The translations under genes and the position numbers were made by a program. The notes beneath the pieces are model-generated. The model worked only from the letters and a program-made list of their open reading frames with translations. It had not been told where the DNA came from and ran no database searches. A stretch of 58,071 nt of DNA, the filler included, from Sphacelaria rigidula (taxonomy: Eukaryota), in NCBI GenBank assembly GCA_964200075.2. It is 9 parts of 9 records of this genome, joined end to end, with 100 filler letters (N's around TTAATTAATTAA, not from the genome) between each part and the next. Parts side by side here need not be neighbours in the genome. Positions count along the whole stretch, not along the records: positions 6,465 to 12,828 come from CAXNAA020020515.1; positions 12,929 to 19,292 come from CAXNAA020020516.1; 7 more parts are not named here. The stretch is one strand, 5' to 3'. This document shows, one piece after another, positions 1 to 58,071 of this stretch; the stretch's first letter is position 1, and the number at the start of each line of letters is the position of its first letter.

Positions 1-296
1 CAAGGAACATGCGACTGGTGACGTGCAAGAAACCGCTACTACGGTTATGAAACGCCCCATGCATGACGTAGCGAGCACCGTCGGAGCACTGTATTTCAAG
101 GCCATGTCTGTCCGTGGCAGCAACCGGAGAGAGAGAGAGAGCTCTGTGTTCTATGGGACCACTGCTTCGCAAGGAACATGCGACTGGTGACGTGCAAGAA
201 ACCGCTACTACGGTTATGAAACGCCCCATGCATGACGTAGCGAGCACCGTCGGAGCACTGTATTTCAAGGCCATGTCTGTCCGTGGCAGCAACCGG
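1..296 (+). repeat. Exact 127-bp direct duplication (1-127 = 170-296) separated by a (GA)n tract and a short unique segment
   Basis: Identical sequence CAAGGAACATGCG...GCAACCGG twice at the contig start. Confidence 0.9.
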
Positions 297-1190
297 CAGG
301 CGATTTTCCCCGCACGTACGGCACACGAGGCACAACCGGTACCATGGTCCATCGTCAACTATTCTTACTTACTCACTGGTGATGAATCTTGCCGCATATG
401 TCGCCGTGATTGGGGTCTCGAGCGAACACTACCAAGTCTGGGTACACCAAGAAGCCCGATCTGTCCAGATCTGCGCGAGGATCAGAGAGGGGTGATGTCG
501 CCACCATCAACAGCGAATAGCGAGGATCAAGCAGCAACCTCGGTAGCTACAACCGTGCAGATTCTACCAAAGGTTGTCTGTGTGACGGGAACGTTTATTT
601 CTCGGTTCTTCAGCGCGACAATCAGATGAAGCTAAAACCGTATAGGCATGTAGGTGTCAATTCTGATTTTACCTAACGTTTTCTGCTTGACGCGAGCGCT
701 CATCTCATGGTTCTCAAGCACGACGTTGGATGGGCTGGCTGTACAGTACATCTCAGACACTTCGAGGTCGTATCCGCTCGAGAGAACCTATTACTCGCTG
801 AGGGTGGCCTTTGACCACCGCGCGTACGCGCGGTTATTCATCACGATGGTGGCAAATATCTGGGAGTTCGGAAGTAAAAGCAACCGCATGTTCTCTAGGG
901 CAGTTGAGGAAGGGATGGCTATTTTCAGGGGGCTGCATAATCTGTGTCTGAAATTACAATAGCTCGCCTTCGTCGGGGTTGCCGGTTTCCCCCTATGTAC
1001 CGTTGTTGGTATCTTTGTCATAATTTACATTTGAGGAAAAATGCAAAATTCACCGCAAAGCTACGTGAAACAACGTCTTGAAATAAATAAATAAATCCCA
1101 GTTTTAGCCTGCAGATAGTACCCACCATCTCTGTACTGTAAATGAGCTTCCAGGCCTTGTTGTACCGGCATAATGTAGGACACTCCTTAC

Positions 1191-1314
1191 CCATGGCCGA
1201 GAAGAGAGACCTCTCCTGACTAGTCGGGAGTTCCAAGCCTAAGCGTCGGAGTCCGTCAGACAAATCTGCCTCGGATACTTTTCCCTTGCGACGAGCGTCG
1301 AAGTGCCGGAACGC
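1191..1314 (-). CDS. Internal exon with an EF-hand (AFRHFDARRKGKVSEADLSDGLRRLGLELPTSQERSLFSAM)
   Basis: CAG acceptor and GTAAG donor. AFxxFD-x4-G-x-V-S-xx-D/E-L helix-loop-helix typical of calmodulin-like EF-hands, with a degenerate loop. Confidence 0.85.
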
Positions 1315-2022
1315 CTGACACACGAATGTAGGTTTGAGAAGAAAAACAAAATGAACACCATTCACGGTTTAAGGATGATAAAATCACATTTGATCCCACG
1401 AACACAGGCAATGATAGCAGAAATATGGGGCGATGAGTGCCCGAGTGGGCGTGTCATGGATGGAAACAAGGAACTCAATCGCAGGTAGAGCAGATCAGCG
1501 ATGGGGACAGAGCTTCTACCACGACAGCCCCTCTGTAAAAGTAACTTGTGAGAAAACGTTCGGTTTGATGTCAGAAACCAGAGATATGCAAGAGGTACTT
1601 TTTGATTGATTGTGTACGGAGAGCAGACTGACGGTTGATTCAAGGAATATTTCGCTATGCTGTTGCGTGGTACCCTGGTGGAAGTCGTTGCTGGGAACTC
1701 CACGACTTGAGATTCATTCGTTTTGATAACAACGAATATCGTCTGCCTCGTCCTTCAACACATGTCTCCATGCTGCACAACGAGTAAGATGAACAACTCT
1801 AGTGTGTGAGCTCGCTGCGCTATACTCCAGAAGGTAAACATCGACGTTTCCCGCCCATAGTTACATATATATATATATATATTCTACGCTGGGCATCCTC
1901 CAATCCCCAGGACGACGACGAGCGGACAAGTATCTACACAAATTCGATATAATTACTGTAGCAAACTTCATCGATTCTCCAGTATTTTCTCACCAATAGA
2001 AGTTAGGCTGGCCTCATCTCAC

Positions 2023-2100
2023 CTTCCGGAGAGCTCCCGGTATCCACACGTCGAACCGCCGTCTGATCATCTGTCTCAATCTCTCCCCGGCCTCCCAAGC
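2023..2100 (-). CDS. Internal exon of the same EF-hand protein (AWEAGERLRQMIRRRFDVWIPGALRK)
   Basis: CAG acceptor, GTGAG donor, 78 bp, phase 0/0. Joins in frame to both neighbouring exons. This frame is not in the ORF track. Confidence 0.75.
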
Positions 2101-2676
2101 CTGCTGTGTGTTGATGAGTTGCAAATGCCGTGTGTCTCACGTCGATCAGTGGGGTTCGGTGTGGTGTGGATGGCTCGACATTGATCAGTGAAATAGGCTG
2201 TCTTTTTCGTTTTCCGAGTGAGAGCGATCTGCGGCTAAGAAAAATCTGCTGGAAGCGCCCGCTACAAAACGTGCGCGCGTTACAGAGAGAGAGAGAGCAT
2301 GCGCCCGCGTCCACGTTCAAAGAATAGCACACGGGCATTTTTTCTGCAACGACTTGCATGGTAGACACACACACACACACAGGCACGTACATAGACAGTG
2401 ACAACACGGCGGCATGCTGCCGTATGACTTGCTTGTAATGCACCAAAGGTTTAGGCGAAAAACAGCACCAGGGGTCCAGTAACTTGTCTCCACTCAAGCT
2501 GCCTCATTGCGCCAACACACGAGACAGCTCCACACGAAATTCGGACAAAGACGAAAATATTTGGAGTACGGTGCTCGCATGCCATCGAACGAGCTCAGAA
2601 GATAGTGTGCCTGAAAACGAGCTGTCTACCGGTCACAATAGCTATACCGGGGCGTGAAATCACTGGTCCCCCCCCC

Positions 2677-5600
2677 GGTAATGCTGGTGACAGATTTTAA
2701 AGCAAGGATTGAAAAAAGCAAGCCAACCGAATGATTGCATCGGGCAACACGGAGAAACAAAGAAGATTGACACGAATGGGCTAGAGGTTTTGGAGTTCCT
2801 CGAGAACAACGAGATGAAGACGATGAAAAATGGAGAAAAAAAGACGACCTCCACCATTTGCTACACAATGCATACATAACGGAGATAATTCCACTCTTGA
2901 CCATACTTCGAAGTATATTGGTAAAATATGGAAATCAGTAATAAGGAAGCGGAAAGTCCATGTATGCGCGGCAGACGTAAAAACGACGAACCGTTGCTAG
3001 TATGTTTGCCTAACATGGACAGACAGCCAACAGACGGGAGTTACATAAAAGAAAAACAGGAGAGGGTGGGACGCTGTACAGGTGCAGAATAGGTGAACTA
3101 GAAATAAAAAGAAACACAGCAAGAGCTCCGAGGTAAGGAACAGTGTAGTGAAATTTTCTGAGCTGTTGGAAAGCTCAGGTACAGTTGCTACCGAGATAGA
3201 GATAGGGCAGGAGCGATAATTATAGAAGGATGAGAGCAATTGGTTAAGCCCACAGCAAGTAAATTGCTCCGGAAGAAACTGATCGTATGCAAGGGAGCAG
3301 TAAATTGGTGGGATGAGAAAAGTCAAAGAGGTTATAAAGGGTAAGGTGAGAGGCCCACGCAAGATGCATATCGAGTAGAACTACGGTAGAGTAGGAGGCG
3401 TACGGCAAAGCTGAAAACGAGGTAAAAAAAATAGAGAATAAGGAAAGGGGAATATGGAAAGGCGTAGTTGATAAAACAAATATAAGTTTTGATGACGAGA
3501 GGGACCAATCGTTGGTTGGGATAAGAAGAATACTGTTCTGAGAAAGCAGGCAGGAGAAGCGGAACAGCAAAACTAAGAGCATAGAAGTATAACGGTAAGA
3601 CGGTTGGAAGTTCGAAGAAGAACAGCGAAACATTTGTAGAGCACTCCCGAAAACTAGGAATACCAGCAACTGACAACAGATTCGACGCGGAATTCGATTA
3701 AAAACCAAGGCGTGGGCAAAGGAAGACGTAAAGGCGTTCACAAGAGAGGAAGTAAAGGAGTGTGTAGATCAGCTCAAGAAGAGAAAGCTACGGGGGCAAA
3801 AACTACACAGTGACTGACTTCACGAAGTACGGGGGAGAGGGAATGATCACCGCGATGGCTGTGTTGTAAAATTTGATCTGGGAAAACAAGTACACACCCG
3901 AGAGATGGAGAGAAGGATTGGAAGTAAAAATTTCCGACTAACGAGACACGGCTGACCCTGGGAATTGTAGAGGGATAACGCTACTTAGCGCCATGGGGAA
4001 AATATTCCGTAAGATTTTGAACGATAGAGTGGGAAAGATGCCAGAGAAGAAAGAAAAAATCAGCGAGGGGAAGGCAGGGTTTAGGCCAAACCGTAGCTGC
4101 GTAGACTATGTGTACACATCACGTAAGATAATTTAAGGTAGCAGAGGCGCGGGGCTAACAACGTACCGTTTCTTTCTAGGCGTACAAAAGGCATACGACA
4201 CGGTATGAAAACATGGACCGTGGAAAAAGTTGTGCGATACCCGGATCAGAGGAAAGATGCGGAGAATGGTGAATAATATGGCAGAATGTGCGAGAAGTGC
4301 TATGATGCTCGACAGAAGGAATGTCGAAACATGTTGATATGCTAAGAGAAGTTGCACAAGGATGTACCTTATCACCCCACCTTATTCAAGGTATTTATTC
4401 ATGAAATGATAGCAGGAATAGAAGCAGCAAAGCAAGGAATCAGAGCGAGGGGAGATACGGTATCGGGATTGATGTTCAAGGTTGATATTCGAGGATGATT
4501 TTGTGAGAATTTTCAGAACACCAGAAGGACTGCAGGAACAGAGAGAGAAGGCGCTAGAATACACTAGAGAATGACGAGTGACAGCGAACGTAAACAAATG
4601 CGCGGTGCTTGTATGTAGCGAAGGTGAGGAGAACCCGGTAGAGTTCAAATGGAAGTGGGGAGAAACGTCGGTACCGATCGTAGACCAGTATACATACCTT
4701 GGCGTAAATATATGTATATATATATAGAAGTTCTTGGAATGCACGCATAAATAAAGTAATTGAATAAGGTGAGGCATAGATAAGATGGACGCGATCCTAA
4801 CAGACTCAAACCTCAACAAATAGCGTGAGGCATAGATCAGATGGACGCAATCTTAACAGACCCGCACCTAGACACTAGGATAAAGATATGTATCCTGATG
4901 AAGGTGATTGCACCGAAGCTGGTATATGCAGAAGAAGTATGGGAAGGGAACACGAAGTTGGAGAAGCAGCTGGAAAAAGTACGGATGGCAGCAGCTGGGA
5001 AAATACTTGGATGTGCCAAAATGATGAGTAATACAGTAGTAATACAGAACTGGTAATGTACCCACTTAACACAAATAGACATGAGAATTGAAAGGGCAGT
5101 GCAGTAGACATGGTAATTGGTGTGGCAATGCACTTTGAGGAGCATGCCAAGAAATAGAATACCGGCGATAGTTGATAGGGCTGTATGGGAGAACGTAACG
5201 AAATGGCAGGCTGGGATAAGGTGGGATAACGTAGTCGAGAAGTGTGGAAGGATATAGGAGGAAACCGAGAGGAGATAATGCTGTCTAGGTGAATATGGGG
5301 AGTACAAGACAAGGGCAAGAGATATGGTAGAAATAAGGAGAATAGAAGCGCCAAGACGGAAAGTGGACGAGGAAGAACACCTGGAGATATACGAGGGGGT
5401 CCAGAGAAGAGATAGGGATGACACGTATCTGCACGGGCCATTGGGCTACGCAAAAAAGTTCAAAACTGTGATTTCGGGTGGGGAGCCTTGACCTACTAGA
5501 AGGAGGGAAAGAGGTATACCAGTAGCCGCTGTGGTAAAGCAACAGACAGGAGAACTCATGTAGTGGCAGAATGCGAATTGCACAAGGAGGAACGGAACGT

Positions 5601-5885
5601 GTCAGAGAGGGAGATGTTGGAAGGTGAACGAATGTGACATGGAATCGTTTGGTACATCAGATAGTACCGAAGAAAAGATCGCTACACCAGGAGATAGATG
5701 GTGGCCACAGACGGCGAAACCAGGAGGGGGATGGCATATGTAAAAGGTTTTTGTGCAATGTATGGAGGAAACGTCATGAGCACCCAAATCTTGGAAGCGT
5801 CTCTAATAGGGGTAGGAACGGTGCTCCGTGTCGCAGGGGATACGTGGTCAATGGCCAGATGACTAAGGCGAGCAACAAATGAGCA
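2677..5885 (+). mobile_element. Degenerate 5'-truncated LINE (APE endonuclease remnant + reverse transcriptase) in an intron of the EF-hand gene, antisense to it
   Basis: Broken frames give VTDFKARI (cf. GDFNAR, ~2686), DPGNCRGITLLSAMGKIFRK (~3954), AGFRPNRSCVD (~4074), FFLGVQKAYDTV (~4170), VAQGCTLSP (~4351), FEDDF (cf. FADD, ~4488) and YTYLGV (~4689). Many stops and frameshifts. Confidence 0.92.
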
Positions 5886-6005
5886 CTCCACCTCCCCGCC
5901 CATAGCCTCTACCAACAACAAAAACGAAAGCTGAGTCAAAACGTTCGAGAAAAATCAGCTCCAGGGAGCGTACATGGCACTCACCACGCGGACACACAGA
6001 CGTAC

Positions 6006-6255
6006 CTCATCACTGTCGCCACCGCGTCGTGTTCCCTCTCCGTCTCCACCCTCAGGCGCACCCCACCTCAGTAGCTCGACATATCGCACTCCAGCGTTGC
6101 TTTCTCCCCTCCCGTCACGATGTGGCTTGCTCGACGCCATTGTCGACCCCGCCTTGGAGATGGAGGCAGGGGGAGGCGCGGCAAATCGCCTTTCGAGGTC
6201 TCGAATCTCTGATTCGGATAGATCGGCGCACAGGGTTCTCATCGCCGATCGGAAG
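6006..6255 (-). CDS. Internal exon of an EF-hand-type calcium-binding protein (first of three visible exons)
   Basis: Pyrimidine-rich tract plus AAG acceptor. Reads FRSAMRTLCADLSESEIRDLERRF...GVRYVELLRW...GGDSDE and ends at a GTACG donor in phase 0, matching the exon at 2023-2100. Confidence 0.7.
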
Positions 6256-6364
6256 CTTTATACATGCGGAAGAGCGAAGAGGGGGGGGGGGGGGGGGGAG
6301 GAAACGAAAAAAACACGGGCATTGTAACTTAGTTTAAGGGGAGCGAGACGGACAGCCTTGTACC

Positions 6365-6464
6365 NNNNNNNNNNNNNNNNNNNNNNNNNNNNNNNNNNNN
6401 NNNNNNNNTTAATTAATTAANNNNNNNNNNNNNNNNNNNNNNNNNNNNNNNNNNNNNNNNNNNN
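6365..6464. other. Artificial contig spacer (N44-TTAATTAATTAA-N44); identical spacers at 12829-12928, 19293-19392, 25757-25856, 32220-32319, 38683-38782, 45146-45245, 51609-51708
   Basis: Exactly 100 bp each, with a six-frame stop linker. The intervening contigs measure 6364 bp (x4) then 6363 bp (x5). Confidence 0.98.
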
Positions 6465-6982
6465 GGCATATCGCCGATATTCATCGAAATCATATCGATT
6501 ATCGATATTCGATGTGCAACACTGATTTTGAGGCATTGAAGATTTTTTGCCATGTCAAGATTCTCGTTGTGAGTTTCCGTCGGTGGGTCTATCCAGAAAG
6601 CTCTGAGTCTGTTTTTCTCGCGCGGGGGTCATAGTCACAGATGTTGCAGTTTTGTCGCTGCACTGCGTAAGAAGGTGTTTGGTTTTGTGCTGTACGGGGT
6701 GAGCTTTTCCAAGGCAGCCAACGGTGTACACCGGAGTACAGTACAACAAACAGTCTGTACCGGTACAGACTGGTTGTACTAATGATATAGAATTGGAAGC
6801 CCTTCATGTTTTGAGGAACAACGAACGACCGATACAGCACATGTCGGCCACGTGCGTATTCTCCACTACATTACGCTCCAGATCTACAGGCTACCTGCAA
6901 GTTTGGCCCGTTTTAAGTCACTTGTCCCTTAAAAAGAGGTAATTTCCCTTTCAAGGCACACGCCCGTTTCGAGGCACACTTT

Positions 6983-7322
6983 GTGTGTGTTGTCCCATTT
7001 ATCGTGAACGCCGGGCTACACCTTTCGGTATATGTGGGCGCACCAGCCGCGGTCATACAGGAGGAAGGCCAACATAGGAGTGTTTTCTTGTTTGTTAGAG
7101 TACTCCACCTGCCCTCTGCGGTGCTTGCGTTTGTTTTTATCGCGAGAGTGGTTCAGCAGTCCCTTTCCCTCGTCGACCATCAAGTCGCATTTTGTGTACC
7201 CACGACATCATCGCCCTCCACTGTTGGGCACTGCGTGCGAAAAAAATCACACCGCTCCGTGATTTGGACCCACGACCCAACTGTCAAAAGGTTTCGAGGT
7301 TATCCACTGAGCCACCGGGGCA
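6983..7322 (-). mobile_element. tRNA-derived SINE, family A; other copies at ~15218-15497 (-) and a 3' fragment at ~18240-18316 (+)
   Basis: Minus-strand head GCCCCGGTGGCTCAGTGG (A box)...GTGGGTCCAAATC (degenerate B box). Body and ACAACACACAC tail are shared by three copies. Confidence 0.75.
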
Positions 7323-7708
7323 GCCGGATGTATGCCTGCCTCAAGGGGAGCCATCGTCTCCAGACAGTAGATTCAATACTGCACACAGTACTTTTTTGAC
7401 AATGTAATCATTTGTCCAGGGTATGATAAAAAGTATACCTTATAAACAGCCCACGTACAAAATGATTCAAGACACGCTACTGTCGTTCAGTCTGTGCTCT
7501 TAGTCTGATAACACCTGACATGCAATTGTACTCCTCATCCCTTTCACTGCGAGCTGGCGTCGTGTGTTCACGATGAAACGCAAGCAAAGTCGAAACCTGC
7601 CACGCCGTCCATGCAGACCATGTCATGCGCAGCGGGAGCAGCATGCAAATGCATGCATACCGTTAGCACCTCTGCAGAGGGGTTATGCACTGCCCTCATG
7701 TCTCTCAC

Positions 7709-7860
7709 CGAAGCGCACGTCCAACTCGCATTCGAGCAGACCGATTTGAGTTGGTCGACACGTAGCTTGTCTGCAGGAGGCTTCGAGAGGGATGGCTGCC
7801 CTTAGCAGCTCGGGACACTCGAGGACCGTCCTTGGACTTGAGATTCTCTTGCGCCGGCAT
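7709..7860 (-). CDS. Candidate first coding exon of an unknown protein (MPAQENLKSKDGPRVSRAAKGSHPSRSLLQTSYVSTNSNRSARMRVGRAL...)
   Basis: ATG at 7860 and an open frame to a GTGAG donor at 7708. No family recognised. Confidence 0.3.
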
Positions 7861-9499
7861 TACAAGACAAAACCGTTTGCGTGGTTGCGGAGATGGGGGG
7901 CAAAAAGAGAGGCAAAAGTACGAATTTCGGTCGTGTCGAATCCACTGAAAATTATCTCACCCCGCTCGCCGCATCCGTTATCTCCACCCTCTGCCTCCTA
8001 CGATATTGTGTATCGTCCGGTTCTGTCGCGGTGCACGGATACTGTGACCCAAACCGGCTACGAGGAAGTAGATCACTCGAAAGTGGAATCCAACGGAGGA
8101 AACAAATGAACTCGACTGAAAAAAATTGAGTAAGTAGACTGTGGGCGATCATTTTTCACGTCTTTTATCTCGACTCTGAGATAATACGTACGATGGACGG
8201 GGGCTGCGTAGTTCTCGAGAGCGGGAACGGCCATCCATGTACGGATTAGTCATTCCAGAGGGCAGTACGCGGGCGAGATATGTGAGGTTGATGTTGCGCA
8301 CGTACCCCCTTCACAACCTTCCTCCCTGGCCGTCTCCGTCGCATTTCAAACCATCGCTCATAGTTCAGTCATCGGTTACACTACGAGCTGGTCCAGCTGG
8401 TGGTGTTTTTTTGTCGGTAATCGGGTGACGCGGTGCTGAGTTGAGGAGTTATGCGCGGACATTTTGACATGACATTTTGACGATCAATACGCGCAACATC
8501 TCCGAGGGTGCCAAGAAAAAAGACCAGAAAGTTCAGACGATTTGAATTTTCAGCAACGGCTGGAAAATGTCATAATTCGGTGAAAAGAAGGTGATATCCC
8601 CAGTCACAAATTTCGTAGTTGCGCACAGAACATCGTGGTGAAATTTCGACTTTAAAGCATCAAAATTGATCCCAGCGTGAAACTTTTTGTTGAACACCAC
8701 TGCGCCCCTGTAATCAAAGCCATACAGGATACTCCAGTTATGGAGGTTACGAGTTCGAATCCCGACATACCCTCTTTTTTTCCCGTTCCGTCGTTACGGC
8801 TATATATTATGCAGTACATTTTTTTTTTCACCTGTTTTAGCGGCAGAGCGTGTGTGGCCAGGCTGGTTTTCAGTTTACAGCAGATATGTTTCAATTGGGC
8901 TGTTTTGGAAAGCTGGAAAAGTTTTGTGCTGAGGGGTTCTACGTTTCACGACTCGCCCCGCTCGTACTGTTTTCATCGATCCTGGAGGCGGTGCTCGAGA
9001 AGAAGACCCGAAAAAGCTCGAGGCTGTTCAACAACCCTGTTGATCGCTTCCTGTGCACGCCCTCCCCCCCCCCCCCCCCCCCCCTCCTTTCCCTTACTTC
9101 TATACACCTGCCTTTCCCCTCACTGCNNNNNNNNNNGGGGGGGGGGGCGAGAAAAAAACCCCAAAAAGCTCGAGGCTGTTCAAAAACCCCTTTGTTCGCT
9201 TCCTGTGCCCCCCCCCCCCCCCCCCCCCATTTTTTTGCCATGTGCTGAACACTTATTCCAGTACGAAATGTTTTACTTCACTTGAGCATCTGCGTCTTTT
9301 TCTCGTGCCTTGTGTCTTGTGTTTGTTTTCGACACAACATGTGTTTGGTTTTTGACATTTTTCTTGACGGACGCAAACAGCAATCCACGTACACTCCCTG
9401 TGTTTTCTCGACATGACTGCTTTGCTTTCCGACACATCCCACGGAAACAGTCAAGGAACGAAACAAACGACCCACGCACGCACGCACGCACGCATACAG

Positions 9500-9676
9500 A
9501 TGCTTAGTGTGGGGAACGCGGTGGCGGCGGGTATGATGCTGAGCGCCAGCTACAGCCTGGTGACTGAGGGAATCGCGGTGGAGGAGGAGTTCGATGTGGA
9601 GGGATGGTTGTCCGCTGGCATGAGGGTAGCAGCGGGCGTTTTGGCGGGGCTGATGTTTATCTTGTCCACCAAGAAA
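9500..9676 (+). CDS. Internal exon of a ZIP family (ZupT/GufA-like) divalent metal transporter
   Basis: CAG acceptor, GTGCGT donor, 59 codons. MLSVGNAVAAGMMLSASYSLVTEG matches the ZupT/GufA AAGxMLxASxxL motif and is followed by another TM helix (VAAGVLAGLMFIL). Confidence 0.85.
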
Positions 9677-11115
9677 GTGCGTGTGCATCAATGTGGCGGT
9701 TTTCAATGGTTGACTTTCGATGTTACATGGCTCGATTACGTGCGCGTGAGGATGATGTTGCATATTTTGTGCGTGTGTGCGCGGGTGACGTGATATGATT
9801 TTAGGCGCTGGTACGAATGTGTTGGAGAACTGAAGTTTCGGGGATGATGTTGCTGTTGCACGAGTGGAAACAGTCCAAACATGACTTTTGATCGCTCCGT
9901 GGTGCTCTTGGCCGTGCGTTCGAGATGTTGACTTGTGTGTTGTCTGTCTCTGATGCACTTGACTGTTAACTGTGTTGTGCTGCACGGTAAGGCAAGGAAT
10001 GGCTCCGTATGGCACTGCGCTGGAATGCACTCTTGCACAATGACCTCCGTATCTGCTTGCACCTTGCCGTACAGTTGGATGATGCGCAGCATTGTCCTGT
10101 ACCAGGTACTGCACTGCGCCGCACGCCGCTGTGTTGTGCTGTAGTGAACGGGAATGTAACGCACTGTCCGCATATGTGCTACACTGTGAAGTACGATTTC
10201 GCCTGCACACGCACAGCCTGACCGTACCATGACATCACACCATTCACGTACCTGCCGTCCTCAGTGATAGTGGTAGACTTCGATCGATTACACTTTTTTC
10301 GCGACGCCGATATTAGAATGACCCCCATTGGCTTGAAACCTGCAACGCACAAAACCCCTTGCCTCAGGCCGCTGGCAGGGGAGACTGCGCAGTGACCGAC
10401 AGATGAACTGATGCTGGAGGTGTTCATGCAACCTGCAGTAGTGCACGAGCTAGGCGCCAACGTCCTGTGGCATTTTTTTCTTTGATCTTGATGTATATAT
10501 GATGACCCAATGATTTGCGTAGCGCGGCAAGTGCGTGTCAACAAGCCCCTGCATTTTGCCTTGCTTTACTTCGCTTGTCATGTCTCACCGGATCATGTCG
10601 TCGTATCCGTGCTTTTCCCCGCGACGGCATTCCCCCCCACTGGCAATACAGGCGTCCCGACACCTCGTCATGCCGTGGATGGTCTGCCACGAAACCTTTC
10701 AGTATGATACATCAAAATCTGTGTGACGGTAGGGCGCCAAAAGTTGTGTCGCGGCTCTCTCCCTTCATCCTCCCCCATCAGATCGCGGTTCTCACTTGAA
10801 TATGTGTCCCGGTACAACTGAGGACCATTCCTCAGCGGAATCGGCCACAGTGTACATGCACCCACAAGGTGATCTCGCCGAGTCGCGGGTGTACTGCAGC
10901 TGCTCTAGCGATCGAAGAATCAGTCAGATAAGGAATCTCTTACGCGTACCGCTCATCCAATCGGTGCAGAAATAAATCGAACACGAAATCGGGGGCTTGA
11001 ACCCGCCGTGCAATTTTGTTCAAAACGATGTGCAGGTGGTATCTGAAGTGTTGACATGATTTGATTTTGATAGTTGTACATTCACTGATCCCCTCGAGGG
11101 ATGTATGTCGCCGTG

Positions 11116-11182
11116 GTCACTATCCACACCGTACTCATTATCCGTACGGTAGTCATTGTCCACACCGTACTCATTATCCACA
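11116..11182 (+). repeat. Short minisatellite with an 18-bp unit (CACACCGTACTCATTATC-like)
   Basis: CACACCGTACTCATTATCC recurs at 36-bp spacing with a variant unit between. Confidence 0.65.
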
Positions 11183-11733
11183 AGATAGACGTACCCAAGG
11201 CGAACAAAACGGAAACATGGAAACCGTCGAATTGAGGATGGGCACAGTTTCTACAACATGTTGGTATGTTTGATGCGCACGCAGGAGACCAGATTGGTGT
11301 GAAAAACTTCTCGCACGAGTTGGTGTACAATTGATACTGGGAGAACTCATGGACTGGTGGACCAGATGTTCATTCGTCCTAATTATCGAGTCATACGGCC
11401 CTACTCCGTATTGAGAACGCTTTTCCCCACATCGTCACACGTTGAACTCCTCGCCCCCTCCCTCCACTATCATTGGGATGAGTCCGTGGTCCCAAGGGAT
11501 CATGACCAAACAATCCGGCACCGCGTTTACTCTTGTCAAATAAACTCAAGCCGAACAAACTGTTTTTACTCATATCCTCACCCTTTCAACGCCAAAGTCT
11601 TGATGCTTTTGGAGGAAGAACCCAGAAGGTATCTGGCGGGAATTGAACGAGCGTTCTGCCGATCCTAGTCACGTCAATTGTACTGTACCGTCAGATCGTT
11701 GGGCCGCGACGGCTTTCGATGAGTGTAAAAAAC

Positions 11734-11940
11734 CAAGGTTATGTTGTGTACGGTATACGGGCTGAAATTCGGGTGTTCACAGAGGTATCAATAAAGCGTT
11801 TTTATCGGTAAATATCATTCAAGGCCATATCAGAGTTTCGGAACAGGGCTCGAGACCTGTTAGGTACACATTTTGGTATGGTTTTGTGAACCAACTAAAA
11901 CCCCCTCACTTCCGGGTATACCCTACAAAACATAACCTTG
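11734..11940. mobile_element. hAT-like MITE (207 bp)
   Basis: TIRs CAAGGTTATGTTGTGTACGGTATAC / GTATACCCTACAAAACATAACCTTG. Flanks TAAAAAAC and TAGAAAAC form an 8-bp TSD with one mismatch. Confidence 0.75.
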
Positions 11941-12059
11941 TAGAAAACCGCTCTTCGATTATTTCGCTCCCCCCCCCAATGGTATTGTGAGGCGAACCCT
12001 TTGCAAACAGGTACATTAACTATAGTTCATCTGTTTGCTTTCATCCTCTTCGCGAGGGG

Positions 12060-12195
12060 TGGCACATCTCTCAGTTACACAACCTTCCAGGGAGATGCAC
12101 AGAAGTGCCCCTCTGGCGAAGCAACAGAGAGTAGAACTCATGTAGTGGTAGAATGTAAACAATGCAAGGAGGAACGGGACGTGCTAGAGTGTGAT
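12060..12195 (+). mobile_element. Internal 3'-region fragment of the same LINE family as 2677-5885
   Basis: AGAACTCATGTAGTGG...GCAAGGAGGAACGGGACGTG aligns with ~5551-5602. Confidence 0.75.
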
Positions 12196-13967
12196 GTGTC
12201 GAAACACAGAAGTATTCCCTCGTGTACGTGCGTTGCAGTTCGTATAAAACGACCGATGAACCGCGCAATCAAAAGAAGCAAAGCACAGCACTAGCGCGAA
12301 CTTTTTCCGTCACGAGGAGTTGAATACAACGAGGAGGAACAGCCCGCTCTCCACTCTAAACAGACAGCTGCACGCTGATGATGTCTCTACTTCGTGTTTC
12401 ACAACAACTACAGGGTGAAGTGAAGTTGGCAATACAAGATGAGTCGGGCAGGCGGTAATGACTACGAACAGAGCACACGCCGTTGTCCATGTTTTATATG
12501 TTTCAAGTGATCGTTACCCTAAATGGTAGAATACGGGTTCGCTGCGGGGTACGAACCGTAGTTCACGTGTAGCCCATCTGAAGGTGAACGAAGTGACTAT
12601 TTTGATCAATCACAACTACCGAAATGATCACTACCCTCGCTGCCAGGCCTCGTTCCTGGCTTGGAATTTTCCGCGGGAAACTTCCAAACACACAGTCGAC
12701 TTCGTAAGCTGTCCGGCTGTTTTGTACATGCCCCCCCCCCCCCCCCCCCCCCCCCTCGCGAACAAAGCCGCCCCCCCGCTGGACCGAGGGGACGGCTGAG
12801 CGGGCAAACACAAAGACCACAAAACAAANNNNNNNNNNNNNNNNNNNNNNNNNNNNNNNNNNNNNNNNNNNNTTAATTAATTAANNNNNNNNNNNNNNNN
12901 NNNNNNNNNNNNNNNNNNNNNNNNNNNNCCAACTTACCCGAAATTTGGAGCAAAAAATGGACTAAAATACCCCCCCCCCCCCCTATCGTAGGATGACTCT
13001 TATGGAAAGCTACTCGTAGTGTGCCGAGGTGTTCACGCGACCAGCGTGTGCTCCAGATTGCAGCATGAACGAACTCTTATGCGCCACACTAGTAACAGTT
13101 AGGTCACCGCCATTGGTATCTCTCTTCACCCCGTATGTCAATAAGGTCTCTACAAGTGTTTGATCTCTTATACACCCCACTCAACTGGCGTGTGGCACGT
13201 TGTTCTCGTCGGGCACTCGGAGGGTCAGATGTGAGTAAAATCAACGATGAATAACACCCCTCAACTTGAAATTGAATATATTTGTTATGGTCGCACCACC
13301 GCCCTTGCTGGCATGTGTGTGGCAGAGAACAGTAGTAGCGGTGATGGGAACATTGCCCTGTTTTCCAACGACATGTTTTTCAGCGCACCGAGGCGCGTCC
13401 TGTCCAAAAGGAGAGACAGAAAGAAATGGATCTTCGCATTCGTGAGCTCGACACGCAATTGTAGGACGAGAGGAAATCTATCCGTCGCTCGATGTTTCGG
13501 CACATGGAAAATTGGGCACATGCTGGTAACATCGACGATGCCAGTCTCTCGAGAGTTTGATGATCGCCGAGCGAGGACACACAAAGGACACGGGCGAGGA
13601 GTTCCTCGCTGTCGTTGCTTCTCTGTCTGGTGATATCGTCATCGACACGCGTGTACATCGCATTCGTCAGGTGCACCTAGCCACAGTTGCTCAACTGCTG
13701 CGGATATTTGGGGGGGAAGATCGCTTCGCTCGGCCGTGAGTGTTTCGCGTCATCCCTGCCCTGCAGAGAAGAAATGCCACTTCAACCTCATTTTCGAGAT
13801 GGACCCCCTTTGCCAGGATCCACTGTTACCAAGCGCGTTCGAACAACTCTTGGCTGCTTTTAGCGGCGATTGAAGTGGAATTTCGAGGAAGAAAACGGCG
13901 CAAAATACCCCCCCCCCCCCCCCCCCCCCAGGCCATCCCGCCCGCGACGGCCCCCCCCGTATCGTAG

Positions 13968-14033
13968 TGCTCCGTCTCGAAAGGGATGCGTGGTCAATGG
14001 TCAAATGACTAAGGCAAGCAACAAATGAGTACG
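13968..14033 (+). mobile_element. 66-bp 3'-terminal LINE fragment with a 14-bp TSD
   Basis: TGCTCCGTCTCGAAAGGGATGCGTGGTCAATGG...CAACAAATGAGTACG matches 5822-5885. Flanked by CCCCCGTATCGTAG at 13954-13967 and 14034-14047. Confidence 0.9.
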
Positions 14034-14059
14034 CCCCCGTATCGTAGCATGACTCCCGA

Positions 14060-15175
14060 GGTGCTTGACGAAAACCAGGGCCTTCACCAATGGTGTGGGC
14101 TTTCCCCGGTTTGTTCACTATTTGCTTCATCGTGGTGCTGACGGTGACATTTGGCCGCTTCTTGATCAATCAGTTGGTGGCGAAGGACTTCACCCGCATC
14201 GCTGAACGGAGCCGGAAGACGAGGGACGAAAATAGCAAAGTGTTGCGGGCCGTGCTATACGCCGACGACACTTGTATCGTCTCGCGATCTCAACGAAGCG
14301 TTGCAAAGGTGATGACGATCATCGTCGAAGTCTGTGCTTCATGGCGGAAACGAAAACGCTCACCACGCACATACGCTCCCCGAGTATGAAGGCGGATGTG
14401 GTGGAGGTGGAGGCGGCGGGCCAAAGAGTCATGCTACGATAGGGGGGGGGGGTGTTTGATTCCACGTAAAAATGGGCTCAGAGGCGCGTCAGACCACCCA
14501 ACCCACTCGCGGTGTGCTTGTATTTGGGTAAAATCGATGTCAACCAGTATGAGTGAGCATTACAAATCGGAAGCAGGCGCGTTCGAACTACCGTTGGTTG
14601 CTGTTATCAACGACGATTGACAGTGGAATTTGGTGGAAGAGAACGGGTTAAACTATCCCCCTTATCGTAGCATGACTGCAATATCACAAGCAAGTTGAGA
14701 GCAATTCGTCAATGTCGGCGGCAAAATCAGTAGAGTCGGCGGTTTCACTGCCTAGATCCACAACCTCATTAGCCAGATCTGGATGCGCTTCTACAAGTAC
14801 AGCAGCGCGGTATGCGAGACCGCGTATATCGCCCTGGTCACCAAGGTTTATCTCGTGAAAGCAGAGGTGATCGAGGTACTGCTATACTGCTTCGTGACCT
14901 GGACGATCTCTCAAGACAACTTCGGCGCGTTACGGGAGGCCGACGAGGTAGTCCTGCTGAGCTGCCTCGGCAGGCATACCTCAATCCGCAGCGCTCTCGA
15001 GTACCAAATGCTGCCATACCGCTAGTTCCTCGAAAGAGCTGGTTGCGAGCGCATCGAGGCTACCGTGATGGGGCGAATCCTCGTACATGTCGGCCACGCC
15101 GTGCGCAAGCACGAGGAACGCCTCCCCAACATCGTCACGCGTGTAGTGATGGTCGGAGCAAAGACGGAGGGGGGG
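14060..15175 (+). mobile_element. Degenerate RTE-like LINE reverse transcriptase (second LINE lineage), interrupted by a MITE
   Basis: AVLYADDTCIVSRS (~14250), VEAAGQ, KAEVIEVLLYCFVTW (cf. LLYGCETW) and ERLPNIV. Frameshifts and stops present. Confidence 0.85.
14426..14678. mobile_element. MITE with GAG..CTC-type termini (Sola-like); related right ends at ~12960-12999 and ~13830-14055
   Basis: TIRs GAGTCATGCTACGATAGGGG / CCCCTTATCGTAGCATGACT(G). Flanks CAAA/CAAT suggest a 4-bp TSD. The RT-like reading resumes after removal. Confidence 0.75.
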
Positions 15176-16576
15176 GCTAATACCAAAACTCACGCCATGC
15201 AAGAAATTGTTTGCTATGTGTGCTGTGTTGTCCCATATGTCATGGACGTCGGTCTACACGTTTCGGTAAATGTGGGCGCACCAGCGGGGGTCACACAGGA
15301 GGAAGGCCAACATAGCAGGTGTTTTTGTTTGTTTTAGTTCTACACCTTCCTTCTGCGGTGCTTCCCTTTTATTTATTATATCGAGAGGGGTTCAGCGGCC
15401 CCTTTCCCCGTCGACCGTGAAGTCGAATTTTGTGTACCCACGGCACAGTCGCCCTCAACTGTTGAGCATTGTGTGAGAAAATCCCAGATCGCTCCGAGGT
15501 GTCACTGTTCAATACGTTCCCTCAGTGCCAATCGAGAACCACTGATACGTAACTAGCAGGCCGTCGCGAAGACCACTCGGGAGAGCATCTACCGTCTTCC
15601 GAACAGCTTTGGCATTCGTCTATGAGCGTGCCTACGATGGCTGATTTGACCCTCGCTTAGTGGTCATTTTAATCCCACTTGTCGTCTGTCTTTTCTTCTA
15701 GGTAGCAGATGTGATGGGTTTGACTCTACCTTACCCCCAACTGACCAGGGAAAGCTGTTTCTCTTCTGTTTTCTCGACCTCTCCATCCTTGTTTTATTTG
15801 GTGTTGTCTTGTGTGTTTATTTCTTTCGATAGATTGCCCTGTGTCTAGGACGTTGCCATCTCGGATTTCGGCGGTGAACCCGGAGTGGTCTCGCCTGGGC
15901 CCTCTACTCTAAAGTGAAGGTCTATCCGTAGCTTCTTTTGTATTTACACGTGATATTTATCTCCTTACGGTAGGTAGTGGAGGGACTGGTAGACTCGTTT
16001 TAGTAACAACACGCCCAGGTATCATCGTGTACATGAACACTTTGCTTTGTGTCTCGTTCGAATCACGTGTTGCATAAAAAACTACCTTTACTGCAGTATG
16101 GTTGCGTCCTTACATTCCTTGCCAAAAATCACGCTCCCCGCGCCTCGTACACAGTACAGTTCATGATAACCAGAGGATGTCGGTGGTGTTTATTTCATGC
16201 ATATCCGTTTTTGAACTGGTAGGGTATACTAGTTCGTACAGCACGGAGCATTCGGCAGTACTATATCGAAAAACTGGTAAACCACACCTCCAAGTGCAAC
16301 AACCATGGACTCGTTGGCATTTCTTCTGCGTGCTTTCGAGTAAAGCGTCATGAAACATGCACACGTGGACGAATAGCACCCTGTAGGACGAGCTGCACAG
16401 GGTTCTCCACAGTCTTTGTGAAAACTACTGTGCAGAATTTGCAACCCCTAGAACCTGTGATGGCATTTTGCATAGCGTTTTTGTCGGAACCCTGGAAGCA
16501 ACCCTGAGGAGAGGCCTTCCCAATTTCGAGAGTTCCAAATTATTTTGGTATAAAATCTGTAAAATTATTTTTTTGG

Positions 16577-16668
16577 AATAGCTTCTCCTGCTGTCCGAGA
16601 TAAATTCCTTTTTGCCCGATTTTAATGGAGCGAAAAGGTATTTATGTCGGACAGCAGGAGAAGCTATT
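16577..16668. repeat. Hairpin with perfect 22-bp outer arms inside a repeat-rich, probably transposon-derived segment (~16480-16870)
   Basis: AATAGCTTCTCCTGCTGTCCGA ... TCGGACAGCAGGAGAAGCTATT, with further degenerate ACAGCAGAAGAA copies at ~16725 and ~16852. Confidence 0.8.
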
Positions 16669-19392
16669 TGAACCAGATCCTTTTTTCGCCCATTTTATTT
16701 GGGCAAAAAAAAGATGTATTTTGAACAGCAGAAGAACCTATTCAAAACAGATCCTTTTTTCGCCCATTTAAATAGGGGAAAAAGAGAATCTATTTCGAAC
16801 AGCTTATTCTGCTGCGCAAATCCCATGCACACTTGCAGGGTTGGAATTAGAACAGCAGAAGAAGCTCAAAATAAATCTTCACTTTGCGCTCCAATTTCAG
16901 TCGAAAATTGGGGAGATTTATTGCAAGCAGCGTCAGTTGTGCATATCCCGCATACTGCACCGTTACCAGCGTATGGGATCATATGCGCAACAAACGTTGT
17001 TGGGAGCAATTCATCCTATAGCCCCAAAGGATTAATATTTCTCAACAGCTCTTGCTGAGTAAAGATTCCACACATTGGTTACGTGTGTATGTCCACACCT
17101 GTGCTTCAAGCACAAACTTGGCGGGATAAGATGCGACGGGAACGGTATATAGCTCGCATATGACTTTATATTGCTTTTGAAAACCCCGTGGTGCGCAGTC
17201 TACCAAAATCACTAAACCGAGTATGCTTTTGTTTAGAGAGGTTTTTGCTTGATATTTAATAGAAGCACAAAATATTTTGCATGCCATGACAAGCCAGGTA
17301 CCTCAATGTGCACACTGACGTACTCCAAAACACAAAATTGCGAGCTCGAGTCCCACTGCTATAGTGTCTCCTGCGTTTTTTTCTGCCAGGACGATGCCCA
17401 TCCTGTAGAGAGTATATTGTATGTGCGCTGCAGAGGCTGTACAGCATATTAACAGCGATGAATTCCACACGGAGTGACGAAACCCTGCGAAGTGCCCTTT
17501 GTGGCACAAAATAATACCCTACAGTCAAATCCCGCGAGAAAACCCTGCACAATGTCCCTGAAACCCTGTGAAGCGTCCTGTGGGGCGCAAAAAAAACAAC
17601 TACAGCCAGATCCCCCGAGAAACACTGCACAGTTTCCCTGAACCCCGTAGACGTGCCCCACAGGGTGCTATTTGTCCACGTGTGTGAGGAGCAGCACCGT
17701 GACGGGCTGCCACAGGAGAGTACAACGCTGTAGTACACAAGCGCGCTGGCACGGTGTCGGCAACACGGAAACGCTAGCGCACGTGCTGCTCGAAAATAAG
17801 GCGATATGCCCGTGGAATGTAATTCAGTGCGTTTTATTGAATTTCAATGCAGAGGTTGCCTTTTGGGTGTGGATCCGATACTGTGTACCGATCGCGGCGT
17901 GACGTCTGCGGCGGTACTACCTGCTTACTGCACAGCGGCATGGTTCAGGGTGACAACGTACACCGCAGAACGTCGCATCCTTGGTCTACCCCTGTCTTGC
18001 ATTGATTTCGCGTTGTCCTATGCAGTTCGCCACATCATGAGTGCAGCCGTTGCATCGCAGCCAAGGTGTACGCATGGTGTAAACCTCCTCGCCACGCGCT
18101 ATTTTGTGAAACTATGTCACATTTTGTAAAGCTGTCCGTGTTGCAGCTACAGCGTGTGTTTGCCCCAGGAGGCGCACGCAGGAGTGAAAGGCCACCTCCA
18201 CCGCTGCCTGTATCTTGGGCGAAGTTGTATGGTAAAACAGCCGCGGCCGGTGCGCCCACATATACCGAAAGGTGGAGACCTTCGTTCAGAATGTTTGGGA
18301 CGACAACACACACAGCACACTCGACGTTGCGCAGTACACTTTCCACATTGCGTTCGTACTGTCTGTAGGAAGTTTCCATATATCATAGATTGCTCTGCTT
18401 TGCATCATGCTTCCAATTCTCTCTTGTATTTCCTTTTGTCACGATGGAAAAAGAACATAATAACAGTCTGGATTCGTTTTTGAGGTTTAACATTCAATTG
18501 AGGTTCAACGGACCACCGAAAGTTTATTTATTTTGTTCAACAGGCTCGGGATTCGCAACCGCTTTCGATCATGTGCCCCTAACCCAAATGTTTCTGCACG
18601 GCAGCGAAAGCATGATCATGAGAAGTCCAACACAAAACCCCCGCCATTCAGTCTGCGGCATATTTTGAGCAACTCCCGCGTCTAACCGCTACGGAACACG
18701 TAACAAAGCATGCTGAAAACATACGTCTTTGGAATAGCCATCGAGGTTTCGAGCGCCTCTTGTTGAGTATCTGAGAGAGACTTCATACTGTCGCGCCGGC
18801 GACGACCGCCGTCAGCGAGACAATCCAATGCGGAGACAGACACCAGCGATCTTCAAAACGCAGCATGATTCAACAGTCTGCTGAGATATACCATCACCAA
18901 AGGACAGGATCACTACAGTACGGCCGATAAAATGGATGTCCCACAATAAAGATGCAGACACACACAACGGGGGTAAGGGTTAGTCCCACGCTTGGGGTTG
19001 GGGTTGTTTCGACAGTAGTGCCCATGCGAGGTGCTTCATCCAGTCTGGACCAGCTATCACGCCTTGTATGGCCATCTCCGCCGTGGCTGTATTGAGAACC
19101 GGTTTCGCGGTGAGGCTGTCGAACAATACTACTGTAGGTAGTGCAACGCGCTTGCGACATCCGAGCCGGTTCATTGAATTTAGGACCCGCATCAGCTGTA
19201 GTCTGAATATCCCTCCTGACGGTCCCAACCGGGGTCTGATCCAGGAGCGGAAAGCGATGGCACCGTCCTCCTCAGATAGGATTTGTGACCACNNNNNNNN
19301 NNNNNNNNNNNNNNNNNNNNNNNNNNNNNNNNNNNNTTAATTAATTAANNNNNNNNNNNNNNNNNNNNNNNNNNNNNNNNNNNNNNNNNNNN

Positions 19393-21450
19393 GGGCACCA
19401 TCGCTGAAAGTGTGGGTGAAGCACTGTTTTAGGGTTGAACCTCATCTCGGAGTTAAACCTCAATTCGCACAATTTGTTGTTGAAAGCTGATCTCGGCCCA
19501 CCGTGTGAACCCCATGGCACTTTGTGCATTATTTTTGTGTGGGCAAGACAAGTTGTAAACTTTCCTATGTCTTTGAACCGGTTAACGGCCGATCATCAAA
19601 ATTGAGGACGGAGCTTTTCATTGAGGATGATAATCCGAAAATGAAAGTCTTCGCATCCACACCAATTCGTCGAGATATGGTTCCATTCCTTCATCTGCTG
19701 GTAGCTTTTGACGACCACCACACGCCATACAAATTTTGATTCCGATGACCGAAATTTGAGGGACCTAGGTAAAGAAACAATTATTGGGAATGTAGATGAT
19801 CCGAGTGGTCATTTCGCAAGCTGCTTCGCAAGCTGCTTCGCAAGCTGCAGAAGCTGCTCCTGTCTAATATTCAATTTGTTCTCAAGAGGCTTGTTGGATG
19901 AACGTTTGCGGGCTACCGCTGACCGACACACACACATTTCACACGCGTAGAATATGGGCTACCATGTAGGGCAACACGCGTTATGAAGGAGGCAGGGTAC
20001 CTGATGACGTTTCCCCACACAGGATCGGATCCATGATAACCGAGGGTGAACTGGTCCGATTCGGTAGGTTTGGCAGAAGACATACAAGGGTTGATCCCCG
20101 GAAGGGGCGGTAATAGAATTGGTGTACGCCGGACTCGCTGTAGCGTCTACGGGCGTAGAGGTGGGTGGTCTCGCAGATAGCCAACTTGGGAAGGCAGAGT
20201 CGCCAACGTTGTCTGGTCCTGTCGGGTCATCACAAATAACGGGTATGTGCCAATCACTGGAGTTAGATATGACAGATAGTGCCTCTTGCGAGATTCCAGC
20301 TAAGTAAGATCGTTGATCTCGACGTCTTCTTCCCTTTGAATGCTCGAGAGAACGAGAGTTTCCACGCGAGGAGAGGGTATGTGTTGTTTGCTCATCTTGG
20401 AGGGTAGTTACACGGGGCTTCTCCTGTCGCCAGAATAGGAGGGCGTGAAACTTCTGATTAACCAGGCAAAACCGCAATCTTGTCCGATTGGGTTGATGCG
20501 CTCAGCATCGGGAAGAGTCTGGATGGAGCATGTGGGCTTTTCGGCTGCATGTTCAACAGCGACCTCAACCCCCCAAAAATGGTCAGGTGGGTGTCGCTAA
20601 ACTTAGCCTACGGTGGATCCGTTTGTGATGGAAATCGTGGAGATGGGGTCACTTGTGTTGAATTGGTGCAGATTTGTCCAAAGTGATGAAGTTCAAATTA
20701 TTCGCGCAGGACTCAACTGAAAAACGTACGGGCGTAGGCCGTAGCCTCGATAATTGGCAGCCTGCTATCTCACTCATTATATTCACTATTATTTCTGTGG
20801 AGTGAAGTCCAGATCTACGTGTAGTTTTTACATGTGAGTCAATATAGCTATTTCTCTGAGATACGAGAGGTGGCGGTGAATATGGTTTATTCCGGCCGGC
20901 GCTATTTTCCCCATGATGCGCCCAAGGAGCCAAACGAGAATGATTGTTCGATGGCTCCGTGGGCGATAGATACTAGGAAAACATCAGGGTACTCCATGTG
21001 CGTCATCGACGGCGCCGAAGACTGAGAAATGTTGGCGTCGGGAAATCATGGAGTCGGTCGACCAGTCATGAAAAAATCCGGGTTCCGATGGTTTGGGTAG
21101 TAGTCACGGGGACACAGTCCCGTCCGTTGGTGACGGTCGGTAGTACGGTGGTTACCTCGAGAAGATGAACCATCTCTTCGGCGGGAGCCATCGTGCTGTG
21201 TTTTGCCGTCGCGATTGTTGACGTTGCGGCGATCGTTGTTATATCTGCAATGATTCCTACCACCGTTGTGATTACGCAATTTATGGTATGAAATCCGGTA
21301 GTTGCGTATGCGTTTGGTCCAGTGACGCCGTACCGGTTCGTTGGTCTTAAGGTAAGCGTTGATGAGATCGAGGAGTTGATGCAAGGGCCAGGGCAGACAC
21401 GCATGATGAGACCATAATCAGAAGAGCTGGTGGAGTCATTGCAGTGGCGA
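19393..21450 (-). mobile_element. Highly degenerate Ty1/copia LTR-retrotransposon internal region (gag end, integrase, RT)
   Basis: Minus strand, in copia order: R/N/G-rich gag tail with a decayed knuckle (GLCPRDYYPNHRNPD, ~21080); integrase-like VFGAVDDA (~21010); DTHLTIFGG...KIAVLPG*SEVS (cf. HLRIFGC...FLGYS, ~20450-20600); RT-like VVVKSYQQ (cf. RLVAKGYxQ, ~19710); HKVPWGSHGGPRSAFNNKL (cf. KSLYGLKQAPRAW, ~19500). Confidence 0.65.
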
Positions 21451-22879
21451 TGAAGGGCGCCACGTCTATCAGCTGACGAAAGAAGGGGGTATTGGAAAGC
21501 TAGTGTTGTGTGGTGTTGTCTCACTAGACAGACCTGTCCTCTCACTACAGTAGCTGTGAAGCTCACCAGCGTCTTGCAGCACAAGACAGGGATCAGATTA
21601 TGTTCACGGGCGCTGATTTGGTCAAGGCAGAAAAAAATACAGTCTCTTCTCGAACCAGGAAAATGAGAGAGAGTAAGAAGAGTGACAGGGGGTAGGGGAT
21701 CGAGATCTCGGGTGGCCATTGGGGCGCCTGTAAGCTGGAATTCGGACGTTACAGACGTTGTGACGTCCAAATTTGAGGTTACAGGCACCCCAGTGGCCAC
21801 CCGTGGATCATGAGACCTCAGCTGCGATCACTCTTTGAACAAGAAACGATTCTGCGTCACGAGGGACACGTACGTCAAACCAGATTATATCATCTGGTTC
21901 AACAGTTGCTGACGTGTTAGACTTGCCGGCCTCTTACACTAGATCTACTGTCAGCCGCATGGCCTAGATACTTCGCTGTGAGAAACAATGACGGTACGTG
22001 ATCTGAACCAATACCCCACGTAGCACGTTGCCTGAAAGAAAGGTTAAGATCTAATTAAAACGGTTGCGTGATTTCTTTGAACCGTCACAAGTTATCCCGC
22101 TACTGTGCTTCAAAGCTGACATCGAGTACAAATGTAAAGGCTGCGTTGTCTGAGATCGAAAAAGGGGGTCCCACAAGTGTGGATCAGTGGTCGTCCACTC
22201 TGAAGTTTACACTGCAAAAAATGTGGTCCCAGGCTTCTGCTAAATGAGATAGTCCATTAAATTCCGCAAGAAAATAAGGTGATTTCCGGGTCTTGAGACT
22301 AAGGTCCATTGTTATCGACACTGTTTTTTGGAGATATCCCAGGATCTCCGAAAATTTCAGACAGTGGTGACCTTCAAAAGCTTGCGAGCGTCACGACGTA
22401 CACACAGTACAGCTTTCCGAAGTGCTGGGTTGCAGTCCTAAAAATGCAGATTTCTTCAAAAATCGAGCCCCTCCAGTGTTGGAGAAGCCCGAACGGAGAG
22501 TCCGACATGTCCGAAAAATTCAGGGGTTTCCGAAAAAATAGCGTCGATATTAATGGGCATCATCACCGAACCGCTATCAAAATAGAGACAGGGATCCAAG
22601 ACTCACAACACAAGGCCTGTGCGCGGCCACGAGTATCAAGGTGGTTGCTCGCAGAGTGGTTGCTTGTAGAATGACTAGCCTGGGGTTGCAATAAAAGCAG
22701 AACCAACCGTATCTTTTGCCGCGGATAGCAGGCGTCAAATGTTCTGTTGGTCAGTCTACATAACACCAACTGAAGCGTAAGGGACGTCCCGAGTAGCAAG
22801 GTCGTCAGGAAACAAAGAATGTACCAACGTCGGATACCGGTGTAATGCACTGTCCCGAATATAGGACTAACATGCCATC

Positions 22880-25440
22880 CATTGGGTGTTTCTTCTATTC
22901 GTTCTCCGTCATACTCGACACCACAAACTTCATTTCGCGGAGGCAGTCTGCGAGCGAGACATGTGCGGCTACAGAGAACGAACGAAGTCCTCGTATCCTT
23001 GTATGTATGGAGTCAGCTTAGTAATAATGGCCGTGGTCGAAGCAATTGCGCTCATGCTTCTTGCCAGGAGTGTGTATAATACCTGCCCAGAACGCCCAGG
23101 GATTCTGTCACAATTGACGGTTGCGAATCACGCGTCGATAACCTCCGTGAGAGTCGCGTGATGGAAGCAGATGGCGCACGTTTGTTGATGGCACGGCTAG
23201 AACCTTGTGAAGGGGAATCCACCAACCGTCAATCAATGTATTGTTAGAAAACTGCTGCTTGCCTAAGACATCTGCGGACTGCAAGGTGTTTTCCAACGTG
23301 CGTTGTAATGATGCAAGAAAACTGGATGTGTATTGTCCAGACACCTCACCCGTAGTGGATGCGCCATAAGTTGTTGGCATTCAATTCGATGCATTGTCGA
23401 AGAATGGAGGCAACACGACGATCGGAATCACGAGTGATTCTGGCAGCGGCAGGTTCGGCAGTACGTCGTGCTTCCTTCTCGACAATACGTTGTGCTTCAG
23501 CCTCGGCAACACGTCGTGCGCCAGCCCCGGTAATGCGGCGCGATTCAGCCTCAACATTACGCTGTGTTTCAGCCTCGGCAACACGGCATGCTTCAGCCTC
23601 GGCAACACGTTTTGTGTGCGGCTGCGGTGACGTTGGCTTCTACAGTACGTTTTACAGTACTGTAGCATCTGACGAGCAGCTGATGTACGAGGCCTGTTAG
23701 ATGACAAGGGTAAATCAGGACGATCCTCATCAGAAAGACCGAGAAGGTTGTAACCGACGTTCCCCAGTCAAGAGGTATCTCGCCTAGTGTGTGGTGGTGA
23801 CATAGTCGCAGTCGACCGGGTCAGGCGGTAGTGACGAGCTTTGTTCGTAGAGGTGGAACCCGAAGACCATGAATTGTTATTGCTCCGCTTCTGAGAGCTG
23901 TCTCCCCGTCGTTCTGATGTACGGTAGGCTGGTCGACTCGAGGAATGGCGAGTGTTATTGCCGCAGTATTCAGGGTCACGGTCACGCCGGTTGCTGCTGT
24001 GGGGAACCGGAGTCCAGTCAGGAGATTACTGTGCAATCTGCACCTCTTTGCGAAGGCCCGCCAGAAGCTCTATGAAAGCTTCGTTAAAAGCGGGTAGGGT
24101 GTCAGACTGGAAGAAAACTGAAGAAAAGGGGTCGGAATCTTCGCGACCAGGGAGCAGGCGATACTGTCTGAACGCAACGTGAGTGGCTGAAGCCAAGTCC
24201 AACCGAACTTGTCGGGAGAGAAGGTCGGATGCTTGTGTCCGATAGGGGGTAGTGCTGGAAAGGGAGCCGACGGGAAGACGAAGAAAATGCCGGTCGGCCA
24301 AAGTGAGGCGTCCCGAATCCACATTTAAATTGGTCAGGGCCATTGCCAGTGTCGAGCGCGCTGGAGCAGCGGTGGGCACTTGTAGTGGACGGGCCGAGAC
24401 GGGTGGGCATACCATCGGCGGCGGCGGGTGGTGCCGGCCGAAGATGGCTTACGCTGAAAGGCTACAGCGAGGAAATCCACGTGGGCGAGGGTGGAGGTCG
24501 AAAGGAGCAAAAGACTCGTCCCCGGCGCGGCGGACAGCAAAACGGGCTTATTGTTCGATGGGCGACTTGTGCTCCCACACGCGTTGTGGTTCTTCTATTT
24601 GTTTCTCAAGGGTTGGTGGTTGTGCCGTAAGGGTGACATGTTGCGCAGAAAGCGTAGCGTGTTGCTTCGAAACAGAAGCCAGTTGCACCTTGCTCTCGTG
24701 GTGTAAACGACGGGCGGGCCCTGTCTGGGTGACGGTCGTGCTAGAACGGTGGTCACGCGGTTGAATACATTTTGGAAGGTGTCGCGGATGGGTTGTGCCG
24801 CGTTTCGATCGGCTGCTTGGCGGGCGTCTGACTGCTGGTTTTGGTAGTGGTCGTCGTCGCCGGTGTATTGTGGGGGACAACATCGCTCGTTAACGGTGGC
24901 CTGCTCAAGGAGACGACCGTCTTTTTCCCAGGCGAAGTGGCGGATGAGTTCTTCTTAGGCGGAACGAGTAATGCCAAGCGCGAGGGTACCCGGAGCAATA
25001 TTCGGGGCAAGAGTCCGCTTTTTTTCGAGTGGCCATCGATCGCGGGGCGGGGAGGCCACAGTAGGGGTCGTTGTGAAGTCTTCGTGAGGTTGAGAGGAGG
25101 CGGCGAGTGGGCCTGTCCTCTTGACAACTGGGAAAGCGGTAGTGGTTGAGGACGGGAATGGGCCCGGAGCGGTAGCAGGTGAACGAACCGAAGCTACAGT
25201 CGGTTTGGGCTTGGTGACGGCGGCTGGTGCCGGGGTCGGAGCCGGCGCGGGCGTCATCACGGGAGGCGCTGCCACGTAGTCGGCATCTGAGTCGCCAGTA
25301 CGGTTCGAGTCATGCTGGTGCACGGCGGTAGCAGAGGCAGACGCGGCAGTGTTGCTAGTAGTAGAAACAGTCGATATGTTGCGGTGACGTGCGGTTGCGC
25401 CATACGAAGTAGGAGATGCGGTATCCCGCGGGGGCAAGGG
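22880..25440 (-). pseudogene. Decayed long ORF, probably retroelement gag/ORF1 (Pro/Thr/Ala-rich N-terminus, coiled coils)
   Basis: Chain of broken minus-strand ORFs (24955-25437, 24548-24883, 23108-23380) without obvious introns. No enzymatic motif recognised. Confidence 0.35.
23455..23610 (-). repeat. 21-bp coding-type tandem repeat encoding RVAEAEA-like heptads
   Basis: TGCTTCAGCCTCGGCAACACG and variants recur at multiples of 21 bp. Confidence 0.75.
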
Positions 25441-26469
25441 TACGCGTCATCGCGGTTAGTTGGCCGGTGGGTGATTGGATCAACTTTTGGGTGGTGAGGG
25501 ACAATCCACATAAAAGTTCACACCGTGACTGTGCGAGTTAGCGGAGCGACGTCTGGGGTGTGTGCTTTTTTTCCCCTCACACTTTGAACCCCCCCCCTTC
25601 CTCGGGATGAGTCCGCGGTCTCAAGGGATCAACCCATCTCTTCTCCGGTACGTGCCTTTCATTTTGACCTCGCGGATTGGATCAGCATTCCCGCACCGCG
25701 TCAACTCACGTCACACAACCCTAGTCGACTACTTTTGTTTACTCACCTTCGCACGCNNNNNNNNNNNNNNNNNNNNNNNNNNNNNNNNNNNNNNNNNNNN
25801 TTAATTAATTAANNNNNNNNNNNNNNNNNNNNNNNNNNNNNNNNNNNNNNNNNNNNACATTACCAAAATAAAAAAAAAATAAGAAGAGTGACGCCACGCA
25901 AAGCGATGAGAAGTAGCGTTCAACGGGGAGAGAAAAGAAAGGAAGACAAAACAAAGAAACAAACAACAAACGCCAGATCTATCAGAAGTGTACATCGAAA
26001 GAAGGGAAGAGAGAAGATAACAAAGGACAAAAAAACAGAAAAAAACAGGTGACACAGCAAATAGGGTGGTGAAATGCAAGACAAATCAATTAGATTCTTA
26101 ACGATAGTGTGAGCCCGCACGCCCGTGCGCTTTTCCCCAACGATTACGAGAATTCCGTTCACACAACTTAACGCTACTGTAAGGACAGTATGCTGCACGC
26201 ATCTTTCCATTACTGATAACAATTGACTACACAAGAGGTTCCTTCTTCCGTTGCATCGTTCATAGCAGGGCGAAAACACAACATTTGGGTAACTTTCAAT
26301 GCGTTGGATTAGGCGACGACTGTACTAGGTAGAATACAAACAACGGTTGCCTATGATCATGCAGCCATACAATACCGCTGATGACATTGGTTTCGGCGAT
26401 TTGTGGGTCGCACTGACATACCCTCCTCCCCACATGATATCAGCTGACTACAACAAACAAAACATGGAA

Positions 26470-27830
26470 CAAAATGTCTGGATACCAAACGCACCATCAA
26501 GGCGTGCGAGACGCAATCCTTGAATTAGCCACAACCTTCACACACCAGTGCATATGTTGCTGACGAACAAACGTTCTACTCCTGAAGCATACCCGAACCT
26601 TTATCACAACATAACTTGTAGTCAAGTTTCACGCAATCTGGAAAATCCATGCGTGTAAGGCTCATAGTGCTCAAGTTTGCGCGACGTCTTCGCCGAGTAA
26701 TTGCGACGAGAGACCGGTTCAAAGCTGTCGGCGCGGGCAAACGCTTGGCCGCAACGACCTCGCCATCGGCGTTTTGGACAGTGTAGACAGCAGCGAGTTT
26801 CCTGACATTCCAGGCCAATTGGTCAATCGCTGTTCCTGATTGATCAATGACTGTTCCTCCAAAAAACCAACTCCAGTGGGGCAGCTCAAAGCTTCCTCCA
26901 TCGGGATGAAAATGGATGAACATAGTTTTTGTCTCGTACACAAGACTACAGTATTGCACACCCCGTCCATCACCATCATCCACAGAAGTCGACGACGTGG
27001 ACACGTCCGTTGGATCCACCGTTGTCGACGTAGCCCTGATTGGTGAAGCATCGGTGCTGGAAGTGGTGGGGTCAATACGCGCACCTGCATGTACGGGCGA
27101 CATGGCTCCAATGGCGGGGTATCGATAACCCCAGTGGTCCTCATGGTCGCGCCGTATGAGCCGCCGGGCCACCATCCCTAGACGCAGCAGTAGAAACACC
27201 TGTCTGTGTGGTCTCGGCGATGGCAGCCACGGTACCTTACTGCTGGTCAGTCTGGGGTGCTCCAGCCTGTGGTGTCCAGATCCGATCAATGGACGCGGGG
27301 GTATGACAACTATATATGAATTTCCAGTAATGTAGTACACGTAGTGCGTATTTGGGGCGGTATTCACCACCCACTATGCTAACCGTTGTATGATCGGGCA
27401 GTGCTATAAACCTGATGTGAGGTACAAGCGGCCCTTGGAAAAGACTTACAACTTTACACAGTAATCTTCCGGCTGCTGGAGACCATACAGGCTGGTCCCA
27501 CTTCTTAGATCACATCATCTCCGGTGCAAATAGGACGAATGAGGGCAGAAAGTAAGGCAGCAGTGGGATTCCCCTGCGACCGTTTTCGACTACACCTGCA
27601 CTCTGAATGGTCATGAAGGGCCGTTGATCATTATATTTTTAATACATGTCTAGACTTTATCAAATACCCCAGGTGGCGGTGTTCTCTAGTGGAGGTTTGA
27701 TGCAAAATCAATATGCTAAAATTCTCACTCGTTTGCGCTGAAGATTGTTTCGCGTGTAGCTGGCATTGAGGCGAGAATATCGATGGTATTACCTGTTTCG
27801 GCTCCTAAATCAAGGCCGTGCAAATCTTGC
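26470..27830 (-). pseudogene. Decayed DDE transposase-like sequence of the C/DxxH group (Mutator-related)
   Basis: In order: SRLNASY (~27770), AVYTVQNADGEVVA (~26770), FPDCVKLDYKLCCD (~26620) and, in the same frame past two stops, LMVRLVSRHF (~26485). This resembles the D-x-T/N-Y/F-K, TVxNExGE, VDxxCC, VRLDxxH series. Confidence 0.5.
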
Positions 27831-28040
27831 GGCCAACGTACACACCACGTAGTATAGGGGAAAATATCTACAAACATGTATTGGATTTCCACGCTCTTGA
27901 GAATGCACATATAATATACGAAGTATCGAATTGTCTACGCCGGTTTGAAGAAGGGGATAAGAGCGTTTGGGGAGAGGTAGGCATCGGCAAGTCGAAGGTC
28001 AGCATCAGTCCATTTTCTCCAATTCCGGATATAAGGGCGG

Positions 28041-28045
<5 letters not shown>

Positions 28046-28081
<36 letters not shown>

Positions 28082-28090
28082 GCGCGCGCA
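28046..28090. repeat. (CA)n(CG)n microsatellite
   Basis: Directly visible. Confidence 0.95.
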
Positions 28091-28465
28091 CCCTTTCCCC
28101 GATATCCAGCGTAACGGCTCACTCTCAACAAGAGGAAAGTCAGAATCTTCGCTGATGATCATCAATTTGTCGATGCGCACGTCTTCTCAAGATTGCAGGT
28201 ATTAATGATCAAACTTCCCGTGAAAACGATCAAACTTCACGTGAGAAATCGCCGTATACACGTTTGGAAGCCAAGTAGTGGGACCATTCTCCAGGCGTAC
28301 GAACAGCCAGCCAACCCAATCGGTGATGAGATTGATACCAGCCAAGCCGCCCGCTCGATATTCGACTATTCATCCTGGTGGCGAACAAAAACGAGGTACC
28401 ACGAACATTCGACCGATCAATCATTGGAACTTGCACACACGAGAGATTCTACTAGGATAACGTAC

Positions 28466-29014
28466 TTGCTCATGCTGGGCAGTGCTTTTTCTCTGATAGA
28501 GAATATCGCGATCAATTTCGCGTAGCATCCACTCTTCTTCCCTGGCTTTCTTGTCTTTGCGCTGAACGAGCGCCGTAAGATGCTCCATGTTTAGCCCGGT
28601 GGTCATCTGCAGAAAGGGTTGGATGTAGAAGTGCCGTGATTTCTGGTCCTTTCTAAAGTTGCACTTGTCTGCGATCTCCAAGGCCTGGTTCCAGAGTTCA
28701 TCATCTCGACGCTCTTCTCCGGGCATCACCGCAGAACGATCCTGCTCTTTTTCTTGGGTATCTTCTTCTTTTTTGCGTTTCCTCAAGCTCCACATCATCC
28801 AATCACCTATGCTCCAGATACCCCGCAACCACAGCAACAGGGAACCACAAATACAAAACACGCAGAACGCTGCCGCCAAGAACAGGGCGAACACCCAGCC
28901 TCCTAGCTTCGCGAGCGTCTGAAGAAAAGGGAGGAAGTACCCCTTTTGCCAAACGTTGTAGTTGCCATTTTCTTCCTGGTGTTCCTGGGTCGTTGCAGCG
29001 GGTTGATGGCATAC
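28466..29014 (-). CDS. Candidate 183-codon exon of unknown function (hydrophobic segment followed by a charged helical region), upstream of the transposase-like relic
   Basis: CAG acceptor at 29015-29017 and GTACGT donor at 28465, phase 0/0, inside ORF 28421-29110. Confidence 0.45.
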
Positions 29015-29860
29015 CTGACAAATACAGTACAGAGCACATAATATGGACGAAAGGGGACCTAAAAACAAATGTAAGGTAGGCAGTGGAGACTCGGGTGCCG
29101 TCCTCTTCACTTGGGGCTGTCACGACCGGTAAAATACCCAGTACCCCCCATAGTGTCAAGATTTGGACCCCCCAGGACCAAGAATGTGCTCGACTGCATC
29201 TCGCGCAAGGGCCTCGCGAGTGGTCTGTGTTGAGAATCTAGATGATACAGCCTACATTCACTGCGTTTGAATGAAGTCGTTGCAGCAGCAAGACAAGCCG
29301 TACAACTTATGACGGTTTAAGTAAATCAAGAACCACGTAACGTTTTCGCGGAGTCCCTTTTTTGTGAAAATTTATAGTCTACTGGTCTGAGTGACGTTTC
29401 AAGAAGGATAGTGCTGGAGTAGACACGTTGCCATGATTTCCCAACGAAAGAAGATACTCTGGCAGAGTGTCTAGGCCACGTAAGCTGAGAGATATCTTGT
29501 GCTTGAGATTGCAGTTGATCCAAGCGAGGAGCTGGCAAGGCTGCAGCAGCAGCAGTAGCAATGTTGAATTGGCTGATATGAACTGATCTTACGTACGTGT
29601 ACGGATTTGGGTTTTTGTTCCAGGATTGAGGATGCTTGGACGAAGCCACCTCGGCCCCCCAACGCAATCACTCTCCTTCCTTCTTTCAGCCCTCTGCATG
29701 CAAAAGAGGCTGTTTGATTTTGTTTTGGCCAAGTGAAGCGCCCCAAAAAACCACATATGTTCTTTCATTTTCTGTCTTCTGCAGAAGCAAGTGGTGTAAC
29801 CGCCACGGTGCAACCTCTGCCATACATCGCGTGACGGTAGTCGGTCTGTCTCGCGGACAG

Positions 29861-30070
29861 TGTAACGCGTGAGAGGGCCGCGTGCTTAGAGGACCGCGCC
29901 GTAGTTCAAAACACCGCAGGATCGATGTTTTTCAAAACCAATCGGGCCAATCCCTGCAGGTACCACGCCTCTGACCATAACCCCAACACTAACCTTAACC
30001 TAACCCTATCCGTGGGGATGTTCAAATTCCGATGCGGTCCTCAAAGCACGCGGTCCTCTCACGCATTACA
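29861..30070. mobile_element. 210-bp MITE with TGT..ACA ends, a 4-bp TSD and internal telomere-like repeats
   Basis: ~37-bp imperfect TIRs TGTAACGCGTGAGAGGGCCGCGTGCTTAGAGGACCGC / GCGGTCCTCAAAGCACGCGGTCCTCTCACGCATTACA. ACAG on both sides. Internal CTAACC-type repeats at ~29975-30008. Confidence 0.88.
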
Positions 30071-32097
30071 ACAGTACCACACAGCACGAGCCAATACTCC
30101 CATCACTCTGGGAATATGGAGTGAAAATGTAACGCAAATAAGTGGTGAAACACGTTACAGACAAGAGGTGCGTGCGACGACGAACCGTCGCTCACGCGCT
30201 AGGTTGCGCTTCGTAAGTGTGTGGCTGCTGACTGCAAGTTGTCTCAGGACTCGAGCATGACTCACGTACGACATTATCTATGTTGGAGTGTGCAGGCGCG
30301 GGTTCTTGGTTCTTATTCTGCTGGAGTAATATGCGTCCTCGGAAAAACTCTCGTGTGCCACAAGGGCAGCAACAATTTTTGGGTCGGATTAGTATTCTGG
30401 AGTCACAACGCTCCTACAAAGTGCTTGCTTATGGCGGGCGAGTAACACCGGGCTACCGTAGATTTGCACGTTTGGTAGCCTCAAAGTTTCGAAAGTATAT
30501 TATCGGGTCCCCGTTCGAAGTCTACACGCGTTCGTTGACCCGTTTTGGTCAGGTACCAAAGACGTCGATTTCTGCACCACATGCGTTGGCTTCTTTCATT
30601 GGGTTTTGCAGCTACCGTCCCATTCGAATGGCGCCAGTGCACCACGAACCACACGTGTTGAGCGACTTACTCAACGATGGCTATCGGAATAAGAGATGTG
30701 TAAGTCGCACTGTGCGTCTTGCGTTGATTCAACCAAGTTCACCCACTCTCGTTTCCAGCGCGCCCTGAACTCAGTAACGTCATTTCCTCAGCAGCTCATA
30801 AGTCTGGTAGAGGAGATCCGCCTGGAGAGAAGAGCCCACCAGTCAAAAACCGGATGGTCGTGATGTAGATGCAGATAGTTCAAGTAACAATCCATCCGAA
30901 ACTCGTTGACCGCAACACCCGACGCTGCTAGATGTTGAAAGGCAAAAACTTTACCATGCACCCGTAACTGAACGAACCGAACGGTGGACACCACGTAGGA
31001 CTGGATATATATTTCCAAAGATATGAAAGCATGCTATGTTATCAAGAAAAGCGTGTGCTACGCAGCAAAGAAAGCCTAGCATTATTCGGTTTTGAGATGG
31101 TCATGTGGAATCATTGTTCTCGTCATCTGGTTCAAACATGGCCATGTGAGACTAGTACCCGTTTCAAGGTTCGCTAACGTGAGAGCTTGTCCAGCACGTG
31201 AACGGCCGTTAGATTCCAAATCGCCTCAGGTGACGTCATACTCCAGTCACACAACGACGGTTGTGCCGAGGGGAGAATAGGCAGACGTTTCAAGTAGGAA
31301 GATTGAAGAGAAATACAAGCACATATATGGAGTATAGTAAGGTGCGTAAAGTAAACACGGTACGCAACATTTTTTGCGCGCAGAAAAAAAAAACAGCATC
31401 CCAGGGTCCCTGTTTTCCATCTGCAGGGCATCGGAATTTCACCTCAGTACGAGTGCTTCGATGCAAGAACGCTCGCTTCATACGGTATGCTGTGCTCCCA
31501 AACGAGGATAGTACTTCTCAATGCCATGAGAAGAACACTAATCCGGGATTGGTTTCTGGAAGCCTGGGGCAAGTTCCAATCAATTATATGAAGTTCCGAA
31601 CAAGTCTATTCTACACCGCGTTTGGAGGACATCCTGGTTTCGACTGAAGACTGAGCTGTAAGGACAAAACCGGGTCCCAGAATATATCAGGCAAGGATTG
31701 CGCAGTAGCTATCGAAATTCGGAAGCAGGCGCCGAGTAGCACATATGCCGAAATAAAAACTTGATCCGTACCAGTGTCTCAAAAAGGGCATGCGGCGCTG
31801 CGGCAGTGTAGCTATTTAGGAAACTCTGCGCGCAGCGCAGAGTCCCGACGAGCGTATCTGTGGCTTGCCGCAGAAATGAATTTTGGGCCACAGTCATTTC
31901 GCCGAAGTCGAAAACAAATCTGTGGACTTTTTTGCTGGAGGCGAACTTTTTTTTTGAGGCTCTTTTTTGGGGGGGGGGGGGTACTTCTTGTTTCGCCATG
32001 AAAAATACCAACATTTTGACTAAGTTTGAGGGTATTTTGAAGTGGGAAAGCCCATTTGTTTCCGCTCTCCGGGGGACCTCCGGCGGTCCTTCCGGGG

Positions 32098-32219
32098 TGT
32101 AATGCGTGAGAGGACCGCGTGCTTTGAGGACCGCATCGGAATTTGAACATCCCCATGGTTAGGGTTAGGTTAGGGTTAGTGTTGGGGTTATGGTCAGGGG
32201 CGTGGTACCTGCAGGGACT
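32098..32219. mobile_element. Second copy of the telomere-motif MITE, inverted and cut by the contig end
   Basis: Near-identical reverse complement of ~29951-30070, including GGTTAGGGTTAGGTTAGGGTTAG. Confidence 0.9.
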
Positions 32220-32680
32220 NNNNNNNNNNNNNNNNNNNNNNNNNNNNNNNNNNNNNNNNNNNNTTAATTAATTAANNNNNNNNNNNNNNNNNNNNNNNNN
32301 NNNNNNNNNNNNNNNNNNNAGGAGCCCCTGAACTAGACATAATTTCGCGAAAAAAGTGCACCCCTACCGTAGCATTGCTCCATGTCTCTTACTTTTGTCT
32401 TTTACCCCCGCATCCACCAATGGACATTGCCTCGTCTTGGCTTCCTCCTATATTCTTGCACGCTTTTTGGAGGAAGCAGGGGGGAGGGGGCATGTAGCCG
32501 AACAATATTGAACGGGTGACTCGATGGTTCGGAATTCTTCTGGGGCAATAGTACACTTGCAACACTGCAACAATCAACAGTCCAACAGACGTAACCGAAG
32601 ACTTCTCGTGCGAGCCCTAAAGCAGTGCTGTGATTTTCTTCCATGACCGCCCTCCTTGCTCCACATTATTTATTACTGTA

Positions 32681-33210
32681 CTTCCTCTGTCCTATAAGTG
32701 AAGGTACCTGAATTTGTACGGGCCCTTAACGATGTCCGATCGTTTTTGTTTTTTTTATGAACTCTACGGTGTTTTTTGGGTTGAGAAAACGTGTCTAAAA
32801 TTTGCAGCTCGTGCTTGAACCATGCCGCCGAACGGCTGCAAAAAGAGTAATCGGCCCAAAAATGGCCGTTTTTCGCCCCTTTTCGAGGGGAAGAAAAGTG
32901 TCGATTTTTTTTCTGATTTTTTTTTAATCGAGTTCCTGGAAACAAGCCCAAGTGAAGGCGGGGACGATTAAAATACAGTAAAATAAAATAAAAATCGACA
33001 CTTTTTTTCCCCTCGAAAAGGGGCAAAAAACGGCCATTTTTTGGGCCGACTACTTTTTTTGCAGCCGTTCGGCGGCATGGTTCAAGCACGAGCTGCAAAT
33101 TTTAGACACTTCACCCAAAAAACATCGTAGAGTTCATTAAAAAAAAAACGAGCGGACATCGTTAAGGGCCCGTAAAAATGTAGGTACCTTTACTTATGGG
33201 ACAGAGGAAG
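32681..33210. mobile_element. Stowaway-like (Tc1/mariner) fold-back MITE, 530 bp
   Basis: TA|CTTCCTCTGTCC ... GGACAGAGGAAG|TA, with ~230-bp arms forming a near-perfect palindrome. Confidence 0.92.
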
Positions 33211-33221
33211 TATTCATTTAT

Positions 33222-33507
33222 TTGTCGCACTTTAAATCCCTCCCCTCCCTCGGCATGGGTCCGTGGTCTCAAGGGATCAACCCATCTCTCCCCCGGTACA
33301 CGCCTTGAATTTAGGTCTCGAGGATTGGGTCAGCAATCCTACACTGCGTCAACTCACGTGACACAAACTCAGTCGACTACTTCGATTACTCACGTTCTCA
33401 CGCTTTCCACATTGGAGATCAGATACTTGAAGAAAAACCCAACGCATCGGGAATCGAACCCTCGTTATCTCCACCCTAATGGCGACAGTCGGACCATTAC
33501 ACCACGA
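33222..33507 (-). mobile_element. tRNA-derived SINE, family B; other copies at ~25575-25756 and, more diverged, ~11435-11700
   Basis: Minus-strand head TCGTGGTGTAATGG (A box)...GGGTTCGATTCCCG (B box). Body GTCCGYGGTCTCAAGGGATCAACCCATCTC is shared among copies. Confidence 0.8.
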
Positions 33508-33836
33508 CAATCAATTTTTGTTTCGACCCCGGTCCGTTCCGGTTCGAGTACTCTCGCACATGCTTTCAGGGTAGTACCCATTCTCCTGGATGGCGGGGGT
33601 TATTCTCATAATCTTGCATGCCGTAATCATATGACCATAGACCTCGCATCCCTACAAAGCCCGGACGGAGCACGCCGGGGTTTCGCCGGAGGCTCGCTGG
33701 ATTGGGGGCGGGGGGCTGGGAAAGGCGACGAAGTCATCACTCAAACATGAAATTTCTGAAAAGCTTCTGAGTTGACAAAACAATTGCTGCCGCGAGGGTA
33801 TGTACGGCGGAAAACTGAAGAAAACAAACGTCTTAC

Positions 33837-33912
33837 CCATGGTGAGGTAGTAGAAGTCATCATCCACGAACAGCTCGTAGAACTGTGTGATGTTGCGGTG
33901 TTCGCCCGCCAC
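33837..33912 (-). CDS. Internal exon of a Ser/Thr protein kinase (CAMK/CDPK-like subdomains IV-V)
   Basis: CAG acceptor and GTAAG donor. VAGEHRNITQFYELFVDDDFYYLTM(E) matches HPNIxxLxExFxDxxxxYLVME. Confidence 0.8.
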
Positions 33913-34720
33913 CTGTCAAATACAGCCCACGTCGCAATACAAACATCATGCTCACGTCAGGATTACTTCACGGCGGCGTATAGTTAATGAAGGGTCGGCG
34001 CCAAATCTCCTGGACGACGGAAACGTTCTATAGCTTGAAAAAAAAACGTATGAGTAAGGTCGTCACGCAGGAGGGGGGGGAAAAGGCGAATATATATAAT
34101 ACATATATATTCGTAATGGGTTATACCTTAATATCCATGATTTTGCTGGCGTCGACCCTTGATTAGCTATATACGCCACCGTAATACTTTGTTCGTTCCT
34201 TTCAGATGGTGAGAGTACTGTATGCAGGGCGCAGCTTGGCGCCTCGCTCCCGTAGTATTCCATGAGTGATGGGTGAGACCTCATACCCAAAAAAGTATGT
34301 GGCCGAAACGAATAAACCGTGATCTGCCCACGTATTCCAGGGTAACGAAAGGGGCGAGATGCTGAGCACACTCCACCGTACAGTGCGCACCTCCCTGTGA
34401 TCAAAACTGGAATTATAGTACCAGTTCGTATGTAGTATATCATGGGCTAGTTCTGGGTCGGGCGGCAGGAGAGTAATAACCGTGAGGGGTTCAAATCCCG
34501 ACATGACTATTTTATTAATATTTTTTTGGTTTCCACACTGGGTTCATCTTCGTCATCGTGGAAAGCGTGGGGACGTGACGTAACGCGAGGTTGAAAAAAA
34601 AAAAGACGATGAGACAATTGACGGGATGCGAGCGTGGTCATCATCTAGACCGTATAAATCTTGTGGAACACACCAACGAAGCAAGTCCGTTCGTTGCTTC
34701 GTACAATACAACCCCCCCCC

Positions 34721-34803
34721 TCCGTCTCAAAAGGGACGCGTGGTCAATGAACAAACGACTGAGGCAAGCAAAAAATGAATACTCCTCCCCCCCCCTCCCC
34801 CCC
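34721..34803 (+). mobile_element. 3'-terminal LINE fragment between two C-tracts
   Basis: TCCGTCTCAAAAGGGACGCGTGGTCAATG...GGCAAGCAAAAAATGAATAC matches the 5822-5885 family. C9 upstream and C-rich tail downstream. Confidence 0.85.
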
Positions 34804-37399
34804 ATTATGTAATCACTCGCTCACGGCCTGAAAATGATACAGGGCATCTCTCCCTCTCTCTCTATATATATACAAGAGTTTCGGCGGCTATCGCCGCCAC
34901 GCTCGATGGATCGACAGCCAAGATACATGGGCATCGGTGATACTCATGTGCGTTGCGTAATTGTACATGGTCCAGTTTGGCAAAGTCGTAGCAGCTCATG
35001 AGCTGGCTGAACACGTTGTTCGAGGCCTTGCGCGAACCTTTTCAGAATTCGATGAGAAGCGATGATTTGTGTGAGACGCGCGTCCACCATACACAGAAAG
35101 GGTCAGCATACGTTGAGCTGATGCCGATTCGAATTCGAAAAAAAGTGCCGCTGAAGGGGGTTTTTTCCAACTCACCCAGATGAACCCGATGGGGACTATT
35201 TCTCTTCCATTTTTTTTTGACGTCCCTCTCCTTGCTTTTAGTTGGTGATATTTTGTTTGTTTCGTTTCGGTTTTTTGTCTCGAGTTTCACAAGAAATTAT
35301 GAGAACTTGTGAGGAATAACAGGGACGGTATTGGAAAGGCGGGTCTACGTCTGTATCCACGGGTACGAGCAATCGTGATGATGTACGAAAATGATCATGA
35401 CAATAAACCACTGCATACGGCGGGTCATGATGAAAAGAATGAGCATGTTGTGTACCGTAAAGCAGTAGCAGCAGCGGCGGCGGCGGCAGCAGTAGCGCAG
35501 AGAGAAAGGGGATACAAAAAATGAGACGATAGGACATGCGTGTAAGATCAAAACACGCTCCAGGTGCGCACGCTCTGCCTCAAGAGGTAGACTGCGTTTC
35601 ATCCCTTGGCGGCGAGGGTAGTCCATCCGGATCATGCATACTTTTATCAAGTGAAATTGATGCAGCTTCAACAGATGACCTATAACAGAATAATCTTCTC
35701 GCCGTCAAAGGGTTGATCGAAAGCGGCGGCACGATTTTTTGTCGCGTCTTCTGATTCTCAAATGAGCACGATGCCGGTTCAATTTTCACGCAAAATCGAA
35801 TGCCGATTCCACAAATGCTTTTTTTTTTTTTTCGATTTTCGGCCCGAAGAGGAACATGGATGGCGGGGGTACGTGCAAGGCTCAACACAACCCATCACAA
35901 TCAAAGGTGAACCTGAGGAATTGACTGCCCCCGCCAACCAAAAGCACCCAGCTCAAGGCGTAGCTGCTCATTAGCTGAGCTGCTGCGGGGAAATATCAGT
36001 TTCTGTTGGCCTCTCCACCACCCGTCTCCTTCCTCGACTCGGCATCATCACCGCCATGGACCTCGTGGCCCCAGAACGCGAGGGTAGTCATTTGGGACAC
36101 GCATTTTTTTTTTTTTACTTAAACTGATGCCGATTCCATTCGGTGAATAGTGGCAGCTTCAAATTTGACCATTTGACCGCCATGGTAGGTTATCTGTAGA
36201 ATTGGCATCACTTGCACTTGAAAAATTGCTGCGTGGCCGAAATGACTTACCCTGACGATCGGAAGGATTATAATTAATAGATACCGTTATTTTCAGTGCC
36301 TCACGAAAAACAAGTCGCATGTACTGTGAAGTAGCAGCAGCAGTAGCTACAGCAGCAGTCCAGAGACGGAAAAAACGAAGTAAAGTCGCTCTGTAAAATA
36401 GATTATCAGTCGGGACGCAGTGCTGTCTACACACTTGACTGTCTGTTAAAAACTTCATGTTACCCAGATCCATCATTGGCTCGATACCGGACATGGCTCG
36501 GTAAAGACTGAAGACACACAATCAGCGCCGGTATACACCGCTCGACCAGGCAATATCATCTTGTCGTTCACTTCGCGGGGGAGTGGTGAATCGTATGACG
36601 CCGCTTGCTGTTGTGCAACGAACAACCTCTTCAAAAAGGTCAATTTTGATTATTCAGTGCAGACTTTCCCCAGCATACCTGGTTCGGCGGATTGTGCCAC
36701 CTCATACAAAATTGCTGCAATACTCTCGAGGAGGAATATAGCCCGCGTTTTCGAACTTTCGTGCACCCAGTTTGACTTTTGGCCTGATTAATAATTTGTC
36801 GAACAGTCCACAAAAACGGTTTCTCAAGTGACTCAAAAAGTTATCTGGAAGAGAACTCGAAAGGTTTTGCGGACTGTTAACTGTTTGAGAAGTCATTCGT
36901 CCGGCTAAACGTCAAAGTGGACGTACGAAAAGGTCGGAAAGGGCGCTGGAATCCTCTCGGGAAAGCACAGCAAGACTTTTCGAGGTGTCACAATCCGCAC
37001 AGCCTCGAACTACTACTACTGTACTCTGGGGAAAATTGACGCTGAATCACCGAACAATGGGTTTATAAGTACTGCGTACGGATTTTTTTTAGATATATCA
37101 TTCATATCCCTGATGAAATTTCATTTGAAGTTTCGCGCGACGATTTTGTGACCCGTTTTTACCGCACATAAAGGACATGCCGACGAGTGTTTCTTCAGTG
37201 CCAAAACGCCATGCACATCCCGCAACGGCACCCATCACCTGAACATACGGTCAAAAACATGTGAGATGGAAGCAAACACCACCACCAAAAAACTGTTCCG
37301 CAAAGCATTCGCTTCATCTTCAGGGGAAAATTCACACCAAATGTTGTCACGACGAGGAGTCGTAGATCGATTTACCATAATACCTGTCGCCCATATTAA

Positions 37400-38456
37400 C
37401 CCTTTGGGGACTGAAGCTCACTACCAAGGGGTTCACCATTTGTTAGTAAAACAATAATCAACAAGTCTGGGAGCGACCTGCCCAGTCACGGCGAGGCGAA
37501 ATTTGTCGACCACATCCGAACGACCAGTGGGGGGGCTGTCGCCAGGAGTGATGTCACCGCAAAGTTGGTGCGTGTACCCTGTCCCTGGCCCACAAAAAGC
37601 TCTTCGAAACAAAAGAAAGCCCAAGTGATTGGGGCTCGGTGTCTCGATTTTTTTATCATTCATTTCCATTTTACATAGGTCCGACCTCCACTGCCCCGGT
37701 TTTTTTCGGGGTCACCATCCTATCGTAAAACTTAGTTGATGACACTGACACATGGTGCTCGGGGGAAATTCGGGAATAAATGTACCCTACTATATATGTG
37801 GTCATGTCCTCAAGGCGACTGAATCTAGCAACGCTGTGGGACGAGACACAGAGCTACAGGCATGAATTCTGCGTATCCCTCTGTCGAAGTGGTACAAGCG
37901 GCGGTGAGGTCTTATGTAGTCGACGGGAACGAACAAGCTGTGTATAGGCAGCTGATCTCCGTCGCGGAGAACTGCCCAGAACATGTGAGGGAGTATGCAG
38001 CGGCAGCAGCTGCTGCTGCATTCGAAGAGGCGTACTGTACTGTATCTGCGGCGCTACGCCCATGCCGTTCGAAGAGAATTTGCCGCTTGCGAAAAAGAGG
38101 GAAATCACGGCCCACCCCGGCCACGAAGGGCTGTATGGCAAGGTGATGGGGACAATATCCAAGGCCACAAATGGCGGGCGGCGGTTGCCACATCCTGTTG
38201 AAAGCTCTCCACGGCGACTTATACTGCTTGATAAATCTGTACATTACCTGATGCGCATAACACCCGAGTTATAGTACAGACAGTTTGTACCTGCACCTGA
38301 AAATTGATTGGATGGAACTTTCGGTCTTCCTCTAACCCTGCGGTTACATACATACGTGGATTTTTGGCAACATGATGCAATTGTTTCATGCATATGCAGG
38401 ACCCATCATCCCTAACCAGCCTCATTGGTCGTTCTGGAGGCCCAGTCCCAAAAGGG
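37400..38456. mobile_element. Non-autonomous piggyBac-like element (1057 bp); related right end at ~51748-51908
   Basis: TTAA|CCCTTTGGGGACTG ... CAGTCCCAAAAGGG|TTCA. The right subterminal ~160 bp is homologous to the start of contig 9. Confidence 0.7.
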
Positions 38457-38939
38457 TTCAACGTTCGACCGCGAGCAATGATGAGTAATGTTTAAGGCCG
38501 CTTCTTATGGACTGAAAAAAATATGTCTGAAAACTGTCCTTTCGAACATTTCATCACGGATTATTGGCGAAATAGTGGTCTTGGCGGATTTGGCCTCCTC
38601 GGAAAGATTTGCTCTATTTTTCACGAGGAACTGAAAAAATCCAGAATCCGGCCGAGAAAAAAACTGGGAGTACGAAATATCGNNNNNNNNNNNNNNNNNN
38701 NNNNNNNNNNNNNNNNNNNNNNNNNNTTAATTAATTAANNNNNNNNNNNNNNNNNNNNNNNNNNNNNNNNNNNNNNNNNNNNCCTCCCTACAAAGCCGGG
38801 ATGGAGCACGCCGTGTTTTCGCCGGATCAGGCTTGCACTCAAACCACCAAGCGCGAAGCGCCGTGGTGTGTTCGGCGAGTCGCATGAAGAGCGAGCTGCA
38901 TCCGGCTAAGATTTCTCGGCTCGACGCGTACTGATCATC

Positions 38940-40492
38940 TTACACATGTATGGCAGCCTCCAATGAGTTGCTTCATTTTCTGGTATCGCCACTTCCAGAG
39001 ACAGCCACGGCTTTACACTGCCTCCTGGGTGTCTCACCATTTAAACACTACGTAGTACGATTGTTGTAGCCACTGGTGTATCTCGGGTGCATGAGCGGCT
39101 GCCCGGGAGGAACAGCCCAAGTCGCGGTGCCGCCGCCACCGCTCCTGGGGCCTCCAAGAAATTTGGTTACCCCAGCGAGCTCATTGACGATGTGGTCCAT
39201 GTCGACCTGTCGCCCTTGTTCAGACGCACTCATTACTTCGTTGTGCGTCCAAACGGCTGCGGCATGTAATTTATTTCCGAGTAAGCAACGCTCGAGTCTC
39301 GCTTCTAGCGTGGCGATAAACGACGCCTCTTCCTTGAGGTCCTGGTCCATCTGAGCCAAACGGAGTAGCTCACGAACAGTGATAGCTTTCTGCTGTCATC
39401 CCACTGACTTGCATGCGGTGGTCTCCGTCAGCAAAGTGGAGAACAGGCTTTTGAACTGAGAGCGAAGAACAAAGGCCGCCAAAAACAAGCACGTTGGGCT
39501 GTGAGCGGTGCCGCGGGAGCCAGACACCACGTAACTGAGTGCCTCATGAAAGAGAAAATAATACCGGGGTGAAATGGATCGAAAGAAAACCACCGTGAGA
39601 GGAGGGGCCTGTGTCCGGAGGTGGCGAAATCGCGAACCACGTACATAACGATACATTCAAACAGTACGATGAGCGATCCCGAACATAACCCTTTGGTGGC
39701 GAACGGTGGTCCAGTTTTGAATCAGCATCATCTGTATTCATTTTCTGAACGACAGTGATGTCGACTCATGAACAGATCATCTTTCGTAAGCAAAGGGTTA
39801 GAATGAGCATTGAAAACTTCCAGCAGAGTAGAACCGCGTCCAGAATGACGCCATCTGGAACTCGCCGGGACTCGAATTGAATCGAGTTGCCAAAGAAATG
39901 TGAGCAAAGCGTGAGTGTAACGAGTAACAGCCGGGAGCGTGAGCCGCTTTGAACCCGAGCGCGCCTGACCCATGTGAGTGGGTTCGAACGAGGCAAAGGC
40001 AGCTGGAAACATTTGCTGAACATGACCGAAATAGGAAAATACATGGACAAAGAACGTGCGAATTCGTCGGGACGGGAACCGGGGAGGAGATCTCAACCCA
40101 GATCTGTGCATGGCTAAGAACAGCCATAATAGCGTCAAAGAGCCAGTGCGAACTTGAAACTGAAACAAGGCAGGAGCTGTGCGGAGAGCAATGAGAACAG
40201 CCCGTGTCAAAGAGCCAGTATGGACTTGACACTGAAACAAGGCAGGAGCTGTGCGGAGAGTAGTGAGCGTCATGAGCCAATCTGAACGTGAGCTGGGCAG
40301 AAACGTCAAGTAAGGCGCGATCGCGCGGTCATGGTGGAAAGCAGCCTGCACCAATGAGCTAGTATGAACATGCCACTGCACGTCTGGAGAGGAGGCCAGG
40401 AAAACACCGCCGTGATGGAGCAAATCCAAACGGAAGGTAGTAGGATATGTGAAACGGACACGAACATCGCGGGAAGTAGCTAGTGCCCGCAA
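38940..40492 (-). pseudogene. Decayed gag-like ORF of a retroelement; its 3' part (~38950-39053) recurs at ~45275-45379
   Basis: Broken minus-strand ORFs, an internal 72-bp tandem duplication (40134-40260), a decayed knuckle-like end (CLNGETPRRQCKA) and a second copy in another contig. Confidence 0.45.
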
Positions 40493-40675
40493 AGAAAGGG
40501 CTGAATGAACCCTAGCCAGACAGGAAGGGAGACTGGGCGTGAACTAGGGAGGGAGGCAATTTCCTTTACAAATCCGGTTGAAAGCGAGCTGTCCGGAAAT
40601 TATGGCGACAACGCATGAGCGTGACCAGAATACCGAGTGGTCGGAGCTGCTTCTATCCTAATTGATGGAGGGAGG

Positions 40676-40840
40676 GGGGGGGGGGGGGGTTTTATTTTTT
40701 TCTCGCCTTAGCCGCTTGATTATTGACCACACATCCCCTTCGAGGCGGAGCACGGAGANNNNNNNNNNGGACGAGCAGAAAGAAAGAGGAAACAGGGCGG
40801 GGGGGAGCGCAGGTCGGGGGGGTGGGGTGGTGTGGGGGAG

Positions 40841-40871
<31 letters not shown>

Positions 40872-40946
40872 GTTTCATTTGTTACTCGCCTTAGCCGCTT
40901 GATCATTGACCACACATCCCTTTCGAGACGGAGCACGGAGACGGAG
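40676..40946 (-). mobile_element. Short poly(C)-tailed LINE 3' fragment with a 13-bp TSD; appears twice around a 10-N gap
   Basis: TGATGGAGGGAGG at 40663-40675 and 40947-40959. The element reads ...GGCGAGTAACAAATGAAACG-CCCCCC on the minus strand. Confidence 0.85.
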
Positions 40947-43900
40947 TGATGGAGGGAGGAGAGCAAGGGTAGGGAGAGTTGGGGACGGGGAACATGTGTT
41001 CCTGAAATCTACGGTTGCACATCTGAGTTGAAACGTTCAACATGCTGGAGAGGTCAAGTTGTGTGTATGTGTAAATTCGTTTTCTAGACAGAACAGGTGC
41101 GTGTGAAAATAAGGGGAAGTAAAATAAAATCGCCCGCGCGGAAGACGTGCTAATAATTGCATTTCGAACATAGCTTTGGATCCGTGAAGCACGTACAAGA
41201 CTTGGTAAGTGAAAACGGGAGGGGATCCACATGACGAGAAACGAATGGACATTACTCTCCACACAGAAAGCACCAAGACGAGTAGCGGTAAATGGGTTGA
41301 AAGGAAAAAGAAAACGTCCACGCTCCCGCTGAGGTGCTACGATGTAAGAAAGAGAACGGTCTCACGCACTGTATAGCGGAGTTTCGAGAACCTCTGAACG
41401 GCAACCCATGAGTCCCTGGTAACAACTGATAGAGCGAGTGGTTGGTAACCGCTGAAAAATGAAATGAAGACATCTTCGAGCACATATAGATATAGATACA
41501 TATCGATGCCGCCGCATCGAACACGATATTTCTGGGAACTGGTGAAAAGACCGTGAGGGTGGCACATGGGGTGCGAGAGCTGTAGGGGAGATTGAACAGT
41601 AGTGGGTCGCCCTGCCTGAAAACGTCACACCTACATATGAGTCAACTTGTCGGTATTGGACACGAGGGTCAAAGGGCACTTTGAAGTCGATTCGGTCGCG
41701 GCGTCCTCCGGAGGGCTGAGGTTGTCCGCGAGGGTCTCGCGCGCTCCTCCAGGGATTCGATGGTCTCCTGTCAATCGAAATTCATGTCTACTTCCGGGAG
41801 CCTCATATGTGGAAAACGTGAGTCCGGAAAGGTGCAAATGACGGAAGCCCCTGGTCGAAAGACCGGGGCGTGTAGACCGACGACGAAACGGGCCTGGTCG
41901 ATATATTTCGCTCCGCCGTGATTGGGCAGGTTGCTCCCTGACTTATTTTTCATTGTTTCACCAACACACGGTCAACCCTGTGTCAGTGGGGGGTCGGTCC
42001 CAAAAGGTTCAACAGGTGACGGAACTGAGTACTGTTTTCTTGCATGCTTGATCCGGATCTTCACGCGTGCGGGAAAGTGTGCCTTGTACACTCGATTCGG
42101 GTTTCACAGGTGAGGGGTAGGTAGCTTTTGGTATACATGAGATTCAAATCGCGCGGGTGGACGACAAGCTACAGTGCTTGCCTGACCCGAGTGATATAAA
42201 TGACGACCATGTGATGTACAGATGACACAGTTCTGCAAATCAGATGTACACGAGAGTGTGTGCGTGAAGCGGGTCGTACAGCTCGTCGCTCGGCAAATAT
42301 GTACGGGGTAAGTGGGTCCCACGGATCAGCATCGGAAAAACGTGCACGGGTGACAGCACACCTCGGACAGATCATGATCTATGCCCCAAATGAGTTGACC
42401 TCGATCTCTGTCACGAGCTGATCCGTCCGACATGTGCAACCCTGCAGCATAGAGCATGAGTTGAGGAAAGGGATAAGTACACTGCAGTAGTTGGATATGA
42501 GGTGTATATTTCTTGTTGGGGAAAACTTGAGCATCTTCTCTTATGGTACGGGTCGGCGACGGTATAGCGCGGTAGGGTGGGCGACCGACTTGCTTACATG
42601 CTCATGGACAGACAGTGACGGCAGTACAAAGCTGCGTGTTGTTCAAATATTTCTTCATGTCGCACTGTATGCCGAGAGTATGGGTAGTCCCGCGATGCCT
42701 GTACTGTACGTTAGTCCCTCTTTCACACCCTATACCACACGAAACTACTGCTTGACGGATTCAGTCGTCTTTTTCGATCCAAAGCGTGCAAATTCGCTCG
42801 GGCCCAAACCGTGCACAACAGACGAATGCTATTCCGTCGCACTCATTCGTTCGACAGCGAAAAAAATGATGAAGACACAACATTCGTAGATGCCTCGAGA
42901 GCCAGTCTTGCGCCAAAGAAAGAAATGCAATTCAAATGCCAAGATGCCCGCATACAAGAATCGTACGCACCTCACGTATCTTTCGACGGTTTAGTATTGT
43001 ATTTTCAGTACAAGTCAAGCCTTACTTTGCTTGTGGATTTCTTCGCCGTGTCTGAACGAAACCAGCCTGAACCTTGGCACAGAGGTAGACCACAACACAG
43101 ACAGCATATTGCCGGATCGGTGGCACGTTTTACGTGGTGCGCCAGACGCACGAAGCGAATACGGATTTTGGGCAATGCCATCGCTACGCTCTCAAAACGG
43201 AGTCCACTCGGCCCAGACTGCAGACGTCAGTGGATGCATATGTTGACACGCAGATGCGCTCACTTCCACATCATGACCTGCTGGGTGGCTCCTACCCCGG
43301 CAAACAAACATCGATCCGTTTTGGGCACACTCTGGTTGATGTCATTCTGCGCGGTACAGCAGTGGGCGGTCTAACTATTCAGGGGTGTTTCGGGGTTTTC
43401 CTCGCGTACTACTTTTCGATAGAACTAAAAAATTCTAGCGTCGGTAGATTTTGGTACAATAAGCAGATCATCCTCCAAACACAGTGCCCAAGTCAGTGTT
43501 AGTTGGTGTTATCTGGCGATACGAGTAAATACCCCGTTCATCAGGAGGGTGTTTTTGACCGTGAAACACAGTTTTTCGGCTCTAGTGCAATGAGTAGGTG
43601 AAATTTCAAAAAAATGAACCTGTATATTTCTCCACAAGTATGATCGGGACAGGTTCGATCAATGAAAATATCGAAGAGTAAAAATCTGGACTGAAACGTG
43701 GCAGGACCCCTGATGACCGGTCAGCCCGTAAGTCACTCAATATTGAGTACATATCACTTTTTTTCTTGGAATGTGGAGCGTATAAAATATCTTCAGATCG
43801 CCAAAAAAATGAGCGGTGGCAAGCAACTGGAGCCCAAAAAAATCGCCAATTACGAAAAAAGCACGAACTGCCACAAAATGAATAGGTAGACCGCCCACTA

Positions 43901-44877
43901 CTGTATTCATCTTGATATCGCTCGCCTGTAAAGGTGCTCACTTCAGGAGGCACGGCCGTGCAAGTGCTGTCGGAGCTTTTACGCGCTGAAACATCGACCA
44001 TATGTGATGTAGACAACAAACAACTTCACCTTGCTGAATCTGGGATTGCGCAGTGTGTGCGTGGGTATTGGGGCGAAAATATGCCGGATTATTTTCTTTT
44101 TTTTTTCTTCTTATGGCGTAAGACTGGAGCTGGCTGCTGGCTTTTCCATCATAGCTCGAGAAACCCCAATAGAAATAAATGTACCAATTAAGATACGCTT
44201 AAGGCACCTGACGGGAAAAACTCTGGTTCGTGGGAACCACGACACGTGGAACAATTACCAGAGTATCCGGAGAAAGACAATTTAATCCTCCATCTCCCAA
44301 GCTTTTCAAAATTGAAAGAAAATCAAACCGAGTTGCAAGAGTGGATGTGGAGTATGGCTCTATTGACGTAAAAAATGCGGCCGAAACACCCTCTGTTTCA
44401 ATTACGGTACACTTTACGCAGCAGTTGATTTCTTGCGACCTTAGACGTCTCAGACCTTTCCTTTGGTACAAACGTTTATGAGATTAGTGCGGTCCGTTTT
44501 CAAGAAAAAAAAGGAAAGAAAAATTTAACCCGGGGATGAAAATCGCCTATCCCCTGTTTTTCGGAACAAATTTCGCCATTAAGTCAGTGTTTGGTGACGC
44601 CGTACTCGACAAAAACTATTGTTTTCTCTTTTTTTCTTTTTCAATCCACTGAAATACGTTTTGATAGTAATCTTCCAAAATTTGGTGTTAATCGGTTTTG
44701 ATCAAGGTACTCCATCACGCACGTTATGTGGTGCCCCTAATCATTCATTTTCCACCAAAAATCTGAAATGACTACGAAAATGGAACACCTGAGACGTTTC
44801 AGACCTTCTCTTTTGGTACAATGTGTATGACACTACGAGCTGGGCCAGCCGAGAAGCGATTCTGCAGTTTGCAGGCC

Positions 44878-45145
44878 CCATTACACGGCCAATACTTGGA
44901 GCTGGACCCTGAAATTTGGTATGGACAATGAGTAGGGCATAATAAAAAAATTTACCGGCGTACACAAGGATTTTTTCTTTCATGAGTTAGGGGCATTTTA
45001 CCGATATCTGACTACTGATTATTGCCCTTAACTCACGAAAAAATAAATAAAGACCTTGTGTACGCCAGTATTTTTTATTATTATGCCCTACTCATTGTCC
45101 ATACCAAATTTCAGGGTCCAACTCCAAGTATTTGCCATATAATGG
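44878..45145. repeat. Long inverted repeat (fold-back or MITE-like), cut by the contig end
   Basis: ~44878-44996 is the imperfect reverse complement of ~45023-45145. Confidence 0.85.
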
Positions 45146-47857
45146 NNNNNNNNNNNNNNNNNNNNNNNNNNNNNNNNNNNNNNNNNNNNTTAATTAATTA
45201 ANNNNNNNNNNNNNNNNNNNNNNNNNNNNNNNNNNNNNNNNNNNNCCGAAGCCTACTGATTGTCTTGCATTTGGATGGCAGCCTACAATGAGTTGCTTCA
45301 TTGTCTGGTATCTCCACTTTCCGAGACAGCCATGGTTTACACACTGCCTCATGGGTGTTTCACCATTCAAACACTACGTGGAACGACCGGGAGGGGGGAG
45401 GGGAGGGGATCTTCCTTACTCCGCTGGGGAGCACCTACACTTCCCTCTAACGGCAAAAAAAATCAGGAGCCGCTACGGCGAGAAGTACCAGTGCCTGCGC
45501 TAGACTGCAGCCAAAAATGCGATTACAGCACAGAGCAAGCACAGCGTCTCCTTTTGGTCTTTACTTTCTTGGATCATCTCGCGGGCGAGCAAACGGTCAT
45601 TTCCACACTGAAGTCGTTCGAAACGGCTACTGTTGTACCGACGAACCCCGACGACTGTCGCGCGAAGGGGCAGTGATGACCCTTCACTGTAGCACTCTTT
45701 TCACCACCAGTACAGGTCACATGCTGAATCGATCCGTATCAATTTCACTTGAAAAAAATGTCGCGGGATCCAGATGACCTACCTACCCTCGCGATCGAGG
45801 GGTTGAGGGTGTCGCAACGATTAAATGCCGTCCATTACCGTTCATGTACGGTAGGTAATGCTACAAAAAATGCCAAATGCGCTCAGGTACGCACTTTCTA
45901 ATGATGCAGCGAGCGCAGCTTATTATGCATTTACGAAATATCCATATATATATATAAGTATATAAGTAATAGTATCATGAAGTAATTAATTAATTAATTA
46001 TTTGGTTGGTTGGTTGAGGATGGATGGTTGAATGGTTTTCATTTTTAGGACAAGGGAAGGACAACATGTAAAATACCCGTGAAACACGCCCCTCGATTGA
46101 GATGAACATCTTTTTGTTGTCAATGCTGCCTCAGGTAAAATAGATGTGGTTCCATCAGTGCACACTGAGGTGAAACGTATTCCCCGCCCGTCCCGCCCCC
46201 GCCCCGCCACCAATGTCAATTTTTCACACAGGTTGGGTCAACGAGCAGTGAACATTATCGGTACGTTGAATGCTACCCCTGAATATCACCCCTGTAAGTG
46301 CAAAAATATCACCCCCAGGTGGATAAATCATGAATTCATAGTTATTCTCACACAATGTATGCCCATCTGTTGTAGAGTGCAGCGCTTAGTCGAGGTACGC
46401 AGTATGTAACATTCCAAGTGTAGGACGAATGAATGAGTCTTCCGTAAATTACTTGATTTTAGTGTGATTGATTCGTACCGTACGAATCAATCCTCAGGCT
46501 TTGTTTTCAGTGTTGAACGTTGAAACCCAGGTACGCGCGGCCCAGGCACGGAGAGTGGCGCAAAAAATTGCGTGGAGACCTTTCCGACCAGCTGAAAATC
46601 GTGGATTTAGTGATTCGAACCGGCACTGATTCGTCCGACCCGCGTGACCTTTCCGCCTACCCTCGAAACACCAACACCACCACGGGACGATGAGTACTAT
46701 CGGGGTCCCCAGATCTCTCATCATTCGGAGTACTGCTGACTACCCGCAAGTTAGGGCCGCCGGCTGCAGCACTTCATCCTGACCCATGTATACAAAGTAG
46801 AACAGTATTACAGGTGGGATACGAATTGCGGTTTAGGACGACCGCAGTTGTTCGTACTTCGAAACTGTCAGAGTCAAGGCAAAGAGCAATTTGTCCGAGC
46901 TGTACTGTACGTACGTAAAAACGAGATTGTGGCGGCAGACAATCCCCCCCGCAGGTACAAACACTGAACACACGGGATATATTTCAACAGTCTGTGGTAC
47001 TACATATACACACGCATGAAATATAAGTCCTCCCTTGCATACCACGTGCCCGCCCTTTTATCATCGTGATTTTTCCTTCTCGGCGCCGATAATGGTTCAT
47101 GGTATACCGGGATATATCATGTATCGAAAATGATGCAAATTAAGAAAGCAGAAGCTGGCACAAGGAAGAGTGAGACAGCGTCAACCGCAGCATTCCCGTC
47201 ATTTCTTCTCGTGGGAAGTTCCCACAGTTAACCCTCAGACTGCGATATGGGTAGTCTATCTGGATCAGATACACTTTTTTCAAGTGAAATTACTGCCGAT
47301 TCAGCAGGTGACCTACCCTCGCGGTCAAACCCGGTCAGCAGTTCAAAGAGCATTATGCAGCAGCGGAGCACAGCACAGGAAAAGTTGTGCACTCGCTTGG
47401 ACCACAGTACTTGGAACACGTGGAAGCAAGCATATTAAGAATCTAAACAACAACAGGTGGAACGCGAGACCGGTGGGAAAAAAAAAAAACACTGGCCTGC
47501 CCAGCGACGTGTTGGGGGGTATAGATAGATATATCTGCCCTCATCGTGTCGTGAAAAAACATGCTTGCGTCCCCACCACCACGAGTTGAGGTGAGGCAAC
47601 AAGCAAAATCCACGCACATCTGTTATTTGCTGTCATTTGCAACCTGTTGAAAAATGGGGGAAGGGAGGGGAGGGGAGGGGAGAGGAGGGGAGGGGAAGAA
47701 ACTGGTGCTGCGCGATGCCTTTACAAGTATAACTGCTGCGGAGCTGGGCTGGTGCCTAGGAGATGCATATATTCGAAATTTCATGTTTAGATCCGATGCG
47801 GCTTTCCTTCCCCTTTTCCCGACCCTCGCTCGGCGACTCCATCTTCGATCATTGGAG

Positions 47858-48241
47858 GATTCTCAAACTCGAGGTTCCTGGTATACAGCGGAAACCTAAG
47901 GTAATATCGAGTTTGAGATACCTCTTTTGTCGATTACTTCTCATCGACGAACAATCAACGCAATTATTACATTGGAGGTATCTCAAACTCGAGGTTACCC
48001 GTATGTTCAGCAGTAAATTACTGTGGTTGCGATAGACACGGAACCTCGGGCTTTGAGACAACCCTATATTTTTTCCATCAGGGTTGGTTAAAAAATCCAG
48101 CGTTTCATTGGCTAGAGCACAGTACAACAGTGCTACGAGTAAAAGAGGTACACACCGACATATCTCAAACTCCAGATTCCACGGATATATCACGGCAACT
48201 TACATTCAAATATCTGAGGAACCCCGAGTTTGAGATACCCC
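47858..48241. repeat. Array of ~20-bp TATCTCAAACTCGAGGTTCC-like motifs in alternating orientation (MITE-like)
   Basis: Copies at ~47860(+), ~47905(-), ~47979(+), ~48041(-), ~48161(+) and ~48218(-). Confidence 0.7.
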
Positions 48242-49373
48242 TAGGTATAAACAACACGAGCGCGTACGTGAACGATGGGCACATCGACTCATGATAAATA
48301 TATTCTGTACGATACTTCTAGGGCGCACGCTGTCTGTAGCATTCTGTTTGAAAAGGTGTAATTGTTCGGGCCTTTACCCGACAGACAGTATATGTGTCCT
48401 TTCTCTCGTGGACGAACGGACAAGGGTCCTGGAAAAAAAACGGGAAAGCTCCGATGTTGGTTGGTTGTTTTTTGTTTCATTTTTCAAAATAAATTTCATG
48501 GGGGAAACAGTTGACAGAAGTACTGCTTTGCTGACAGAGACAACATGTACGAGTACACGACATCCAGGCCCACACTCGAATCTACAGATGCCAGTATAGC
48601 GCGAAAGAGGGCGACTGAAATACCACGGTCGCAGCGACAGGGAGTCAGAATCACCCACACGGTCACGTGTTGCTACCGAGGTCCGACTCGGGAGCTACTG
48701 TTGGTTGCATATACGAGTATTCGAGTATTGCTTGTGATACCCCGTGTTGGTTTATACTCTGGCGTGATCTACCTCAGAACAAACACAAGGTCAAGAGACA
48801 GCCGACTTTTTTCTGCTACGAGACACCATAAGACGATACACCAGACTCGAGTCTGGAGCTACTGTTGTATCATACACTCCTCACATCTCCTGTGTGTATT
48901 CTGTTCTGGCGTGATTGTCCCAGAGCAAACACGAGGTCAAGAGATATTTATTTTTTTTGTGCTATGAGACACGACGCTACACGACACGACGGGCCCCAAC
49001 ATACCGTCTGTAGAACAGTCAGTAGAAGGTACTATCATACAGTATATGTTCTGCCCGAGGGTAGGACAAAATAGTCTATCCGCGTGTTTTTGTTCTCACG
49101 CACGTGATTGCGGCTAGGGTGGCCGGTGCAGGAAAAGAAATCGGGCAAGGATGCGCTGGGGGGCAAGGACGGATTTTGATACCTGCGCGTACTACCAGTC
49201 CCTGAATAGTGGAGCTTTGGTCAGGGATTGGTGAGGGAGGAGAGAAGATGCTGCTACCTTATTTCGAAATGGTCCCGAAAATGCGAGAACTGTCCTACAC
49301 GTGTTATTCCTTCATCTTTATTTTATACGAATGCATGAGGCCGGTATCCCAACAGTTGGGGGGGGGAACTCAC

Positions 49374-50122
49374 GTGTTTTGCTCGTCATAGATGGCATCG
49401 AACATCCTTGTAAACTGACCGAGAGTCTTCTCCACCGCGTAGCCCTGCCTCTGGTAGACCATAATTCCATAGGCCAGCCTCGGCCCAATACCATCGTCGA
49501 TTATGGCGCCCCTGCCTCGCTCTGTCATTTTCATCCGCATGTCAACGCTGGTGGCACTCAATCGCCTCTTCCTTATCCAGCCCCTCATAAGCGCGGGTAG
49601 CTGCGTTCCTATCCATAACAACACTACGCAACAGGCGAGGTAAGCAAGTGTCACAGATAAAGCAACGCCGACACGATGACGGCCGCCCTCACCACCACCG
49701 CCGCCTCCTCCTCCTCCCTTTTTGGAGCGACTATGATGGCGGCGTCCAATGGATTTGTTGTTGTGACTGTTGACAACATCACACGACAAATTGGAGACGT
49801 CTACGTTGCGCCATGCCGCTGTTAGATGGCGCAATCGAGCTCGAACGGTGTTGGACAGCTTGAGCAGCAGTGGCTTCGAGCCCGAATCGTGGTTGCTGTC
49901 GCTGGTGGTGCTCGCGGTACTGCTGATGCTGCAGTTTGGTGTTGTGCTCCCATTTTCTTGGGAAGATACGTCCGAGAGGTTACGTCCATGGCCACGAGGC
50001 CGCCCATTGCTGCTAGAGTGGCCATTGGTGTAGCAACCTGTAGTTGGTAACGGCTGGGTTGCCACCCAGGATGTTCCGTTGGTGTGTTGGGTGCTTTCTG
50101 GGCTCTTTCGTCGCAGCATCAT
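49374..50122 (-). CDS. First coding exon of a type II membrane glycosyltransferase, GT14 (Core-2/I-branching, xylosyltransferase-like)
   Basis: Long low-complexity N-terminal tail, single TM (VALSVTLAYLACCVVLLWIG), then PRLAYGIMVY...FTRMFDAIYDEQN, matching the GT14 start motif PRLAYLI...RLLxAxYxPxN. GTGAGT donor at 49373. Confidence 0.8.
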
Positions 50123-53100
50123 ATTCCCCCTGTGTAGTAGGATTTTTTCCACAACAAAAAAACGACGCGAACTGCCAAGAGAAAAACTTTTCACCTCCAC
50201 ACCCTCCTGTTGTTCGCAGCAATGAAACCCGCTGCGTTCACCCACGTCACCCACCCACCCTACCCCTCGATCAAGAGGTGTTACCCTTTCGGTGCCTTGT
50301 TGTTTGCCGCCAGTAAGAGCAAATATACCGGCCGTCTGATGTGTTATGCGTGTTCAATTCGTGACTTGTGTTCTCAAAGAAATGTCACCTGTCTCAGTCA
50401 GCCCCTGTGCGTTGGCAAAGACCTTTAGATCAAATTATTGAATAGTCATAGCTCAGGGTTAATTTGTACCGCACAATATTTCGTCATTAGGTTTTGTAAC
50501 CGTTTGTTCCGTTTCGCCGCGCGCACATAGCCGACTTTTGTAGTATTATCCAGTATCCGGTATCCGGCATCCGGTATCCGTCTGCAGTGTTGTGTGTGAC
50601 CTGTGCCCGCAGCGGTCGAAAGCTTGATTTACTGCACGCTGCTCTACAATACACGTGCATGATAGGATGCTGAGTGTTAGCGAGGTGTTTTTTCCTCTGA
50701 ATGAACAGGCGGTACAACATAAACAGAAGAAGTAGGGTAGTAGAGTGAACGTCTCACACCAGTGTGGCATGTGTCAGCTAGGCGCCCCGAGCCCGCGAGT
50801 GCCCGTGAAGAGGATGAGCCTCTCTCTGGATACTGCTTCAAAATTTGATGATAGCACTCGAGCGTGGATTCGCAGAGCATATTTCTGTTTGGTCTGCAAA
50901 AACTGGACAAGCTCCTCGTTTTATGTCAACCAACGGGTTTTCAAAGCAGGAAGAACATCGCTTTGATTTCTGTTGTTCCTACCTAGAGGTGGCACGCTGC
51001 AATCATCATGAATGTTCGGCGGTATCCACTTTTCCCCTTTGCCGATCAGTGTTAATACCGAAGCAAATGTCGGCGTGAAGTTAGGGTGCAGACCGTGTCA
51101 TCAATATTCTCATGTGTTCAAGCCGTGCGTCGTTAGAACACTCGAGAAGTGGGATGGCGTCGGCAGGTGTGTGCCGCGACGTCAACACGGCAGCGTGCCC
51201 GTTCGTTTCATTATGCTGGATACTCCCACTTCATATTTTTCGAAGCCTTGTCAGTTTACGTCTGCCACTATATACTTATCTGTGCTACAGTGCGGTGTGC
51301 TACTCCTCCTACGAACTGATGGTTTCCACCTACGACTTTGCGCATGATTCGTAGAACTTATCTGTCAAAATTCATAACCGTAACTTCGCAGCAGACGACA
51401 AGACAACATCCCACGAGCAACACTTGCACGAAAACCCGCATCAACTCATCTGCGCTAGGCACGTGACTACACAGGAACAAGCAGTTTTCACATCCCCCTC
51501 CCCCCCCCCCCTCCCTCCTCCCTCCCTCCCGCGCCCGCCCGCCCCCTACCCCCCACCCCCGCCCTCCCCTCCCGCGAGCACGCTTTAAGCGAGAGCACCT
51601 TCATCACCNNNNNNNNNNNNNNNNNNNNNNNNNNNNNNNNNNNNNNNNNNNNTTAATTAATTAANNNNNNNNNNNNNNNNNNNNNNNNNNNNNNNNNNNN
51701 NNNNNNNNATACTGCTTGCTACCTCAGATGTACGCCACATGCGCACCCTGCACCTGAAAATGGATTGGATGAAACTTTCGGTCTTCGTCATAACCCTGCG
51801 GTTACATACGCGAATTTTCACACGCCACAGTCTGTTTCGTGCAGACGCCAGACACGTCATTCCTAACCGGCCTCATTGATCGATCTGGAGGCCCGGTCCC
51901 GAAAAGGGTAATTCATGCGCCAAGCTGTTGAGCGCTGTGCCGTTGATGCTTGATCCGTCACGAAGAAACGACGAGCGCAACAGGTGGCAATAAGGGGGAA
52001 TCGAACACTAACAAGAACGTTCTCGATACAGCAACACCCATCAAAATTCATGTACCACAGAAACTGGCACCTAACACGGTAATGAATTCGTCGGGCAGAG
52101 TATTGCGATCGTACCTAACTATCGCCGGACTCACTATTTGGGTAGAGTTTGGAGATAAAATAATCGCACCATAAAATCTGGAAGAGTGAAAACACGGGTG
52201 TTTACCCTACCCAACACGCCCTTGAAACAAGCACGAGCAAGTGAGCCGCCACGTACTAATTTGCCCGTTAATGATCAGTGAGCATTCTGTACTCTATTTT
52301 ACTTTCTCTAGATACAGTATATGTCTGTACTGCACGGTGGTACGCCCGTGTTGAGGCGGCATAGTGACAAGCCAGCAACACCCACCCTATTCGCAGTCCC
52401 GCCTTGACCCAGGGTAAGGCTGGTACCGCCTTATCCCGACGTTCGGTATGAAGCGGGTGGGTCCCGACTCCACACGAGTTTCGGCGCGAAATGCGAGTGC
52501 CAGTGACGGTATTGCCTGCCCACGGGATATGGGTGTGTTAAAAAGCAAGCAGGGCCCTGCTCATCCAGCGTGGTATGCCTTTATTTTCGGTTGGGGTCGT
52601 TTTGCAGTGCAATGTTCTAAGTGATACCCTGCTGCGCTAGATGATGTTTTTCATCTGGTGCGGAAGAAACAGTGTTTCGTCAAACCGCTCATAAAACATA
52701 ACTATGTCAATCTCGATGGTAGTCACTCGTTACACATTACACGAACTGTTGGCTATCGGCTGAAAAGAGGAGAGGCAGGAAAGACAGGAGAAAGCAACAA
52801 AAACAGCCGAAACAACATTTAAAGCAAACACCTTGCGGATTCGTGCTGTGTGACGTGCAGTAGTTTGGCGGGCATGCATAGGGACGGCTGTCCTTGTGTT
52901 GTGACCTTCGTTCTCTACCGTAGCGTTATTTTCTAAGTTCTTCGTTGCTCTCCCTCTCCCTCCACCGTTAAAGTTCCTTCGTCGATCCCTTCTCTATTGT
53001 CACCACCCTCTGCCATATAAGGCACTACTTTCTGTGGTCGGCGAATGCTTTCTCTGTTGCTCCCCGTCTTGTCGTCCTTCCTTAGCGCCAATTTTATGGC

Positions 53101-54719
53101 TGCTTCATGGTTGTTTCCAGATCTGTCCGTTCCCTCGGCAAAGCTTCACGACTTGACAAACCGATTGAAGTTCGGTCGGAGTAGGATTGGTGTCGACGAA
53201 TGAGCGGCTCTGTCGGCCCCACACGTTGCGATGAGGAGCACCCGGAGTACAGTTGACATTTGTCGCCATGGAAACTGAGAGTACGAGATTAGTTTGAATC
53301 AACCGCATGCTCTACGCCCGATAGCTCCCTGCTGACCAGCTGCAATAGAGGTCGGGGTGAGCAGAAAAATAGAGTCGCTTACGTGCATCAACACGCCACT
53401 CACCTCAGCGACGAAGGGCGTCCGAACACACAAGCAAAAGACGAGGCGAGAAGCAGTAGTAAGCTGAAGCTTGTTGAGGGCGTTGAAAGTGATTCCAACT
53501 GTCGGTTGCTGCGTGTGATCATCCCACCTCCAGAAGTGCTTCGATTGAATTTTGCGACTTTCAAGTCTAGGAAGTCAAGACTAACGAAACACCTCGGACG
53601 AGGTCGGATGAGCTTGTTCTTCAGTGCGTTTGGACACGCAAGCAACAGAAAACACCGGGAGCACCGAGCAAGCTCAAACGTGTTGAGGTCGCCTCAAGCG
53701 ATGTGAGGTAGGCTGCGATGTGCTTTTTTCGCCCCGTGGGGCTTCCGGACGGTTTGGCAAAAAAACTGTGCGTGGTTCGGAGCTTCGTAATTATATCAAG
53801 ATGTCCGGACATGAACTGAACTTCGGCTCAGTAGAAGCCTTTTCAGCCTTACAGTCCTCAAAGAAACTCATGCCCACCATCTCATTGAGGCAGGACTTCC
53901 GTATACCGAATATTGGCCGGTCTACTTTGCTTCATGTCGTTGCTTTTGGTCGGTAAGGTGAGGTGGGGGATGGCGTCGAAATAAACATATATATGTATAT
54001 ATGTATCGTGAGGGGGAGTCTTGAAACGAGTGATGATGGACAACAGCAAAACTCGCATTGTCGGCGAAAATGTGACAGGCTGCAAGCACACCGCCTTAAC
54101 GCGCGGGTCCATCTCCGTACTGTTTCTCTTCTGCTCCTATTGTTACCATGCACTTTCAAGAAAAAGAAAAGAAAACATGTGAATCGATCAAATAGCTGCA
54201 CCACAGACCTGATACCCCACAACTGGTGCTTGTCTTTCGCGTAGCCGCATGAAAAAAACGTGTATTGTATCGACTGTGCTGCGCTGTTGTGCACATGCCG
54301 TACGGTACACATGCATGGTGCAACACTACCCACAATACTGGACTGTACGGTACTGTTCTGTGCGACGAGGGGAGCGCGTGGCCCAGGTACTGGCTGACAC
54401 AGGAAGAGCTGAAAATGGATGGACATTGTTTTTCAGGCCATTCTTTGTCAGAATCCGTTCCACATGTTGAAAAATCCAAGTATACGGGCTGGTAGTCCCG
54501 CGGCTCGGGGCAAAAAAACGTGTCTCCACCGCAAGTAAGGATGAACAGTAGCATGAAGAAATGCAATAAATACATCCCCTAGAAGCGTGTAGCCAAGCTG
54601 GAACGCGTCGCGCTCTCTGTTACTTTGCAGGTCCATCGGTCACTTCGAACTTTACCTGAACTTCGAATACGTCCGGGTGGCGATACCCCTTGGTTGCTGT
54701 TTGGTACCAGAATCATGGC

Positions 54720-55320
54720 TCACCTCCCACAGATAGGCGTAACTAAAAGTTAATCCTCGAATTGTTGTCCGATTGCGCTGAGAATCGGTGAGCTTGTAGT
54801 TGGCATCAAGGCGAGAACAACGATACCTGTTTCAGCTCCTACACCTGTGTTGCATTCGCCCAGAGATCACACAAGAGTAACTCTTGACACCTCTGACCCG
54901 CAGTCTGAAAACCGCCTTCTTCCCGTAGTAAAGAGACGGCCCACGACGTTTCACGTGCTGTAGCGACAATCATGTGGGTTTGAGACTGGTTGAATGAGGA
55001 AGTACGGACAACAGCCCGAGATTGCGCTATCCAACGTGATATCTCCGCAATGCTAGTCGCTGCCGTATGCAAGCTATGGTGGTGGTCACAGAAGCGGCGT
55101 GAGCATACCGTGTTGTCCAATGGATGTAGAATTCATGTGCACAACAGCGAGGCGACAAGGAGTGAATCTGTGTGCCCGCAACACTTCGCGTCAGCAATTT
55201 TTGACGCAAACCTATTTCTTTCAATTTTCTCCACATCACTGAAACTTGACGGTATCGATCTCAAAGCGATACGACAGTTCAGCACCCTCCTTGATGTAGG
55301 CTTTCTACCAGTAGGAACCC
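54720..55320 (-). pseudogene. Decayed coding-like segment homologous to the transposase-like relic of contig 5
   Basis: 54770-54842 aligns at the DNA level with 27730-27810. Reads SRLDANYKLTDSQRNR versus SRLNASYTRNNLQRKR. Confidence 0.45.
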
Positions 55321-55558
55321 TGTATGTGCGTGTTGCACCACCACAGCTGAGGCTAAAACATGAGGTGTGAATGTGTGTGGTGAGCTGGCGCGTGCCACTT
55401 GACACCCTTTCGAATTTCACGGGGGAAAAAAACAAGGCCTTCTTTCGGAACAAAATAAATCTGACGGATTAAATTTCGCGTGTACCGTCACTCTTGACCG
55501 CGATTTCGACACAGGTCCATAGCTCGTCGCCGTCTTGAAGGTACGGCTAAAATGAATA

Positions 55559-55826
55559 CAGTCGACCACGCTTTGAGGACGCTCCTAGTAAGGAAACTCC
55601 CCGCTTCAAGGGTGACTTTTTTCTCAAACCAGGGGGCCCGACAGAAAGTACAACTACTGTAGTAGGGCATGTACCATTTTCTACTCTGCGGGCCCCCTTT
55701 TTTTACCTCTGGTGGGCTAGTTCAGACACACGCACACCGCTTTTAATTTAAGGGCGAAACCCCGCTTTTTTTAAGGAAACCTATTTTCCCGAAAAACCAT
55801 GTGCGTCCTTAAAGCGGGGTCGACTG
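55559..55826. mobile_element. pogo/Tc1-mariner-like MITE (268 bp)
   Basis: TA|CAGTCGACCACGCTTTGAGGACGC ... GCGTCCTTAAAGCGGGGTCGACTG|TA. Confidence 0.92.
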
Positions 55827-57727
55827 TACTGGGAACAATATATATAGAACAATGTATAGGATTTCCATGCCCTCCGGAAGATAAATGTGTTGTATTTTCG
55901 CTCGAGGTTTGATAATCAGGATCTACAATTTTGAGGAGAGGTGCAAATTGATGATTTCTAGGTCATCCCTGAAGTAGCTGTTTTTCAAATGTTCCGAAAG
56001 TGAGGGCGGGTCTTGTTCTTCGGAAATTCAGTCTGATGTGGTTGTCCTCACATTAAAAACCAATCCGATATCTGCGCAATGCTCCACACTGGGCATCTGA
56101 TGCGGACGCCTTCCGGAGTCACAGGCTAACTGCCCGAATAAGTTGTGAATGAGTCAAATGTATGACAAGCAATCCATCCATCAACCCCTATATTTCTTCG
56201 ATCTCCCTTGATATGACGGAAATTACCGTCCCGTTGAGGGGACGTCCCGTGATTAGAGGAGGGGCATCCCGTCTGAAACAACAGGAAGCAGCCGCGAACT
56301 CCCCGTGCAGACCGGGTGGGGGCGAGAAAAAACAGGGTTCAAGTTATGACGGGTTTTCTCGTCCCGTCCTGATAAATTTCAGATGCGATGTTTTCGTTTT
56401 TGGCTTGCTCCCCTTCGTTCCATTCCTCAGCTTCATCTTCTGCTCTCTTCTCGTCATGCGTGTCTTCCATAGTTTTCCCCTCCCTTTTGATCCTCTTCGC
56501 TCTTCTTCTTTGCTTCTATTTTTTTTATTTCGAAAATTTCAGCAGCCCTACTTCACATCCTGGACGAACGAATACACTCACAAGAGGTGTACTGCGTACA
56601 GTATCGACTATTGCGCCTATTGCAACAGACGACAGATTCCATACTGTACGCAGTAGATCTTATGACAAAGCAAACCATTGTCCAGAGTGTGCCCTACCTA
56701 CGCTCATGTCTGTTTCCTACAGAGCGAGCTGTGGAGCAGGATATCCTGACGAGAATGTTTTCGCTCGCGGGTGACTTCGTTCGTGGGGGATAAATTCTCT
56801 GGTTCGACACTCACTGAATCGAGTAATCGATCGACCCGCGCCTATCATCGCGGAGTGGAACGCCTATTGTACCAAGTTGTGTAAACAGTATGTAAGCATT
56901 ATGTTGGAAGGATGGGACACTAGAATAAACGGGAGAGTCACTACATGATTTTTTCCACAGTGTGCTGCTGCATGTGCTGACATTATTATACTAACGTCTG
57001 CAAAGCAACTGGAAGTTGGTTGGGCGCGGATGTCCTGATCAATTAATTCCAAATCCACGAAGTGAAATTGGTTTCTGCTCCGGATAAAATTCGACTAACC
57101 GGTTTTATGCGACTCAATTTTTGCGATTTTTTTTGCTAGATTCTTCCATGATAAAACTTCTATTGATGTCGATTTTTAGGGGGAAAACTATGTCAAAGGA
57201 AAACCAAAGGCACCTGCACACACAGCAGCTGCTGCTGCCTACCTAGTATCATCCTCGAAAATCGAAGTCTTGAGTGGGAACGCCGCAGCGTGCAGCTGCT
57301 TGACGCGACCACTGCGTTCTGCCACGGACCCTTCCTCACGTACCCGACAAAGGGGCAACATCCCCGTACAAAGAGTAGCAATGCTACAAGCTAGGCCAGC
57401 CTAGAGGCGAACGCAACAGCGGAAAGGGCCGGCAGGCGGTAATTCGAAGAATTAGGCGCTGAAAATTTGACACAACATTTTGATCACCAGTCCGGACAGG
57501 ACTAGTGTCTGTACACTTGAAAAAATAATAATAAAGAAGTTAGAGCGACTTTAAGTTTATACGAACACAGGAAAATCGCCATAACTCCGTGTTAAATCAA
57601 AAGTAACGAATGTACGTTCAACCAGGTGGTGGACAATCGCGTCCCGGGCACTCCTGTAAACGTTCAGCCCATAACTCGTCGAATTGGGCCTGGACGAGCA
57701 GTTCTCGTGTGACAGGGCTGCGCCCCC

Positions 57728-57800
57728 GTGCCCCAGTGGTCAAACTGGTAAATATCCGATTCCAATTGTATAGGTACCGAGTTCGAATCCCGACATGACC
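57728..57800 (+). mobile_element. tRNA-like SINE head; similar heads at ~8702-8770 and ~34440-34510
   Basis: B box GAGTTCGAATCC followed by CGACAT and a T-rich tract in all three. A-box-like AGTGGTCAAACTGG here. Confidence 0.55.
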
Positions 57801-58071
57801 ACATGATTTTATTTTGTCTTTTCCTGCTCAGTGTCTCGACCATTTCTCGACGTTCTTGGCTCTGGTGGCAGTATAGCGCAGTCTCAGGCGGTACTTCCCC
57901 ATCTACGGACATATGTTACTCTAGGCTCGGTGATTCTCTCCCATGATGGAGGTGTTGACGACCGTGAAGCCATCTTGCAGCAGTACGGACAATACAGTCC
58001 GGATGTGGCCTGCCTGTGCGGCCCAACTGTTCATCGTAATTCCACCGCTTTCTGTGAAACGAAACGTGTCC

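Follow-up and report, generated by a model that had tools for sequence, protein, structure and literature searches.

A C-tailed, RTE-X-like LINE of Sphacelaria rigidula that inserts at C runs and abounds as 66-nt 3' stubs

The closest described counterparts of the element analyzed here are two LINE families of Ectocarpus, RTEX-1_Ec32, annotated as 'single EN-RT ORF; (C)n 3'', and RTEX-2_Ec32, annotated with '(C)n termini/TSD' and a 'C-rich' target-site duplication (TSD) (Dinatale 2025, PMC12477816, Supplementary Material 3). The best matches of the Ec32 RTEX families are RTEX-4_NV and RTEX-1_BF, RTEX-1b contributes 3007 copies and 1.06 Mb to that genome, and the non-autonomous partners of these families share 60-100 bp at the 3' end (PMC12477816). 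The term 'C-rich' does not occur in the main text of that paper, the insertion habit being recorded as a note in a supplementary table. Green-algal RTEX elements end in (CA)n, (CAA)n, (CCAT)n and other repeats (Ohshima 2013, PMC3747384).

The window, the whole 58,071-nt stretch of S. rigidula DNA that was analyzed, consists of nine unrelated contigs of ~6.36 kb each, joined by N spacers, so that the copies named below represent unrelated loci rather than a single locus. The spacers, of the form N44-12 bases-N44, are found at 6365-6464 and at seven more places, spaced ~6.46 kb, and mark the window as an artificial concatenation. Genome-wide searches were carried out on a 244-Mb assembly of 27,214 contigs (G000), to which only the first window contig maps as one piece. 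At 13968-14033 (+ strand), the window contains a 66-nt 3' stub of a LINE that is coding almost to its end, comprising the last 19 codons, the stop codon and a 5-nt 3' UTR, with 19/19 of its C-terminal residues identical to the intact homolog P0002. The sequence-only reading had proposed that this insert is flanked by a 14-bp duplication beginning with C, and this is the case: the 5' copy (13954-13967, +) starts with five C inside a C8 run (13951-13958), and is repeated as a C5 tract plus the remainder of the duplication at 14034-14047 (+). Within the stub, positions 13993-14015 (+) form a conserved stem-loop with a 3-bp stem, an AA bulge and a 5-6-bp stem, which is likely to act as the RT recognition signal.

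The sequence hit by this insertion (13830-14055, +) is the right end of a MITE-like element, identified by homology to 14426-14678 and 12973-13001, and the C run lies in its terminal inverted repeat. At 14426-14678, a MITE-like element is present in full between the same inverted ends, and provides the empty form of the target. Since the uninterrupted end motif has 1389 exact matches in G000, several of them as inverted pairs 160-350 bp apart, the C run at 13954 predates the insertion, and this abundant family, with a C/G run in its inverted ends, has served the LINE as a target repeatedly. Positions 14056-14385, which lie between the two MITE ends, hold a fragment of another RT with an LYADD motif, presumably RTE-like.

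The longest copy in the window (2677-5887, +) is an old, broken and 5'-truncated 3.2-kb element retaining part of the endonuclease, the RT and the C-terminus. It begins immediately after a C9 tract (2668-2676) and ends in C-rich sequence, with no recognizable TSD around it; its sense strand is strongly purine-rich, with GC and AT skew of ~+0.29 in 4001-6000. A 64-nt stub at 34720-34783 (+) is likewise placed between a C9 run (34712-34720) and a C-rich tract, in line with the earlier observation that both copies start just after such tracts, and the 13-bp duplication reported for the 40.7-kb copy is present at 40663-40675 and 40947-40959, bounding a stub that spans 40663-40959 (- strand). This last copy is present twice around an N10 gap, and is probably one insertion assembled twice. 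All four window copies that retain the 3' end were found to extend 4-5 nt past the stop codon and then to run into C-rich sequence. A short internal fragment of the zinc-knuckle region was detected by tblastn at 12094-12225 (+). Elsewhere in the window, a 120-nt inverted repeat (29951-30070 and 32098-32217; 97% complementary, 2 kb apart) possibly belongs to a DNA transposon, and a 24-nt tandem repeat at 23446-23613 may encode a peptide repeat.

The assignment of the element to the APE-type LINEs holds in its intact homologs. The Pfam families Exo_endo_phos and RVT_1 lie within one ORF, with PF03372 followed by PF00078 in P0002 and in L145 and L147, two intact metagenome relatives that are 75% identical in protein. 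The close intact relatives encode the endonuclease, the RT and a CCHC knuckle in a single ORF of 1328-1427 aa, in which no RNase H family match was found. Broken copies in G000 carry PF03372, below its cut-off, together with PF00078. Of the 1976 RT candidates in this assembly, 150 were scored and none had an intact ORF, the longest open frame being 627 aa; young long copies may have been collapsed in the fragmented assembly. A search of the atlas returned only RVT_1 clusters. On a quick tree of 121 rows, with a 200-residue cut that excluded one G000 locus and other short matches and with no named RTEX reference among its rows, four G000 copies grouped with the intact relatives and Ectocarpus proteins in a clade of 17 rows (SH-aLRT 100). 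The RT fragment is 61% identical to P0006, the best long Ectocarpus match, and the named proteins nearest to the element are those of Ectocarpus, in keeping with a brown-algal host. Two protein clusters contain Ectocarpus sequences, which matches the count of autonomous RTEX families in Ec32, and proteins of two other Ectocarpus strains fall in the same clusters and clade as the LINE described here.

The results identify a real, abundant LINE, a further member of the C-tailed elements that carry an RTE-X annotation in Ectocarpus and a putative one of the RTE-X clade as such; with the Ectocarpus elements it shares a single EN-RT ORF, a (C)n 3' end, a C-rich TSD and a non-autonomous partner. Its putative identity with RTEX-1/2_Ec32 rests on their description and on the proteins of other Ectocarpus strains, rather than on consensus sequences. 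The sequence-only reading knew of no C-tailed family and made the novelty of this one depend on the absence of an earlier description; because RTEX-1/2_Ec32 are already annotated as '(C)n 3'' with 'C-rich' TSDs in the supplementary tables of PMC12477816, that claim falls. The RTE families of Ectocarpus (RTE-1/2_Ec32) were considered as well, and are ruled out by their (CAA)n ends (PMC12477816) versus the (C)n tail observed here.

To count 3' ends across the genome, we used as anchor the terminal 23-mer, which stops before the tail, and obtained 3362 exact matches in G000, against 0 for the reversed-pattern control. The C-run 3' end first noticed in the window extends to the whole assembly, with 2287/3362 matches continuing into TACR-CCC and only 2/3362 into NNNN-AAA. 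The scarcity of AAA ends and the conserved 3' signal described below set the element apart from an L1-like relaxed poly(A) system. We then studied 100 copies, taken as the first listed matches (on the largest contigs) and not as a random draw. In these, C accounted for 0.86-0.95 of positions 5-9 after the anchor, declining to ~30% by positions 24-30; at least three C followed the anchor in 82/100 copies, with a median tail of 7, and A5 was found within 15 nt of the anchor in 0/100. At one 3' junction (L109), the last element bases are present three times, resembling template slippage.

The proposed preference for C-run targets also exceeds background, as C5+ was present within 35 nt in 56/81 resolved 5' flanks, compared with 6/77 windows located 100 nt further out. 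The base preceding the C run showed no clear bias (T28, G15, A15 vs background T257, G152, A203). A search with collapsed C runs recovered a TSD in 29/82 resolved copies, versus 3.6% of mismatched pairs, and none at the chosen threshold in the other 53/82; a strict search returned 19/81 (control 7/801), and an exact search returned TSDs of 8-20 bp in 25/130 copies, 30 of which came from a query ending in CC and are hence biased. The fixed 3' end, variable 5' truncation and variable TSD conform to the hallmarks of non-LTR LINEs. Besides the MITE-like family, a second dispersed repeat with an internal C run has received stubs (window 11460-11502, 25577-25734 and 33225-33382; L103, L139, L022), as has, frequently, a third repeat end, in which the C run forms part of an inverted repeat (L007, L010, L044, L071, L101). 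In L036, ten extra bases between the TSD and the stub at the 5' junction resemble the TTAGGG telomere repeat.

A C tract next to a C-run target may derive from either, and the 25 copies with exact TSDs allow the two to be compared. Under one explanation, the element has no C tract of its own and cuts inside C runs, its 3' C's arising from the target duplication or from later slippage. Tails equal to (4/25) or shorter than (11/25) the target run agree with this explanation, as do copies with 0-2 C (L036, L056, L028), but the tail is longer than the target in the remaining 10, tail length is unrelated to the target run (rho 0.21, p 0.31), and clean targets with only 3-4 C are followed by tails of 6-14 C: 3 vs 14 C in L089, 3 vs 6 in L008, 3 vs 7 in L053, 3 vs 13 in L088 and 4 vs 10 in L135, with the interrupted C runs of L120, L030, L002, L006 and L036 left out of this count. 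One-sided growth from C3 to C14 would itself be an unlikely event, and we regard an element without C's of its own as improbable. The clean short targets with long tails indicate instead that the element itself supplies C's. For targets of 10+ C, tails were shorter than the target run in 7/7 cases. Long tails on short targets and shorter tails on long ones thus indicate that the element RNA brings ~8 C and that the nick can fall within the C run.

The origin of these C's can be addressed through the intact relatives. L145 and L147 end in stop-GTACG followed by C8 and C10, respectively, and the tract in the copies (median 7-8) is as long as this genomic tract. Distant relatives end in other simple repeats, such as (CT)n, (CA)n, (TACA)n and (TCAC)n. 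Given the matching lengths and these alternative repeats, the C tract is most likely DNA-templated, that is, copied from the donor and not added afterwards, as judged from genomic sequence. The sequence-only reading had put forward a poly(C) RNA tail that mirrors the poly(A) of L1, taken here to mean a genuine tail attached post-transcriptionally. Such a tail would account for element-derived C's outnumbering the target run in several clean cases, and for the tails of 21 and 57 C observed in two of the 100 copies. A median of 7-8 C, close to the genomic tract of the intact relatives, is at odds with it; (C)n can be placed alongside the simple repeats that end the distant relatives; and the stem-loop and partner family described below point to stringent recognition. 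Nor is any pathway known to us by which eukaryotes would add poly(C) to RNAs of this sort, and we consider an added tail very unlikely. The poly(C)-tail mechanism is thus unproven and probably too L1-like, and the analogy with L1 is only partly right: the element does bring C's to C-run targets, but the mirror image was overstated in view of the short tract, the conserved 3' stem-loop and the partner family. The templated tract remains our preferred reading.

The 3' signal is evident as a constraint on coding sequence. L145 and L147 differ by a synonymous change in 334/884 shared degenerate codons overall, but in 0/18 within their last 20 codons (p ~2e-4), and this last block contains 2 base differences, whereas blocks elsewhere average 13.4 and never fall below 6. 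A stem-bulge-stem descriptor, written after most matches had been viewed and hence not blind, yielded 109 matches in 341,628 nt (80 related loci), 11 of which lie 27-33 nt before the stop codon of the longest ORF. On 17 chosen ends, 84% of cells pair and 5/8 pairs change on both sides; none of 500 shuffles reached the same cell count, and slid controls gave 20-48%. The fold of the 72-nt stub taken as a whole was not better than that of shuffles (z -1.18). A stem-loop 27-33 nt before the stop is also seen in nine distant relatives (L151, L153, L155, L157, L159, L170, L184, L190, L193), whose tails, where visible, are (TTTA)-, (TACA)-, (CT)-, (TCAC)- or (TGTAA)-like repeats.

A second, non-coding family of ~310 bp (family B) possesses the same 3' end and C tract. 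It has 1979 exact 24-mer matches in G000, a C3+ tail in 25/30 copies and no protein match. The window contains a 3' piece of family B between C-rich tracts (33605-33690, -), a larger piece at a contig edge (38788-39048, -) and a 5' piece, also at a contig edge (45247-45374, -). Family B has the conserved 3' stem-loop in common with the LINE, which is the pattern of stringent LINE/SINE pairs; recognition in this LINE thus looks stringent in type, rather than following the L1 pattern.

Analysis of copy length revealed a sharp boundary. Among the 82 resolved copies, with the other 18 of the 100 lying at contig edges or gaps, 46 measure 60-72 nt and 33 measure 63-68 nt, with 15 shorter and 21 longer; the mode is 66, and 25/82 fall at 65-67 nt. 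In G000, a 21-mer reaching position -64 has 3241 matches, about as many as the terminal 23-mer, and extension by nine bases past -64 leaves only 519, against 2100-2400 expected from divergence alone. We found no published account of such a 66-nt cliff in the open-access literature searched. It is most improbable that the excess of stubs is an artefact of fragmented short-read assembly. The 27,214 contigs, the contig edges or gaps at 18/100 copies and the tendency of C/G runs to break assemblies would favor that explanation, but unique flanks are resolved in 82/100 copies, many with TSDs, and loose ends with G runs occur at the same boundary (-64 and -66) in independent Logan contigs of four public runs, one of them from another organism (X8).

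In L145 and L147, positions -79..-74 are predicted to pair with -66..-61 as a 6-bp hairpin (probability ~0.7 and 0.9), which places the commonest 5' end at the hairpin loop. Family B is without the upstream hairpin arm, and 16/24 of its resolved copies measure 28-53 nt, with none at 54-86 nt; the putative link from hairpin to cliff is drawn from two families. Other candidate causes were rejected. Pairing between the stub's ends as sole cause is out, as family B can form this pairing too and has 0/24 copies at 54-86 nt. Microhomology is out as well, since 25 junctions comprise 8 blunt, 7 with 1-3 nt and 10 with extra bases. The stub is not a SINE, as it has no Pol III promoter head of tRNA, 5S or 7SL origin, being wholly LINE coding sequence plus 5 nt with unrelated target DNA as 5' flanks. 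Stubs of both families are found stacked in tandem, each in the C tract of the preceding one (L057, L056, L008, L131; contig joints).

Stubs might also constitute a minimal non-autonomous element, copied from stub RNA supplied by a master copy or by trimmed read-through transcripts. The sharp mode at 65-67 nt (25/82), the ~6 stub-length matches for each longer match, the broken state of all RT-bearing copies found in G000, the ability of the two stub ends to pair and the recurrence of the boundary in another organism's run (X8) are all compatible with this idea. Stubs and longer copies, however, share the same two alleles (19:15 and 12:6), which are also those of intact L145 and L147, and show similar mismatch levels (1.0 vs 1.3 per 29 nt). 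Copy length varies continuously between 27 and >400 nt, stubs have neither a promoter nor a common 5' head, family B can pair its ends as well and shows no such peak, and the missing young long copies may simply be collapsed in the assembly. The shared alleles favor truncation of the LINE RNA over a separate master, and we deem an independent stub element unlikely.

We consider it likely that this brown-algal, RTE-X-like LINE combines a self-encoded stem-loop, C-tract priming at G runs and stub formation through stopped copying. One ORF of ~1330-1430 aa (APE endonuclease, RT and CCHC knuckle) reaches to 5 nt before a short C tract, and its protein would bind the stem-loop in its own last 20 codons, as their conservation suggests. 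Following established target-primed reverse transcription (TPRT), the endonuclease would nick the G-rich strand within or at a G run, and the freed G-ended primer would pair with the C tract of the RNA and prime synthesis; a second nick would then generate the 8-20-bp duplications beginning with C's that are seen at the junctions. Copying would usually end ~66 nt in, at the hairpin loop just upstream, and the observed end could result either from an RT stop or from a cut in the RNA. As copying would usually end there, stubs accumulate across the genome, many of them inserted into the tails of other stubs or into the C runs of other repeats, and the same enzyme would move the ~310-bp non-coding partner sharing its 3' end. 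A further proposal, which we advance only tentatively and hold to be doubtful, is that the main product of the LINE is a defined ~66-70-nt RNA, cut or stopped at the ORF hairpin and copied by the RT into C runs, where it would form a minimal retroposon without a promoter; the stem-loop embedded in the coding sequence would then be the general recognition signal of a wide RTE-X-like group in which the tail unit is lineage-specific, with (C)n as the brown-algal form.

The C tail and C-run targeting were in print only as supplementary table notes; here they are counted, and tail is separated from target. The parts worth following are the stub cliff and the coding-embedded stem-loop. A 66-nt cliff shared by thousands of copies would count as exceptionally sharp for LINE truncation, and directs attention to an RNA structure that can be tested. 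A homopolymer C/G system implies an APE endonuclease cutting G-rich strands, and lends itself to testing whether LINE targeting is set by pairing between tail and target or by the preference of the endonuclease, with assays made possible by the intact ORFs of L145, L147 and P0002. By their thousands, the C-flanked stubs also give rise to C microsatellites in these genomes and cause breaks in their assemblies.

In mammalian L1, which has an ORF1, the poly(A) end of the RNA, a long tail added enzymatically, pairs with the nicked T-tract strand, and the TSD begins with the homopolymer. The LINE described here resembles L1 in TSDs starting with the homopolymer and, under the proposed mechanism, in its homopolymer RNA end and the complementary nicked strand, but differs in its single ORF, short tract and conserved signal, whereas L1 recognizes poly(A) itself. 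L1 recognition is classed as relaxed (PMC3747384). With the stringent LINEs reviewed in the same work (UnaL2, I factor, plant RTE, green-algal RTEX), our element shares a compensatory 3' stem-loop, LINE/SINE pairing and repeat tails; it differs from them in that its repeat unit is a single C and its stem-loop lies in the ORF, followed by a 5-nt UTR. Chlamys Penelope-like elements (Craig 2021, PMC8557442) similarly insert at (C)n repeats in algae, but do so with a GIY-YIG endonuclease and PLE RT, an unrelated enzyme. By description, the nearest system is that of RTEX-1/2_Ec32 (PMC12477816), likewise a single EN-RT ORF with a (C)n 3' end, a C-rich TSD and thousands of mostly short copies, although the 66-nt stub class, the in-ORF stem-loop and the tail-versus-target analysis are found only here when set against its supplementary account. 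Family B, in turn, is the counterpart of RTEX-N1/N2_Ec32, which are non-autonomous, annotated with an unknown 5' head, a ~60-100 bp common 3' end and a C-rich TSD, and measure 604-607 and 188 bp (PMC12477816) compared with ~310 bp for family B.
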